Made by a program: the position numbers and the translations under genes
Shown here: positions 1 to 64,000 of the stretch, piece after piece
Numbering within the stretch: the stretch's first letter is position 1
Layout: each line of letters begins with the position of its first letter
Notes under the pieces: generated by a model
What the model was told of the DNA's origin: nothing
Databases searched by the model: none
What the model saw: only the letters and a program-made list of their open reading frames with translations
DNA from: an uncultured Nitrososphaeraceae archaeon
GTDB lineage: Archaea; Thermoproteota; Nitrososphaeria; Nitrososphaerales; Nitrososphaeraceae
Direction of reading: 5' to 3'
Length of the DNA: 64,000 nt
Assembly: GCA_963837175.1 (NCBI GenBank)
Contig: CAWIMJ010000047.1
Location: forward strand, 1-64,000

Positions 1-201
1 GCTGTCCGACAGGGCACGCTGAGCAGCTAAGCTGCTTAGGATAACTCCTGAAAGCATCTAAGGAGGAAGCCTTTCCCGAGAAAAGACAGCCTTCCGTAAG
101 GAGGAGGGCGGCTATAGAAGATGGCGTTGATGGGATGGAGGTGTAAGCATCAAGCTATGGCGAGATGTTCAGCCTGCCATTTCCAATAGCCCAAGGCACC
201 T
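1..201 (+). rRNA. rrl: 23S rRNA, 3' terminal portion (truncated by window start)
   Basis: GC-rich segment with conserved LSU 3' motifs (GGATAAC..CTGAAAGCATCTAAG..GAAGCC; GTTGATGGG..GGAGGTGTAAGC), then an abrupt drop to AT-rich DNA; 3' end approximate. Confidence 0.9.
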
Positions 202-864
202 GAAAGTTGTGGAATCAAAAATGCAAGATACTAATGTTAATCATGAAATACGTAGAGAGCATGTGTTAAGCATTCATTGTTGATCTTATATATGATATTC
301 ATTATTTACATCCACAGTTTTTTATTTTTGAAATAGCGTACTTGTTCTTATGGTTGAATTAGTGACTTGGAACAAGTGATCAACTGATCTTCAGTGATTA
401 GTTTAGTTGATGATACCTAATGAAATGGTTTCTACCATTTTCATTCCCTCAATAATAAGTAAATTATCAGCAATTAAAATTCGAAATTGCATAAGAATTA
501 AAATCTATTATTTATGGAATTAATATCGGTCTAAACATATTATATTTACTTTTTTTACAATATCCCAGCTCATTTGTAGTTCCACTTATCTTTAAATTTA
601 ATAATTTAGATTAAGCTGCCTAGTGAATACAATATATATAGATATATTATATATATCGAACAATAGGAAGAGAGCAATTAAATGGTAACAGAAAGTACTC
701 CAATCACCGTGATGTTTGCTATTTCTGGCTTTTTCGGAATTGCACTCCTTGTCTCGGCAATAATAACTATAAAAGGTAATCGATTTAATAAAAGAACAAA
801 AAGAATAAGCCAACGACCATTAGAATAGCTCGAACATCTTATTACAAAAGGTATACCGCAAAAA

Positions 865-1890
865 ATGTCACGTGTCATCTGTTTTTCCCATAGAGAAGAT
901 GTTGACGGTTTATCTTCCGCTGCCTTGATAAAAGCTGCTTTCAAAGCGAAATCTGTCATACTTGTTGATTATTCAAATCTGATTTATAATCTGCAAAAAT
1001 TCATAGAATCATTATCTTTACCGTCCTCGCCAGACTTTGGATTGTCTAACAAAGTGTTTATATGTGATTTAGGATTGAACAAGAAAAACGAAAAAATTTT
1101 TATCGATCTTCTTGGAAAACTCATAGCTAAAGGATGTAAGGTAACGTATATAGATCACCACGATCTGAATAAAGAGGTTGCAGCAGCTTTAAAACGTCTT
1201 GGCGTTGTACTCGTCCACTCACTTGAAGAATGTACCAGTATATTAGTATACAATAAATACAAAAAGAAATTCAAAACAGACGCTGCGTTTTTCGCAGCAG
1301 CCGGTGCGTTGACTGATTACATGGAAAATCGACCACTTGCAGCCGCCATCGTTTCAAGATTTGATAGACAATTCTTGATGCTACAATCTACAGCACTTTC
1401 ATATATGATTTCTGCCAATCAGCATAACGATGCATTTCTAATTCAGATTGTTGATACTCTTTCTCAAATGAAATATCCACACGAGATAGAAGGCGGATTT
1501 TCGATAGCCGAAAAATATGCAAAAAAAGTTTCAGAGACTGTAAAATCCATAGAGCATTCTATAATAAGACTGGAAAATCTAGCATATGCTAGGAGCACAG
1601 GCGAGTTATCTGCAAGTGTGATTGTAAATTTTGTTTTAGGTGCATCCGAGAAACCTGTGGCGATGGTTTATAAATTGAAGGAAGATATCAATTCTTTCGT
1701 CATTTCTATTCGAGGATCAAAAGATTGTAAAGTTCATCTTGGAAAGTTAGTTAATCATATTGCAACCGAGGTGGGTGGCAGCGGAGGAGGACATGAGAGG
1801 GCAAGTGGTGCTGTAGTTCCGAAAGGTAAACTTGATGAATTTATAGAGTTACTCGATGCACGTATTTCTAATCTTCAAGAGGCAAAATAG
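865..1890 (+). CDS. DHH/DHHA1 family phosphoesterase (RecJ/NrnA-like)
   Basis: Motifs HREDVDG, ICDLG, YIDHH and C-terminal GGSGGGHERASG (DHHA1). Confidence 0.85.
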   Translation: MSRVICFSHREDVDGLSSAALIKAAFKAKSVILVDYSNLIYNLQKFIESLSLPSSPDFGLSNKVFICDLGLNKKNEKIFIDLLGKLIAKGCKVTYIDHHDLNKEVAAALKRLGVVLVHSLEECTSILVYNKYKKKFKTDAAFFAAAGALTDYMENRPLAAAIVSRFDRQFLMLQSTALSYMISANQHNDAFLIQIVDTLSQMKYPHEIEGGFSIAEKYAKKVSETVKSIEHSIIRLENLAYARSTGELSASVIVNFVLGASEKPVAMVYKLKEDINSFVISIRGSKDCKVHLGKLVNHIATEVGGSGGGHERASGAVVPKGKLDEFIELLDARISNLQEAK

Positions 1891-2471
1891 CTACTATTTG
1901 TTCCGTAATTATTATTGTATAATGACAAATTATGTGTTATGAGGAATAACCACCGTATCCACTAAGCTGTTTGTTACAACATATAATATTATTAAACTAA
2001 CTAAATAATCTGTACTTCTGTCCGACAAGAGTATGTTCTAATTGTTAAATCTCGATTTCACTTATACACCTATACAATGTGTATCTATTGTCTTCAATAT
2101 CGTCGCCAAATCAAATGATATTAATTCTCAATGACATTAATTGTTTTTGTCTCAAGAAAATTGACTACTTTAAATGAATCTGTTTTAATCTATAAATAAT
2201 ATCAAACAAATACCAACATTTTATCGATATCAGTTTATTTGCTGTCAAAATAATTACAAACCAGAGCAATACCACACATTTACATTTCATCCTAGCTATA
2301 GCTCTAAATATGACATTATGAATTAGAGATAATTGCTTTAAATGGAATCAAGAAGGTTCGTTTGTTTTGCAATTCTTCATAATTTTTTCATAGATACGTT
2401 GCTAGAATAGGCATATCTTGGCTTCGACAAAGATAAGATTTTAAAGCACATCGTTAGCACTTAAAATTGGA

Positions 2472-4598
2472 GTGGGAATAGCAAAACTCGCAAAGATTAC
2501 GCTAATTCTTCCTAGAGTCGAGTCTGCTCAGGCTATTAGCAGACTTGCGGAATTTCAATGGTTTCATCCTCTATCGACATCTTCCGAACATTCAGAGCCG
2601 AATTTGGATAATTTACTATTACGCTCTCAGAAGTTATATCAGAGTGTAGATGAAATTGTTCGATCTCTTGGAATCCAGGTAAGCATTGGCATAATCGATA
2701 CCATGATTAAAGGTGCAAAGAAAGAAAAGAAAGAGTTTAAGGTAGCTGAGTTAGAGTCTTTAATTGTCAAGCTTGAAGTAGAATCAAAAACCCTTGTTGA
2801 AGAATCCCTGGCCGTACTTAACGAACAGGCGTTGCTAAAAAGACAACTAGAAGAATTCAACACATTGAAAGATGCTCTAAATGTAGTATCTGGATTACAA
2901 GTTAACTTGAATAGGATAGGCGAAGGCAGATGGTTTTATTCTTCTATGTATATAATTAACACAAAGGATTTCCCAGAAATTCAACGCTCTCTTCCTGAGA
3001 TTGCTCTTATCACTATTCAGCTAAATGATTTTGAATCTGCTTTGTTCGCTGTAAGTGCTAAAGATGAAGCAGACAGAATTAATAAAGTAATTAGAAGCTT
3101 TGACGCAAATCCATTTGTTATCCCTCCTAACCTTCCACAGAATCCTAAATCTGCATATGAATATGTACTTGCTAAGATTAGTGAACTAATCAAAAAGAAG
3201 AAGGAAGTTGATAGCCAAATTACTAAGATTACTGCTGATATTACTCCAAAAATACTTTCTGTACATGAAGGTGCAAAAGTGTCAAGAGATGTTCTTGAAA
3301 CTCTTCGAAAACCAGGTGGTCTGAGAAAATTTGCAATAATTCAAGGATTCATTCCAGATATAATGGCTGCAAAATTTAGGAGAGTCACAAACAAATGGTT
3401 TACAATTGTAGAGGACGTTCCAGAGTCTGAATATTTGAATAATCAAGGAGATAATGGAATGAAAAAGGACGATCCTCAATCAAAGCCCACCTTGTTTGTA
3501 AACGGCCGTTATTTGAGGTCTTTTGAACCAATTACTCTTACCCAAGGTCTTCCAAAGCCCGGCGAATTGGATCCAACACCTATGATAGCCTTTATCTTTC
3601 CTATTTTATATGGACTAATGTTTGGTGACTTAGGCCAGGGAGCGATAATAGCATCAGTTGGTGCACTTTTTAGAATTCGTGGAGTTGGAAGTCTCAGACA
3701 ATGGGGTACTCTTCTACTAGCATGTGGTATATCTGCAATGATTGTAGGTCTTATTGTTGGAGAAGCATTCGGTTGGCACATCAGGGAAATGCCAGGAGGA
3801 GAGGTATTAAAATCAACTGGTTTTATTGGAATATTAAATGCGGCAGAATTTACACAGCAGAACGTTTTGACTATCCTTACAATCTCTATTAACATTGGAA
3901 TTCTGCATCTGATCAGCGCTTTTAGTCTAAGTATATACAAAGGTGTAAAGGAAGGGAAAACATTTGAAGTTCTAACGCAGCGTGTCCCCGTTCTTATTAT
4001 GTATATGTCTATAATATCGATTATGCTTGCAGCTGTAGGGGCAAACTATCAGGTTTTAGAAATGTTTAGTAGCCAAAATCCTACTCCACTTTTCTCTAAT
4101 ATTGCCGGAGACTGGGTGACTGTCGAACTTACAGCAAAGATCGCTTTTCCTATATTGTTAGGAAGTATGGTCATACAAATTATTGCAATACCTCTTGGGG
4201 CCAAACTCGGAAAGATACACGTTCATGGAAGTGTTGGTGAGGAGCTGTTCATGACGGTGATAGAAGTAATGTTAATTAGGTTAGTAGAACTTTTTGCAAA
4301 TACTATAAGTTACACAAGAATAGGTATCATGTTGCTTGTGCATGTAGCCTTAATGGGTACTGCTAATGGAGGCGTTGAATTCTTTATGTCAGAGGGTAAT
4401 CCTGGAATTGCTATAGGGTTACTAATTTTAGGTAATATAGGAGTCATGATGATGGAAGGGTTACTTGTCTACATCCAAGCACTCAGATTACATCTTTATG
4501 AATGGTTTACGAAATTCTATGAAGGTTCTGGAACTTCTTTTAAAAAAATTGTCCCAGAATTGCTCTATACTAGCATTATTTGGGAAACAAGCGTGTGA
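2472..4598 (+). CDS. atpI: A/V-type ATP synthase subunit I (a)
   Basis: Soluble N-half plus membrane C-half with ELDPTP, GLMFGDLGQG, NTISYTRI, QALRLHLYEWFTKFYEG; GTG start. Confidence 0.93.
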   Translation: MGIAKLAKITLILPRVESAQAISRLAEFQWFHPLSTSSEHSEPNLDNLLLRSQKLYQSVDEIVRSLGIQVSIGIIDTMIKGAKKEKKEFKVAELESLIVKLEVESKTLVEESLAVLNEQALLKRQLEEFNTLKDALNVVSGLQVNLNRIGEGRWFYSSMYIINTKDFPEIQRSLPEIALITIQLNDFESALFAVSAKDEADRINKVIRSFDANPFVIPPNLPQNPKSAYEYVLAKISELIKKKKEVDSQITKITADITPKILSVHEGAKVSRDVLETLRKPGGLRKFAIIQGFIPDIMAAKFRRVTNKWFTIVEDVPESEYLNNQGDNGMKKDDPQSKPTLFVNGRYLRSFEPITLTQGLPKPGELDPTPMIAFIFPILYGLMFGDLGQGAIIASVGALFRIRGVGSLRQWGTLLLACGISAMIVGLIVGEAFGWHIREMPGGEVLKSTGFIGILNAAEFTQQNVLTILTISINIGILHLISAFSLSIYKGVKEGKTFEVLTQRVPVLIMYMSIISIMLAAVGANYQVLEMFSSQNPTPLFSNIAGDWVTVELTAKIAFPILLGSMVIQIIAIPLGAKLGKIHVHGSVGEELFMTVIEVMLIRLVELFANTISYTRIGIMLLVHVALMGTANGGVEFFMSEGNPGIAIGLLILGNIGVMMMEGLLVYIQALRLHLYEWFTKFYEGSGTSFKKIVPELLYTSIIWETSV

Positions 4599-4637
4599 TA
4601 AGATAGGTTCAAAGGTTGATAAGATAGGTTCAAAGGT
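4596..4637 (+). repeat. Perfect 2 x 21-bp tandem duplication TGATAAGATAGGTTCAAAGGT beginning at the atpI stop codon
   Basis: Copies at 4596-4616 and 4617-4637 read directly. Confidence 0.9.
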
Positions 4638-4652
4638 GTAAATCTAAAAGCA

Positions 4653-4687
4653 CCTGGTTAAAGTATAACTGCTATACTTTAACCAGG
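4653..4687. repeat. Perfect 15-bp inverted repeat (hairpin) downstream of atpI; possible terminator or 3' stabilising element
   Basis: CCTGGTTAAAGTATA-actgc-TATACTTTAACCAGG. Confidence 0.75.
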
Positions 4688-5311
4688 ATTTTGTTCCCCA
4701 TCGGTTTGGTCGATGTACGCAATACTTAAATGAATACTAATTTAAATGTGCTGCCACGATAAACACGTAAGATGTAAGAATATTTCTTTTGGAACGAAAT
4801 ATCTTAAATGTGGTCTTTAGTTTTATTATTATAAATTAATATATTTATTAAAATCTATTGTATAAATGATAGTTCGGGAAGGATATCCATACCAATAAAC
4901 CCATGATAGATGATTCAATTTTCAATTCGAATTGATGCATTACCTATATTCAACAATCGCCTTTTTTTCTCAATTGTTTATTATATCCTATGATCTTGTA
5001 CGTACGCGAAGTATAGGTTAGGTTCAATGAAGTTTATATCAGCTAATCCTTAGTATAGGCCTGCTTGGCCACGGTAAGTGAAATTCTCTACTAATGCCTA
5101 TTTCTATCGCAAATCCCAATGTGTTTTCTCACGAGGGTCTAGATATCATATGCTCTATTGGAGATACTATCTCTATCTTACGAAGGTTCTTCTACTCATT
5201 CACATCACGTGATGCGTTGTCATGCAGTTCTGAACTTGTATTGAAGAGCGGCATTTAAGACTATTTAACGACTTATCATGAAAGATAAAAATACCTATGG
5301 TTTATATTTTC

Positions 5312-5986
5312 TTAGACTTGGTTGAATCCCAAGGCGAGATCTAATAGTTTTTCTGACCAATTTTTTGCCTTTACAACACTGCTCGCGACCAATATTCCAT
5401 CTGCACCCAACTCAAGCGCACTAATCACATCACTTTTGTCTGTTATTCCAGCGCCACAAATCATCTTAGTTGAGGTAGAATTCTTTGAAAGTGCTTGTAA
5501 AGAATCAGTAATAATCAATGGATTGACCTTTGAAACTGCCTTTCCTGAACCTATCAATTCTGGCGGCTCAACAGCAATAAAAGTGGGTGATAGATCAGCT
5601 AATACCTCAACTTCTTGAGCGGTTTGTGCGCATACTACAGAAAGCATTTTTAATTGATGTAAACGCTCTACTATATTCCTTATAGCGTTGCTATTTAACC
5701 GATGTTCACTGTGGTTTATGAGGGAGCCGACTGCTCCATATGAGTTTGCTATCTCTGCGACAAAGAAACCAGTCGTTGAACCAATCTGTGAGTCATCTAC
5801 ATGCTGACATATAACAGGAAGCTTAACATTCTGTATTACAGCTGACAGTGAGGGTTGTGGTGGTGCAATTACAATTTCTACCTGAAGATTATCTGCTATT
5901 TGCTCAGCGACTTTTGCGAGTCTAATAGTGTCATGGGCAGAAACTTCAAGATAGTTTTTAAAATTAATGATGAGAGGTCTTTTCAC
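5312..5986 (-). CDS. tpiA: Triosephosphate isomerase (archaeal type)
   Basis: IINFKNY, LINHSEH, AVEPPELIGSG, CGAGI; likely GTG start at 5986 (ORF track extends to 6034). Confidence 0.93.
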   Translation of the reverse strand: MKRPLIINFKNYLEVSAHDTIRLAKVAEQIADNLQVEIVIAPPQPSLSAVIQNVKLPVICQHVDDSQIGSTTGFFVAEIANSYGAVGSLINHSEHRLNSNAIRNIVERLHQLKMLSVVCAQTAQEVEVLADLSPTFIAVEPPELIGSGKAVSKVNPLIITDSLQALSKNSTSTKMICGAGITDKSDVISALELGADGILVASSVVKAKNWSEKLLDLALGFNQV

Positions 5987-7117
5987 CTTTAGCCATCTCT
6001 TTTTGTCTTCCTCTTTTCTCATGTTGGACACCATCTATATCTTTAAATTTTTCGTTCAACTTGGACATTCTAGCTTCATATCCTTTATTGTATTCCAACT
6101 CCTCAGGAACCAATGTAGCTGGGTGAATGAAACCTTGGTTCCGCATAAGCATCGCTCTTTCAGATGCCCAGATCCTCTGCAAATCCCAATCTACTGTGCC
6201 AAACCCATCATGTGGGCCTGTAAGTCTGCCATTATGCATACTAAATACTAAGCATGACACAATGGGTATGGAATAGTTTAGACTTGCAGCAGAATTCAAT
6301 TTGACCGGCATAAGTGGCATATGATGACTTCCTCGGGTGTTTCCTGCGACATAGTGTGGATCATTAAACGCACTGCCTGCTTCCTCAGTAGCCGGAAAGT
6401 TCTTTTGAGTTCTAACAATGGCTATCGGGTCATCTTTTCCGACATATGTGCCAGCGATATTATGTAATCTATCTGTAGATGCCGATAAGATCTGCTCACC
6501 ATCTGAGGATATCACAGAATGAACAACATATCTGCCGGGTACATTAAAGAAGCTTCCAGTTCTGGTTTGTCTTCCCACATTTTAAGATCCGCGATTTTGC
6601 CGTTCATAACGTCCAATATCCTGACAGTTACACCGGATGCGAGCTTCTCATTGATAAGAAGACCAGTGTTACTTCTTGCATCAACAAATATTCTCCAAAA
6701 CGGAAAGTTAAAAGCACCTGGTTCGGTCTTATCAGCAGCAAATATACAAAAGACTTCACTTGGTCTTTCCTCCATTTCTATTTCAGCTACACCCGGTCCC
6801 ATCCCTTTTACATTTCCTGAAAACGCGTCCTTAAGCAAGTCCTGACCAGCGCCATATAGGCCCTGTTCTTTTGCAACCTTAGTTCCTTCAGTAAAAGCAT
6901 CCCAAGCGAGTTTGTGAATCTGTTTATTATCAATACCTAGCGTGTGGGTCATGATAATGTGAATATCATCTCCCGTGAAACCAATATAATAGTCGATTAA
7001 CAAATCTGATCTGTTTGAAATAAAATTCTTTACAGTTTCAACAAGCTCTTCGCTTGGACGAGTATGTCCACCGATTCCTCCTATGTCTGCTTTAATTGCT
7101 GATAATGTTATTCGCAT
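5964..7117 (-). CDS. fbp: Bifunctional fructose-1,6-bisphosphate aldolase/phosphatase, split by a 1-nt deletion near 6537 (probable sequencing error)
   Basis: IKADIGGIGGH, YGAGQDLL, ADKTEPGAFN in ORF 6512-7117; YVGKDDP, GNTRGSHHMPLMP in ORF 5964-6578; junction should read MYP-GRYVV. Confidence 0.92.
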
Positions 7118-7645
7118 AACGAGAGTTCATTATCTTGCTGTTTAAAAATATTCGGATTTATATAAAAGGTCAGTATCGATATATCAACAAGAAAACAGAC
7201 TAAATGAAATGTATTGAATGTTATCAATTTGTTATTCAAGCTAATAGCATAGCAATAGACTATGTCGCATTATAATGAATTCTGACTCTCTACAACTTAA
7301 ATTATGTAGAATTAAGACAGGGTCCCACTTCTGATTGTATTTTGTTACTAGAAGGTTCTGCGTGAAAATTAGATTATGTAAAAATATCGTCTGAATATAA
7401 ATATAAGATCCAAATTATTTGACAGGATTTTGCATGTTACGTGCATTTGTAGATCAATAATGGCGCAGATGATCTCTCATTCCATCTGACTTGACAGATT
7501 GTGATTGTATGCTCATCCAACTTAATATGGTCATAATTGGCAAACAAATATCTAAAATCTATCATACCATATGCTGTCAAAATCATTAGCAAACGGATAA
7601 CTTTAAGAGTAATAATTTAAATGCAGTTCCATACATATTGAATAT

Positions 7646-8645
7646 ATGCGAAATCCCTTTCGGCGCTCTGGATCGCCTTATGAACGAAGAAGGACTACTG
7701 CTGAAGGAGAGCCGCTTGAAAATGTAGGTGGCCGTCCGTTTGTTCGAATAGTAATTCCTGCTATAATAGGCATTATAATATTATTGTTTATTGTTAGTGC
7801 CAGTGTAAAGATAGTTGATGCAGGCTATAGAGGTGTTTTATTAAAATTTGGTGCTGTAGATACAAGTGTAGCATTAAATGAAGGAATACACTTTGTAACA
7901 CCTTTTCGTGATAGCGTAATTCAAATGGAAGTGAGAACCCAAAAGACAGTTGAAAATGCTGCTTCAGCATCAAAAGATTTGCAGGATGTCACTACACAAG
8001 TTGCACTAAATTATCGTATAAATCCGGATAGGGCACAAGTTGTTTACCAACAATTAGGTTTTGAATATGGTAATAGAGTAATTGCTCCAGCAATTCAAGA
8101 GTCTGTTAAACAAGTAACTGCTAGATTCAATGCAGAAGAACTCATTACAAAGAGAGAAACTGTAAAGAACCAAATAGAAGAACAGATCAAATCAAGACTA
8201 GCTCCCTATAATATCGTAGTTGATACCATATCTATAACAGAGTTCCAATTTTCAGATCAATTTAGAAAAGCAGTTGAAGCAAAAGTTGAAGCTCAGCAGA
8301 GAGCGTTACAAGCACAAAATGACTTGAGAAGGATAGAAATAGAGGCACAACAGAATGAAGCAAAAGCGGTAGGAGAACAAAAAGCTAACGTAGCTAGAGC
8401 CGATGGTATAAGACAGGCAAATGTTTTACAAGCTGAAGGAGAATCTCAGGCAATTAAGATAATTGACCAACAACTACGAACTAGTCCAACTTATTTAGAA
8501 TGGTTAAAGACTCAGAGATGGGATGGTAAATTGCCTCTGGTAACTGGTGGTGGTAGGGGGTGGTAGTGCAGGTACTACTCCGTTTATACAGATTCCCCCT
8601 GGCCGGACTACAGAAGCAAATGATAATGTCACTACATCAAGATGA
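7646..8645 (+). CDS. SPFH/prohibitin (band 7) family membrane protein; frameshift near 8555 in a Gly-codon run
   Basis: N-terminal TM helix, SASKDLQDV, ARFNAEELITKRE, coiled coil, RWDGKLP; shifted frame continues GSAGTTPFIQIP to TGA at 8643-8645. Confidence 0.85.
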
Positions 8646-8709
8646 ACACTTATCTAACCATTAGAAGCATCTGATAATTTGTTTTAAAGATCAATTTTTT
8701 GGAGAAATA

Positions 8710-9168
8710 TCATTTTCCGTTTTCTTCGTTGTTCAGTCGCAAATTCTTAACGTTAGTTCTAATATGATCAATTATAATGGACAATGCAGTTCCAGGCCCA
8801 AAGTTTCCTGTTATTCCTTGCTTTTCTAGAATTTGTTTGTCTCCTTCAGGTATAACACCTCCACCTACAATCAAAATATCTTCCATACCTCTTTCTTTTA
8901 ATAAACGTGCTACCTTTGGAAACAATGTTAGATGTGCTCCATTGAGCAAACTCATAGCAACGGCATCTACGTCTTCGTCAATCGCCGCCTTAGAAACCTG
9001 TTCAGGCGAACAAAATAGACCAGAGTAAATAACCTCCATACCAGCGTCTCTTAACGCCCTGCAGATTACCAATGCTCCTCGATCGTGACCATCAAGACCC
9101 AATTTAGATACAAGAACTCTTATTGGTCTTTGTCGTCTGTCTTGTTGTTGATGATCCTGTGCTGCCAT
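8710..9168 (-). CDS. Methylmalonyl-CoA mutase small (cobalamin-binding) subunit
   Basis: KLGLDGHDRGA B12-binding DxHxxG motif, SLLNGAH, GGGVIP; likely ATG at 9168. Confidence 0.92.
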   Translation of the reverse strand: MAAQDHQQQDRRQRPIRVLVSKLGLDGHDRGALVICRALRDAGMEVIYSGLFCSPEQVSKAAIDEDVDAVAMSLLNGAHLTLFPKVARLLKERGMEDILIVGGGVIPEGDKQILEKQGITGNFGPGTALSIIIDHIRTNVKNLRLNNEENGK

Positions 9169-9816
9169 GATTGGATAAAGATAATTTATCTTTAAAACCT
9201 TTATTATTTTTAAGTGATATGAATAGTAACCGATCATGTTTATTACTATATTATGACATTATAATCATTCAGAAAAATTATCTATTTCTTTTAAGAATTG
9301 AAATGTAAGAAAATTATATATTTATCACAGATTAAATCCAATGTTGGCTATACAACCGCAATACTTATGAATACATTACTGCGTTATTAATAGAAATAAG
9401 GAGTATTTCTTCTGGTTTTGGATTAGGATTGAACCTATAAACAAGAAATTAAGTTTTTAATATTTATCTTTCAGCAGAAAGAAATTGTGTTTTTTGCTGA
9501 GCAATTTCTGCGTTCCTTATTAAGAGAAATCCTGTAACACGCAGTTTCAATAGATGATTGTGTTGCTATTTGTTACAATTCTCAATCTTACAAGATTTTG
9601 AGAATAAAGCATAATCATATCACCTCCTTCCTCCATTCATTGTTTAAACAAGAAAAGAAAAGCATCGTAAAGAAAGAACAATTCATTACTTTAGATAGAT
9701 AGAACTGAATGTTTATTGATAATGATTACTTTCCATGTATAATAAAAATAAATGTAGATTAAAGCAGTTATTATAAGCTGCCTGGTCAATCTGTTTTTAT
9801 TGACTATTACAAAAAA

Positions 9817-9841
9817 GAAGTGTGACTGGTTAAGTTAACGG
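9817..9841. promoter_or_regulatory. Candidate operator, copy 1 (GAAGTGTGACTGGTTAAGTTAACGG), upstream of meaB-mcm
   Basis: 23/25 identity to 12764-12788; contains the dyad GTTAA-N-TTAAC. Confidence 0.55.
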
Positions 9842-9918
9842 CTCCCCTGCTTTTGATTTGATTATTAGATATGATATAACCATACACAGCCTCTATGAGA
9901 ACTGTTTAATATTGAGAA

Positions 9919-10869
9919 TTGGTCATTAATGGAATGCTTCCGATTGTTAAGGGCCTTATAGAAGGAGAAAGGCGTTCATTGTCAAGAGCTATTTCTATTG
10001 TTGATAATGATGAGCCTGATTCAAAAATTATTTTAAGACAAATATTTGATAAAACGGGCAATGCTAAAACAATAGGTTTTACAGGCCCTGGAGGAGCGGG
10101 CAAAAGTTCTATTATAGGAAAATTAGTCCCAGAATTGCAAGCTATGGGGTATAAAATGGCTATACTCGCAGTAGATCCTACAAGCCCAATAACAGGTGGA
10201 GCTATCTTAGGAGACAGAGTTAGAATGCAGAGAGTAATGGAAGATGAAAAGCTCTTTATGCGAAGTATGGGATCACGAGGTGCAGCCGGAGGGATTTCAA
10301 ACTCTGTTCGGAATGTGATTAGAGTATTGGATGTCGCTGGATATGATCTTATACTTGTAGAAAGTGTTGGAGCTGGACAGCTAGAGATAGAAATCTCTAA
10401 GATTGTAAATCTTACTGCAGTTGTGTTTACACCAAATACGGGCGACAATGTACAGGCTATAAAGGCAGGCTTATCAGAAATAGGAGATCTCTACATCATC
10501 AATAAGGGTGATTTAGAAGGCGCAACTACGTTGTTCAACTCTGTTTTAGATTTAATAGGAAACACAGAGAAAAAACCCACAGTGGTAAAAGTTTCAGCAA
10601 AGACAGGAAAGGGCATAAAGGAATTGGCATATATTATTGATAAATTGTTAAAGGCTGGAAAAATGCATTATAAAGAAAAAGAGAAAAAAATGATTGAAGC
10701 AGAGCTAAGAGATATGGTTTTAAATATGATTGATGAAAAAGTTTCATACATGTTAACCTCGAATAAAAAATACTACCATTTCATTGATAAATTAATAAGC
10801 AAAAAAACCGATCCATATCACGCTGCTAGACAATTAGCCGATGATATATTCCATGATATGCTGAGGTGA
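9919..10869 (+). CDS. meaB: Methylmalonyl-CoA mutase-associated GTPase MeaB/ArgK
   Basis: GPGGAGKS, AVDPTSPITGGAILGDRVRM, ESVGAGQ, NKGD; true start may be ATG 9934. Confidence 0.92.
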   Translation: MVINGMLPIVKGLIEGERRSLSRAISIVDNDEPDSKIILRQIFDKTGNAKTIGFTGPGGAGKSSIIGKLVPELQAMGYKMAILAVDPTSPITGGAILGDRVRMQRVMEDEKLFMRSMGSRGAAGGISNSVRNVIRVLDVAGYDLILVESVGAGQLEIEISKIVNLTAVVFTPNTGDNVQAIKAGLSEIGDLYIINKGDLEGATTLFNSVLDLIGNTEKKPTVVKVSAKTGKGIKELAYIIDKLLKAGKMHYKEKEKKMIEAELRDMVLNMIDEKVSYMLTSNKKYYHFIDKLISKKTDPYHAARQLADDIFHDMLR

Positions 10870-10879
10870 AAATGAAATT

Positions 10880-12466
10880 ATGCCTACAGAACCAATAAAA
10901 ACAGATTCAGGAATACCAGTAAAAAGAGTTTATAATAAGAAAGACTTATCGAAATTCGACCTGTTAGAAGAGGAACCTGGAAAATTTCCCTATAGCCGTG
11001 GATTATATCCAAACATGTATCGTGAACGCTTATGGACAATGCGGCAATATAGTGGCTTCGGAAGTGCAGAAGAGACAAACAATAGATTCAAATTTTTACT
11101 TGATCGTGGACAGACTGGATTGTCTCTGGCCTTTGACCTACCTACTCAGACTGGAAGAGATTCAGACGATCCTCAATCCGAAGGCGAAGTCGGAAGGACT
11201 GGCGTAGCTATCAGTTCAATTAAGGACATGATGACTGGTTTTCAAAATATACCTCTTGATAAAGTTAGCACTTCTATGACAATTAATTCGACTGCATCAA
11301 TACTTCTTTCACTCTATATTAGTATTGCAGAATCACAGGGAGTCTCGCCAGTTGAGCTTAGGGGGACGACTCAAAATGATATACTAAAAGAATATATTGC
11401 CAGAAATACCTATATTTATCCACCTAAACCTTCCATAAGACTTATTGGAGATATGATACAGTACACTTCAAAATTTGTTCCACAATGGTATCCTATTAGT
11501 ATATCGGGTTATCATATGCGAGAAGCAGGCTCAAATGCTATCCAAGAATTAGCATTTACCTTTGCAAACGCAATTGAGTATATAGAAACGTGCATTGAAA
11601 GAGGATTGCGAATAGACGATTTTGCTCCACGATTATCATTTTTCTTCTGTTGTACGATGGAATTCTTCGAAGAAATAGCTAAATTTAGAGCTGCAAGGCG
11701 CATATATGCTAAACTTATGAGGGATAGGTTCCATGCTAAGAATGCAAAATCATGGCATTTGCGTTTTCATGTCCAGACTAGTGGCGAATCGTTAACTGCT
11801 CAGCAAGCTGATAATAACATTGTTCGAGTTACTACCGAGGCATTAGCTGCTGTGTTGGGCGGGTGCCAATCTCTACATACTAATTCAAGGGACGAGGCAT
11901 TAGCCTTACCAACAGAAGAATCTGTCAAGATAGCACTTCGGACTCAACAAATAATCTCAACAGAAACTGGCGTTGTCAAGACAGTAGATCCTATGAGTGG
12001 TTCCTATTATGTCGAATATTTGACCACCAGGATAGAAGAAGAAGTTGACAAATATTTGAAGAAAATTAATCGAATGGGCGGAGCGCTAGCAGCTATTGAA
12101 AAAGGCTATTTTCAAGACGAGATCCGAAATAATGCTTATCAATTAAAAAAGGATATCGACCAAAAAAAGCGAATCATCGTAGGTGTAAATAAATTTGAAG
12201 ATCTCCATCCTGTTGAACCAATTCTAAATCGTATGGATGTAGAAATCGAAAGTAGACAGGTCGCTAGGTTAAAGGAGCTGAAAACTTCTAGAGACAATAT
12301 AAAGGTCGATCATGCTATTTCCGCATTGAAAAGGGCTGCAGAAAATCATGATGAAAACTTGATGCCACATATTATTAATGCAGTAAAGAGCTATGCTACT
12401 CTTGGAGAAATAAGTAATACATTAGGGCAAATATTCGGAAGATACGAACCAAAGATATCATTTTAA
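10880..12466 (+). CDS. Methylmalonyl-CoA mutase large (catalytic) subunit, 3HP/4HB cycle
   Basis: PGKFPYSRG, WTMRQYSGF, GLSLAFDLPTQ, GTTQNDILKEY, QSLHTNSRDEA; GAGGTGA SD upstream. Confidence 0.95.
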   Translation: MPTEPIKTDSGIPVKRVYNKKDLSKFDLLEEEPGKFPYSRGLYPNMYRERLWTMRQYSGFGSAEETNNRFKFLLDRGQTGLSLAFDLPTQTGRDSDDPQSEGEVGRTGVAISSIKDMMTGFQNIPLDKVSTSMTINSTASILLSLYISIAESQGVSPVELRGTTQNDILKEYIARNTYIYPPKPSIRLIGDMIQYTSKFVPQWYPISISGYHMREAGSNAIQELAFTFANAIEYIETCIERGLRIDDFAPRLSFFFCCTMEFFEEIAKFRAARRIYAKLMRDRFHAKNAKSWHLRFHVQTSGESLTAQQADNNIVRVTTEALAAVLGGCQSLHTNSRDEALALPTEESVKIALRTQQIISTETGVVKTVDPMSGSYYVEYLTTRIEEEVDKYLKKINRMGGALAAIEKGYFQDEIRNNAYQLKKDIDQKKRIIVGVNKFEDLHPVEPILNRMDVEIESRQVARLKELKTSRDNIKVDHAISALKRAAENHDENLMPHIINAVKSYATLGEISNTLGQIFGRYEPKISF

Positions 12467-12763
12467 TTTTATAATTTTACGCAAAAGGTCATACCGATAG
12501 ATAAAATGATGAATAGTCGTTATTTTTTATTATAGCCATTTTTGTTTTGATCTCGATAAAAATGGAAGATTAATGCTTTCATTAAATCCTAAAACTGTCA
12601 ACGAATAGAACGTTTTGATTCTAAGGTGTTTCTCAGTCTATATTCTCTTTATTGTAATCTCTCTTTTACTGGATATTCACGAAAAGGTAAGAAATGCGAT
12701 TCAATAGATGAGTAGTGCTCAATACACGATAGATCACAAGAGCATTATTATAATATTTAGGAG

Positions 12764-12788
12764 GAAGTATGACTGGTTAAGTTAACAG
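12764..12788. promoter_or_regulatory. Candidate operator, copy 2 (GAAGTATGACTGGTTAAGTTAACAG), upstream of mce
   Basis: Near-identical to 9817-9841 at a similar distance (111 vs 117 nt) from the downstream ATG. Confidence 0.55.
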
Positions 12789-12874
12789 AGCCATAATAAT
12801 AAATTCTATATTTAATATCTGTAGTTCATAAATAAAATTTTATATATTGATGTATAATTTCACAGGTAAGCGAA

Positions 12875-13276
12875 ATGAGAGTAGACCATATCGCAATAGC
12901 CGTTAACAATGTCGATGAGGCAGTAAGAGATTATCAAAGGATCCTAAATCTAGATAGACTTGAATTTGAGGTTGTACCTAATGAAAAAGTGAGAGTTGCT
13001 ATGCTTAGTCTAGAAGATACCAGAATAGAATTGATGGAGCCTACCTCTGATGACAGCCCTATCAAAAAATTTCTTAATGAACGCGGCGAAGGTATACATC
13101 ACATCGCGATTACAGCTGATGATATAGAAAAAGATGTAGCAAAAGCTTCAGCAAACGGGATGAAAATGTTAGGAGGTTTACGTTCCGGTTCTTACGGCAG
13201 GAGGATTACCTTCATTCATCCAAAATCTTTGCATGGTGTTTTGACAGAGTTCTGTGAAGCGCCGCAAAAAGAATGA
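12875..13276 (+). CDS. mce: Methylmalonyl-CoA epimerase
   Basis: VOC fold: DHIAIAV, IELMEP, GEGIHHIA, FIHPKSLHGVLTE; adjacent to mutase. Confidence 0.93.
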   Translation: MRVDHIAIAVNNVDEAVRDYQRILNLDRLEFEVVPNEKVRVAMLSLEDTRIELMEPTSDDSPIKKFLNERGEGIHHIAITADDIEKDVAKASANGMKMLGGLRSGSYGRRITFIHPKSLHGVLTEFCEAPQKE

Positions 13277-13514
13277 TTATATGTATTCTCTGATTAATAA
13301 CTTTCTCCTTTTAAAAAACTATATACTGCTTCTTTGAAACCCTATTTAATATAAAATATGTAGAATGTTTTTTTACACTGCTAAATTTTATGTCTACTCC
13401 AAATTTTAATACTAAATGTATATTATTCTCATCTTTTGCCAACAATTTAATGTAATGTATCGTTTTGGCATAGGATAATTAATATTGAATCTTTGCATAT
13501 ACTATAGATTGAGA

Positions 13515-13880
13515 ATGGTTTGGAATTGTGCTGTATGTGGTTCACAATTTGCAAATAAGCAGTGTTATTTTTGTGAAAGCAAAATATGCTCTTCCTGTAC
13601 AGCACCCGTAGATGTGACCGGAGGATATACTATAAAATGTATCAACTGTGCCAGACATGCGATTAATAAAATTAGCTTTCTTTCTGTTATTAGAAGAAAT
13701 AAGATTATAATAGGAATCCTTTTAGGCTTTTGGATCTTTACTGTTTATCCTATTCCTTTTCTCCAGATGCTTGGTTACAATATTCCTGCAACAGCATTTC
13801 AGCCTGTTCTTATTACAACTGCTATCATGGTTATTCCATTCATTTTCCTGTTTATCGCGTGGCAGAAGAGAGGCACTTAA
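13515..13880 (+). CDS. Hypothetical protein with N-terminal Cys-rich zinc finger and two C-terminal TM helices
   Basis: Four CxxC pairs (CAVC, CYFC, CSSC, CINC) then two hydrophobic segments; ATG at 13515. Confidence 0.7.
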   Translation: MVWNCAVCGSQFANKQCYFCESKICSSCTAPVDVTGGYTIKCINCARHAINKISFLSVIRRNKIIIGILLGFWIFTVYPIPFLQMLGYNIPATAFQPVLITTAIMVIPFIFLFIAWQKRGT

Positions 13881-13946
13881 CGTATTAGATCAAATAGAAA
13901 TAATGAGTTACAATGCTGATTTAATAAACATTAGAAGATGGATATC

Positions 13947-14972
13947 TCAATATAGATTAGTTTTAACTAAATTCGTGAACTCTTTTGTAGTGAGTTCTCC
14001 TCCAATGTCTTTTGTTTTTTTATTTTCTTTCAGCAAGCAGTATATAGCGTGTTCGATTCGCTTTCCTTGCGTAAGAGCATCTTCATCATTATTCTTGTAG
14101 GCCAACCACTCAAGCATCATTTTCGTTGATAGTAGAATTGACGAAGGATTTGCTATGTTCTTTCCTGCAATATCAAATGCTGCGCCATGAACGGGTTCAA
14201 ATAATGCGAAGTCATCACCTATATTGGCGGCCGGTCCCATTCCTAGACTACCTGCTATTTGTGATGCTTCATCCGATAGTATGTCCCCAAAAAGATTAGT
14301 AGTTAAAATAACATCGAATTCTTCAGGATTTCGAATTAAATTCATTGCACAAGCATCCACATATAGTTCACTATATTCTATGCTTGGATATTTTTCTGCA
14401 ACTGATTTACATGTCCTTGCAAATAACCCGTCGCCTTTTCGTAGAACATTTGCTTTATGAACTGCTACGACTTTACGTTTTTTGTTTCTGAGAATGGACA
14501 ACTTAAAAGCATGTTCAGCGATTCTCCTAGATGCCCTTTCTGAAGTTAACCTTAGTGCAATAACAGTACTATCATCGGCATAAAACTCCCATCCCAGGTA
14601 TAGGTCTTCAGTATTCTCTCGTACAATCACCAAATCTATATTATTAGAATAAGTCGGTGTGTTCGGAAAAGATTTCGCTGGCCTGACATTCGCATAAAGA
14701 TCAAATATCTGTCTCAAGACTACGATCACATCAGCGGCGCTTTCTCCTACTGGGCCTTTCAGACAGGCGTCAGATTCTTTTATTTTAGCCAAGGTTGAGT
14801 CTGGTAATGCTTTGCCAAACTTACTAATTGCATTATCTCCAGCTGAAACTTCAAATATAGTAAACTTAGTTTTAGAATTATCATTTATACTCTCCAAAAT
14901 TGTCTTTGCAGAAGACGTGAGATCAGGACCTATTCCGTCACCAATAATAAGCGCAATATTATACCTTGACAA
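13947..14972 (-). CDS. leuB: 3-isopropylmalate dehydrogenase (isocitrate/isopropylmalate DH family)
   Basis: GDGIGP, RENTEDLY, VHKANV, NLFGDILSD, FEPVHGAAFDIAGK; operon with leuA. Confidence 0.88.
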   Translation of the reverse strand: MSRYNIALIIGDGIGPDLTSSAKTILESINDNSKTKFTIFEVSAGDNAISKFGKALPDSTLAKIKESDACLKGPVGESAADVIVVLRQIFDLYANVRPAKSFPNTPTYSNNIDLVIVRENTEDLYLGWEFYADDSTVIALRLTSERASRRIAEHAFKLSILRNKKRKVVAVHKANVLRKGDGLFARTCKSVAEKYPSIEYSELYVDACAMNLIRNPEEFDVILTTNLFGDILSDEASQIAGSLGMGPAANIGDDFALFEPVHGAAFDIAGKNIANPSSILLSTKMMLEWLAYKNNDEDALTQGKRIEHAIYCLLKENKKTKDIGGELTTKEFTNLVKTNLY

Positions 14973-15005
14973 ATAGTCTTTATCCTTTAAGATTTTGTAA
15001 TAAAC

Positions 15006-16520
15006 CTAATTCTTGGTATAAAGAACCTTTCTTAGCATTGTTTTATTTATTGCATCCATCATAGCTTGAACTGAGGCAATTACTACATCTTCACCTGACT
15101 TTCTTGCAGAAACGATATTGCCATTTTTATCTTCTACTTTGATAACAACCTCTGCCAATGCGTCTGAACCGCCGGTAATAGAATCTAATTTGTATTCACG
15201 AATTTTAATATTAGCCAGTTCCCCTGCGATTTTTTGAATTGCTTTTAGTGCAGCATCTACAGGTCCTACACCTATTTCAGAGGCAACAAAATCGTTACCA
15301 TCAGTATTCAATCTAACTACGGCTGTTGGGATGATATTCATTCCCGTTACAATGTGAAAATCGTAGAGCTTGAATTTTTCTTCAAACTTGCTATTATTCA
15401 TAATCTCTCCAGTGATAGACAAAAGCTCTGCAGTTGTTATAGACTTTCCTTTGTCTGCGAGTATTTTTTGTTTTTCAACAATAGAGTGAATTTGATCATC
15501 TGTCGGTCTAATACCGAATTCTTCTAACATTGCTCTAATTCCATGAGCACCGGCATGTTTTCCTGCTTGAAGCCATCTTTTTCTTCCTACAATCTCTGGA
15601 CTAATAGGTTCATAAGTAAGGGGATTGTTCAAGATACCGTGAGTGTGAATGCCAGACTCATGGCCAAAGGCATTTTCACCAATTATCGCTTTGTTCGGTT
15701 GAACTATTATTCCCATTTTATTAGATACAAACTTGGACGTCTCATAAAGCAATTCAGTTTTAATATTATGCCTTTTATTGAATAAGCACTGAAGTGCCAT
15801 AACCAATTCCTCTAACGACGCATTTCCCGCTCTTTCTCCAAGTCCATTAATTGTCACATGAGCACAAGTAGCACCAGCGTTAATTCCGGCAATTGAATTA
15901 GCGACTGCTAGCCCAAAGTCGTCATGACAATGCATGCTGATAGCCAAATTTGTCGCTGATTTAACCTCAGCGACAAGTTCAGTGATATATTGGGGAGTTG
16001 CATACCCAACAGTATCTGGTATATCTATTCTATCTGCACCTGCCATCTCCACTGCTTTAAAAATTTTCTTTAAGAATTCTTTATCAGATCTAGTCGCATC
16101 CTCTGCAGAAAATTCTACTTTCATGCCATGTTTTTTTGCGTATTCTACTGCCGAGACAGCTTTTTCTAGAACTTGATCACGCGTCATCTTTAGCTTGTAT
16201 TGCATATGAATATCAGAAGTAGCAATAAAGGTGTGGACATATGCAAGATTACATTTTATAGCAGCATCTATGTCAGTTTGTATAGTCCGAGCTAGACCAC
16301 ATATTTCTGCTTTTAGTCCTTGCTTTGCAATGTTTGTTATTGCTTCCATTTCTCCATGAGAAACAATCGGAAAACCTGCCTCAATTATATCGACACCTAA
16401 CTCGTCAAGTTGAGAAGCAATCTCAATTTTTTGTTTTGGAGTAATAGAAACACCCGGCGTCTGTTCACCATCTCTTAACGTAGTATCAAAAATCTTTATG
16501 ATTTCTTTTGAATTGGACAT
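15006..16520 (-). CDS. leuA: 2-isopropylmalate synthase (LeuA/CimA family)
   Basis: DTTLRDGEQ, HCHDDFG, GERAGN, HESGIH, C-terminal regulatory domain GVGPVDA. Confidence 0.88.
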   Translation of the reverse strand: MSNSKEIIKIFDTTLRDGEQTPGVSITPKQKIEIASQLDELGVDIIEAGFPIVSHGEMEAITNIAKQGLKAEICGLARTIQTDIDAAIKCNLAYVHTFIATSDIHMQYKLKMTRDQVLEKAVSAVEYAKKHGMKVEFSAEDATRSDKEFLKKIFKAVEMAGADRIDIPDTVGYATPQYITELVAEVKSATNLAISMHCHDDFGLAVANSIAGINAGATCAHVTINGLGERAGNASLEELVMALQCLFNKRHNIKTELLYETSKFVSNKMGIIVQPNKAIIGENAFGHESGIHTHGILNNPLTYEPISPEIVGRKRWLQAGKHAGAHGIRAMLEEFGIRPTDDQIHSIVEKQKILADKGKSITTAELLSITGEIMNNSKFEEKFKLYDFHIVTGMNIIPTAVVRLNTDGNDFVASEIGVGPVDAALKAIQKIAGELANIKIREYKLDSITGGSDALAEVVIKVEDKNGNIVSARKSGEDVVIASVQAMMDAINKTMLRKVLYTKN

Positions 16521-17059
16521 TAAGAGTGGGTCCCCCTTGGAAGAGCCGAAACACCTGTTCTTGCTAATTGGATTATTCCGTAATGGCTAACAAGATTCTT
16601 AAATGCATCTATTTTGTCAGGCGTACCAGTAACTTCTACAATAATAGTCTCCTTACTTATATCGAGTATATTCGCCCTAAAAATTGATGCGAAATTTGTT
16701 ATTTCCATTCTACTAGTCGGATCTACTGCCCTCAATTTAATTAGGGCAAGTTCACGATAAACAGTTCTTTCTGTGTCAAGAACTTTCACATCTACTACGT
16801 CAATTAGTTTTCTTAGCTGTTTTACTAATTGATCTAATGTCTTTTCATCACTTTCTGTTGTAATAGTCATTCTTGAAAGATCGGCATTTTCAGTTGATCC
16901 AACTGTGATGCTTTCTATGTTAAAGTTCCTTGCCCTAAAGAGATTAGTTATCCTAAACAAAACGCCAGGCTTATCCTCTACTACGGCAGATACTATATAC
17001 CAAGTTTTGCCATCCACAATTGGCATATTCAAATATGAAGAAGCAGACGTAATCGTCAT
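16520..17059 (-). CDS. ilvH: Acetolactate synthase small (regulatory) subunit
   Basis: ACT domain VEDKPGVL..FRARNFNIESITVG, LARTG. Confidence 0.93.
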   Translation of the reverse strand: MTITSASSYLNMPIVDGKTWYIVSAVVEDKPGVLFRITNLFRARNFNIESITVGSTENADLSRMTITTESDEKTLDQLVKQLRKLIDVVDVKVLDTERTVYRELALIKLRAVDPTSRMEITNFASIFRANILDISKETIIVEVTGTPDKIDAFKNLVSHYGIIQLARTGVSALPRGTHS

Positions 17060-17067
17060 AATTTAAC

Positions 17068-18756
17068 TCATGATCCTGTAATCATGTCTTTAAGGCCAGT
17101 TCCTGGTGCAACAAACGGATAGACATCTTCTTCTGGATCTATGGGAATATCTATGACAGTAGCAACATCCGTCTTTATAGCTGATCTTATTGCTTTTTCT
17201 AAATCTTGCAATGACTGAACTTTAATTCCCTGCGCACCATATGCTTCGGCTATCTTGGCATAATCAGGACAGCAACGCTGGTGCACACCCATATATCTTC
17301 TATTATAAAATGTCCGTTGCCATTGAGCTACCATTCCTAACATATAATTATTCATTAAAAAAACAATTACAGGTAGGTTATCAAGAACTGAAACTGCAAG
17401 AGAATTCTCAGTCATATTAAACGAACCATCGCCAGCGATGTCAACTACTGGCACTTCTGGCATAGCCGCTTTAGCCCCTATAGAGGCAGGGAATCCAAAA
17501 CCCATTGTTCCTAATCCTGTGGAACTAAAAAAAGTACCAGGAGAAATAACATCAAAATGCAATGATGCCCACATTTGACATTGTCCTACTTCCGTAGTTG
17601 CAATCGCCTTTGAAGGTAAGATTTCCCTAAGTTTTTTTAATGCTTTTCTAGCTGTTAGGTCTCTCGGAAAATCCTTAATGCTTTCAGCATAATAATTGAT
17701 CAATTCAACTCTTCTCTTCAACCAAGGATAGTCTGCATTTTTTTTTACTATTTTCGTAGAGATCATCTTTACAAGCGTTCTTAGAGAAGATTTGACATCA
17801 CCTACTACTGCTACATCAACAGATTTATTTTTACCAATTTCTGCTGGATCAACGTCCATATGAATGATGCTCATTCCCTTTCCGAATTCATCAAATCTAC
17901 CAACAGATCTATCAGAAAATCTGGCTCCTACAGCTAATATACAATCTGCTTCAAGGATGATCTTATTTGCTTCTGGATGCCCATGCATTCCTATAGGACC
18001 CATCGCGAGAGGATGGTTTTCTGGAAAAGCTCCTTTACCCTTAAATGTCGTCACTACCGGACTCATTAACAATTCTGCCGCGGCCTGTAATTCGGAAAAC
18101 GCACCTGAGAGAATCACTCCGCCGCCAGCCATTATTATTGGTCTCTCTGCCTTTAGTAATAGCTCCACAGCCTTTCCTATCTGGGTTAGATCTGCATCAA
18201 TAATGGGGTTGTACCCACGTACCTTGATAAGATCAGGAAATTTCATATCTGCCGAAGATTGTTGTACATCTTTTGGGATATCTATAAGAACAGGACCTGG
18301 TCTTCCGCTCTCGGTTATATAGAATGCCTTTTTCACTATTTCCGGAATTTCTTCAGGAGCCCTTGGCTGAAACGCATATTTAGTACAAGGATTTGCGACA
18401 CCTATTATGTCAGTTTCTTGGAATGCATCCTTTCCTATCATGGCTAATGGCACCTGACCTGTTACTGCAACCATAGGTGATGAATCAGCGTAGGCTGTTG
18501 CTATTCCTGTAATTAAGTTAGTAGCGCCTGGACCTGAAGTGGCAAAGCAGACACCAGCTTTTCTTTTAATCCTTGCATAGCCATCAGCCATATGAGCGGC
18601 AGATTGTTCGTGTCGTACAAGTATATGCCTGAAATTTGCCTCCACTAAAGCATCGTATATAGGTAAGTTAGCTCCTCCGGGAAGTCCAAACACTACGTCG
18701 ACGTCCTCTTTTTCTAGAGCATAGATGAGTGCTTTTGCACCAGTCATTTCCACCAT
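17068..18756 (-). CDS. ilvB: Acetolactate synthase large subunit
   Basis: FGLPGGA, RHEQ, TSGPGATN, GDGSFNM, LGMVAQWQ; GGTGA SD 10 nt before ATG. Confidence 0.95.
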   Translation of the reverse strand: MVEMTGAKALIYALEKEDVDVVFGLPGGANLPIYDALVEANFRHILVRHEQSAAHMADGYARIKRKAGVCFATSGPGATNLITGIATAYADSSPMVAVTGQVPLAMIGKDAFQETDIIGVANPCTKYAFQPRAPEEIPEIVKKAFYITESGRPGPVLIDIPKDVQQSSADMKFPDLIKVRGYNPIIDADLTQIGKAVELLLKAERPIIMAGGGVILSGAFSELQAAAELLMSPVVTTFKGKGAFPENHPLAMGPIGMHGHPEANKIILEADCILAVGARFSDRSVGRFDEFGKGMSIIHMDVDPAEIGKNKSVDVAVVGDVKSSLRTLVKMISTKIVKKNADYPWLKRRVELINYYAESIKDFPRDLTARKALKKLREILPSKAIATTEVGQCQMWASLHFDVISPGTFFSSTGLGTMGFGFPASIGAKAAMPEVPVVDIAGDGSFNMTENSLAVSVLDNLPVIVFLMNNYMLGMVAQWQRTFYNRRYMGVHQRCCPDYAKIAEAYGAQGIKVQSLQDLEKAIRSAIKTDVATVIDIPIDPEEDVYPFVAPGTGLKDMITGS

Positions 18757-18821
18757 ATTATGCTATTCACCAATATTGTTTTTCTAAATAAACGCCCTGC
18801 TAAAACAGGAGAGTGCAGAGC

Positions 18822-18926
18822 TTAGTTCAGAGATCTTAACTTGGGCAACAACAGGCTAACGGACACATCTTTAACCTGGAACTGCAAGCAAGGTAATGTA
18901 AACCCTCCGCCAGTCTTAGGAGACAT
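18822..18926 (-). CDS. Putative ilv/leu operon leader peptide, 34 aa: MSPKTGGGFTLPCLQFQVKDVSVSLLLPKLRSLN
   Basis: ATG lies 24 nt after TTTATTAA (leaderless spacing as at fbp); 7 Leu including LLL, 3 Val; followed by a GC-rich hairpin and U-rich tract; below the ORF-track cut-off. Confidence 0.55.
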   Translation of the reverse strand: MSPKTGGGFTLPCLQFQVKDVSVSLLLPKLRSLN

Positions 18927-18950
18927 TCTTCATACAATGCAATGATATTA

Positions 18951-18958
18951 TTAATAAA
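18951..18958 (-). promoter_or_regulatory. TATA box for the leader-ilvB-ilvH-leuA-leuB transcript
   Basis: TTTATTAA on minus strand preceded by A-rich BRE-like CAAAATC. Confidence 0.55.
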
Positions 18959-19276
18959 GATTTTGCCAGTTAACGCTGATAATTAACAGTAACTGCCATA
19001 AAATTAACGCCTGTATAATAGCATAGCGAAAGACTCGGCATCACGCTCGATCTATAAATTTCTTGGTATCGATATCGCTTTGTATAAGTGCGATGCCATG
19101 ACAGGTCTATAGCTGACGATACGTTCATTTGATTAACACTCTATGGGATTGAATATAGAATAATTGCTTTAATCACAAGATAACATTTGAAAGATGAAAA
19201 ATCTAAAAGGTATCTTCTGCTTTGTAGATGTGTATAAGCTTAACGGCGCAATATAGATATACTTCTGATCGCTTAA

Positions 19277-20125
19277 CTAGCCAACAGATTTAATTTCTTT
19301 TTGGTGTTCTTTAATCTGTGTTGCTTTTTCCTTAAGATAAACTTCAGAAGCTTCTCTTAAATCCAGATTGTTGTGCACAATTGACCTCACAGATTTTATC
19401 ATTGCGACAGCATAACTTGATTGCCAAATGTTTCTACCCATATCAACCCCCGCGGCTCCGTGTTCTATGGCATCATAGGTTAACTTTAAAGCGTCGATTT
19501 CATTTGGTAGTTTCTTGCCTCCTGCTATGATTAGCGGAACCGGGCAGCCTTCTACAACACTTTCAAAATTATCACAATAGTATGTTTTTACGATATGTGC
19601 TCCCTGTTCAGCAGCAACTCTACATGCCAAAGCAAGATACCTAGCATCTCTGATCATATCCTTTCCTACTGCAGTAACGGCCAGCACAGGAATACCGTAT
19701 TTTTCACCTTCATCTACTAATCGGGACAAGCTTGCAAGAGTTTGATGCTCATATTTACTTCCAACGAAGATTGAAATAGCCAGACAAGAGGCATTAAGTT
19801 TGATAGCTTCTTCTATAGAGGTTGTTATAGTCTCATTGGAAAGATCTTCTCCAACAATACTTGTTCCCCCAGAGACTCGGAGAACTATTGGAACATCTGT
19901 ACTTGGGTTAATTGATGTTCTTAAAATTCCTCTTGTGACCATTAATGAGTCAGCATATGGTAATAAGGGTTTGATGGTTCTATTGGGAATTTCCAACCCT
20001 TCTGTGGGACCCAAAAAATAGCCATGATCAACTGCAAGCATCACACAGCGACCGTCTTGTTGACGAATGATCTTTGACATTCTATTTTTCATTCCCCAAT
20101 CCATGCTACTAATCCCTTTTGACAT
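19277..20125 (-). CDS. lsrF: LsrF-like class I (DhnA family) aldolase/thiolase
   Basis: MDWGMKNRMS, LAVDHGYFLGP, VKTYY Schiff-base Lys, AGGKK, GVDMGRNIWQ. Confidence 0.8.
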   Translation of the reverse strand: MSKGISSMDWGMKNRMSKIIRQQDGRCVMLAVDHGYFLGPTEGLEIPNRTIKPLLPYADSLMVTRGILRTSINPSTDVPIVLRVSGGTSIVGEDLSNETITTSIEEAIKLNASCLAISIFVGSKYEHQTLASLSRLVDEGEKYGIPVLAVTAVGKDMIRDARYLALACRVAAEQGAHIVKTYYCDNFESVVEGCPVPLIIAGGKKLPNEIDALKLTYDAIEHGAAGVDMGRNIWQSSYAVAMIKSVRSIVHNNLDLREASEVYLKEKATQIKEHQKEIKSVG

Positions 20126-20159
20126 TATCTTTTTTTATTATATATATCTTTTAATTTTT

Positions 20160-21195
20160 CTACTCAGCTATAACGACTACTTTCATTGCATCATTGGCTT
20201 TATGCGCACATTTTATTGCCTGCGCGGCATCATCAATTTTAAAACGATGGGTTATTAAACTCCTAATGTCGATGCGTTTTTCTGCAATCAATTTTATTGC
20301 CTGATTGGTTTCAATTTCAGATGCAGCGTAGCTAGGAATCAGAATATGTTCGTTCGAATATAGATTATTCAAATCATAAGAAATAATAGCTCCCTTCGGA
20401 GGTACTCCAAAAAGCATTATTCTACCTCCCCTTCTTGTGAGTTCAAATGACTGCAGAACCGCAGTTGTATTTCCAGTGGCGACAATTGTGATATCTGTTC
20501 CTCTGCCGTTAGTGGCTTTTTGGATTTTCTTGATGACCGCTTTGTCAATCATTGAATTGAAAGTTGTAAGATCATGATGTTTCCTCGCGAAATCCAATCT
20601 AAATTGGTTAACGTCAATTACAAAGATTCTTCCAGCGCCAAATATTTTTGCAAGAAGTATGTGCATCATACCAGCTGGACCTGAGCCCAAAATTGCAACA
20701 TCATCTCCTTTATGGAAGTTGCACTTTGCCAATGCTCTTAGACAACACGCTAGAGGCTCTATCAAAGAGGCTTCATCATATGAAACATTAACTGGAATCT
20801 TTATGAGACCACCTCTAGAAATGTTCCATTCAGGGACTAGAATTTGTTCAGAAAGTCCGCAAGGATCAATATTGCTGCCTGTGATAGCTATTGCACATCG
20901 TGTAATCTCCATGAAGACAATAATGACAAGAATAACAGGGTACATGGTGATGAATAAATACACGATCACCTGGAGCAAAACCGTTTACCGTTTTTCCTAT
21001 CTGCATAATTTCACCAGCAGGTTCATGTCCTAGCCTTGCAGAACCCATACCGTACTGACCATAAACCTTCTCTAAATCGGAACCACATAGACCGCATGAG
21101 CGCATTTTAACGATTATATCACCGTGGTTTAGTTTTGGAGACGGAACTTCATCAACTAAAACTGAGTTTTTACCTTTAACAAAGACCGCCTTCAT
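20160..21195 (-). CDS. Zinc-dependent (MDR) dehydrogenase, sorbitol/threonine DH-like; 1-nt insertion near 20879
   Basis: CGLCGSD, GHEPAG, CYSCHYC..C in 20866-21195; EPLACC, GSGPAG in 20160-20978. Confidence 0.85.
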
Positions 21196-21438
21196 GGATG
21201 GTTATTGTTAATGCTTCTATAAATATGCTAAACAAATATCATATCTTATCATGTTTTGTTTTAGATTCGGAATATCTGATATGACACATACCGGAACAAT
21301 TAAACAATTAATTTTAGAATTTGACGTTGTTAAGCATTACCTGCTCCATCTTATCGAACTGATGGGAAGAGCTTTTCACCATTGCATAGTTTACTGTATT
21401 ACTGATCTCACCCTATTTGTAATTGATGTTGTTGTATC

Positions 21439-21582
21439 TTATCTCGAATATTTATTAGGCTTTCTTGTAAATATTCTTTTGCAACCATCACAGCAAAAGT
21501 AATAGGTTTTATTTTTGTGGCTATGTAAGATAGCAAGTTCTTGTTCCATTTCGATACCGCAAACAGGATCAACAGGCATCAT
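21439..21582 (-). CDS. YHS/TRASH domain metal-binding protein, 47 aa (absent from ORF track)
   Basis: MMPVDPVCGIEMEQELAILHSHKNKTYYFCCDGCKRIFTRKPNKYSR matches the DPVCG..YYFC..C..F...P..Y consensus. Confidence 0.88.
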   Translation of the reverse strand: MMPVDPVCGIEMEQELAILHSHKNKTYYFCCDGCKRIFTRKPNKYSR

Positions 21583-21938
21583 TTCAAATGTTCACGTGAT
21601 TCTATTTATATTTATTCCAAACCCTGTTTTTTTCACAAATCTGATATAAGTCAAATAAGTTCGGAAAGCTTCAACCAAATGATAGATATGACTTCTGAGC
21701 TATTCATAGTTGAACCTGAAACCACGTATTAACAGAGATTTTTTCCGAATTATGCAACGAAGCACCAAAGCCTCCGTTATTCATTCCTTTAAAAACTATA
21801 ATTTGGATCACCTTGTGGTCTGTTAAGGAGGTTCTTTAGTTTTACTTAGAAAATCCCTACATTTTCAAATGTTCTCTTATTCGTCAAAAGATTTTGATAT
21901 GACTTTACTTATTGTTTAGAGAAGTTATAGTATCAAAT

Positions 21939-22109
21939 ATGTCATATCCATCAGTTGAAATTGTCTGCGGCAAATGTGGTTGTGTGATCAATAAGATGAT
22001 TAATTTAAAATCAATTAGAGATGTGTTACGTCCATCGAGCGGCAGATGTAACACATGCGGAGTTCAATTAAATGCTACAGAATTTACAGTTAAAATGGAA
22101 AAGCATTAA
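21939..22109 (+). CDS. Small zinc-ribbon protein, 56 aa
   Basis: CGKCG and CNTCG knuckles; ATG at 21939. Confidence 0.7.
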   Translation: MSYPSVEIVCGKCGCVINKMINLKSIRDVLRPSSGRCNTCGVQLNATEFTVKMEKH

Positions 22110-22590
22110 AAATTATTCGTCACTCCTATAATGATATATTAACAAAGACAATCAACGCAAACTACAGCGTTGTGATGATAAATAAATAAAGATTTTTTGT
22201 GTAATAACTTTTATTATATTTATACTACCAACAACCATTTTTGCAAACTAATCATAAGACCTAACAGCATATGTTTATTATTGATAGAGGTTAAGAAAAC
22301 TGGCTTATTAGGTGATTGACAATAGATATTACAAACAAGGTTAATTTTTAGAGAAAGTTTTATCTATTATGGACTGATATAATAACGGCTGAAAAATTAT
22401 ACAAATTATATGTCAATTTGATGCTGCAAATACTATAAAGAATTCTTAATGCCTATACATTCAAGATCAATGCTCAATAAGAATAATCCATCCTTATGAT
22501 AAATATCTTGTATTCGATACGAGCTTCAAAATAAATTGCACAAAAATCACATGTTTGATTATAGTAATAATGGCATTAAATACTTCGACC

Positions 22591-23736
22591 TCACAAATTT
22601 GTTTTAAATAGCAATTGAATAGCTTGTTTATATTCTAAATTATTCATTGGAGCGACGTTCGCAATTTTAATATTTTGCTGTACATGTTGAGGATTCTTTT
22701 GGCCTATCAATGGAGAGATAACTGAAGGAGTAGACCGTATTACTTGAATTAGTTTCTCAACTTGACCAGTTAATCCTGCATAATCAGGTATCTTTGCATT
22801 AAGTAATCGACTTTGAAACAAAGGAATGCTTGTAAACACTCCAATGTTTAATCTTTCAGCGGCTTCCAAAATCGTCAAATTTTTTATAGAGCCAACATCT
22901 TGATTTTTCATAAGTATAGCTTCGCTATACATCAAGTTATATGGAAGTTGTATAAAGCGAAACCCATGCTGCTTCCCACCAACTTTTTCTGCTACCTTCA
23001 CTGTTTCCTCTAGTGATAGATATTCCCTGTTGTTTGGATGTACTCTAAAACAAGTCCAGGTTGCCATTCCGTAATGCTTGATTTTGTTACGAGATCGGTA
23101 TTCTTCATAAACTTCAAACACTTTTGATAGCATATGCATGAATTCTTCTCTACTAATATCTTCATACCAACTTTCAAATGCATTATGAATGTATACTAGG
23201 TCAATACAACTCAAATGCATATTGACCAAAGATTTATCGATGCATCTTGCAATGTAATTGGGATTAAGGACATTGTAACCAGAGCTTATATCATTAGGTT
23301 TGATAATTTCTGTTGATATAAACATTTTTTGCATGTATTCCGTTACATCTACTCTAGGATAATCGCCGTCGTTTGTAATATAGCCATTCTTGGTGCATAT
23401 AAAAACTTGATCCCTCGCGATAACACGATCTTTAATAAGACGTAACAATGCTCGACCTCTACTTTTCTCTGACTTCATAGCCCTATAATTTATTGCAGTG
23501 TCGATGACATTAATTGCTCCTGATTTAATGGATTCGTAAACTGCATTTTCAATATCATTATCATCTTCTAAGGATAGCTGACCAAGGTTAGTTCCCATTC
23601 CTATGCTAGATAAGTATAGATCATTAAAAATACGAAAATGACTTGAAGGTTTTCCTTTTTGAATTGCATATTCTACGTATTTTTTTGTTCCAGCAGGTGT
23701 CGCAAAGCCATTTAATGAATTAAATGTACCAGCCAT
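22591..23736 (-). CDS. Aldo/keto reductase
   Basis: SSIGMGT, IDTAINY, ICTKNGY, DLVYIHN, IQLPYN. Confidence 0.88.
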   Translation of the reverse strand: MAGTFNSLNGFATPAGTKKYVEYAIQKGKPSSHFRIFNDLYLSSIGMGTNLGQLSLEDDNDIENAVYESIKSGAINVIDTAINYRAMKSEKSRGRALLRLIKDRVIARDQVFICTKNGYITNDGDYPRVDVTEYMQKMFISTEIIKPNDISSGYNVLNPNYIARCIDKSLVNMHLSCIDLVYIHNAFESWYEDISREEFMHMLSKVFEVYEEYRSRNKIKHYGMATWTCFRVHPNNREYLSLEETVKVAEKVGGKQHGFRFIQLPYNLMYSEAILMKNQDVGSIKNLTILEAAERLNIGVFTSIPLFQSRLLNAKIPDYAGLTGQVEKLIQVIRSTPSVISPLIGQKNPQHVQQNIKIANVAPMNNLEYKQAIQLLFKTNL

Positions 23737-24310
23737 TGAATATTCTTACAATAAGTAGGCCATTAATATTTTAGGGATTGAACAAAATAAGTTGTTGAAA
23801 TGTAATTCTATTGATAGATATGGTAATGTTATTCTTAATACATACGGGTTAAAGGCAACTCACTTTGAATATTATTTGAGAGATATATTTATAGTGCTCT
23901 TTTGGCTAGTGCTAGATAAATTTTGAAATAGAATCAAATTCTGATAGTTTGATCTGGTTGTTTATATTTTGGCTTGAAAACTATCCTTCCAATCAAAACC
24001 TCAAAGATCCCTATACTATTCACAGTGAAAATATTGCGAATGTAACTTTATCTTGAAGCATAAATTGAACATGCAAATGAGAAGGAAAAATTTTGAGGAG
24101 TTAAGATATTTATTATACGACGTGAGCAAGAATTATTCAAATTCCAGTTAATTTTTGATAATTCTCTTATTCCGTGCATAATAGCAGAGATGTTCTATCG
24201 ATAAGTCAATTTTGTTTTAACTTTTGTTTTTATCCTTATGGTAATTTAAAAAGCGATAGAAGATTTATGTGCTATGAAGAAATAGTTAGAATGTAAATAG
24301 GGATTTCATT

Positions 24311-26053
24311 ATGAATGATGAACAAGAAGAGCAAAAAGAGCAGGCTGATTATAATTATGATATAGACGGCCAACATTTGTTTAGTTCCAACTATAATGAT
24401 TTAGAGATTGGCAAAACTATAGCCTCAGAAAAATTTCTTAATAATATGGATAGCTTCTGGTTTGCTCTCAATGAAAACACAATAATTAACTCTTTTGATT
24501 TTGTTTCGGTTGATAATTTTCAGAATATAAAAACTATTGGAATAATAAAGGAATTGCAGGCAGTCATGTTATCTGACTCTAATCTTGCTGAGCGAGTATT
24601 AGATATTGATTTAGCCAAAAAAAAACCAAAATATACCATTACAGCACAACCATGTAATAACTTTAGAAGAGGAATTACCGTTGCAAAAGTTGCAGTAATG
24701 ACAAATACTGCTATTGGTATAGGGAAGACAAAAGCCAAAGTTGGTTCAATAGGTATGCCAGTAGGTATAGGAAAACCAGTAAAATTTGCCACTGCAGAAG
24801 AGATAATTCAAGCTTTGGGAATTCCAGAAATGAGAAATCCTATTCCCGCCGGAATAATAGAAATGACTAATGGTTTACAGGTTCCAATATCACTAGATCT
24901 CTCTTATTTAGTTGGTCCTGATACTGCTCATGTAAATGCTTCTGGTATTTCTGGAAATATGAAAACTTCATATCTTCTGTTTCTTTTGCAATCAGCATAT
25001 CAGAAGCTTGGAAAAAACAATGATTTAGCTATAATTATTTTCAATACCAAAGAAGAAGACTTATTACATATTGATAAAGAAAATGCTACCACCAAAGAAA
25101 GCAATAAGAAATTACTCAATATTTTAAACTTAGATATTGAACCTTTTAATAACGTAACATATTTTCTTCCTAGAGGCAAAGATGGAAAGCCTAACTCTGT
25201 TCACATACCTCAGCTTTCGAAAACTTACTCCTATGAATTGGAAGATATTTATGATAGATTAGAGCTTTTATTTCAACAAACATCTGATCCACATTATAAC
25301 CTGTCATCTATTATTAATTACATTTATGAATCGTGGCCAATAAAAGATAAATCCGGAGAGGATATAAGGACGTGGACAGATCTATTTGAATTCAGAGACT
25401 ATCCTCAAGAAATAATCACTCATAAATCCACATTATTACACTTTCTGGGTACTGTTCAGAGATTTAGAAAATCGTCTATGTTTATAGATCATAGGATGAC
25501 AAGCATATATCTGGGAAAAGAAATGAGGCGAATAAAGCCAGGGGATATTTTTGTGATAGATATTGCAACGATATCCGCACTTGAGGAACAGGCATTTATT
25601 GTAGGAGATGTTATGAAGACTATAGATGAAATGTATTCTGAAAGATATTATTCAGATATTAATGATAATGAAGTTATAAAACCAAAATATATCTTTATTT
25701 TTATAGATGAAATTAATAGATTCCTACCAAAATCCATTCCAAATGAAAGAATGTCTGCCGTGGCCGAACAGATAATGAAAACTGTAATTGCAGGAAAATC
25801 GCGGGGTACAATTTTATTCTCTGCCCAACAATTCAAAAGTGGAGTTGATAATGCATTACATGAAAATACGGGAATGCATGTAACTGCTAAACTTGGAATT
25901 TCTGAATTGTCTACCACATCATATGTTATGATCGATGAAACTACAAGAATGAATATTGTTCGATTGAATAAAGGAGAAATAGTTATGATCCATTCTGCAT
26001 TTAGACATCCAATAAAAATTATATTTCCTATATCTTCATTTAAAAGGGCCTGA
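24311..26053 (+). CDS. HerA/FtsK-like P-loop ATPase with N-terminal HAS-barrel-like region
   Basis: HVNASGISGNMKTS (variant Walker A), IFIDEINRF (Walker B), GKSRG..LFSAQQ, LNKGE C-terminal motif. Confidence 0.72.
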   Translation: MNDEQEEQKEQADYNYDIDGQHLFSSNYNDLEIGKTIASEKFLNNMDSFWFALNENTIINSFDFVSVDNFQNIKTIGIIKELQAVMLSDSNLAERVLDIDLAKKKPKYTITAQPCNNFRRGITVAKVAVMTNTAIGIGKTKAKVGSIGMPVGIGKPVKFATAEEIIQALGIPEMRNPIPAGIIEMTNGLQVPISLDLSYLVGPDTAHVNASGISGNMKTSYLLFLLQSAYQKLGKNNDLAIIIFNTKEEDLLHIDKENATTKESNKKLLNILNLDIEPFNNVTYFLPRGKDGKPNSVHIPQLSKTYSYELEDIYDRLELLFQQTSDPHYNLSSIINYIYESWPIKDKSGEDIRTWTDLFEFRDYPQEIITHKSTLLHFLGTVQRFRKSSMFIDHRMTSIYLGKEMRRIKPGDIFVIDIATISALEEQAFIVGDVMKTIDEMYSERYYSDINDNEVIKPKYIFIFIDEINRFLPKSIPNERMSAVAEQIMKTVIAGKSRGTILFSAQQFKSGVDNALHENTGMHVTAKLGISELSTTSYVMIDETTRMNIVRLNKGEIVMIHSAFRHPIKIIFPISSFKRA

Positions 26054-26425
26054 TTGCAAATTCATATGACTATACCTAATGTTATGGTCTCCTTTTCCCT
26101 TCATCTCCTTTACGCATAGGAAATATAATTTAGTGGTATAAAGATTTTGTTAAAGATTAGTTTCAAGAAAGGTCTTTTGAAATATTAGTATGAAGGATAT
26201 CAGTCACACAAGATAATTATAGTCAGATGAAGATAGATAGATAGATAAATAGATAATATGATCTTTTTTGTTTTTTTAGTTTAACTATAAGGATTAGAAA
26301 AATATTTTTATAAATTCATGACTTTTTGAAAAGTAAAATTGATTCGTTTATCGGATAAAATAACCTCTAATATACACAATACTTGGTGATATTATTTTTA
26401 TATTCAATCAAAAAAACCAAATAAC

Positions 26426-27307
26426 TTATAATAGTAGACCAACTGCCAAAAGGATGGCAGTGATTCTAGAATACAATAAGGTAGTGGTCATGACAGGGAC
26501 CAGCTTTTCTAAGTTCTCATTGTTTTCATCTAAATATCTGATTGCTTTCACGGCAAGAGGAATAGATACAAAAGAAATTAATGAATACAATCTTGTATAC
26601 CCAAATAATACACCAGCTGCAATCATTAGATAAGTTAGAATTACAAATAACGATAACACCTTCGCTCCGCGCTTTTTTCCCAAAATTATGACTAGAGTGC
26701 GTCTCCCGTTAACCAGATCTGCATAATAATCGGGAAAGGAATTAACGAATAAAACAGATGCAGATAATGTACCGATGATGATTCCTATATATAAAGCCGC
26801 CACATCTATAAACCCCGTTTGAACATAAAAGGTTCCAATCACGATCATAGAGCTTTTGATTGCTACGAACAGTTCACCTAATCCTAGATTAACTATCTTT
26901 GTTGAATAGAAATAGATAGCAAAAATCGCAAATAACAAAATGATTGCAATCGTTATGCCCCTTATCAAAACAAAATAGATACCGATTAAAGATCCTAAAA
27001 GAAGGAAGAATATTCCAGCACAATAGACGGTCTTTGGCTTGAGAAGGTTTTCAGGTAATACTCCGGTTCCACCACTGAATTTAGTCCTCTTTGTAACTTT
27101 ATCGATGCCTCTTTTATAATCCCAATAGTCATTCAACAAATCAACACTTGCATGAAGGCAAATTACACCTCCGCATGTTAGAAGGGCATAATTAATATCG
27201 AAAGATCCGTTCTTCCAAAATGATATCGCTAAACCGTTTATAACTGCAATAATAGAGGCGAATAGGAATCTGATTCTAATTGCCCTCAACCATAAAGTTA
27301 TCATCAA
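26426..27307 (-). CDS. UbiA-family prenyltransferase (MenA/UBIAD1-like)
   Basis: NDYWDYKRGID, GLGELFV, NSFPDYYADLVNGRRTL; multiple TM helices. Confidence 0.85.
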   Translation of the reverse strand: MMITLWLRAIRIRFLFASIIAVINGLAISFWKNGSFDINYALLTCGGVICLHASVDLLNDYWDYKRGIDKVTKRTKFSGGTGVLPENLLKPKTVYCAGIFFLLLGSLIGIYFVLIRGITIAIILLFAIFAIYFYSTKIVNLGLGELFVAIKSSMIVIGTFYVQTGFIDVAALYIGIIIGTLSASVLFVNSFPDYYADLVNGRRTLVIILGKKRGAKVLSLFVILTYLMIAAGVLFGYTRLYSLISFVSIPLAVKAIRYLDENNENLEKLVPVMTTTLLYSRITAILLAVGLLL

Positions 27308-27540
27308 CTACTAGATCTATACCAAGCATTCTCTTTTCTAAATTTTTTGATAATGATAAACTTATTTTGTCAGTGATATTCATATAGAGGAGTAATCCAT
27401 TTTGCTTTATTCTTAACAATATACGACAGATCTGTCGATTGAAATTCCTGTAGTCATTTCGATAGTATTAGAAAGTATAAACCCAGAAAGAAGATAAAAA
27501 CATATAAAGAATACATTGTTCTATTCAAAGTGATAATATC

Positions 27541-27855
27541 ATTTCACCTCCAATTGATTCTGCTGAATTTGAGGCGCATAAGGATCTTAGTTCCATAGTC
27601 ACAGATTTTCTATGTAGAAATAGAGATAAAGGGTTTTCAGCAAAAGAAATCTCCTTGGCGGTAGGAATAAGTGAAGATGAGGTTAATCATGTTATGTTAA
27701 AGGTTGGTTTGGTAGAACTCCTAGGTGATCTTACGCATGGGATTATATCAAAGAAAAAAAATACAAGACCAGCGGAGTTAGAGTTTAAAATTCAAGATGT
27801 TACAATAAATCATATAACTTATTATCGTTGTGTTGAGCAAATTAAAAAAACATAA
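27541..27855 (+). CDS. Hypothetical, possible winged-helix protein; start codon unresolved
   Basis: Frame of ORF 27655-27855 stays open upstream (ISPPIDSAEFEAHKDLSSIVTDFLCRNRDKGFSAKEISLAVGISEDEV), HTH-like; no in-frame ATG/GTG/TTG before 27655. Confidence 0.5.
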   Translation: MSPPIDSAEFEAHKDLSSIVTDFLCRNRDKGFSAKEISLAVGISEDEVNHVMLKVGLVELLGDLTHGIISKKKNTRPAELEFKIQDVTINHITYYRCVEQIKKT

Positions 27856-28144
27856 TTCTCGGTCGGTATTAAAGATAGACAATCTTGTCTAGTTTGGTTC
27901 AATTACAATAACTCATAGGAGCTTTTTACAGATTATGCAAAAATCATATACTCTTATAAACAAACAGTATTGCTTCAATTACAAATTAATTCCAACCGAG
28001 GCTTCACTTTCACATTGAATTTAAAAATTCTGCCGCTAATGATATCGCTATATTAAAATATATCTGTGAAAATGAATACTTATTGGGAAGACAGAAAAGA
28101 TAGATCATAACATTGAACCAAAAGAGGATGGAATTCATGAGAAT

Positions 28145-28982
28145 TTGTTTTATACTCACCCTGTTAATTCGGAAAAAGTTTTACCTTCCTTACATACGTC
28201 ATTTATTGGTAAAACAATATATATCTACAGAAGTGTAGAATCTACCCAAACAATCGCTCTTCGTTTAGCAGAACAATGGGTGGATAATCTTCATGGAACA
28301 GTTATTGTTGCTGAAGATCAGAGAAAGGGAAGGGGAAGAATGGGAAGAATATGGATATCTCAGCATGGAGGTATATATCTATCGATAATTTTGCAACCGA
28401 AATTAAAAGCCGCTCAAATCACTATTCTTCCGTTACTATCTGCGCTTTCTGTATGCGACGTAATTAAGAAAATGACGAACTTAAATGCTAAAGTAAAATG
28501 GCCTAATGATGCTAGTGATTGATGGGAGAAAAGTTTCAGGTATCCTTTTAGATATAAGTACAGAGGCTGATAAGATCAACTTTGTTGTGATAGGAATAGG
28601 GGTTAATGCTAATATCGATATAACAAAAATCCATTCAGACATTAAAGAATCAACAGGATTTTATGGGATTACATCTCTGCAAAATGAACTTGAAGGAAAA
28701 GAAATTGATAAGTTTGACTTTATACAACAGCTTTTGGAAAATATAGAAAGCTATATTATGCAGTTAGAAACTGAAGGAGCAAAAGAAATTATCAAAAAGT
28801 GCAAGGAGATTTCTGATACACTAGGAAAAGTAGTTATCGCAAAGCAGTCAACAGAAATTCTTCAAGGAATAGCTGTAGACATGGATGAAAATGATGGGTT
28901 TCTTATAATTGAGACACCATCAGGCAGTATTCATAAAGTCACTTCTGGCGATGTCACGGCCAAGAATATAAAGAAAAAATGA
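28145..28982 (+). CDS. birA: Biotin--protein ligase; 1-nt insertion near 28511
   Basis: ESTQ, AEDQRKGRGRMGRIW, KWPND then shifted frame LVIDGRKVSGIL, GIGVN, SGDV. Confidence 0.9.
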
Positions 28983-29252
28983 GATCTTTGTTGCACATAA
29001 TATATTTCTGGTTGCATTAATCAAAGGTCAAAAAACCCAAAACACAATTGCCTAAAAATTGTCTTCTCGTGTAGACAATGTCATTGTTCTTAAGCCATTA
29101 AACATTAATTAAAAAGAAATAAAGGCTTGTTTTTTTATTCCTGTCTATTAATTATTATGCAGATTATTACTCGACTCAGACGAGCAACTTCTGCATTATA
29201 CTATATAATAACTGGTGATCAAATAATAGCCATTGTAAATTAATAAATTTTT

Positions 29253-30698
29253 TTATATCTCTGACTCTGCTGTTTTGTTAAGTGCAGACATTATAGCATT
29301 TAGCTTATATTCTGTCTCGTCCCACTCCTTTTCCGGGATCGAATCGATAACAATACCAGCTCCTGACTGAACATAGGCTCTTTTGTTATTTATGAAAAGA
29401 GATCTTATCGTGATTGCAAAATCGCAGGAGCCGTTAAATGAAAAGTAACCTAAAGCCCCTGCATATGGTCCACGAACAGATGGTTCTAATTCGTCAATAA
29501 TTTCCATCGCACGTACTTTTGGAGCGCCTGATACTGTTCCAGCCGGGAATATCGCCCTGAATGCATCAAATGAATCATTACCTTTTTGCAGGCTACCAAT
29601 TACATGGGATACTATATGCTGCACATGGCTAAATCTTTTCACGGCCATGAGATCACGAACTGTGACCGTACCATATCTAGATACCCTTCCTATGTCATTC
29701 CGAGCCAAATCTACTAACATTGTATGTTCTGCGATTTCTTTCTCATCATTAAGTAAATTTATACTTGATTCTTTATTCTTATTCTCGTCATTTACTATTG
29801 GCCGCGTTCCTGCAATTGGAAACGTTTCTACTAAATCTCTTGTGATCCGTAAAAGCATCTCTGGACTCGAACCTATGATACATTTGTCAGACATCTTTAA
29901 CATATACATATAAGGAGAGGGGTTAATCTCACGCAGACTCCGATAAACTGCTATTAAGTCACCTTTGATACTGAATTCCATCCTCCTTGATAAAACTACT
30001 TGGAAGATGTCCCCATCATAAAGATGGGCTTTGCACTCATTGACCAAACTCTTGTATTTATTTTTAGTGATATTGTGCTTTGGAATAGAATATGAAAAAG
30101 AAGGCTTACGACTTTTTTTAGAGTAACTACCTAATTTGCTTTGAATCTCATCCAGTCGGCAACCTTTTGTTACATGGAAATAATATGCTTGATTTTCCGC
30201 ATGATTAAAAATTATACCATCAGTGTATATTCCAAATTCAAGCAAAGGGAATTTAATATTATTTTCCTTTCTACTATTTGGTATATGTTCCCAGAAACGT
30301 ATTGCATCATAACTAATGTAACCAACTGCTCCACCTATATATCTAAATTGGTAATTACTAATCTTTGGCATAATTTGGCGAAGTTGAGACAGTGGTTCTT
30401 TAGTATCTACTTTTTTTATTATTTTATTTCTTCTATTATAGACTTTAAATGACTTTGAATTGCAGTTTATGGTCAATTCTGGATCGAATCCAATAATTGA
30501 TATCTGTGATAGCTCTGTTGGACCAACGAGAGATTCTAATATGAATGCTTTATCAAATAAATCATAGAACTTTTGGAATATTTCGAATTGATTGTCAGCC
30601 GTATTTAATTTGTGTAATTGGAACTGAAGTTTATCATTGTCGAAGGCTGATAAGCCAAAAGTATCCGCCTTCAAGTTTAGCTCCCATTGTGTTATCAT
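29253..30698 (-). CDS. trpE: Anthranilate synthase component I (chorismate-binding; PabB not excluded)
   Basis: ILES, GDIFQVVLS, NPSPY, GSSPE, PIAGTR, EHTMLVDLARND, FPAGTVSGAPKVRAM. Confidence 0.82.
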   Translation of the reverse strand: MITQWELNLKADTFGLSAFDNDKLQFQLHKLNTADNQFEIFQKFYDLFDKAFILESLVGPTELSQISIIGFDPELTINCNSKSFKVYNRRNKIIKKVDTKEPLSQLRQIMPKISNYQFRYIGGAVGYISYDAIRFWEHIPNSRKENNIKFPLLEFGIYTDGIIFNHAENQAYYFHVTKGCRLDEIQSKLGSYSKKSRKPSFSYSIPKHNITKNKYKSLVNECKAHLYDGDIFQVVLSRRMEFSIKGDLIAVYRSLREINPSPYMYMLKMSDKCIIGSSPEMLLRITRDLVETFPIAGTRPIVNDENKNKESSINLLNDEKEIAEHTMLVDLARNDIGRVSRYGTVTVRDLMAVKRFSHVQHIVSHVIGSLQKGNDSFDAFRAIFPAGTVSGAPKVRAMEIIDELEPSVRGPYAGALGYFSFNGSCDFAITIRSLFINNKRAYVQSGAGIVIDSIPEKEWDETEYKLNAIMSALNKTAESEI

Positions 30699-31123
30699 AT
30701 TGTCTAAATTATGACATCATTTAAATGTTGACGTTATACTCATTTTGTTGCCACGTTTTTATAATAAGATAATAAGCGCTATCTGGACAAAATGACATTC
30801 TGAAATTTTTTGGCTATCTAACTATATATTTAAAAGTCATGATATTAAAACGACAATGAAATTCCATTGAGCCAGATGCACAGAACAATCAAATTTCTTA
30901 TATTAGTGATTTCAAAAGATTGTCTATACGGTTTTACTTTATTTACACCGTACAATGTTCTAACTTATTATACTGGTGTAGACAGGTATATTTAACGACA
31001 AAGGATGAAGCCTTCGCTCTCATCTGAGTTTAATGATGCTAGCATAAATATTGCAATAGGTTGGTAGCGAATTGGTACTACTAGTCCAAATGTATTTATC
31101 TGCGATTTGAGCAATTTTATTTA

Positions 31124-32248
31124 ATGGGCAGACTCCTGGGAAGGAAAAGCACGAGGATTTCAGATACTCCTTCCGAAAATACTCACCAAAAGGATTATGA
31201 CGAAAATCTAGAGTACCAGAAACGTGATTTATACAGGAAGGGGATAAATCATATGGCAAATGAAAAATTAGAAGATGCCATTCGCAGTTTTGAACTTGCG
31301 CTAAGAATAGATCAAAAATATGTAGATGCTTGGATCAAAAAAGGGTATGCTCATTTTCATTTGGATGAATATACGGCTGCTATTTCTTCGTATGATAAGG
31401 CACTTGAAATCGATGTTAACAATGCAGAAGCTTGGAATTTGAAAGGTTTAACATATTACCGAATGAAAGATTACGATAAGGCCATAGCGGCATGTGAAAA
31501 GGCGATAGATATTAATCCTAATGATGGAATGTCTTGGTATAATGAAGCATGCTATCATACTTTAAGTGGTAAGGTAGATGAAGGAATGGAAGCTTTAAAG
31601 CGTTCCATAGAAATAGATATTTCAAATGCTAAAAAAGCCGTCAGCGATAGAGACTTTGAAAATGCTAGAGCTGAAGAAGCTTTTCGCCGAATTATCGAGG
31701 TCGTAGTATTAGAATCTATCAGACAAGGATATGACTATATTGGAAAAATTGTATGGATAACAGGAATGGATAAAGCAGATGTAGAAGATGCAGTAACTCG
31801 ATTATCTATCAAAGGATTACTCATTAAAAAAGAAAAGAAATCATTTACAAGCAGGGAAGAATATTATGAACTTGCCAAAGAAATAGCTTATAAAGTTGGT
31901 ACTACAAAACGTTCAGGTCTACTCGGAAAAGGCAAAGAAATTTCTGCCCCAGTACAGCAATTGAAAGATATCATTGAAATTATTGACAGAGCGAAAGGCT
32001 CTATAGAAAAGGGAGATGTAAGTTCAACTCTCCAAGATTTTGATTATCTTATTAATCCCCTGAAGCATGGAAATGCCATGATAGAACAATTCTTTGAGGA
32101 GCATAGAGATCTTAGGCTCTTTCAGATAAGATTAAAAGATAAGGGGCAAGACTATCTTAATTCTCATAAATCTGACTTAATTAAATTATTGACTGAAATT
32201 GATTCAAAAATTCGGAATAGTCCAGTATCAAAGCCTATAAAAGATTGA
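31124..32248 (+). CDS. Tetratricopeptide repeat protein with C-terminal winged-helix-like region
   Basis: Several TPRs (AWIKKG..A..YDKAL; AWNLKG; WYNEAC). Confidence 0.82.
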   Translation: MGRLLGRKSTRISDTPSENTHQKDYDENLEYQKRDLYRKGINHMANEKLEDAIRSFELALRIDQKYVDAWIKKGYAHFHLDEYTAAISSYDKALEIDVNNAEAWNLKGLTYYRMKDYDKAIAACEKAIDINPNDGMSWYNEACYHTLSGKVDEGMEALKRSIEIDISNAKKAVSDRDFENARAEEAFRRIIEVVVLESIRQGYDYIGKIVWITGMDKADVEDAVTRLSIKGLLIKKEKKSFTSREEYYELAKEIAYKVGTTKRSGLLGKGKEISAPVQQLKDIIEIIDRAKGSIEKGDVSSTLQDFDYLINPLKHGNAMIEQFFEEHRDLRLFQIRLKDKGQDYLNSHKSDLIKLLTEIDSKIRNSPVSKPIKD

Positions 32249-32520
32249 ATATTAGTAACAGTGAGACAGTTACTATAATAAATTTGGAGCATTTCATACA
32301 TTATTATTATTAATACCTCTAAACAATTTACAAGCAGAAGAATTTTTGCGATAATCTTAACAGAATTATAAAATCTAAAGATATCATATCATTATACACA
32401 CATGGCGATACTGTGAATCGAAGATATGGCAATGCATCGAGTAAAATTATTTACTTGGTATAATAATCCAAAGGACCTTAACGGATAATGTATTAATAGT
32501 TATTGAGAAGAGATCCATAT

Positions 32521-33333
32521 ATGACAAAGATATTTGCCGACGTGAACGAGAAAGAAATTACTCGCGCCATCTCCGGGATGTTCAATGAGACTATGATGGA
32601 ATTTACAGACTCTGATGTAATAATCATTGGATCGGGACCTGCTGGTTTATCGGCAGGTAGAGAATTAGGGAAAATGGGCATAAAGACACTGATTGTTGAA
32701 CAGAATAATTACGTCGGTGGTGGTTATTGGGTCGGAGGATATATGATGAACCCTGTAACGGTTAGAGCGCCAGCCCAGAAGGTCTGGGATGAGCTTGGAG
32801 TTCCATATAGAAAGATAAATGAAGGACTTTATGCAACATGGGGACCACATGCATGCTCAAAACTCATAGCTGCTACCTGTGATTCGGGTGTTCGATTCCT
32901 GCAGTTAACAAAATTTGATGACTTGATCTTAAAAGAGAAGCGTGTATGCGGTGTGGTTATTAATTGGATGCCTGTATCCTCTCTTCCTAGAAATATTACT
33001 TGTGTAGATCCGGTTGCACTTGAGAGTAAAATCGTCATAGATGCTTCAGGTCACGATTCTGTTGCTGTAAAACGCTTAATGGATCGCGGTTATGTCAAGT
33101 GGAAAGGGATGGATCCTATGTGGGTAGAAGGAGGTGAAGATGCTGTAGTCAATAGTACCGACGAGATTTTTCCGGGTTTGATAGCAGCTGGTATGGCAGT
33201 CACAGAGACATACGGCTTGCCACGAATGGGGCCGACATTTGGTTCAATGTTGCTTTCTGGAAAGAGGGCCGCAGAAGTAGCATTCAGTAAACTTAAAGAG
33301 ATGCCTAGTTCTCCTAAACTAAAGATAAAGTAG
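32521..33333 (+). CDS. thi4: Thiazole synthase THI4 (Cys-type)
   Basis: GSGPAG, GGGYWVGG, TCVDP, DASGHD, PRMGPTFGSMLLSG. Confidence 0.93.
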   Translation: MTKIFADVNEKEITRAISGMFNETMMEFTDSDVIIIGSGPAGLSAGRELGKMGIKTLIVEQNNYVGGGYWVGGYMMNPVTVRAPAQKVWDELGVPYRKINEGLYATWGPHACSKLIAATCDSGVRFLQLTKFDDLILKEKRVCGVVINWMPVSSLPRNITCVDPVALESKIVIDASGHDSVAVKRLMDRGYVKWKGMDPMWVEGGEDAVVNSTDEIFPGLIAAGMAVTETYGLPRMGPTFGSMLLSGKRAAEVAFSKLKEMPSSPKLKIK

Positions 33334-33365
33334 TGTTCAAATTTGTAGACTCGCAATAAATAGTT

Positions 33366-34175
33366 TTGAATTTTCGATATATTCATCTTTATTCTGATTG
33401 TACTATGAGAAATTTGAATATGCATAGAGTCGCTAATGATATAGGAAAAATGTTTTCAAATTGTACAATAGACATAAGGATTCCTTTCCTACAATACATT
33501 AGAAATTTAATATCAGTTAATTGGTTGGCAGAAGAACTTGCGTCTATACATATCTCAGAGACAAAACAACCTTATCATCATCAACCTGAAAGAAGAAATA
33601 AACAAGATAGGAGTAGCGTACTTTTTGAAAAAAATTTGATTATCGATCCATATCCTACCGCCGTCTTGTACGATGGCTTTATAATGCAAAGTATATACTC
33701 AAGGTTGCTACCTGAAAATGAAAAAACGATAGATAATATACACGTAATATTCGATAGCAGATTGACCTGTACATTTAGTGAAGAGGACTACAGGTATCAT
33801 GCCCGAGCTATTATCTGTGGAACGCCATCTATCATATCTACCAGTGGTATAATCGAAGCTCCAGCAAAGCCTAGGGAATTCTATTTTAGACAAATTGGAT
33901 GGATGCCCAGTTCTGGTGATATAGAAGAACTGCAGAAGCAATTTGCTGGAAAATATATTGATTATGATGACGATAGAATAAACTCTGTTGCAACTGGATA
34001 TACTATACAAGCACTTTTTTTCTTCTTGACGGATGGAGATCCATTTTGTAGCGATGCTGGTTGTAGGATTTTTAACGCTCATTGGCAAGAGGATCTAATA
34101 AGGACACAAGTAAATAATCAGAGAATGTGTAAAAAGCATCTTCTTCTGTTAGATAGATTTCTAAATCGGAAGTGA
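33366..34175 (+). CDS. Conserved archaeal hypothetical protein, putative zincin-like metallopeptidase
   Basis: LYDGF, RLTCTF..DYRYHARA, GIIEAPAKPREFY, FC...CR.FNAHWQEDL..C..H; family assignment from recall. Confidence 0.6.
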   Translation: MNFRYIHLYSDCTMRNLNMHRVANDIGKMFSNCTIDIRIPFLQYIRNLISVNWLAEELASIHISETKQPYHHQPERRNKQDRSSVLFEKNLIIDPYPTAVLYDGFIMQSIYSRLLPENEKTIDNIHVIFDSRLTCTFSEEDYRYHARAIICGTPSIISTSGIIEAPAKPREFYFRQIGWMPSSGDIEELQKQFAGKYIDYDDDRINSVATGYTIQALFFFLTDGDPFCSDAGCRIFNAHWQEDLIRTQVNNQRMCKKHLLLLDRFLNRK

Positions 34176-34400
34176 CATAATTCTTCACTTGATAATGTAA
34201 AGCATTTGAAATTGAATGATATGCCAATATTTCTTGAGATTTAGTAATTGGTATCTAAATATTTTTATAAATCGTATCTACATTCAAAAATTTATAGACG
34301 TTATTTTTACGAAATAGAATAATTAGAGATAAAGCACATCTCTCAATTGATATCGAACAAATTATTAAATGGTGCAATGCTTTTTATCTCTTAATATTTA

Positions 34401-35375
34401 ATGTCTAACATAGCCGCGAAAGAACACGATTACCACGTAGATGGGAAAGAAGCGTTTGAAGTAATCATCATCGGTTCAGGACCTGCAGGTTATACAGCTG
34501 GAGTTTATACATCGCGTGCTAAACTTAGAACCCTTATAATTTCGGGTACCCTTCCTGGAGGACAGTTAATGACTACAAGTGAAGTAGAAAACTATCCTGG
34601 TTTTCCTAATGGCATATTTGGACCGGAGCTAATGATGAACATGAGACAACAAGCAGAAAGATTCGGTACCGTTATTGTGGATGATGAAGTCACTCGAGTT
34701 GATTTCAGTAAGCGGCCCTTTTTAGTAACCACGCACTCAGAAAATTATGAAGCAGACTCTATATTAATTTGCACTGGTGCTACCCCTCGGAAATTAGGGA
34801 TTGAAGGAGAACAACAATTCGCTGGTCGTGGGGTATCATATTGTGCTACTTGTGATGGTCCATTCTTCAAAGGCGAAGATATAGTAGTTGTAGGTGGAGG
34901 AGATACAGCATTAGAAGAGGCGACATTCTTGACCAAGTTCGGCAAATCTGTAAAAATAATTCACAGACGAGATTCATTGCGTGGAAGTAAGATTCTTCAA
35001 GAAAAGGCTTTGGAGAATCCAAAGATCCAATTTTTATGGAATAGTGTTGTGGCTGATATTAAAGGTGATAAGAAAATCGGAACGGTTGTTATTAATGATG
35101 TAAACAATGGGAAAGAACAAAAAATTCCGGCAGGAGGATTATTTGTTGCAATAGGTCATGAACCTAATACAGCTATATTTAGAGGTCAACTGGAGATGGA
35201 CGATAAAGGTTACATTATTTTAAAGAGCCAGACGAAGACAAGTGTAGAGGGTGTTTTTGCAGCGGGAGATGTACATGATTATAGATACCGTCAGGCAGTG
35301 ACCGCAGCTGGATTCGGCTGTATGGCCGCATTAGATGTGGAAAAATGGTTGACTGAAAGAAGGCGTAAGAATTAG
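34401..35375 (+). CDS. trxB: Thioredoxin-disulfide reductase
   Basis: GSGPAG, VENYPGF, CATCD, GGGDTA, FAAGDV, RQAVTAAG. Confidence 0.96.
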   Translation: MSNIAAKEHDYHVDGKEAFEVIIIGSGPAGYTAGVYTSRAKLRTLIISGTLPGGQLMTTSEVENYPGFPNGIFGPELMMNMRQQAERFGTVIVDDEVTRVDFSKRPFLVTTHSENYEADSILICTGATPRKLGIEGEQQFAGRGVSYCATCDGPFFKGEDIVVVGGGDTALEEATFLTKFGKSVKIIHRRDSLRGSKILQEKALENPKIQFLWNSVVADIKGDKKIGTVVINDVNNGKEQKIPAGGLFVAIGHEPNTAIFRGQLEMDDKGYIILKSQTKTSVEGVFAAGDVHDYRYRQAVTAAGFGCMAALDVEKWLTERRRKN

Positions 35376-35397
35376 ACACAATTGTTATATGCATAGC

Positions 35398-36399
35398 TCA
35401 CTGTATATATGTAACATTGGAAATATTCTTTGCATTTATAAGAGCATTATCATATTCTTCTTTACGGAAGATACTTTCTTCTAAATAAAGACTTCTAAAT
35501 TTCCTTCCATCATCTGCAAATATCCCTACAAGAAGACCATTATCTAGTTTTTCAGCAGCTCTTAACATAGACGATAAGACAGATCCGGAAGAAGGACCTA
35601 CTAGTAAGCCCTCTCTTGTTACCAATTGCTTAACCATATTAAAGGAATCAATATTAGTGGCAGTCATCCATTCATCAACAACCTTTTCGCGACGCTTAAA
35701 CAGATCTGGCATTGAAGATTCTTCAAAATTTCTCAGACCTTGTAAGAGATGGTTCTTTTGAGCTTGGATTGCAACTACTCTGATATTCGGATTCTTTTCC
35801 TTAAGAAAAGTTGCGGCTCCTGTAATAGTCCCACCTGTACCACAACCGCTAAAGAAATGAGTTATATTACCATTAGTTTGCTCCCAAATCTCCGGACCAG
35901 TACTTTCATAATGAGCCAAATAATTAGCATCATTTTCATACTGGTTTGGCATATAATAGATATCAGGTCTAGGTTTTGATATTGCCTTCGCGAGAGCAAT
36001 ACTTTGATCTGTCCCTGCTCCTACTCTTGGGCATAGATCGTCAGATGTCTCATGAAGAATTGCTCCTAATTGTCTCAAGATTGTTTTCGTTTCTTTGCTT
36101 ACTTTCTCGGGAATAACAATTTCAACCTTATATCCTAATGATGCTGCAATACCAGTTAAAGCAATACCTGTATTTCCAGAAGTGGGCTCGATTATAATGC
36201 TTTTATCTTTCTTTAATATACCTTTTTTTTCTGCATCCTTTATCATCCAATAAGCAGCCCTGTCTTTGACGGAGCCAAAGGGATTAGACCATTCTAATTT
36301 TGCATAAAATTTAATATGTTTTGTTGAGAAGGAGCTAAGTTCTATTAAAGGAGTCCGACCAACATGGTCAATTACTTTGGGTCGAGCAACAGTTGTCAA
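35398..36399 (-). CDS. PLP-dependent cysteine synthase family protein (CysK/CysM-like)
   Basis: GRTPL, NPFGSVKDR, EPTSGNTG, NQYEN, GCGTGGT, GPSSG; TTG start at 36399 directly after tusA stop. Confidence 0.88.
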   Translation of the reverse strand: MTTVARPKVIDHVGRTPLIELSSFSTKHIKFYAKLEWSNPFGSVKDRAAYWMIKDAEKKGILKKDKSIIIEPTSGNTGIALTGIAASLGYKVEIVIPEKVSKETKTILRQLGAILHETSDDLCPRVGAGTDQSIALAKAISKPRPDIYYMPNQYENDANYLAHYESTGPEIWEQTNGNITHFFSGCGTGGTITGAATFLKEKNPNIRVVAIQAQKNHLLQGLRNFEESSMPDLFKRREKVVDEWMTATNIDSFNMVKQLVTREGLLVGPSSGSVLSSMLRAAEKLDNGLLVGIFADDGRKFRSLYLEESIFRKEEYDNALINAKNISNVTYIQ

Positions 36400-36400
36400 T

Positions 36401-36649
36401 CTACTTTGCCTTCTTAATTGTGAATTCAAGATCCTTTGTAACCTTGTTTATTGATAAAAGTTCATGACCGTTTCTTTTTACCCACCTTGAAATATCTTCC
36501 TCAGATTCTGGATCATCAGATAAGATTTTAAGTATATCGCCTCTTGCCAGTTTTTCCATCTCTATCTTAGTACGAAATACTGGTTCAGGACAAAAAAGCC
36601 CTCTAACATCAATAGTTTTAGTTGTAGATTCGCTACTTTTAGTACTCAT
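36401..36649 (-). CDS. tusA: TusA/SirA family sulfur carrier protein
   Basis: IDVRGLFCPEP (CPxP), SDDPESEEDI. Confidence 0.88.
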   Translation of the reverse strand: MSTKSSESTTKTIDVRGLFCPEPVFRTKIEMEKLARGDILKILSDDPESEEDISRWVKRNGHELLSINKVTKDLEFTIKKAK

Positions 36650-37104
36650 ACTAACGAACAGAATATATGATTACGTCATAATATTAAATGTTTATGGATG
36701 CCATGGATGAAGGAATTTATGGTACAAATAATGTACTAATAAATTATTAATAATTTATCAAGTATGGTTTGTTTTTTATCATTGAATTGTTGATCTCATT
36801 TTGTTGCGCATCAAACACAAATCTTCAAAGTGTAAAAAGTAGATCTTTTTATCCGAAATAATATCAAGATATTCATATTAAAATCTTTTCTAATAATCTC
36901 TTAGAAAAAGGTCTTATTTCTTGATATTATTTTTTAATACTAGCGAAAAAAATGCAACTATAATTTACGTGACTATGACTATTAATCCCTTGTAGTCCTG
37001 ATGTATTTTAGAATTACGATATCTAATTTATAACTATACTGACAAATTGAATATTCAGAGTGACTAACGGCAACTTATAATGTCGCATTCCTTTCAATTT
37101 CTTA

Positions 37105-37872
37105 TTAGCGAAATAGGTCATTTTCTTTTTTCCTCAATAGAGGCGAAATGGAGCATTTATCGTCTTCATCATAAATACAACCCCTTACTATGGCCACCGG
37201 GATCCGATCTGATTTACCCATTACAAGCTCTGCAGCAGATGCTATTTCGTCTGCTATCGCAATTTCAGTCACCTTCAATTTCCTTCCATACATATCAAGA
37301 GTGCCCACATAGCTTTTTATCGGTTTTATTCCTGCTATACCTATTGCAACATTTGTTTGTCCCTCTCTAAACGGCCTACCGAAGGTATCTGTTATTACTA
37401 TGGCTACTTTTTTTGTAGTTCGCTCTTTAATAGAATGTCTTAATTTCCTTGCAGATTTATCAGCATCAATTGGTAATAAAACCACATAATTTTTGCTGTC
37501 TTTAACATTGCTCTGATCAACTCCTGCATTTGCACAGACAAATCCCTGTCTTGTTTCTGCTATTATTATTCCTCTTTTTTCTCTTATTATCTCTTTTGAT
37601 TCACTCAGAATCATTTCAATAATTCTTGCATCTTTGTAGTGTTTTCTTGCTATCTCGATAGATTTATCTGATGGGTTGATCAGATTTAGGTTCACTATAC
37701 GACCTTCAGCTTTTGAAATAATTTTTTGGGCAATAACTATGATATCTTTGTCATATAGACTCTCATGTGCTTGAGATATAGATTCTAAAATTATCAATTC
37801 TAGTTTATCCTTAGGTTTTATCTCTGCGGAAATATGAATTGGAATAACTTCTAATTTGATATTAACCATCAA
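37105..37872 (-). CDS. cofE: Coenzyme F420-0:L-glutamate ligase
   Basis: QKIISKAEGR, CANAGVDQSN, DTFGRPFREG, ADEIASAA, DLFR. Confidence 0.93.
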   Translation of the reverse strand: MMVNIKLEVIPIHISAEIKPKDKLELIILESISQAHESLYDKDIIVIAQKIISKAEGRIVNLNLINPSDKSIEIARKHYKDARIIEMILSESKEIIREKRGIIIAETRQGFVCANAGVDQSNVKDSKNYVVLLPIDADKSARKLRHSIKERTTKKVAIVITDTFGRPFREGQTNVAIGIAGIKPIKSYVGTLDMYGRKLKVTEIAIADEIASAAELVMGKSDRIPVAIVRGCIYDEDDKCSISPLLRKKENDLFR

Positions 37873-37910
37873 AGGAACGTAAACGGTGTTGATATAAAAA
37901 AATTAATTAA

Positions 37911-38571
37911 TTACCTACTACTTCTCTCTGCAAGAACTGCTCTTCCGAATTTCTTTTCTAGCAAGTTAAGTAATAACGTTAGATCACGTATTTCGATAAC
38001 TGCATCTGACTTTTCTTTAACCTTGTCTACCGGGCAGAATCCTACCGTAAATTCCGCCAGGGAAAACAACTTTAGATCATTTGCACCATCTACTACTACT
38101 ACTGTATCTTCCTTTTTAATACCCCATTCCTTTATTGTTGGTAATACTACGGCTCGCTTTGTCTGATGTAACTTGCATGTTTATACCTTCAAGCTTGCCA
38201 TTCGTAAATATTAATTCGTTTGAAAATATTTTATCTAGTCCAAGATAGTCTTTTAATCTATTAGTTATGATGGTAAATCCTCCAGAAACAGCAATCATTT
38301 TCCACCCAGCTTTTTTTAGAGAAGAACAAAGCTCTTTGGCTCCAGGCATTATTTCTAAATTCTCACCTATTCTTTTAGCATCCTCAAAAGCAATTCCATT
38401 GAGGGCCTTGACACGTTGAACAAGACCTTCTTCCCACTTTATCTCTCCACGAATACCTTGTTTTGTGATATCCCATATTTGCTTCTCCTTCTCAGGACCT
38501 ATCATTTGCGCTAAAACTGGAAGGTATTCAGCATTAAGCAGGACACCCTCTACATCAAAAATTATTAGCAT
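37911..38571 (-). CDS. serB: Phosphoserine phosphatase (HAD); 1-nt insertion near 38155
   Basis: IFDVEGVL, VSGGF; shifted frame continues AVVLPTIKEWG..VVDGANDL..to TAA at 37911. Confidence 0.85.
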
Positions 38572-39243
38572 TGTAGTGTGCTTACTCAAGCATTCCTGCC
38601 AACATATATTAAGCTTATCCATTTTATGATTAGAAATTATATCTAATATTATTAGATGGATTGACTATAAACTTAAATTACTAGATGGGTTCTACTACGC
38701 GTCTGCAAAATAAATTTCTACCCATTTTGGAATTTTTGATTGCTTTGCCTTTCTCAGTTGAGCGTCTGATTGAATCAATCTAGGTGTTATTTGATGTTAA
38801 AAGACACTAATGCTTCAAATCCATTCTGAGGCTGATACCAGCTTTTTACGTTAAAGAAATATTAAAAGCTAACATTGTCATTAAATTGTCACTTTACTAA
38901 TTTTTATATTAACTATGAATTAAATTTATCATCATATCAAAACGGCATTAAGAAAAGTATGCTGTATTGTCTCCTTTAGCTGTTGCAAGATATTTATGAA
39001 TATGATTATTTTCCAAAAGGCTCAAAATTAATGGATTGTCAGAAAATATATATTACAAAATTATCCTTTTCATTCCTTATTAGTTTACTGGAATAGTTCA
39101 GGCCAGAGAAAATGAAGAGCTAATTCGTTTTGATCGACTATTGACCTGTAATAAAACGAAATTTGTATTGATCCAGGAAGGCAATACAATAGGTGTTAGT
39201 CATCAGGAACGATCTTATATAACTATTGTTTTTTTTATTATCT

Positions 39244-39531
39244 ATGAGTGAAGGCTTGGAAACTAAATATTTAGTACCTGTCAAAGCAGTCGAGAAATCC
39301 ATTAAATTAACTGATGAAGCGAAAGCAGAATTGCAAAGCATTGGTATGATGGACGATAAAGGCAAACTTAAGCTAAAGGGAGTTAGTCCTAAGATGATTA
39401 AACGTATGAAATTAGAAGCTGTAGATTGTCCTGTTCTAAACAAAGAAATAGGATTTATTCAATGTTATGTTTGCAAGAACTTCCATAGTAGAATTTCAGG
39501 AAAAGTCTATTGCAAAGGAGAGCCATTTTAA
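39244..39531 (+). CDS. Conserved hypothetical protein with Cys motif
   Basis: ATG at 39244; VDCP, CYVC, VYC; directly upstream of proS. Confidence 0.7.
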   Translation: MSEGLETKYLVPVKAVEKSIKLTDEAKAELQSIGMMDDKGKLKLKGVSPKMIKRMKLEAVDCPVLNKEIGFIQCYVCKNFHSRISGKVYCKGEPF

Positions 39532-39573
39532 ATCACCAAAACTTCATAAAGCCAAAGCTTCTGCCTCTGAATA

Positions 39574-41028
39574 TTGAATTCCGTGAAGGAGATTGGAATT
39601 ACAGTTAAAAAAAATGAAAATTTCAGTGAATGGTATTTGCAGGTGGTACTAAAAACTGGCCTTGCTGACTATGCTCCCGTAAAAGGTTTCATCGTTCTTC
39701 CTCCATATGGTTACGCTATATGGGAATCTATTAAAGATATTTTAGACAGAAAATTCAAGGAAACAGGACATCAGAATGGTTTTCTGCCTGTTTTAATACC
39801 AGAGAGTCTTCTAGTGAGAGAAGAAGATCACTTTGCTGGATTTACACCAGAAGTGTTTTGGGTAACGAAAGCCGGAGAAAATATCCTGTCAGAAAAGCTT
39901 GCTTTGCGCCCTACATCAGAAACCCTTGCATACTCAGTATTTGCAAAGTGGGTGGCGAGCTACAGAGATCTCCCTTTAAAAATTAATTATTGGAATACCG
40001 CATTACGCTCAGAAATAAAAGGAACAAAACCTTTCGTTAGGACTTCAGAGTTTCTATGGCAAGAAGGACACACAGTTCATGCTACTAGCAAAGAAGCCGA
40101 AGAAGAAGTTATGTCAATTTTAATGATTTATAATGATTTGATTCAAAATCATTTGGCCATCCCAACTCTAACCGGACTAAAAAGTGAGAAAGAAAAATTT
40201 GTAGGTGCAGAATATACTGCAACCTTAGAAGCAATGATGTCTGATGGCAAGGCATTACAATTGGGTACCTCTCATTATTTAGGACAAAGATTCTCTAAAC
40301 CTTTTGAAATAAGATATCTTGGAAAGGATTCAAAGGACCATTTTGCTTGGCAGACATCTTGGGGAGTATCTTGGCGGCTTATTGGTGCGTTGATAATGGT
40401 TCACGGCGACGATAAAGGTCTTATTATTCCTCCTAAGGTAGCACCTATTCAAGTGATCATAATCCCAATTTATAAAGATAAGGATAAAGAGATGGTAAAA
40501 TCGTCTGCCGATGAACTGCTTGTTGAATTAAAAAAATCAGGAATTCGAGCACATCTTGATAAAAGAGATGAATATACTGCTGGATGGAAATTCAATGAAT
40601 GGGAAATAAAAGGAGTGCCTCTCCGTATAAATATTGGTCTTAGGGATATCGAAAATCATAAAGTGGAGCTTGTAAGACGTGATATCAAGGAAAAAATCCT
40701 AGTAGATCGAGTACAATTAATTGAAAATGTGCTCTCTCTTTTAGATGAAATTCAAAACAATTTGCTAAATAGAGCAAAGAAACTTCTGGAAGATAATATT
40801 ACCAAAGCGACAAGTTATGATATATTAAAATCGACAGTTCAAAATAAAGGTGGGTTTGTTCTCTGTGGCTGGTGCGCTAATAGACATTGTGAGGATAAAA
40901 TAAAGGAAGAGACAGGGGCTGATATTCGAGTGATTCCATTTACAGGACAGGAAGAATCTCGTTCAGCAATTTGTATATATTGCCATCAGCCTGCAAAAAA
41001 AATTGCAATATTTGCTAGGTCTTATTAG
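39574..41028 (+). CDS. proS: Proline--tRNA ligase (archaeal/eukaryotic type)
   Basis: FSEWY, LRPTSET, EFLWQEGHT, QTSWGVSWR, HGDDKGL, C-terminal ARSY. Confidence 0.96.
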   Translation: MNSVKEIGITVKKNENFSEWYLQVVLKTGLADYAPVKGFIVLPPYGYAIWESIKDILDRKFKETGHQNGFLPVLIPESLLVREEDHFAGFTPEVFWVTKAGENILSEKLALRPTSETLAYSVFAKWVASYRDLPLKINYWNTALRSEIKGTKPFVRTSEFLWQEGHTVHATSKEAEEEVMSILMIYNDLIQNHLAIPTLTGLKSEKEKFVGAEYTATLEAMMSDGKALQLGTSHYLGQRFSKPFEIRYLGKDSKDHFAWQTSWGVSWRLIGALIMVHGDDKGLIIPPKVAPIQVIIIPIYKDKDKEMVKSSADELLVELKKSGIRAHLDKRDEYTAGWKFNEWEIKGVPLRINIGLRDIENHKVELVRRDIKEKILVDRVQLIENVLSLLDEIQNNLLNRAKKLLEDNITKATSYDILKSTVQNKGGFVLCGWCANRHCEDKIKEETGADIRVIPFTGQEESRSAICIYCHQPAKKIAIFARSY

Positions 41029-42014
41029 TAAGTTATACACCTATGACAATACCAGTGGTAGCTTTGCAAATCATTATTCGTGAGGTTCTGTCCTAGAATT
41101 ATACTATTGAAATCCAGTTTTATAGTGAAAGTGTATTAAATCGTGGGCGAGACCGTTAATGATAAAGAAATAGGGGAATTCATTATAAAAAATCAGAATA
41201 AATCATTACGAACTGATGTCACTTTTATTAGTAAGGCAATAAGATTCTGATTAATGTTCTCTTAGAGATTATCTGATACCCTATTAAGATTTCAGATATG
41301 ACTACTATAAAGACAAGAATTAGTTTTACCCGTCGTCGGGCAGGCCTTTGACCTTATGCCGTATCTCTTGAGTTTGAATTATCTGTCAGCTAACGACATA
41401 TTAATTGATTTTTTAACACTTTTTATACTCTGCGTTTAATCCGCTTTCGAGATGATAATTGTTATTCTCGATCCAAATGTAATTTACCTAATCTAACAAT
41501 TGAATAAACCCAACAAATGCTGTCAAGAGATAACAAAAAGGTTGATACATATTTGAAAATATTTTGACTATTCGAAAGACTCTTTCTTCTTTATATATAA
41601 TATCATTTTAGTATGGATATGGTAGAAGGAGAAATTGAGCCCAGATATCTTTTTTTCGCTGACGTTCAAACCTGATAGAGATATTATACATCAAGAGAAC
41701 TTTTGCTTGGATTGCGTTGTATAGACCTATATTCATTTTGATGGTCAAATTAAAAACGATGGAAATGTAGAAAGTATTAACAATGAAAGATGAGTTAACT
41801 TGTATTATTACCTATATTATTATTGCGCCAATATGACTATAGATGACGATAAACAAATTCATAACTCATAAATAAACCAAGATAACTATTCAGGTCATGT
41901 CAATCTGGTCAAATTCAAATTCATCTGTATGCTTTTTTATAATTAACTCAGATGTACATATGACTCTGCAGACTAACAACTAGACATAACAGCATATCTA
42001 TTGAGGTATTCTGG

Positions 42015-42654
42015 TTGGTCAATATAGAGGAACTCTTTGCATTTTATGCTGAATTTGGATACATAGGTATACTACTAATAAGTTTCGTTGGAAGCGTCAT
42101 CGTTTTCATTCCAATCCCTTATTTTCCTGTACTTGTCACAGCGAGCATTAAACAAACAATTAGATCCTCACTTATTAGCTCTTTCTAGTGCAATAGGAGC
42201 GGTCATAGCAAAAATGATAATTTTCTACGTTAGTTATTATGGCCGAAACATTCTGAGTACCAAGACGAAGAGGAGAATTCTTCCGCTTCAAAGGCTGCTC
42301 AGTAAGTATGGTGGTCCAGGAGCTTTTATTGCCGCTCTTACTCCTATACCAGATGATCTAATTTATATTCCCCTTGGACTTTCAAAGTATAACCCTTGGA
42401 AATTCGCAATTGCAACATTTCTTGGAAAATTTCTTCTGAATGAAATAATTGTATTAGGAGCAGTTTTTCTAGGAAGACCATTCATTGAAAGTCTCGGCAC
42501 TAATTCTATCGATCCAGTATATTTGGTTATTGGAGCCATTACGAGTTGTATAGTATTGGGAATAATATTATATCTATATTTAAAAATTGATTGGGCAAAG
42601 ATAATTGGAAAATGGTTTCCCTGGACACTTCAAGATGATCGTGATGAAAAATAA
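42015..42654 (+). CDS. VTT/DedA (SNARE-associated) membrane protein; 1-nt insertion near 42143
   Basis: TTG 42015 frame gives FGYIGILLISFVGSVIVFIPIPY; joins ORF with ALTPIPDDLIYIPLG, GKF. Confidence 0.8.
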
Positions 42655-43027
42655 TTCGAATATCACAGGCGCTCTGGTTTACTAAAGATGGATTATGCCG
42701 TGAGATTACGCTTGCTAATTAGTTTGAATTGCAACACTGAGACCAAGCTCTGGCTATCCTAATACAAATTTAACTATCTTGATTTGATTGGCTGCTAGCA
42801 AATGCATGCATAAAAGTCAATTTCGATCCTATTATTCTTCATATAGTTTTATTTTACCTTATTTTTATCAACAATATGAAATGCTTTTAAGTTGATTGAA
42901 TCAACGATTATCGCAAGATGTACAGGGGATTTAAATTACTAATTAGGGGGTTGTCTTTATGACAAATGCTCTACTGAAAAATAAGAGATTGTATATAGGC
43001 ACTTCTCATTCTACTGTCTTTACGACT

Positions 43028-43304
43028 TTAGCTAATGGGATTTCTTGAGTACCTAAATTTTAGTAAAAGCAATACAAGATTTAATGACACTCCTAAAATA
43101 TTTCCCCCAACGATCACGACGTCATTTCTTCCTATTCCATATATTACCCATAATGATAAGCCGACGATTAATGACAAGATCAACCAGACAGATAAATCCT
43201 CCGTCTTTTTGGTCTTGAGGCTTTTAACTATTTGCGGTACTGGTACTTGAAAGGGCAAATATGCTAGCCATTATGCCTATAACAGATATCATAAAGTCGA
43301 ACAT
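43028..43304 (-). CDS. SemiSWEET/PQ-loop family transporter; 1-nt insertion near 43242
   Basis: MFDFMISVIGIMASIFALSST joined to VPQIVKSLKTKKTEDLS..LWVIYG..GN; three TM helices. Confidence 0.8.
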
Positions 43305-43450
43305 AGAGATTTACTTTCCTTATAGATGCACATGATTATTGGTAGATATATTAACTCGACATGTCCGCTAATTGCTACATTGGTATAAAAGATTGTTTAT
43401 TCTTATAACGATCGAAAACCAAATATTTGTTAACCAACGCTGATTTATCT

Positions 43451-44116
43451 ATGTCTTTTAAGAATATCAAACGGTATTCTTCAACCATCCCAAATCAGAC
43501 GTTCTACTATAGATCTACTGAACTTGTCGCAAAAGATTTACTTGGAAAAAAACTAGTTCGTATTATCAATAAATCGAAAGATCAAACATACAGATTGTCA
43601 GGTTTAATTGTTGAAACAGAGGCATATGGTTTTGATGATGATCCTGCAAGTCATGCGTATAGAGGTATTACGTCCAGAAATATTCCAATGTTTGGGGAAG
43701 TTGGTTGTGCCTACGTCTACTTCACTTATGGAAATTATTACTGTGTAAATGTATGTGCAAGATCCTCTAAAGTTAAAGCAGGTGCAGTTCTTATAAGGGC
43801 ATTGCAGCCATTGGAAGGGATACCTATTATGAAGTTCTTGCGCAATACCGATAATGAACTCTCATTGTCTTCAGGCCCAGGAAAACTTACACAAGCACTA
43901 TGCATCGACAAATCTCTAAATGGACAAGACATGACAAACGCAACAACTGAACTTCATATAGAATATGGAATAAAACCTCAAAGAATAATTTGCTCTTCTA
44001 GAATAGGAATAAGAGAAGCTCAAGAGAAAAAATGGCGATTCATTTTAGCAGGTAAGGATGAGGATGATAATGATGATCTATTTATAAGATACGTATCTCG
44101 AAAAAATATAAAGTAA
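43451..44116 (+). CDS. mpg: 3-methyladenine DNA glycosylase (AAG/Mpg family)
   Basis: VAKDLLGK, IVETEAY, DPASHA, YVYFTYG, AVLIRA, SGPGKLTQAL, RIGI; start may be TTG 43427. Confidence 0.92.
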   Translation: MSFKNIKRYSSTIPNQTFYYRSTELVAKDLLGKKLVRIINKSKDQTYRLSGLIVETEAYGFDDDPASHAYRGITSRNIPMFGEVGCAYVYFTYGNYYCVNVCARSSKVKAGAVLIRALQPLEGIPIMKFLRNTDNELSLSSGPGKLTQALCIDKSLNGQDMTNATTELHIEYGIKPQRIICSSRIGIREAQEKKWRFILAGKDEDDNDDLFIRYVSRKNIK

Positions 44117-44352
44117 TTTGGCTGATTGTAAATACTATTATCTAGAATCTGATCTCAATCACAATTTATAGTAACGAGAAAGTATATGTGTGTATTTATA
44201 GCATTCTGTAAAATAAAATATCGTGGATTATATAGTCAGAAAAAATTCGCAGTCTATCGCTCACAAAATTATAATTATCTTGTTGTTAATCATAATAATA
44301 ATTATTTTCTATTCAACAAATCTGTTTAACGGATTCAAAGATCTGGTCTGTT

Positions 44353-45714
44353 ATGCAGATGTTACATCATGAGCAGCAATCTTCCACTACAGATAAATTT
44401 ACCAGCAATGATCTCGGTGTATATATGTCTTCTCAACTCTATAGCAATATCAAAATCGTATATGTTCTTCTTGATGGTGTAGGAGATCTTCCACATCCTT
44501 CCTTAAATTATTTGACACCACTTGAGGCAGCGTATACACCATATATGGACTCGCTTAGTAGGAATGGCTGTATGGGAAAAGTGATCACAGTGGGAAAGAG
44601 AATCGCTCCACAATCTGATATAGCAGTATTTAACATGCTAGGTTATAATTTCAAGGATGGAAATTACGTTGGAAGGGGTGTAATTGAGTCGCTTGGCTGC
44701 AATATCGATTTCAAAGAAGGTGATCTTGCGATGCGAGGAAACTTCGCGACAGTTGATGATAATTTACAAATTATGGACAGAAGGGCTGGAAGGATTATCA
44801 GCAAAGAAGAGGCTTTATCTATTTGCAAAACATTGAATGAAAAAATTCAATTTGGCGATAGTAATGCCCATGTTGTTATAGAGCCAACCATTGGCCATAG
44901 AGTGACTATCTGTTTTAGACATGACGAGATAAAATTATCCGATAGGATCTCAAATACAGATCCATCATATGAAAGGATTAATGGAATCGGAATAGCCAAA
45001 CCTGCAACAGCTGATATTCGCATTGGTACATCTGAACCGCAAGAAGACACCGCAGCAGCGAAAACTGCAGCAAAATTGGTCAATGAATTTACAACTCAGG
45101 TTGCTAAATTACTGAGTAATCATCCAGTCAATAATGAGCGTACGAAAGTAGGAAAGAAGCCTATCAATGCTATCCTGGCTCGAGATTCTGGAAATAGGTA
45201 TCCAAACGTTGAGCCAATAAATAGAAAATATGGATTGGACGTGGCATGCATTGTGGATATGCCTGTGGAAATTGGAATCTCCAAAGTCTTAGGAATGAGT
45301 GCCTTCAAGGCTGGTGATGTCAATGATTATGAACAAAAAGCAAAAGTCGCAGCAGAGAATCTGGAGAGGTTTAATGTTATCTATGTTCATATAAAGGGAC
45401 CAGACGAGTTCGGACATGATGGCGATGCAAGGGGGAAAAAAAAGAACATTGAAGATATTGACACGCGATTCTTTGCGACACTTGAAAAAAAATTAAAAAT
45501 TAATGATTCAACTATAATTGTTTCTGCAGATCACTCTACCCCATGTGTCAAAAAAGGACATAGCGACGATCCAGTCCCTATATTGATATCAGGAAGAAAA
45601 ATTAGAAAAGACAAAAGTGCAAGATTTACTGAAAAATATGCATCGAAAGGAAGTATAGGTTTACTTATGGGAGTTGATGTCCTTTCGACTGCAATTGGAA
45701 TGATATCTTCTTGA
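44353..45714 (+). CDS. apgM: 2,3-bisphosphoglycerate-independent phosphoglycerate mutase (archaeal)
   Basis: LLDGVGD, TPLEAA, PQSDIA, RGNFAT, DRRAGR, HIKGPDEFGHDG, ADHSTP; start may be ATG 44425. Confidence 0.92.
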   Translation: MQMLHHEQQSSTTDKFTSNDLGVYMSSQLYSNIKIVYVLLDGVGDLPHPSLNYLTPLEAAYTPYMDSLSRNGCMGKVITVGKRIAPQSDIAVFNMLGYNFKDGNYVGRGVIESLGCNIDFKEGDLAMRGNFATVDDNLQIMDRRAGRIISKEEALSICKTLNEKIQFGDSNAHVVIEPTIGHRVTICFRHDEIKLSDRISNTDPSYERINGIGIAKPATADIRIGTSEPQEDTAAAKTAAKLVNEFTTQVAKLLSNHPVNNERTKVGKKPINAILARDSGNRYPNVEPINRKYGLDVACIVDMPVEIGISKVLGMSAFKAGDVNDYEQKAKVAAENLERFNVIYVHIKGPDEFGHDGDARGKKKNIEDIDTRFFATLEKKLKINDSTIIVSADHSTPCVKKGHSDDPVPILISGRKIRKDKSARFTEKYASKGSIGLLMGVDVLSTAIGMISS

Positions 45715-45728
45715 TATATTGGTATATT

Positions 45729-46136
45729 TCATATTCGAGTCCCCGTAAGTATACCTTTGCACTGCTCACAAACTTGTTCGTCTATATTCGATTCTATACG
45801 GTGGTGGACGTCACATATAATAAATGTATAACGCATATAATTAAATAATTCAATTAATTTCGACATAGTGATAGGAGTATAGGCCTTATTTGTAGACAGA
45901 TCTCTTGCAATGTCATCAACCATGCGCATAACTTCTTGAAAAGAGCTAAGTTTTGAGATTAGTTCATCGTCGCCCCTTGTCCCTCTCAAATAATTACTTA
46001 CTGCCGCTTGAGTGATACCGAGTACCTTAGCCACAACTTCTTCCTTTAAGTCATAATCTTTCATAAGTTTCTTTGCTAAAATGGCTCTAATCGCTGGTAT
46101 CATAGATTTAGCCTCAATTTCAGAAGGTAGGAGCAT
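45729..46136 (-). CDS. Predicted HTH transcriptional regulator (XRE-like, archaeal) with C-terminal Cys/His motif
   Basis: LLPSE..IPAIRA, VAKVLGITQAAVSNY, C..H..C..C tail. Confidence 0.82.
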   Translation of the reverse strand: MLLPSEIEAKSMIPAIRAILAKKLMKDYDLKEEVVAKVLGITQAAVSNYLRGTRGDDELISKLSSFQEVMRMVDDIARDLSTNKAYTPITMSKLIELFNYMRYTFIICDVHHRIESNIDEQVCEQCKGILTGTRI

Positions 46137-46447
46137 TGTCTTAGCAATTAGAAATTCTATTCAATTCTTATATAAAGCTTCTTTGTGAGCCACAATTGGC
46201 AATTCCTTTCTATAATAAACTAACCATTATGATCCCGCACATTTGAAATTTATATACATAAGATAATTTAAATGAAAAGTTAAGTAATATATATATATTT
46301 TACATAGAATAGAAAGAAAACACAGTTCTAGCATATACAACAAGACAAATTTAAATAGTAGCTTACTTTGATTGTTATTTTAATATGAATAAGAAATTCA
46401 ATCTTGTTTTTCAGATCAAATTTGTGTGGAGGATATAAGATTTTTAA

Positions 46448-47533
46448 ATGAAGACAAAATTTGGTTTTACGCAAGGTCTCAATGTTGCAAGACTGGGGCT
46501 GGACGAAACTCAAGTTATGACAGCTTGCCAGATAGCAGACAGAATGGATTATGACTCAATTTGGGCAATGGATCATTCTAATGTTCCACAATGGAAAAAT
46601 GCTGTTGTTAATGATGCTTGGCTTATGCTGGCTGCTATTGGAGCTGTTACCCAAAAGGTAGAACTTGGCACATGTGTCACAGATGCAATTAGAAGACATC
46701 CATCTTCAATTGCCCTTTCGACTATTACTTTGGATAGGATAACAAAGGGCAGGGCCGTCCTCGGAATTGGAGCAGGAGAAGCACAGAATGTAGTAGATTT
46801 CGGGATAGAATTTAGCAAACCAGTGAGTAAATTCAAGGAACAACTAGAAGTAATAGAGAAACTTTTTCAATCAGATCCGGATAATCATGTCAACTACGAG
46901 GGCGTCTATTATAAATTAATTAATGCATGCCTTCAGGCTCAAAGTATTCGTAAACCTCGGCCTCCAGTATATATTGCAGCAGGAGCTCCAAAGACACTTG
47001 AGCTATGTGCAAAATATGGCGATGGATGGATTCCAATAGGTTATACACCAGAATTGTTCAGCAATCATGCCAATATTATTAAAGAACATGCACACAAATA
47101 CGGAAGAGATTTATCTACATTCCAATTTGCAAATGATGTTGATATTTATTTTACAGATGATGGAGAAGAGGCTTGGAATAAGATGAAAAACGCAGTAAAA
47201 GTTAGTTTATATAAGCCAGAATTATTAAAAGTTCATAATATACCTCAAGATTCAGAATTTGATTTTCGAAGATACTTTACAGAATATGCCATGAATAAGC
47301 CAGAACTGATGGAACAGATGAAAAGGGCCGCAATAAAGATACCTGACAAGATTGCAAGAACAGCAATAGGGGTAGGAAAACCAGATGATGTAATAGAAAT
47401 GCTCGAACGCTTCATTAAAGCAGGCACCAATCATTTTATCATCAGATATTGGGGCGAAGGTTACTTCAAGAATATTGAAATGTTCGGTAACAAGGTTATT
47501 CCATATTTCAGAGATCAAGAGAAAAATAATTAA
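46448..47533 (+). CDS. LLM-class (luciferase-like) oxidoreductase, probably F420-dependent
   Basis: IWAMDH, LGTCVT..RHP, GRAVLGIGAGE, PPVYIAA, YGDGW; cofE in window. Confidence 0.85.
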   Translation: MKTKFGFTQGLNVARLGLDETQVMTACQIADRMDYDSIWAMDHSNVPQWKNAVVNDAWLMLAAIGAVTQKVELGTCVTDAIRRHPSSIALSTITLDRITKGRAVLGIGAGEAQNVVDFGIEFSKPVSKFKEQLEVIEKLFQSDPDNHVNYEGVYYKLINACLQAQSIRKPRPPVYIAAGAPKTLELCAKYGDGWIPIGYTPELFSNHANIIKEHAHKYGRDLSTFQFANDVDIYFTDDGEEAWNKMKNAVKVSLYKPELLKVHNIPQDSEFDFRRYFTEYAMNKPELMEQMKRAAIKIPDKIARTAIGVGKPDDVIEMLERFIKAGTNHFIIRYWGEGYFKNIEMFGNKVIPYFRDQEKNN

Positions 47534-48598
47534 TTATTCTTTCATATAATTATCAAGAGAAGAGATAACAGAATTAGCATTTTTAGGATTACTCTTCGTT
47601 ATTTCATGTTTACCTAAAAGAGGATCAGCGTCAAAACCGAGCTTTCTTAGTTTCTTAGCAAAATCAATAGTGAATCCATGGAACGTATAAACCTTTTTTG
47701 GATTACATTTTCTTACGACTTGGACTAGATCCTTGTAATCACAATGGTCGCTCATAGGAAAAGTATAATCAAGGCCCATCATGAATTTGTAGTTCGTATT
47801 AACGGCCCAACCGCTAAATCCTATTGTAACAGCTCCGTATCTCTCTTTCATGCGTTTTACAAAACCATTTCTTCCGTGAAATAATGGTGAAATCATGATC
47901 CATGGTTTATTTTTAGAAAGAAGGCTCTGGTCTTCTGCAGTAGAATGTTTTATTGTATGCTTTAAGCTTACACCTAATTTGGAATAAATCGAATTCATAT
48001 CATAAACAGCATCATATACATATAATGGATCCCAATGGCCAAAAAGCTCGGTTAGCAGCTGGGCTTTGCCCAAAGGATAACCCATTAAAAGAACAGGAAT
48101 TCCTTTATCATACATCTCAGATATAATCTTGTTGGTGTTATGTATGACTTCTCGCAAATCAGGAAAAATATATTCTGGTCTGCCAAAAGTTGACTCAATT
48201 ATTAATGTCTGGGCTTGCGGAATTAGAGCTGGTCTCATAAAAGCCCTCTCTTTAATAGAAATGTCTCCCGTATAATAAATCTCATCACGGTTTACCAGCA
48301 ATCCTTTTGAACCTAAAATATGCCCTGTATCGATTAATTTAAATCCATCATGCTCTTCTTGTGAATCACTTAATCCATACCCTCTTGCTTCTGCAATTAT
48401 TGACGTCTCTCTTGATGCCAAAGTCTTACTTTTTAAAGAGTCATTTTTACCACCACATTTTTTATATAAATGATCAGTATGTGCATGGGAAACAAAAATC
48501 ATATCACAATGTGTCGCTTTACGAGGATCAAGCGATATTTTTTTACCGCTGCTATTTATAAGAATACCACATTGAGAAAAACTGATCTGGGCAACCAA
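47534..48598 (-). CDS. MBL-fold (beta-CASP-like) exonuclease
   Basis: SHAHTDH, GHILGS, YTGD, ESTFG, YPLGKAQ, SDHCD, FHG. Confidence 0.85.
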   Translation of the reverse strand: MVAQISFSQCGILINSSGKKISLDPRKATHCDMIFVSHAHTDHLYKKCGGKNDSLKSKTLASRETSIIAEARGYGLSDSQEEHDGFKLIDTGHILGSKGLLVNRDEIYYTGDISIKERAFMRPALIPQAQTLIIESTFGRPEYIFPDLREVIHNTNKIISEMYDKGIPVLLMGYPLGKAQLLTELFGHWDPLYVYDAVYDMNSIYSKLGVSLKHTIKHSTAEDQSLLSKNKPWIMISPLFHGRNGFVKRMKERYGAVTIGFSGWAVNTNYKFMMGLDYTFPMSDHCDYKDLVQVVRKCNPKKVYTFHGFTIDFAKKLRKLGFDADPLLGKHEITKSNPKNANSVISSLDNYMKE

Positions 48599-48880
48599 TT
48601 CGGTAATTTTAATTGCTTATTATGACCTGTATTTTAACATTCTTAGGAAAGTATAAGATCAGATAAAATAATTAGCTCTTTAACAATTGCATATAACAAG
48701 TAGAAGTATTCAATCTTCTAATTTTGTTGGTTAACCACATATTATCGCCACACACCCTTAACGCTAATAAGGTGGACGTAGAAATAATAGATGTATAATA
48801 CACAACTGAAAAGGACTATAGATAACGAGAAGAAGAACATTTTGTTTATTATCTATTTATCTAAGTAATAACAAAAAATA

Positions 48881-49519
48881 TTGTTGATCAATCTTGCTAT
48901 ACTTATCTCCGGTAGAGGAAGCAATATGGCCTCCATTCTCTCTGCAATAAAGTCAGGATATATAAAAAATGTCAAGCCTGCAGTAGTATTATCCAATAGA
49001 ACGGAAGCAGTAGGACTAAATTTGGCCTTGGAAAAATTTGGAATTTCCACTGAAATCATGCCAAGCAAAGGTTTGAAAGGCTGGGAGTATGACAAGAAGG
49101 TTGTCTCAATCTTAAAAAAATATGATGTTACATCGGAGAATGGTCTTATTTGCTTAGCAGGTTTTAACCGAATATTTAGTGCTGAATTCGTAACAGAATA
49201 TTCTATGCGAATACTGAATATTCATCCAGCGTTATTACCTTCATTTCCTGGTCTTAATGCTCAAAAACAAGCAATAGAATATGGTGTCAAAGTTTCAGGG
49301 TGTACTGTACATTTTGTAGATCAAGGACTTGATTCGGGACCAATTATACTTCAACGAGCAGTAAAAGTACTGGACTCGGATACAGAAGCAGAACTCTCAG
49401 CAAGGATATTGAGAGAAGAACATGAAGTATATCCTGAAGTGGTAAGATTATTTGCAGAAGACAGAATAAAAATTATAGGTCGAAGGGTATTACTAAAAGA
49501 TAATCGAAATTCTATATGA
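48881..49519 (+). CDS. purN: Phosphoribosylglycinamide formyltransferase
   Basis: SGRGSN, LNIHPALLPSFPG, GCTVHFV, DSGPII. Confidence 0.95.
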   Translation: MLINLAILISGRGSNMASILSAIKSGYIKNVKPAVVLSNRTEAVGLNLALEKFGISTEIMPSKGLKGWEYDKKVVSILKKYDVTSENGLICLAGFNRIFSAEFVTEYSMRILNIHPALLPSFPGLNAQKQAIEYGVKVSGCTVHFVDQGLDSGPIILQRAVKVLDSDTEAELSARILREEHEVYPEVVRLFAEDRIKIIGRRVLLKDNRNSI

Positions 49520-49602
49520 AATAACTTTTTAATCGGAGATCCATACAAACTGTATCCATGAGCAGTAACGCAAAATAGTTCCTATTAATATCTCTTAATT
49601 GT

Positions 49603-50469
49603 TTGACTGGACAAATAATTGACGGTTTAGCAGTAGCTACTCATGTTAAAAAACAAGTGAAGAAAGCAGTTAGCGAATTGAAAAATCAAGGCATTCAACC
49701 CGGCTTGGCAACTATACTTGTGGGCGACGAGGTTTCCTCCGAAGCATACATAAAAAATAAGCAAAAAGCTGCCAAAGAAGTAGGTATCAATACGTGGGAC
49801 CATAAATTGCCTTCAACAGTAAGTCAAAAAGAATTAATGAATCTTGTCAATTTGTTAAATAATGATGATAAGATTCATGGAATCTTAGTACAATTACCTC
49901 TTCCTTCTAATATTGATGAGTTTGCTATAATCAAAAGGATTAATCCTGTTAAAGATGTTGACGGACTTACGCCATTTACTGCCGGTCTATTGTTAAATGG
50001 TTACGCCTATCTAAAACCATGTACTCCATCTGGAATCATTGAGATGTTAGACTACTACAATATTAGTCTAATGGGTATGGATGCCATTATAGTTAATCGT
50101 AGCAATCTTGTTGGAAAACCTCTTTCTATGCTTTTACTGGAAAGAAATGCAACGGTAACAATATGTCATTCAAAAACGAAAGCTCTTAAAGATAAACTGA
50201 GACAGGCTGATATAATAATTACAGCAGTTGGCAACCGTGAAACCTTTACACTTACGTCAGAAATGGTAAAACCAGGTTCGGTAGTAATCGATGTTGGGAT
50301 TACAAGACATAATGGAAAAATAATAGGGGATGTAGAGTTTGAAGAGGTCAGAGAAAAAGTATCTTGGATTACACCTGTTCCTGGTGGCGTAGGACCTATG
50401 ACGGTATCTATGCTATTAAAAAACACTCTTACCGCTGCATCTGTTAGAAGAGAGGATGATATTTTCTGA
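49603..50469 (+). CDS. folD: Methylenetetrahydrofolate dehydrogenase/cyclohydrolase
   Basis: GILVQLPLP, KDVDG, PCTP, RSNLVGKP, TPVPGGVGPMT. Confidence 0.95.
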   Translation: MTGQIIDGLAVATHVKKQVKKAVSELKNQGIQPGLATILVGDEVSSEAYIKNKQKAAKEVGINTWDHKLPSTVSQKELMNLVNLLNNDDKIHGILVQLPLPSNIDEFAIIKRINPVKDVDGLTPFTAGLLLNGYAYLKPCTPSGIIEMLDYYNISLMGMDAIIVNRSNLVGKPLSMLLLERNATVTICHSKTKALKDKLRQADIIITAVGNRETFTLTSEMVKPGSVVIDVGITRHNGKIIGDVEFEEVREKVSWITPVPGGVGPMTVSMLLKNTLTAASVRREDDIF

Positions 50470-51053
50470 TTTCAAAAAAATCTGAAGATAAGAATATCAT
50501 TAGGCAATCCATCTTAACTAAACGTAATAGTTTATCAGAGAGAGAGATCCAAAGAAGAAGTGAATTAATTCAACAAGCGATTATCAGTCTTCCTGTATTT
50601 AAAGCTGCGAAGGTAGTGGGAGCGTATTATCCAATAGGATCGGAGGTTAACACTCTGGATATACTAAACAAAGTTTTAGAACAAAAGATTTTGGCTTTGC
50701 CTGCAACCTTAGGAGATAAAATTTTGTTTTACAAAATATCTCATATGAGGAGCTATTTTAATCTAGATCAGATGATTCTAAGTAAATTTGGAATAAAAGA
50801 ACCATCACCATCAACAGCAGATCTTATCGATGATATCGATTTACTCATAGTTCCGGGAATTGCCTTTGATAGAAATGGCTATAGGATAGGCTATGGAAGA
50901 GGCTTCTATGACCGATACCTTGAACGGAAGAAATATGTCTTCTCAATAGGTCTAGGATTTGAACTTCAGCTATTAGATGAGACTCTTCCACACGAACAAT
51001 TTGATCAAAGAGTGAATGCAGTGGCTACAGAAAATAAAATAGTTCTTTGCTAA
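50466..51053 (+). CDS. 5-formyltetrahydrofolate cyclo-ligase, probable CTG start overlapping the folD stop
   Basis: Frame open from CTG 50466 (K..IRQSILTKRNSLS); FGIKEP, VPGIAFD, RIGYGRGFYDRYL. Confidence 0.88.
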   Translation: MISKKSEDKNIIRQSILTKRNSLSEREIQRRSELIQQAIISLPVFKAAKVVGAYYPIGSEVNTLDILNKVLEQKILALPATLGDKILFYKISHMRSYFNLDQMILSKFGIKEPSPSTADLIDDIDLLIVPGIAFDRNGYRIGYGRGFYDRYLERKKYVFSIGLGFELQLLDETLPHEQFDQRVNAVATENKIVLC

Positions 51054-52339
51054 TATCTTAATGCCTTCATCGCAATATCATTTCTATAATATTGGCCGTT
51101 TTTTCCCCAGCTTATTTTTTGAACTGCCGAGTACGCATTTTTTGTTGCTTGCTCTATGCTATAACCTAGTGAAGTAACCCCTAGAACTCTTCCACCATTT
51201 GTTATAATTCTATTTTGCGAATCACGCTTTGTACTGCCATGAAATATTATGGTATTATCACTAATCTCTGAATTAAGGCCTCTTATTAAATCACCTATTT
51301 GATAATTTCCTGGATATCCCTTTGAAGCCATTACGACACAAACGGCAAATTGTTCTTTCCATTTTAGCGGTGGCATAGAATCTAATCTTCCTTCATAAGC
51401 GGCTTTTAGATAATCAAAAAAATCAGAATTCAATCTCATCATCAAAGGTTGACATTCTGGATCACCCATTCTCACATTGAACTCTAGGACTGAAGGCTCG
51501 TTTGATTCTCTGTCAATCATGATCCCAGCATAAAGAAAGCCTTTAAAGGTATTATTCTCACGCTTCATTGCAGAGACGGTTGGGGAAATTATCTTTTTGA
51601 TTATCTTTTCAGTTAAATCGTCATCTATTATTGGGGTAGGTGAATAGCTCCCCATCCCACCTGTGTTTTCCCCTTTATCGTTATCAGATATGCGTTTATG
51701 ATCTTGAGTTGAGGCCAATGGTAGAATCGTCTCGCCGTCACTAAGAGCTATAAACGATGCTTCCTCACCAAATAAACGCTCTTCGATGATAACCTGGTTA
51801 CCAGCAGAACCAAATTTTCTTTTAATCATAATCGTTTCGATTGCTTTTATTGCTTCATTGGCATTATCACATAATATTACACCCTTTCCTGATGCTAATC
51901 CATCTGCTTTTATGACAAGTTTTGTGCTCTGTTCGTTAACATAATCTTTGGCTTTATCAGGATCGGAAAATGTACAATAATCGGCAGTCGGAATTCTATA
52001 TTTCTTCATAAATTTTTTAGCAAAATCCTTGCTAGACTCTAATTGAGCGGCCTGTTTAGTCGGACCGAAAATCATGAGGTCTTCTCTTTCAAATGAATTT
52101 ACTATACCTTCAGCAAGTGGACCTTCACCACCAACAATGGTAAAACATCTGTGCTCTTTTGCGAAGTATGACAAATCGTCAAATTTTAGGGGTTCTAAAT
52201 CAATATTCTCATAAGTCCCCCCGTTGCCAGGAGCAAAATATATTCTTTTAACATGAGGACTCTGGGATAGTTTCCATCCAAGAGCATGTTCTCTTCCACC
52301 AGAACCTATAATTAAAACATTAGAATCACCAGTCAACAA
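51050..52339 (-). CDS. purD: Phosphoribosylamine--glycine ligase
   Basis: GSGGREHAL, APGNGG, KADGLASGKGV, QDHKR, NTGGMG, EFNVRMGDPE, GGRVL. Confidence 0.96.
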   Translation of the reverse strand: MLTGDSNVLIIGSGGREHALGWKLSQSPHVKRIYFAPGNGGTYENIDLEPLKFDDLSYFAKEHRCFTIVGGEGPLAEGIVNSFEREDLMIFGPTKQAAQLESSKDFAKKFMKKYRIPTADYCTFSDPDKAKDYVNEQSTKLVIKADGLASGKGVILCDNANEAIKAIETIMIKRKFGSAGNQVIIEERLFGEEASFIALSDGETILPLASTQDHKRISDNDKGENTGGMGSYSPTPIIDDDLTEKIIKKIISPTVSAMKRENNTFKGFLYAGIMIDRESNEPSVLEFNVRMGDPECQPLMMRLNSDFFDYLKAAYEGRLDSMPPLKWKEQFAVCVVMASKGYPGNYQIGDLIRGLNSEISDNTIIFHGSTKRDSQNRIITNGGRVLGVTSLGYSIEQATKNAYSAVQKISWGKNGQYYRNDIAMKALRY

Positions 52340-52449
52340 AGGAATATCAGATCAATTCAATATAATAATTACGTTAATTCATAGAGAGATAGAAAGATTC
52401 TCTAGCTTTCTTCTAGTCTCCTTTTATGCCATATCGATAATCTTCTAAC

Positions 52450-52956
52450 ATGAACGCAGAAATCCAAGGGCAAGCAAAAAGAGGATTGGCAGCCGCAAGT
52501 CAAGGAACGAGATCAAGAGTCGCAAGAAAAGGAGGAGTTGCTCCACATAACTTAAGAGGCCTTGCCGCCGCAGACTCTGAAACTAGGTCTAGGGTAGCAA
52601 AGGCAGGTGGTGATGCAAGAGCTCAGGATAAAGAAGGCTTACGACGTGCAGGAAGAAAAGGAGGTGAAGCAGTAAAGGCTGAATACGGAATAGAATTTTA
52701 TCACTCAATAGGAGGGAAAGGTGGAGAGTCTGTAAAGGAGAAATACGGAATAGATTTTTATCGCGAAATTGGAGAGAAAGGCGGAGGGATAGTTAAGCAG
52801 AAATATGGACCAAAATTCTACCGTGAAATAGCAAAGCGTGGTAGCCAGACTGTAAAACGACCACATGTTCCTGACCTTGATAGCGCAATAGGTAAAAAGG
52901 CAGAAGAACCAAACAAAGAAGAAACTACTGCTAATGATATTTCAGTCATTCAATAG
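52450..52956 (+). CDS. General stress/hydrophilin protein with KGG motifs and GsiB/Em(LEA)-like 20-aa repeats
   Basis: 2 x GLAAA....RSRVA..GG plus 3 x GGE.VK.KYG.EFY.EIG.K. Confidence 0.8.
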   Translation: MNAEIQGQAKRGLAAASQGTRSRVARKGGVAPHNLRGLAAADSETRSRVAKAGGDARAQDKEGLRRAGRKGGEAVKAEYGIEFYHSIGGKGGESVKEKYGIDFYREIGEKGGGIVKQKYGPKFYREIAKRGSQTVKRPHVPDLDSAIGKKAEEPNKEETTANDISVIQ

Positions 52957-53268
52957 TTTGTTTGCATTATCAGCTATCATTGCCTTGAAAAATCCGATAT
53001 ACTCAGAATCGTTAAATTCAATAGTTATATATTTATTTTCAGATGCTGCTTGGGTGACACTTTTGAGATGGTAGCAGGGCCCGGCATTAGAAAGTGCTTG
53101 AAAATAATAATTCTTGCAGGAACAAAACTCCAGCTCTGGGTCTAGCCAGTGTTCACTATCTCTACCTACTACAGTCCAGATAGCTCTGCCACTAGGTTGA
53201 AATAAATGGAGTTTGACTCCTCCGAACTTTACTATGTTATCGATGCGTTCGGATTGAATTTTTTTCAT
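52942..53268 (-). CDS. SWIM zinc-finger protein
   Basis: FCSC..(x)..CYH SWIM motif. Confidence 0.78.
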   Translation of the reverse strand: MKKIQSERIDNIVKFGGVKLHLFQPSGRAIWTVVGRDSEHWLDPELEFCSCKNYYFQALSNAGPCYHLKSVTQAASENKYITIEFNDSEYIGFFKAMIADNANKLLND

Positions 53269-54548
53269 GATAATAACTCAAATCTAGTAGATATAAAATC
53301 ATCCTAAATTCTAAGCTTTGCCAAAATCCTCAAAATATGCAATTATTTGCGTTAGTTTCAATTATATAATTTTATATGATTTGCCAATAAAATATTTTGT
53401 ATTGATAATATTAAAGTTAATTATAAATCTATAATTGTGCCTTTTAGTATTGTATTCACAAGAAGTTTTCATCATTTTTCGTATGATATCCATACTTTTT
53501 ATATATTATGATCTCGCTTTGCATCCATATATGTGTGGCAAATTTCGTTGACTAAAAGTAGTATTTGCATATAATATTATAATCTATTTCTTTGACATCA
53601 AAATTACCGATGGCAAATATTCTAGTTGTTTGTAGAAAGCTTGTTATCTCTAATTCTATATCTTGTATTGTGAGCTTGACGATAAGCTACTGAAATTCGG
53701 AGTGTTCAATGAGTTATTATATTACTTCATATTGGATACACATTTTCTTATTTTAAATCTGAGCCTTATTGATTAAGGGACTCTTCTGTTCATTTGGTGT
53801 TACTTTAAAACCAACAATTTTCTTTCCTTGGCTTGGTGTGGTTGCCTTTTGTGCATTAAATTAGAGCGGTGTAAAATGTCGTGTAATTTTTTTAAAATCG
53901 TGTATTGTCGTGTAATTATGGGCTACACTAAAGTACACTAGAATATATAATTTTTCTTTTAGTTGCACTTTATCGTCATTTTTCCTAGGCTACCGAGAGA
54001 GCCCGGTTAACTATATCATCCATAGTATCTCCGTACTGACTTGTATTCAGGTCATTATGAGTTTGCTTAGCTATCTTAATCTTTACATTATCATATGGTA
54101 ACATGAATACAATTCAGATAATACAATTAGCGCATTTAATGCATTTTACTTGTTTAACTCAACATACCAGTTTAACTCAGTTGTGCAGTTAAAAATAGGC
54201 GGTATTAGTATTGGTATCGCGATATACATTGATGTCAACACAAGCAATTTGTATTGAGACCAAAGAAACTCGGTTAACTTTTGGAATTGCTATAATATAT
54301 GGCTATAATAATTTGGCCATTGCTCGCTATTTTTGATTACCATAATGGTACAAACTAAGAGTGCATCTTCTCATATTATCTAGATTGTAATGCTTGTTCT
54401 AAAACACCAAGATTTACGAATAATAGAAAGTAATGTAAGGTATACTCCTGCTTCTACTCTTTACTCTAATTTCTAGTTTTTATTGCTAATGAGATTTAAA
54501 TAAATCCTAACTCTTTAAATATTCGATTAGTTCCCTTAAATTGATAGA

Positions 54549-55316
54549 GTGTTAAGTATACGGCCTATACATTCTAAGGCTGCTTTGCTAATTGACGAAC
54601 AGACAAAAAGACGTAGATATCTAGCAATATCAGATTTGCACATTGGTTTTGAATCTCAGATGAGTACAAGAGGAATTAATATTGACGAACAGACATTTTT
54701 TGACGAAATTAGAAAAGAATTAGCTGATCTCATCAACTTCAACAAAATAGATGCTGTCATTTTACTTGGAGATCTTAAGAATAGTATCCAAACTATTAAT
54801 AAATATGAATGGCAGATGATCCCTCAGTTCTTCAAATTCCTTTCTGAAGTTACGGATATTTATCTGGTGCCAGGTAATCATGACAGCAACATAAGGTTCC
54901 TAATGCCAGAAAATGTCAATATCATGGGCAGCAAGGGAATGATTCTTGATGATACACTTTTTATTCACGGCCATACAATGCCAACGATAGCTAAGGCGAG
55001 TATAAAAAGAATTGTTATGGGTCATATTCATCCGGTATTTCTTAGACACAATAGCGTGATTAACGGACAGAGAGTCTGGATATATCTTAAATTAATAAAA
55101 AAGGCAATATTTCCCGCTACTCAAGGAGATCTTGATATCGTTATAGTTCCTGCGTTTAACAGGTATATTTACGCGATTAATGCAAGACATTATACAAAAT
55201 CTATTTCGCCAATAATAACCAAAGCCATAAAGTCAAATGCAGTTCGACAGGCTCTGCTTGTATCATTGGATGGTTCCATAGTAGGTGATATAGAGAGTCT
55301 TCTGGAAATAATTTAG
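54549..55316 (+). CDS. Calcineurin-like metallophosphoesterase
   Basis: SDLHIG, LGDLK, GNHD, HGH, GHIHP, PAFN. Confidence 0.88.
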   Translation: MLSIRPIHSKAALLIDEQTKRRRYLAISDLHIGFESQMSTRGINIDEQTFFDEIRKELADLINFNKIDAVILLGDLKNSIQTINKYEWQMIPQFFKFLSEVTDIYLVPGNHDSNIRFLMPENVNIMGSKGMILDDTLFIHGHTMPTIAKASIKRIVMGHIHPVFLRHNSVINGQRVWIYLKLIKKAIFPATQGDLDIVIVPAFNRYIYAINARHYTKSISPIITKAIKSNAVRQALLVSLDGSIVGDIESLLEII

Positions 55317-55357
55317 TTATTTCTTTTTAAATAATGTGCACATGTATATTCTACGGC

Positions 55358-58300
55358 TTAGAATACAACGTACGGTTTTAGCGGAGCCAAAGTAGGAGAA
55401 TGTGTTTTTAACCATTCCAGAGTTTTGGTAAAAGACGAAGCTGATTCGATGGTGGTTAGAACAGGAATGCCTAGTTCTACTGCCTTTCTCCTTATCTGAT
55501 ATTCATCGTACAGCATTCCTACATATCTTTCAATTGTAGATGTAGAAGGAATGTTTATTATAAAGCTAATTTGTCGTTCAAATAACAAATCTGAAATATT
55601 TGGTTTTCTGTCTGGCTCACTTATCTTATAAACTTGTTGAACATTTTTGAATTTGTTGTTTTCGATAAACTCTGCTGTATGTTCAGTAGCCATAATATTA
55701 TATCCCATAGCAGAGATTAAAGAGATTATTGGCAGCAATTTCTCCTTGTTCTTTTGTCCTCCGATTGTAATTAGAGCTGAGCCTGATAACGGAAGGGAAT
55801 AACCAGGCAGCTAGGTATGCTTTGGATAAGGCATCGTAAAAGCTTTCGCCAAAGCATGCCACTTCTCCAGTTGATTGCATTTCTACACTTAATACAATAT
55901 CTGCGCCTTCTAATTGCATAAAAGAAAATTGGGGGACTTTGATTCCAAAGCCTGTAGCCTTTAACCAAATATCCTTGGTATGTTTGGGCAGTTGGTGACC
56001 TGTCATTGCTCGCGCTGCCAGATCAATCAAATTCATACCTACAAACTTTGAAACAAAGGGCATCGACCTAGAAGCTCTAACATTTGCTTCAATTACTGAG
56101 ACCTCGTCATCCTTTACTAGATATTGTATGTTAAATGGTCCCTTAATTTTTAAAGCCTTGCCTATTCTTGTTGTATAATCTATGACCGTTTCAATAGTTT
56201 TCCTATCAAGTCTCCAAGGAGGAATGCACATCATAGCATCACCTGAATGAATGCCGGCATTATCAATATGTTCTATAAGAGAGCCTAAGATGACTTCATT
56301 TCCATCAGCTACCGCGTCGACCTCTACTTCTGAAGCCTCCTGTAAGAATTTGCTTATCACTATAGGATGATCGGGACTAATATTTGTTGCATCAGCTAAA
56401 AACTGCTCTAGTTGTTGTTCGCCCCATACGACTTTCATTGCTGCACCACTTAAAACGTAAGAGGGTCTGACCAGTACAGGATATCCTACGATGTCAGCAA
56501 ATTCCTTTGCTTCTCTTAGTTCTGTGAATTTTTTCCATGCCGGCTGTCTAATATTAAGCGAATCTAATAACTGCCCAAACTTTTCTCTATCTTCTGCTCT
56601 ATCAACATCCTCGCTGCTCGTTCCAATAATCTTAATACCATGTTTAGAAAGGTGCGGTGTAAGGTTATTTGCTATTTGACCTCCGACGCAAGTAATAACT
56701 CCGCTGGGTTTCTCATTCTCATATATGTCCATGACTCTCTCATAGGTCAATTCTTCAAAATACAACCTATTAGAGACATCATAATCTGTTGAAACCGTTT
56801 CCGGATTACAATTAATTATGGAAACTTCTTTAATGCCATTCTGTTTCAAGGCCCACACCATATTGACTGTTCCCCAGTCGAATTCTACACTACTACCAAT
56901 CCTGTATGGGCCAGCGCCTAGGACTATTGCACTTTCTTTACTGTTCTCAATTAGTATGTCATCAGTCTGACCACCATATGTCATGTACAGATAATTTGTT
57001 TTGGCCGGCCATTCGGCAGACAATGTGTCGATTTGCTTTACCACTGGTTTTATTCCGAATTTCTGTCTTATCTCTCTGCACTTAAATTCGTCTAATCCTA
57101 AACATCTTCCAATCTGTCTATCAGAAAAACCAATCTTCTTGGCTTCTTTTATTAAATCTACATCAAGGTTTGAATTTCGCAACTTTCCTTCCATAACTAA
57201 AATATTCTTAATCTTCATCAAAAACCATGGATCAATAGCAGAGAGTTGGTTTATCCTATTAATTGTCATGCCAGCCCGAATAGCTTTAACAATAGTAAAT
57301 ATTACTTCATCATTTGGGTGCAATAATGCCTGTTCTAAAGCCTCAGTATATTCACCGGAATCAGCAGTCTCATTGTCGAGATTGGCCACTAAGCCATCCT
57401 TGCCAATGTCGCACATTCTGATTGCTTTCTGGATTACTTCTTCAAAACTGCGACCGATTGCCATTACCTCACCTACTGATTTCATTGTGCTTCCTAGCTT
57501 GCGTTTAACAAATTCAAATTTTTTAAAGTCCCATCTGGGCATCTTTAATACAATATAGTCAAGTGAAGGTTCAAAGCAAGCTGTAGTTGCCTTTGTGATT
57601 CTGTTGATAAGTTCAGGTAGCGAGTACCCAAGGCTAATTTTTGCCGCCATGTATGCCAGAGGATAGCCTGTTGCCTTACTTGCAAGAGCAGAAGATCTAG
57701 ACAGTCTGGCATTAATTTCTATAGCACAATACTCTTCTGATTCTGGATTTAGACCAAATTGTATATTACATTCGCCAATGATATCACAGAAAGTGGTTGC
57801 TCGAATTGCAGCGGATCGTAGCATTTGATATTCAAAATTATTGAGAGTTTGTGAAGGTGCGACAACTATGTTGTCGCCTGTATGAACACGCATTGCTAAA
57901 ATATTTTCCATATTGCAAATGATTACACTATTGCCTCCAGCGTCTCGCATTACTTCATATTCGATTTGTTTCCAATGACCCACATATTTTTCAATTAGAA
58001 CCTGATGGACTATACTAAGAGAAAGCCCTCGGTTAACTATTTCTTCTAACTCGTATTCGTTATATGCAACACCTCCTCCTTTTCCGCCGAGAGTATATGC
58101 AACTCTAATAATAACAGGATAGCCAATTCCCTGAGCGATCTTTAATGCCTCGTTGATCGTGTAAGCGGGTGCACTTGGTAATAGAGGAACACCAGATTTT
58201 ACCATGGCGTTTTTAAATAATTGTCTATCCTCAGTAATCTGTATTCCATGGATTTGCGTTCCTAAAACTCTTATTCCATATTTTTCTATTATTTTCTCTT

Positions 58301-58632
58301 GATAAAGTGATACCCCGCAGTTAAGTGCGGTTTGTCCACCAAAACCTAACATGATAGAATCAGGTCTTTCAGCCTCAATTATCTTCTCGACGTATTTAGG
58401 AGTAATTGGCAAAAGATAAACCTTATCAGCGAATCTCGTATCAGTTTGAATAGTAGCAATATTGGGATTTATGAGAACGCTCTTGATATTGTCTTCTTTG
58501 AGTGCTTTTAAGCATTGAGAACCGGAGTAATCAAAATAGCGGTCAACAATATTGACTTTCGCCTGCTTCTCCGATCTTAATAGCGCCACTACCTAATACG
58601 AGAACTTTCTTTATGGTTTCATCTTTTGCCAA
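55358..58632 (-). CDS. carB: Carbamoyl-phosphate synthase large subunit; exon 1 58632-58558, 22-nt BHB intron, exon 2 from 58535; extra 1-nt insertion near 55807
   Basis: TTG start with GAGGAGG SD; exon 1 MAKDETIKKVLVLGSGAIKIGEAGE joins FDYSGSQ; two ATP-grasp domains (HTGDN, HSGDA); MGS domain in 55358-55806. Confidence 0.93.
58536..58557 (-). other. Candidate archaeal bulge-helix-bulge mRNA intron in carB (AGUCAAUAUUGUUGACCGCUAU)
   Basis: Inner stem GUCAAU/GUUGAC, bulge AAA, 4-bp helix GGCG/CGCU, bulge AUU, exon-exon helix AUCGGAG/CUCCGGU; canonical cuts give GGC GAA UUU GAU. Confidence 0.85.
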
Positions 58633-59872
58633 TTTTCCTCCTCTTCCTAGCCTTTATATTTTCCTTAGTTAAAACTCTGGCTGTTTTTTTTATTCTATCC
58701 GATTTATTAAAGTCATTTATTATTTCTTTGAATCTGTCAAAAATAAACATGCAATCGTTTGGTCCTGGCGACGCTTCTGGGTGAAATTGAACAGCTATGA
58801 TTGGTTTTGATTCATGTTCGATACCTTCTATGGTATTATCATCAATATTAGAAAACCAAATCCTGAATCCTGTTTTATAAAGGTTTTTAGGATCTATTCC
58901 ATAGCCATGGTTCTGACTAGTTATGTATGTTTGGTTATTTCTTAGATCTCTACAAGGTTTATTCTGACCACGATGTCCGAATTTTAACTTGTAGGTATCT
59001 GCGCCTCCAGCTAAGGCAAGAATTTGATTTCCCAAACAGATCCCCAAGGTGGGTATAGATTTCTCAATCAATTCAGACGCTGTCATAACTGTAGCTGTGC
59101 AAGTTCTGGGATCTCCAGGACCATTGCTGATCACAACACCGCGTGGTTCATAGGATTTTATTTTTTCATATGGCGTATCCCATGGAAGACGGATCACTTT
59201 GTAGCCTAATCTAATAATATTGCGTATTATGCTATATTTAGTCCCAGTATCCAATAATACTATACATTCATTATTACTGGTTCCATACTCAGATGGTTGA
59301 TTAACTGATACTTCAGGCATAAAGTTTCGTCCTTCATAATCCTCGCTTTTGGCCAATTTTGATAACCTTACCTCGTCAATAGGATCTTTAGAAACTGCAA
59401 GAGCTCCGTTCATTACACCTTTGACCCTTAACTTTTTTGTCAGCTCTCGTGTATCTATACCATAAATACCGGGAACTCGCTCATCATATAACCACTCATC
59501 AAGAGTCTTCACACAACTCCAATGGCTTGCAACATGAGATAGGTCATGAATCAATAAGCCTTTAATCTGAATTTTCTCAGATTCAAAATATCTTGGCAAG
59601 CCGAATTTGTCTTTTATCCCGTAAGTAGGAACACCGTAGTTTCCAATAATTGGATAAGTCAGACACAATATTTGGCCTCGATAGGAGGGATCGGTGAGCG
59701 CTTCTGTATAACCGACCATCCCTGTATTAAAAACTATCTCTCCAGCAATCTCATCAGGATAACCAAAACCTGTTCCTGAAAATAAACTGCCGTCTTCGAG
59801 TATTAATCTCGCATTATATGCAGTATATTTAGATTCAAGAGTAGGAATTTTAGACCCTTTCAAGCTGTTCAT
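58619..59872 (-). CDS. carA: Carbamoyl-phosphate synthase small subunit
   Basis: GEIVFNTGMVGY, TDPSY, SNGPGDP, GICLG, GHRG.N, SQNHGY, QFHPEASPGP. Confidence 0.96.
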   Translation of the reverse strand: MNSLKGSKIPTLESKYTAYNARLILEDGSLFSGTGFGYPDEIAGEIVFNTGMVGYTEALTDPSYRGQILCLTYPIIGNYGVPTYGIKDKFGLPRYFESEKIQIKGLLIHDLSHVASHWSCVKTLDEWLYDERVPGIYGIDTRELTKKLRVKGVMNGALAVSKDPIDEVRLSKLAKSEDYEGRNFMPEVSVNQPSEYGTSNNECIVLLDTGTKYSIIRNIIRLGYKVIRLPWDTPYEKIKSYEPRGVVISNGPGDPRTCTATVMTASELIEKSIPTLGICLGNQILALAGGADTYKLKFGHRGQNKPCRDLRNNQTYITSQNHGYGIDPKNLYKTGFRIWFSNIDDNTIEGIEHESKPIIAVQFHPEASPGPNDCMFIFDRFKEIINDFNKSDRIKKTARVLTKENIKARKRRKIGKR

Positions 59873-60178
59873 GAAAGGGAATTTAAGTTTTTGGTCTGTG
59901 GTATTAGTTAACTAAAACTCTATTGAATACCGTAGCAAATACAATAAACTCAATAACGATAAGTTCACAGGATGGTAAGGAGGCAGTTTATAAAAAATAA
60001 TATGATAAAGTCGGGCCTTCTAATTTTAACCCTAAAATTTCAAACCGAAGCGGTCATAATACATTTTTGATCCTTTATATAAATGCCAGAATAGATATCG
60101 AAAGTTTGTTAGATTATTTGGCTCAATCAAATTGACTCCTATTATTTTAGAAATTTAAATAATACATGGATAAGAGTC

Positions 60179-61075
60179 TTAAAACTCGACTGTCTTGCGA
60201 TATAGCTCAAATCTTTTTTGGATATCTTCTCTGGTAATGGCAAGTAATCTCTTCACTCCAAAGTCTTCAACAGCGAACGCTCCCATAACGTTTCCATGAA
60301 CTACTGCTTCCTTGAAAGTCTTGATTTCGAGATTATCTTGCTGAGCTAGGTAACCAATGAATCCCCCCGCAAAAGCATCTCCTGCTCCTGTTGGATCCAC
60401 TATTTCTTCCATTGGATATGCTGCCGCAGGAAAAATGTAATCGTCCATGAATAACAATGAACCGTTCTCTCCTTTTTTTATAATTGTAAACTGCGGTCCC
60501 CAAGACATTATCATTTTAGCACATTTAATTAGATTAGCCGTCTTGCACAATAGTCTTGCTTCCTCATCATTAATCACTACTCCATTAACTTTGCTCATCA
60601 TTTTGATTACTTCATCCCTTTTGTTTAAAATCCAATACTCTATCGTATCACAAACTGTTAATTTGGGAGTTGGAAAAAATTCAAGTAACTTGATGTTTTG
60701 AATAGGATCGTTATTAGCTAGATAGATATATTTTGATTGTTTATAATCATTAGGTATTGTAGGTTCAAAATGCGCTATTACATTTAATTCTGTTTTATTA
60801 GTAGTACGGTGAGAAAGGTCATAGTCAAAGGTAGAATCATAATGAAACGTCTTATCTTGCAGGTTAGTGACAATTCCTCTAGTATCTAATCTATTGTCTA
60901 GAATCTCTCTATAACGTGATGGAAAATCAGAACCTGTAACTCCAACTATACAAGTACGTGTATAGAAGCTGGACGAAAGAGATGCAAACGTAGCCGCCCC
61001 TCCCATAATTTTTATTTCATTTCTAAAAGGTGTGCGGGTTGTATCTAATGCAATGGTTCCAAAGACTGTTAACAT
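60179..61075 (-). CDS. PfkB family carbohydrate/nucleoside kinase
   Basis: GGAATF, INDEEA, KKGENG, DPTGAGDAFAGG. Confidence 0.9.
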   Translation of the reverse strand: MLTVFGTIALDTTRTPFRNEIKIMGGAATFASLSSSFYTRTCIVGVTGSDFPSRYREILDNRLDTRGIVTNLQDKTFHYDSTFDYDLSHRTTNKTELNVIAHFEPTIPNDYKQSKYIYLANNDPIQNIKLLEFFPTPKLTVCDTIEYWILNKRDEVIKMMSKVNGVVINDEEARLLCKTANLIKCAKMIMSWGPQFTIIKKGENGSLLFMDDYIFPAAAYPMEEIVDPTGAGDAFAGGFIGYLAQQDNLEIKTFKEAVVHGNVMGAFAVEDFGVKRLLAITREDIQKRFELYRKTVEF

Positions 61076-61173
61076 ATTCCAAATTCAAGGTTTTGTTATT
61101 GAGTAAATAAACCTTAATCCTCAGCCTACGTTAATGATCAAATATATATTAAAATAAAAGCGCAATTGCAGTA

Positions 61174-61734
61174 ATGCGACTTATTATAGCAATAACTGGC
61201 AGTTCCGGAGTAATTTATGGAATAAAGACACTTGAGGTACTTAGAGATCTCAAACAAGAATCCCACTTAATCATAAGTAAATGGGGAGAAAGAAATGTGA
61301 TGATAGAAACTGAGAATAGTATAGAGTATGTGAAATCTCTTGCTTCCACGTTTTACAGTAATGATAATATGGCTGCTGCTATTTCAAGCGGGTCATTTAG
61401 AACAGATGGAATGGTTGTCATTCCTTGTAGCATGAAAACATTATCGAGTATTGCGAATGGGTATGACGATAATCTTATATCTAGGGCTGCAGGAGTATGT
61501 ATAAAAGAATCGCGGAAATTAGTTATTGTACCACGGGAAACACCTCTTTCAAAAATCCATCTTGAAAATATGCTTAAGCTATCACAAATAGGTGTCATCA
61601 TTTTACCTGCAATGCCGGCTTTTTATCATAAACCAAAGACCATGGAGGATATGATCGGTCATATTGTTGGTAAGATGCTAGATCAATTCGGTATTGAACA
61701 TAATATTTTTAGAAGATGGTCAGAGCATCATTAG
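61174..61734 (+). CDS. ubiX: Flavin prenyltransferase
   Basis: ITGSSG, ISSGSF, PCSMKTL, VPRETPL, PAFYHKP. Confidence 0.93.
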   Translation: MRLIIAITGSSGVIYGIKTLEVLRDLKQESHLIISKWGERNVMIETENSIEYVKSLASTFYSNDNMAAAISSGSFRTDGMVVIPCSMKTLSSIANGYDDNLISRAAGVCIKESRKLVIVPRETPLSKIHLENMLKLSQIGVIILPAMPAFYHKPKTMEDMIGHIVGKMLDQFGIEHNIFRRWSEHH

Positions 61735-62018
61735 CCAGGCTCACTTGCTTTATTCTTATCCATTTTGTTAGCAATCTTCTTGGCTATTTTAAATGAAAAT
61801 CCCATGCCCATAAAAAAGACAATAGAACTAATAATAACCTGGCTGGCAACATCCGTGGTATAAGTTCTTACTAACAATAGAGCGATAATGCCTGGTATCG
61901 CCATGACCATTGCTACGATTGTACTTGCGGTGTAGTAAGCCGATTTTGAGACAGGATAATTATCAGAATTTTTGCCCGAGCTATCATTCAAGACATAGAT
62001 ATGGCGGGAAGAGACCAT
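61731..62018 (-). CDS. Hypothetical membrane protein (2 TM)
   Basis: Two hydrophobic helices and a basic C-terminal tail. Confidence 0.6.
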   Translation of the reverse strand: MVSSRHIYVLNDSSGKNSDNYPVSKSAYYTASTIVAMVMAIPGIIALLLVRTYTTDVASQVIISSIVFFMGMGFSFKIAKKIANKMDKNKASEPG

Positions 62019-62628
62019 ATAAATTATATTTATTAGGGCTTATTTGGATCTATGCATTTCTAATGTCTGAAGGGAACTGCAAACTGATGCATTAGATAAA
62101 GATGTGTAAATAAAATTGAGTGCTAAATAAGAGAGGCAATTTATGTTCAATTTAACATCATCATGATCATGAATGTAACTAAATTATAATTTCCCGGCAT
62201 CTGCAGCGAATGAATAGTATTATTACATTGATAGACATATTAACTGATTGATTAATTAATAATGATAATATATTACTCCCTCAAACATATGGATATAGTT
62301 AGTTGTAGTAAGGTATTCGTTTCTCATAAAATGAACTAATTACAACAGAAAAATTCTTTCGCCCCTTAGATCTCGACCTCTATCCTAGATAATAACATCA
62401 TAACCTTCGCCAAGGACCAAAAAAGTTTGTGGTGATATTTATCCTCATAAAACATATTAGTGAATGCATTAACGAATTAATTCCCTAGTGCCATCATCAA
62501 CTTAAGAGACACTATTATTACTTCTACAACCAGCATTAATACCCCTGTTATTAAGGAAAAAATTAAAGAAACTTATACTAAGTAGGAGAAGGAAGGAAGA
62601 GAATTAAAAAAACCTGAATAAACAAATC

Positions 62629-62800
62629 ATGAAAAGAACCCGAACTTTTACATTTGTTATGTAACTGTATCATTAGGGGTTTTCATCTTTCTATAATTAG
62701 TCAAGGAAGCCAACTACTTGTAACACCGGCAAGTCCATTTGCTTATGCCATATCAGAAATTAGTTATTCAGCAAACTAAATAGGAAAAGATATACAGACA
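62629..62800 (+). pseudogene. Possible decayed gene for a secreted protein
   Basis: MKRTRTFTFV.. / TVSLGVF.. / IISQGSQLLVTPASPFAYA read across frames like a signal peptide ending in AxA; broken by stops and frameshifts. Confidence 0.25.
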
Positions 62801-63221
62801 GACAATGTCATGAATTACCTAAACGAAGGTGAATATTTTCTGAAGTGCTGCCAAATCCTGATGAAGCAACAAAAAAAACAAAACAACATTATGGATAAGC
62901 TAGAAGAAATAATTGTATCAATAGACTAAATCAGATACATCAAATTCTGGGGCAGCACAAATTCTTTAATATGTATCAAAACACGAGGAATAATTTACAT
63001 AATTTGAAAAGCATGGTGATTCTTCAGCCCAGCATAGGCAAGCATACTCTGTCTGACTTGTAAATAGAAATTAATTACCTTGATCATTATTTGCATGAAA
63101 GGGTGGACGACTGATTTGACATAGTGAGATAAAAAAAATTTTTCTGATTTACCGATCGATTTTATCACACCTCTATGCGCTGCTTTTTATTCTTGCAGTC
63201 TTGACCTTAAGATTTCAAATG

Positions 63222-63800
63222 CTATAGTATCCGCATTGAGTCATTTTCCCATAGCCGCATTCGATCTAACTTGGATTTCCTTTTTGCCTCTTGCAACATA
63301 TTGTAGACATTCGCATGCGATCTTCCTTTCGATAGCATAGTCACCGCTTCTGTCGCAAGCTTTATTTCTTCAAAGGTTCCAATGAGTCCAACAGTATGAC
63401 CATAGATCGACATATAAGCTCCACTTATCTCTTCGATTGTTTTCCTAGATTTTCCGGCTTCTCCAATTATTCTTCCTTTGATTCTGCTTAGAGAATTAGC
63501 AGATTTGCCAGTATAATCTCTCAGATCAACTAACTGCAAAATTTCTTCTTCCCCTAGCAATCTATATGCACGCTCCGGGGAGAACCCTTTGGCAATAGCA
63601 GAGACTATCTCGACAGCTTTGAACGGTTCCGTTTCAATTATCGGCTTTGAAGTAGAGGAAATTATCGCATTCCCGTTTTCACCATCGACCTCAATTGTGA
63701 CATTACATTTATCCTGAATCTGTGTTTTCACCTTGCCATTTTTTCCAATAATAACGCCTATTCTATCGTTTGGAATTTTTATTACTTGCCGAAAGATCAA
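63222..63800 (-). CDS. KH-domain rRNA processing protein (Pno1/Dim2 homolog)
   Basis: RIGVIIGKNG, AIAKGFSPERA, RIKGRIIGEAG, H..VY. Confidence 0.9.
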   Translation of the reverse strand: MIFRQVIKIPNDRIGVIIGKNGKVKTQIQDKCNVTIEVDGENGNAIISSTSKPIIETEPFKAVEIVSAIAKGFSPERAYRLLGEEEILQLVDLRDYTGKSANSLSRIKGRIIGEAGKSRKTIEEISGAYMSIYGHTVGLIGTFEEIKLATEAVTMLSKGRSHANVYNMLQEAKRKSKLDRMRLWENDSMRIL

Positions 63801-64000
63801 TTTATTTCTCCTACAATTCTCTTTATTACTTATTCGTTTTATAAAATTTTAACATTATACTCCGCTTAAAAATAGTTATAATAATTATATCATGTTTCAA
63901 AAATTGATATGATCAAAATGTTAACGTCTCCTGACTAATGCAAGTCAAAGAAGATGAGTCGTGCAAAACTAGCATCTTAATATATGCTATAGTAAGGCAG

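Follow-up and report, generated by a model that had tools for sequence, protein, structure and literature searches.

A putative leaderless leader peptide for branched-chain amino acid sensing ahead of the ilvB-ilvH-leuA-leuB operon of a Nitrososphaeraceae archaeon

The layout and conservation of the region ahead of ilvB suggest that the ilvB-ilvH-leuA-leuB operon of a Nitrososphaeraceae archaeon is preceded by a leader peptide on a leaderless transcript, through which branched-chain amino acids (BCAA) are sensed. The window, which is the whole 64,000-nucleotide stretch of DNA analyzed here, carries a short upstream open reading frame (uORF) with a Leu-rich end, with a hairpin and a U-rich tract directly behind its stop codon. 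The favored reading, with a probability of about 0.6, is a leaderless, BCAA-sensing leader peptide whose output is most likely control of the hairpin and U tract by a ribosome at the end of the uORF. The more general description of the element as a BCAA-sensing cis-regulatory leader peptide is likely to be right. The layout is kept across a whole archaeal class, which points to what may be a bacterial-style amino acid sensor in Archaea. A stronger claim is that Archaea have here their first amino-acid-sensing attenuator mediated by the ribosome, ancient in the class of the ammonia oxidizers. Its geometry would differ from the bacterial one, with the hungry codons at the far end of a leaderless leader peptide and with a stalled ribosome rather than an antiterminator helix blocking the stop-adjacent hairpin and hence premature termination, possibly by aCPSF1/FttA. 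That claim is possible, at somewhat less than even odds.

Anatomy and conservation of the leader

All of the leader features fall on the minus strand, in the last 200 nt of the 520-nt spacer ahead of ilvB. They are listed here in the direction of transcription, together with the neighboring genes.

Ends at 19277, minus strand: aldolase-family gene, followed by the 520-nt spacer and then ilvB
18951..18964, minus strand: promoter, with A-rich BRE-like bases and a TATA box, TTTATTAA (18958-18951)
18822..18926, minus strand: leaderless uORF encoding the putative leader peptide, 34 codons plus a TAA stop (18824-18822)
18846..18854, minus strand: Leu run CTG TTG TTG, codons 25-27 of the uORF
18794..18821, minus strand: hairpin beginning at the first base past the uORF stop, with arms GCTCTGC (18821-18815) and GCAGGGC (18800-18794)
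18786..18793, minus strand: U-rich tract GTTTATTT, directly 3' of the hairpin
18767..18771, minus strand: Shine-Dalgarno (SD) sequence GGTGA of ilvB, 10 nt ahead of the ATG at 18756 and kept in an alignment of 20 leaders
18756-17068, minus strand: ilvB (NCBIfam)
17059-16520, minus strand: acetolactate synthase small subunit, ilvH (NCBIfam)
16520-15006, minus strand: leuA (NCBIfam)
14972-13947, minus strand: leuB-type dehydrogenase (NCBIfam)
13947..18756, minus strand: the whole ilvB-ilvH-leuA-leuB operon, proposed to be under control of the leader

An earlier note, made from the DNA letters, had proposed an attenuation-like leader at this site. The ORF at 18926-18822 with its Leu run, the TATA box 24 nt ahead, the two hairpin arms, the U-rich tract, and the GGTGA motif are all where that note had placed them, and its gene order agrees with the NCBIfam assignments. 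The gap between TTTATTAA and the ATG of the uORF is exactly 24 nt. The predicted peptide has 34 residues, seven of them Leu and three Val. Additional Leu codons lie at positions 30 and 33, so that Leu occupies five of the last ten codons. The loop of the hairpin is pyrimidine-rich, and an inner alternative stem is possible at 18810-18795. The region 5' of ilvB had also been described as richer in GC than the neighboring spacer, and this is the case (0.42-0.44 over 18800-18949 vs 0.29-0.33 over 19100-19349).

Taken alone, the uORF and hairpin of the window are not beyond chance, and their support comes from conservation. Three ORFs of 33-34 codons overlap at the leader in different frames, so the ORF by itself is unremarkable. 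As 11 of 200 shuffled sequences fold equally well, the hairpin (-12.2 kcal/mol, z -1.71) is no more than marginal, and the entire leader has no unusual structure (z -0.31). An Rfam search, proposed in the earlier note, gave no relevant match to any of the 4227 models over 18000-20000 at E values up to 10.

Within the genus of the window, the spacer is 72-78% identical in five of the six other genomes. The uORF is in frame in four of the six, and there is also one form with an in-frame deletion of nine codons. One genome of the genus has ACG instead of ATG, and another has a 1-nt frameshift. The leader with the nine-codon deletion is that of locus L024 in bin G066. This bin is filed under genus g12, but its ilvB locus is of the window's genus type (94% identity) and it has a second ilvB, so it is probably mixed. 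The upstream 310 nt of the spacer (window 18960-19276) are likewise conserved at 72-78% within the genus and have no Rfam match. A 52-codon ORF at 18970-19128 (minus strand) does not keep its frame in relatives, as judged by eye.

A 45-nt block at 18965-18921, which runs from just before the TATA box into the first codons, recurs in three other genera at 83-87% identity, always upstream of ilvB. This block (window 18921-18965, minus strand) is conserved beyond the needs of a TATA box. One possibility is that a DNA-binding regulator uses the bases between the TATA box and the start as its operator.

The uORF with a BCAA tail is found in two thirds of the genera of the family. The sample consisted of 53 ilvB upstream regions from all 18 genera, with three unpublished genomes used only in the ilvB tally. 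Upstream regions were searched for a TATA-like octamer followed after 14-31 nt by an ATG (the distances found were 22-28 nt) and an ORF of at least 12 codons. By this rule 11 of the 18 genera have a uORF, 19-34 codons long and ending 33-69 nt ahead of ilvB. In a twelfth genus, g16, the BCAA tail is present in a frame shifted by one base, bringing the total to 12 of 18. Five genera of the family have no uORF, and the uORF of g12 is a different one that lacks a BCAA tail.

Outside the family the tail and hairpin persist while the rest of the leader does not. Sixteen other families of the order were searched, and 15 have an ilvB gene. Most of these 15 have a short ORF that ends 32-74 nt before ilvB, with a tail rich in Leu, Val, and Ile and a hairpin directly behind the stop. 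The predicted peptides range from 13 to 34 codons and, apart from the tail, cannot be aligned between families. A count that does not depend on the start codon was also used, in which at least seven of the ten codons before a stop at -130 to -25 must be Leu, Ile, or Val (LIV). Ten of the 15 other families of the order reach this threshold. With search zones slightly wider than the one used for the null, so do 17 of the 25 loci of family f13, six of the 12 loci from other orders of the class (one of them doubtful, with clear cases in f18, f21, and f22), and one of the 29 loci from the rest of the phylum, which is the background level. Loci L122 and L129-L132 (no tblastn match with a 60-residue query) and L140 (too little upstream sequence) were left out of the counts. 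The earlier note had made its proposal depend on conservation of the uORF and its Leu codons in relatives, and the comparison of upstream regions finds the uORF and its BCAA codons kept well outside the genus.

In the rest of the phylum only family f43, which belongs to another class, has the layout. Its loci L155 and L160 have an ORF with an Ile/Val-rich end upstream of ilvB and a strong hairpin right behind the stop. This suggests that the layout may exist, or may have arisen again, outside the class. In f13 (L091-L115), many genomes share an AT-rich motif between the hairpin and ilvB, along with a mini-ORF of about seven codons whose end reaches or overlaps the start of ilvB. Possible explanations are a second uORF, an extension of the N terminus, or a second promoter.

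Other biosynthetic genes were searched for similar leaders. No cognate leader was found upstream of ilvC, ilvD, trpE, hisG, or three aconitase-family genes in this genome. The only small ORF ahead of trpE (window 29304-30065, minus strand) has one Trp codon and does not make a tryptophan leader. A genome-wide screen for small ORFs at TATA-to-ATG spacing gave 225 candidates, none obviously cognate, with the downstream genes unannotated. G155 is the sole genome in which leuA and ilvB lie apart, and a leader is absent from both.

The stop-adjacent hairpin and the leader transcript

A hairpin directly behind the stop codon is far more frequent in the leaders than in controls. It was scored as a perfect stem of at least 5 bp starting between -9 and +8 from the end of the stop, and a T-rich tail as at least four T in the next nine bases. 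Among 52 leaders, a set chosen for a tail already seen and to that extent selected, 52% have such a hairpin. The share is 12% in shuffled sequences and 3% at 938 gene stops in this genome. Hairpin and T-rich tail occur together in 35% of the same leaders, vs 4% of shuffles and 1% of the gene stops. The stem sequences vary between families, and seven of 30 folds have z scores of -2.9 or below. In 20 leaders from eight genera of the family the hairpin helix is 90.6% paired, vs 30-55% in slid controls. Covarying stems had been suggested as a check in the earlier note. The helices have almost no covariation, but their columns hardly vary within the family, which makes covariation uninformative here, and the RNAalifold consensus of the 20 leaders is weak (-1.94 kcal/mol).

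Archaeal RNA polymerase is able to terminate at hairpin/U-type signals. In the whole genome G000, T5 runs occur within 60 nt of 19% of stops vs 6% inside genes, and a hairpin with U tract is found at 0.7% of ordinary gene ends vs 0.5% of shuffles. Since hairpin-plus-U is not a general gene-end signal in this genome, the terminator role of the hairpin is an assumption.

The most conserved property of the element is contiguity, with no gap from the BCAA run to the stop or from the stop to the 5' arm of the hairpin. It follows that the hairpin and a ribosome sitting on the final codons are mutually exclusive. The earlier note had remarked that the hairpin abuts the stop and that the logic may therefore differ from the bacterial model, and this turns out to be the feature kept best.

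Leader alignments, the consensus fold, and a slid-control test revealed no conserved, mutually exclusive antiterminator. The pairing of CCUGUU with AGCAGG that the earlier note had put forward does exist as complementarity in the window, but it is not conserved (62% paired vs 64% in slid controls). Codons 6-8 can form a long-range helix with the 5' arm that is 81% paired; it is confined to the family and has no covariation.

Translational attenuation of the kind seen in mycobacterial polycysteine sORFs and ermC is an unlikely account, though it survives better than the other alternatives. The BCAA tract or the hairpin would mask the ribosome binding site of ilvB, and a stalled ribosome would unmask it. 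The layout is that of the mycobacterial system (bioRxiv 10.1101/834739), with a leaderless first ORF and a sensing tract at its 3' end. In the minimum-free-energy fold of the window, the Leu codons and CCAA pair with the GGTGA region, and the duplex energy is -11.0, vs -7.4 +/- 2.2 in shuffles. Pairing of the BCAA tract with the SD is, however, not general. Over 26 lineages the mean z is +0.19, none of the 26 falls below -1.64, and the window comes nearest to that value at z -1.6. The predicted accessibility of the SD in 30 leaders also does not respond to the position of the ribosome (0.47 for the free leader, 0.46 when the ribosome sits early in the run, and 0.47 when it occupies the last codon). 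The earlier note had allowed for a switch in ilvB translation; if SD masking is taken as its means, it finds no support from either the duplexes or the accessibilities.

Occlusion of the hairpin by the ribosome is favored within the main reading because SD masking and the CCUGUU:AGCAGG helix were rejected and because the run, stop, and arm are contiguous. Transcription starts no more than one or two bases from the AUG of the uORF, about 24 nt past the TATA box, and a ribosome would load on the 5' end. It would then translate a uORF (34 codons here, 13-34 elsewhere) whose last eight or so positions are a run of Leu, Val, and Ile codons. The hairpin begins within a few bases of the stop, usually followed by the U-rich tract and then by the SD of ilvB. 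If tRNAs charged with Leu, Val, or Ile were scarce, the ribosome would dwell on the last codons and cover the 5' arm, and RNA polymerase would pass the U tract into ilvB. If they were plentiful, the ribosome would terminate and leave, the hairpin would form, and a share of transcripts would end at the U tract, either intrinsically or through the archaeal factor aCPSF1/FttA. This scheme requires that the polymerase wait at the U tract or that a factor-dependent termination step be slow. With no antiterminator, the hairpin would be free to form whenever the ribosome is held up near the beginning of the run, and the sign would then be wrong if the polymerase does not pause at the U tract. The occlusion-antitermination step in this form is tentative and stays on the doubtful side.

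The sign could be the opposite one if the leader works as a coupling sensor like pyrBI. The hairpin would then be prevented only if the ribosome keeps up with the polymerase, and read-through would report translational capacity rather than the need for BCAA. With the hairpin right at the stop and a search for an antiterminator negative, simple kinetics favor read-through when translation is fast. Such a sensor leaves unexplained the strict choice of Leu, Val, and Ile (0.94 at codon -2) ahead of exactly the BCAA operon, and it would reduce synthesis when amino acids are scarce. It is judged slightly less probable than translational attenuation.

RNA-seq data from a relative place the 5' end of the ilvB transcript at the uORF. 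Raw stranded reads were available for the complete genome G095 (genus g15), in which the leader at locus L072 has the same layout. In run X23 positions 1-119 have a depth of 0. The bin 120-136, which includes the uORF AUG at 121, has a depth of 45, and from there it climbs to 292. At the start of ilvB (249) the depth holds at 222-265 and does not rise anew. The reads begin 25 nt past the equivalent TATA box. From the onset of depth at the AUG and the lack of a new rise at ilvB, a single transcript starts at the uORF AUG of G095 and reads through into ilvB. A transcription start downstream of the uORF, the finding that the earlier note had named as counting against its proposal, was therefore not seen. 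The spacing agrees with that of the leaders in general: in the 52-leader set, selected for its tail as described above, an in-frame ATG lies 20-30 nt after a TATA-like octamer in 34 cases, with a mode of 24 nt, compared with a background of 9.4% of ATGs.

Molecule ends in X23 would fit a leader RNA of about 100 nt. There are 25 molecule ends at position 127 and 21 reads with adapter directly behind position 227, five bases past the U tract; a comparable peak of ends at 328 (17 reads) makes the peak at 227 not unique. The depth over the leader is lower than over the body of ilvB, with no pile-up of attenuated leader RNA, and read-through dominates in X23, the sole informative run. The stretch has 1741 reads in X23 vs 92 in X22 and 100 in X24, a difference of about 17-fold at similar sequencing depth. 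X22 and X24 have no leader reads and none before about position 392. The absence of leader reads from two of the three runs points to additional control of the ilvB operon at the promoter or by growth state.

All three runs have abrupt 5' ends at 392-447 of L072, which is 145-198 nt inside the G095 ilvB, with four to five times more depth downstream. These ends could be an internal start, a processing site, or the point at which 5' decay halts.

Induced mRNA stability would account for regulation while leaving termination unaffected. A ribosome parked near the 5' end, perhaps together with the hairpin, would shield the ilvB mRNA from 5'-to-3' decay during BCAA shortage, and ermC and RNase J provide a bacterial precedent for stability induced by a ribosome. 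The position of the uORF at the extreme 5' end is consistent with this, and the combination of lower depth over the leader with strong 5' ends inside ilvB suggests 5' trimming. The start of the hairpin at the stop codon and its U-rich tail would be left without an explanation, and this alternative is considered very unlikely.

Codon content of the upstream reading frame

The tail of the predicted peptide is enriched in BCAA across lineages. At least seven of the last ten codons are LIV in 14 of 33 lineage representatives vs 4.9% of 1173 genes of this genome, and at least eight of ten in nine of 33 vs 1.1%, although the lineages are related and are not independent trials. When the ORF was instead chosen by an a priori rule, which left seven of the 33 representatives without an ORF, partly because in-frame upstream ATGs make it too long, the mean LIV share of the last ten residues was 0.58, compared with 0.26 in 721 null small ORFs. 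Comparison of the sequences indicates that the BCAA tail persists although the rest of the leader has diverged.

Selection acts on BCAA codons, not on hydrophobicity or on the RNA sequence. In the 52 leaders, which were selected for a tail, the last ten residues are 67.3% Leu, Ile, and Val, 24.2% polar, and 8.5% other hydrophobic residues (Phe, Met, Ala, Trp, Tyr, and Cys combined). The LIV frequency in this set is 0.94 at codon -2, 0.79 at -3, and 0.15-0.37 beyond -11. All six Leu codons are in use.

Codon changes between related leaders also give the frame a coding signal. An excess of synonymous changes in frame, relative to both shifted frames, was found in g1, g17, g15, and g18. The ratios of synonymous to non-synonymous changed codons in frame are 16/15 (g1), 53/68 (g17), and 17/21 (g15), while in the two shifted frames they are 7/22 and 7/22 (g1), 24/103 and 31/90 (g17), and 10/31 and 0/37 (g15). 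The more diverged g2 and g3 have no such excess.

These counts bear on the possibility that the uORF is untranslated and that its BCAA-rich frame is incidental to a conserved promoter, an operator for a DNA-binding regulator, and a structured 5' UTR. The unusual conservation of the 45-nt promoter block agrees with it, as does the promoter control implied by the two RNA-seq runs of three without a leader transcript, and the frame is not inviolate, with one loss of the start codon and two frame breaks. An incidental frame, however, would not keep a BCAA tail across families that share no leader sequence, and it predicts neither the synonymous excess nor the use of all six Leu codons. This account is about as improbable as induced mRNA stability. 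The least probable alternative is a small hydrophobic peptide with its own function, for instance at the membrane or on an enzyme: within the family the N-terminal half is conserved too, but between families the peptides (13-34 residues) cannot be aligned, the hydrophobic stretch is only about eight residues long, other hydrophobic residues make up just 8.5% of the tail, and none of nine leader peptides was found in a collection of 15 billion predicted proteins, in which the leaders are thus unannotated.

For the leader as a whole, the attenuation-like proposal is supported in part, namely for a conserved leaderless uORF, a run of Leu, Val, and Ile codons, and, in a relative, a transcript that starts at the AUG, while the alternative helix and SD masking are not supported.

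Comparison with known systems

In bacteria, attenuation by leader peptides is a textbook mechanism, and it depends on the coupling of transcription to translation. No archaeal precedent was found in the literature searched, which comprised open PubMed Central papers and bioRxiv. Whether archaea use the coupling of transcription and translation for regulation becomes directly testable with this element. The candidate is conserved, easily recognized, and present in cultured ammonia oxidizers for which RNA-seq already exists. If the favored reading is true, the element would be the first cis-regulatory handle on amino acid metabolism in this globally important group, and it would offer a test case for the interplay of archaeal polymerase, termination factor, and ribosome on a 5' leader.

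The closest known relatives in gene content are the E. coli leaders ivbL-ilvBN, leuL-leuABCD, and ilvL-ilvGMEDA, which are leader-peptide transcription attenuators of BCAA operons. Like them, the archaeal element has a short ORF rich in end-product codons ahead of the same genes, followed by a hairpin and U tract before the first enzyme gene. Unlike them, it has a leaderless ORF, putative regulatory codons that extend up to the end of the ORF, a hairpin at the stop, and no antiterminator that could be found. It also has no Rfam match and resides in an archaeal host with a different polymerase and termination machinery. Judged as a member of the trpL/leuL/ivbL type, the element has the conserved short leader ORF, with predicted translation, and the enrichment of end-product codons; what it lacks is the antiterminator.

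Leaderless leader peptides are known from actinobacteria as well. Corynebacterial leader peptides are translated from leaderless transcripts. The ilvBNC operon of Corynebacterium is reported to have a leader uORF and a three-hairpin attenuator (PMC10272879, PMC11857589). The two systems share a uORF ahead of ilvB in a BCAA operon, and they differ in that three competing hairpins are described for Corynebacterium whereas one conserved hairpin was found here. In mycobacteria, polycysteine leaderless sORFs have a tract that pairs with the SD of the next gene and exerts translational control (bioRxiv 10.1101/834739). The resemblance lies in a leaderless first ORF of an operon, a sensing tract at its 3' end, and a stalled ribosome as the proposed signal, while the SD pairing of the mycobacterial sORFs is not general in the archaeal leaders examined. 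By the features that define the Cys-sORF/ermC type, the element has the leaderless first ORF with a 3' tract and shows no SD sequestration.

The tnaC leader of the E. coli tnaC-tnaAB operon is the system closest in mechanism to the favored reading. Free tryptophan is sensed there by way of the nascent peptide, and the operon induced is a catabolic one. When the ribosome is held at the end of the tnaC ORF, it covers the RNA behind the stop and prevents factor-dependent (Rho) termination. The archaeal element differs from tnaC in that hungry codons ahead of a biosynthetic operon are proposed to hold the ribosome. If aCPSF1/FttA takes the place of Rho, tnaC would be the nearest analogue of the favored mechanism.

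Follow-up and report, generated by a model that had tools for sequence, protein, structure and literature searches.

We found that carB, which encodes the large subunit of carbamoyl-phosphate synthetase, is interrupted in an uncultured Nitrososphaeraceae archaeon by 22 extra bases that are very probably (probability about 0.9) a bulge-helix-bulge (BHB) intron within a coding sequence, spliced in the fashion of a tRNA intron. The gene lies on the minus strand of the window, by which we mean the whole 64,000-nt stretch of DNA that was analysed. An earlier reading of these letters, made without database searches (hereafter the sequence-only reading), had proposed such an intron, and the proposal is upheld by four lines of evidence: the insert recurs at the same site in relatives, its helices covary, the 5′ exon is under selection in its own frame, and one RNA-library contig lacks the 22 bases. 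The features of the locus are listed in Table 1.

On the minus strand carA is followed by carB, and the 3′ end of carA runs over the carB start. As had been claimed, carB begins at a TTG preceded by GAGGAGG; the same motif stands upstream of carB in relatives, and one related genome (G003) has ATG where the window has TTG. The 25 codons from this start encode LAKDETIKKVLVLGSGAIKIGEAGE, with 58558 as the last base. Their product ends ...VLVLGSGAIKIGEAGE, and its C-terminal residues are ...GSGAIKIGEAGE. The 22 extra bases, AGTCAATATTGTTGACCGCTAT, follow at 58557..58536 between GGCGAA and TTTGAT, exactly where the sequence-only reading had placed them, and the 3′ exon opens at 58535 with TTTGATTACTCCGG..., encoding FDYSGSQ. 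The unspliced frame was likewise described correctly: it runs into a TGA within the insert (58545..58543) and forms a 29-aa ORF (58543..58632). Because of this in-frame stop, unspliced carB RNA would give a 29-aa peptide only, and splicing is needed to make CarB. The frame of the 3′ exon is contained in an ORF of 963 aa (55698..58589) with Pfam matches to the CPSase large chain, and the 3′ exon comprises two ATP-grasp halves and the oligomerisation domain; together with an MGS-like domain and the N-terminal G-x-G...IG-x-A-x-EFDYSG motif, these make up the CarB domain set found at the locus. The genome to which the window belongs (3.8 Mb, 58 contigs, 91.5% complete) has a single carB. A second, intact copy, a prospect that the sequence-only reading had raised, was not detected in it by protein match, exon pattern or covariance model, and the remaining matches were ATP-grasp proteins with at most 28% identity.

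Table 1. Features of the carA-carB locus, with positions in the window
Feature	Positions	Strand	Evidence or remark
carA (glutamine amidotransferase small subunit)	58619..59872	-	ORF; Pfam CPSase_sm_chain 161.8 bits, GATase 172.6 bits
Shine-Dalgarno-like GAGGAGG before carB start	58637..58643	-	read directly from the sequence
carB 5′ exon, 25 codons	58558..58632	-	TTG 58632 to GAA 58560..58558
Distal exon-exon helix, 5′ strand AUCGGAG	58569..58575	-	MFE fold
Central 4-bp helix H, 5′ strand GGCG	58560..58563	-	in 5′ exon: Gly GGC and G of GAA
5′ bulge AAA	58557..58559	-	5′ splice site between 58558 and 58557; junction in RNA contig
Putative intron AGUCAAUAUUGUUGACCGCUAU (22 nt; in-frame UGA 58545..58543)	58536..58557	-	sequence; missing from RNA contig
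Inner hairpin h′ GUCAAU / loop AUU / GUUGAC	58542..58556	-	MFE fold; 94.3% paired in alignment
Central helix H, 3′ strand CGCU	58538..58541	-	in intron; covariation alignment
3′ bulge AUU	58535..58537	-	3′ splice site between 58536 and 58535; junction in RNA contig
Distal exon-exon helix, 3′ strand CUCCGGU	58521..58527	-	MFE fold; 99-sequence alignment
carB 3′ exon, in frame with FDYSG	55810..58535	-	CPSase_L_D2 353.4, CPSase_L_D1 247.2, CPSase_L_D3 86.9 bits
Second carB break, one extra base	55807..55809	-	blastn against same-genus G002, G006
carB C-terminal MGS-like (allosteric) domain, separate 126-aa ORF	55358..55738	-	Pfam MGS 59 bits

We folded the insert with its flanks and compared the result with the structure that had been proposed. 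The MFE fold recovered the inner stem GUCAAU/GUUGAC, the AAA bulge, the central GGCG/CGCU helix and the distal AUCGGAG/CUCCGGU helix of 7 bp; the 3′ bulge, for which 3 nt had been claimed, came out as 4 nt (AUUU). The fold energy alone is not significant, since the MFE z-score of the 86-nt stretch against shuffles was -1.08. We also estimated how often the motif would arise by chance. A loose motif, consisting of the 4-bp helix H and an inner stem of at least 4 bp, has a chance of about 5e-4 at a fixed position and length in this genome (176,984 matches / 7.6 Mb x 47 lengths). Among 200,000 shuffles of the insert, 166 contained the loose motif, and 26 contained it with the observed 6-bp stem.

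To look for RNA of this locus, we turned to public sequencing runs, 24 of which contained part of the window between 57600 and 59400 and 18 of which were recorded as RNA; all 19 organism-labelled runs were from soil or rhizosphere metagenomes. Logan contigs of the four best RNA runs (X1-X4, from four studies) were aligned to the carB stretch, and the junction was covered in X1 alone, a soil metatranscriptome. In X1, one contig of 316 nt (depth 3.06) lies on 58362..58699 and lacks exactly 58536..58557; it is identical to the window at 315 of 316 positions, the other difference being at 58479. No unspliced contig at the junction was seen in this run. A 22-nt deletion cannot slide here because the flanking bases differ from the end bases of the insert, and the RNA junction is therefore exactly GGCGAA joined to TTTGAT, two bases into each bulge. 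This is the junction that the sequence-only reading had predicted, and the metatranscriptome search it had suggested returned this one joined contig. The X1 contig supports splicing, as a single contig from a single run of a kind of library that can contain DNA. The peptide predicted across the spliced junction is ...IGEAGEFDYSGSQCLK. Seven short public proteins (75-102 aa; P0121, P0122, P0124, P0127, P0128, P0141 and P0142) also read contiguously through ...GEAGEFDYSG; they derive either from RNA or from an intron-less strain, and the best genome match of P0122 is at 94%.

The structure was then compared across relatives in a set of 115 loci from 113 genomes, with 101 distinct inserts. All 115 loci parse as 5′ strand of H, 3-nt bulge, hairpin, 3′ strand of H and 3-nt bulge. 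The exon strand of H is GGCG, but GGTG in 4 loci, whereas its partner strand varies: CGCC in 48 loci, CGCT in 32, CGCA in 16, CGTC in 13, CGTT in 2 and CACY in 3, with the combination GGTG/CGCC in 1. The outermost (first) pair of this helix is G.A in 16 of the 115. The 5′ bulge is A[A/G]N and the 3′ bulge A[A/U/G]U in every locus, and the inner hairpin has 3-8 bp with G-C as the closing pair.

We used two alignments to assess covariation. In the first, a gapless alignment of 29 distinct 22-nt inserts that was fitted to no structure, 90.0% of cells were standard pairs, compared with 17-45% when the partners were slid by 1-3 columns, and four of the five inner-stem pairs were altered on both sides. 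The second (A2) contained 99 distinct sequences aligned to the model and is biased towards the structure; 88.9% of its cells were paired overall. Its covariation score was 0.245 against 0.147 in shuffles and was reached by none of 500 shuffles, although such shuffle-based figures overstate the significance because related genomes are not independent. Within A2, the inner helix was 94.3% paired, with 41, 20, 46 and 39 doubly changed cells at four of its five pairs, and the central helix was 96.7% paired, where pair 17-59 is CG in 96 sequences, UA in 2 and UG in 1. A compensatory change in the central helix, GGTG with CACY, was found in G037 and G038. In the distal helix (columns 4-10/70-77), 93-100% of pairs were standard. 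Pairing is poor in the exon helix next to the 3′ bulge, where 61 and 78 of the 99 sequences leave pairs 14-66 and 11-69, respectively, unpaired. In view of these weak pairs and of the 4-nt bulge in the MFE fold, the exon side would be relaxed and would depart from a strict hBHBh′ motif; as far as can be judged from sequence and predicted pairing, the 5′ site has the canonical form.

An alignment of carB 5′ ends across relatives, which had been proposed as a check, revealed inserts at the same codon boundary in 45 of 60 related genomes; the insert was absent from the other 15. In the whole order, 225 of 401 genomes match the exon motifs with a gap of 10-40 nt, and the reversed-pattern control gave no match in these 401; with a gap of 0-30 nt, the same exon pattern matches in 335 of 401 (these tallies take in two genomes flagged as unpublished, G277 and G288). 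Presence in 225 of 401 genomes is one of the reasons for regarding the insert as neither an artefact nor gene decay; the sequence-only reading had held it unlikely to be the same artefact as the 1-nt indels. By family, matches with the 10-40-nt gap were found in 98 of 111 genomes of f1, 71 of 112 of f13, 40 of 97 of f10, 9 of 9 of f4 and 2 of 4 of f14, and in the single genome each of f2, f3, f8 and f11. No gapped match was found in f5 (1 genome), f6 (2), f7 (13), f9 (11), f12 (10), f15 (15), f16 (1), f17 (1), f18 (2), f19 (6) or f20 (1). In a genus-balanced sample of family f13, which includes the unpublished G288, G519 and G520, 115 of 121 genomes match a short CarB N-terminus, and the match is interrupted in 100 of these 115: 69 have a stop within it and 31 match only from residue 21-28, while 15 are uninterrupted. 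A covariance model detected the element in one of 64 genomes from other orders of the class (G449), and in the archaeon's own genome carB was its sole match.

Insert lengths across the 115 loci range from 17 to 32 nt and fall into all three mod-3 classes (51/37/27). Of these inserts, 99 have an in-frame stop and the remaining 16 change the frame; not one can be read through in translation. Among the 101 distinct inserts, 85 have a stop in the exon frame, compared with 23 and 19 in the other two frames; this stop is most often the third codon and lies in the loop. It would cut short the translation of unspliced RNA, and it may be selected or may be a by-product of A-rich loops. These properties bear on a reading in which the mRNA keeps the insert and ribosomes get past it by hopping, as in phage T4 gene 60, or by programmed frameshifting. 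A short, structured insert with a stop just past the break has a superficial likeness to a bypass site, but the RNA-library contig is devoid of the 22 nt, and no single frameshift rule fits inserts of mixed mod-3 classes of which 99 of 115 carry in-frame stops. Furthermore, the take-off codon would be GAA/GAG and the last insert triplets are UAU, UAA, AAA, CAA, AAG etc.; since these differ from GAR, a matching landing codon is lacking. The pairs that covary have, moreover, the geometry of a BHB. We therefore regard ribosomal bypass as extremely unlikely and retain removal of the insert by splicing.

We next examined selection on the exons. For the final 20 codons of the 5′ exon, comparison of 45 genomes with the window yielded 351 synonymous changes, 71 non-synonymous changes and no stops. 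The same stretch gave 13/405 and 16/403 in the other two frames, with 89 and 39 stops. By this comparison, purifying selection acts on the 5′ exon, and it does so in a reading frame that would be connected with the rest of the gene only through splicing. Intron-less relatives encode KIGEAGEFDYSGSQ unbroken, and in one of them (G033) KIGEAGE and FDYSGSQ are contiguous.

Synonymous codons were constrained only at pairing positions and only in intron-bearing genes. Gly GGA was used in 109 of 115 intron-bearing loci versus 8 of 31 intron-less loci, Gly GGC/GGT in 115 versus 18, Tyr TAC in 113 versus 15, Ser TCC/TCT in 113 versus 13 and Ile ATC in 104 versus 10, counts that are descriptive since related genomes are not independent. 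Of its 7 possible pairs, the distal helix forms 6.57 on average where the intron is present, compared with 4.68 in intron-less genes. The BHB stands only 75 nt into the carB coding sequence, where codons are fixed for pairing. Some intron-less genes, those of G065, G148 and G363 among them, keep the intron-type exon codons, which looks like recent, scar-free loss. We read the carB intron as old and widespread in the order, with precise losses in several lineages; its presence and absence within genera, together with the scar-free losses, provide material on intron gain and loss in archaea.

The same data weigh on the possibility that the insert is a lesion or polymorphism of the DNA, carB a pseudogene and the joined contig the DNA or RNA of a near-identical strain without the insert. 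Insert-less alleles do occur within genera g15, g40, g27, g58 and g72, DNA may be present in RNA libraries, and carB of this assembly has another, 1-nt break. However, the insert is present in all seven genomes of the archaeon's own genus (g1), there is one carB per genome, and the X1 contig matches the window at all but one of its 316 positions. All of the 120 best-matching public proteins read through an insert, at least 13 of them with 98-100% identity to the window. Nor would a pathway gene disabled in 225 of 401 genomes have retained a stop-free 5′ exon with a ratio of 351:71. We consider this explanation highly unlikely, and splicing of an intron remains the preferred reading.

As for the other breaks in the window, which the sequence-only reading had described as 1-nt indels, the description holds for the sole case examined, at 55807-55809 in carB, by comparison with two genomes of the same genus. 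The bases there are GCTGCCTGG, against GC-GGCTGG in G002 and GCCG-CTGG in G006. With the extra base, carB passes into another frame that ends in a stop at 55698; the split-off MGS-like ORF is collinear with the intact carB of relatives (blastn). Public CarB relatives at 98% identity are unbroken and 1076 aa long, and the 1-nt break is thus private to this assembly, where it reflects either a recent mutation or a mistake in assembly. Consequently, carB in this assembly would still be broken after splicing unless the base is an assembly error.

The archaeal splicing endonuclease cuts after the second base of each bulge, and it is the observed RNA junction that supports this rule for carB. We searched the genome for the enzymes and found two ORFs with the EndA domain (PF01974; 94.9 and 76.1 bits; 183 and 207 aa) and one RtcB gene (578.8 bits). 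The EndA paralogues lie in the regions C41:35700-35930 and C50:224579-224833. ARAGORN reported introns in 14 of its tRNA calls, 12 of which were 10-47 nt long; two larger introns (72 and 891 nt) look unreliable. These tRNA introns were tried as a positive control for the cut rule and set aside, as their boundaries disagreed with the inner-stem requirement. A section of PMC5829648 defines the BHB as two 3-nt bulges with a 4-nt helix between them; it describes the (alpha-beta)2 endonuclease as a conserved feature of Thaumarchaeota and states that relaxed forms are cut only by (alpha-beta)2 and epsilon2 endonucleases.

We infer the following course of events. In the pre-mRNA, exon GGCG and the CGCU that stands close to the insert's 3′ end would form the 4-bp central helix, with a 3-nt bulge on each strand (cut as AA/A and AU/U); a 6-bp intron hairpin would close one side, and an interrupted exon-exon helix, with its distal 7 bp, the other. 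The splicing endonuclease, most likely the two-subunit (alpha-beta)2 form, would cut two bases into each bulge, and RtcB would ligate the exons to give GGC GAA followed directly by UUU GAU. Ligation would restore ...IGEAGE-FDYSGSQ..., the conserved N-terminal motif of the carbamoyl-phosphate synthetase large subunit, and the excised intron would be released, perhaps as a circle. The genes and motif present suggest that EndA and RtcB act on carB pre-mRNA. The imperfect exon-side helix might instead mean that some other enzymes, and not the tRNA splicing endonuclease with RtcB, remove the insert from RNA. However, the 3-4-3 geometry is what defines EndA substrates, according to the same section of PMC5829648, the exons in the X1 contig are joined two bases into each bulge, the EndA and RtcB genes are both present, and 22 nt would be too short for a self-splicing ribozyme. 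Removal by such enzymes is very improbable, and processing of the tRNA type is favoured.

We also scanned the genome for further BHB introns in coding sequences. The 176,984 loose motifs were reduced to 5,437 that join ORFs and to 266 after helix filters, and carB ranked second by ORF length among these 266. None of the 100 candidates inspected (60 of the 266 filtered and 40 of 115 'strict') was convincing as a further case; several, for example those at +881, +11120 and +44831 of contig C47, lay inside ORFs that were already open. The scan is heuristic and without homology support, and carB may therefore not be the only case.

A BHB intron in the cbf5 pre-mRNA of Crenarchaeota was reportedly described by Watanabe in 2002 and by Yoshinari in 2006. 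The sequence-only reading had named cbf5 as the documented archaeal protein gene with such an intron, and parts of two papers concur. In a passage of Yokobori 2009 (PMC2738675), splicing is stated to be confirmed for no archaeal protein gene but cbf5, other protein-coding introns are mentioned as predicted, with citation of works on the Sulfolobus virus SIRV1 and on Sulfolobus genomes, and Cenarchaeum and Nitrosopumilus are listed without the cbf5 intron. A passage of Schwarz et al. 2020 (PMC7714728) gives the crenarchaeal cbf5 mRNA intron as the only one reported besides that in the HVO_1309 5′-UTR. The earlier reading knew of no report of the carB intron. The full-text literature that we searched, the coverage of which leaves out most subscription journals, contained neither a carB intron nor a spliced mRNA for these archaea, and the only coding-sequence example it named was cbf5.

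The carB intron resembles that of cbf5 in being short, in lying within a protein-coding sequence and in having (relaxed) BHB boundaries, and also in that its hosts have a hetero-oligomeric endonuclease, its spread is patchy with lineage-specific losses and it has misled gene prediction. The two differ in that carB encodes a metabolic enzyme and cbf5 an RNA pseudouridine synthase, and in the archaeal class of the hosts. The cbf5 gene of the present genome has no intron: its TIGR00425 match covers positions 4-322 of 322 in one open frame without stops. carB would be the second archaeal host gene, after cbf5, for tRNA-type splicing in a coding sequence, and a core metabolic gene, with the intron carried by over half of the genomes sampled from the order; public relatives are labelled Nitrososphaeraceae. 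Many carriers are single-contig assemblies, which makes this a prediction that can be tested at the bench.

HVO_1309 of Haloferax volcanii is a further case of an mRNA serving as substrate of the tRNA splicing endonuclease, as predicted for carB; according to the part of PMC7714728 that deals with it, its intron lies in the untranslated leader and the host is a euryarchaeon. As that intron is in a leader, its removal rebuilds no reading frame. Archaeal pre-tRNA introns share with the carB intron the two 3-nt bulges round a 4-bp helix, a similar size and presumably the enzymes. In contrast to those introns, the carB exons are codons and not an anticodon stem, and a conserved protein motif supplies the outer helix, which has an interruption close to the 3′ bulge.

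The HAC1 and XBP1 mRNAs of eukaryotes contain a very short, non-spliceosomal intron in the coding sequence, the removal of which changes the frame and involves RtcB-type ligation. The carB intron is likewise very short and non-spliceosomal, its excision changes the reading frame, and an RtcB-type ligase would act on it; it differs in being a BHB, whereas HAC1 and XBP1 rely on IRE1, twin stem-loops and ER stress. The sequence-only reading had suggested that splicing could be a regulatory checkpoint, a suggestion on which the one related observation is the enrichment of exon-frame stops in the insert. We think it unlikely that carB splicing is a step serving control or as a fail-safe and not simply a neutral relic; such a reading would draw on the early position of the BHB, the codons fixed for pairing and these stops. 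If it were such a step, pyrimidine and arginine supply would be tied to, and tunable by, EndA/RtcB capacity, and carB would represent an archaeal counterpart of regulated mRNA splicing of the HAC1/XBP1 type.

The insert has consequences for annotation, and they are not those expected by the sequence-only reading, which held that pipelines would call a pseudogene. All of the 120 best public entries are called CPSase large subunit, start in the frame of the 3′ exon and translate the insert. These entries are mostly 1076 aa long, and those that a source names are listed as carbamoyl-phosphate synthase large subunit or carB. They have false N-termini, such as VALLRSEKQAKVNIIDRY ahead of FDYSG, and the conserved GSGAIKIGEAGE segment is missing from all 120. 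Models, alignments and trees built from such sequences are therefore wrong at that end.

Among 101 distinct sequences of the insert that splits carB (loci L005–L138), 85 contained a stop codon in the reading frame of the 5΄ exon, compared with 23 and 19 of the 101 in the other two frames. The stops in the exon frame mostly fell at the third codon, within the hairpin loop.

Outside the order of the window's archaeon, the covariance model of the carB intron matched only one of 64 genomes, which belongs to another order of the class (G449; locus L171, C32:4840-4902). Its 23-nt insert displays the same design as the carB intron, with the stem GCCGG/CCGGC, CGCA and AA|U. Three other genomes (G065, G148 and G363) carry an intron-less carB that retains the exon codons of the intron type, GGAGA[AG]GC.GGCGA[AG]|TTCGACTACTCCGG; judging from these codons, the intron appears to have been lost recently and exactly. 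Seven public proteins (P0121, P0122, P0124, P0127, P0128, P0141 and P0142) are N-terminal CarB fragments of 75–102 aa with an uninterrupted ...IGEAGEFDYSG, encoded on contigs of 472–5655 nt, and are similar to lineages whose sampled genomes mostly have the insert. These fragments could represent assemblies of spliced RNA or intron-less strains.

The carB of the window contains a second break at positions 55807–55809 (minus strand), where one additional base is present relative to the same-genus genomes G002 and G006 (GCTGCCTGG versus GC-GGCTGG). As a result, the MGS-like allosteric domain is split off as its own 126-aa ORF. In public relatives at 98% identity, carB is unbroken and encodes 1076 aa. 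Same-strand ORFs also overlap or abut in pairs or triplets at four sites in the window. These may be additional single-base frameshifts of the type mentioned in the sequence-only reading; if so, they are relevant to assembly quality.

Candidate-intron snippets from another contig of the same assembly, C9, were very G+C-rich, in contrast to the A+T-rich carB region of the window. ARAGORN also called a tRNA-Glu with an 891-nt 'intron' on C9. This contig may belong to the genome's contaminating fraction, estimated at 3.2%.

Coordinates of carB loci, ORFs and intron-candidate snippets
Feature	Sequence	Position	Strand
Intron-less carB, intron-type codons (L155)	G065:C141	557-585	
Intron-less carB, intron-type codons	G148:C53	69796-69824	
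Intron-less carB, intron-type codons	G363:C5	88605-88633	
ORF across 1-nt carB break	window	55698..58589	minus
ORF beside 1-nt carB break	window	55358..55738	minus
Overlapping/abutting ORFs	window	5312..7117	minus
Overlapping/abutting ORFs	window	13485..14100	plus
Overlapping/abutting ORFs	window	20160..21195	minus
Overlapping/abutting ORFs	window	32503..34175	plus
G+C-rich snippets (examples)	C9	around 124,400-125,000 and 128,676	minus
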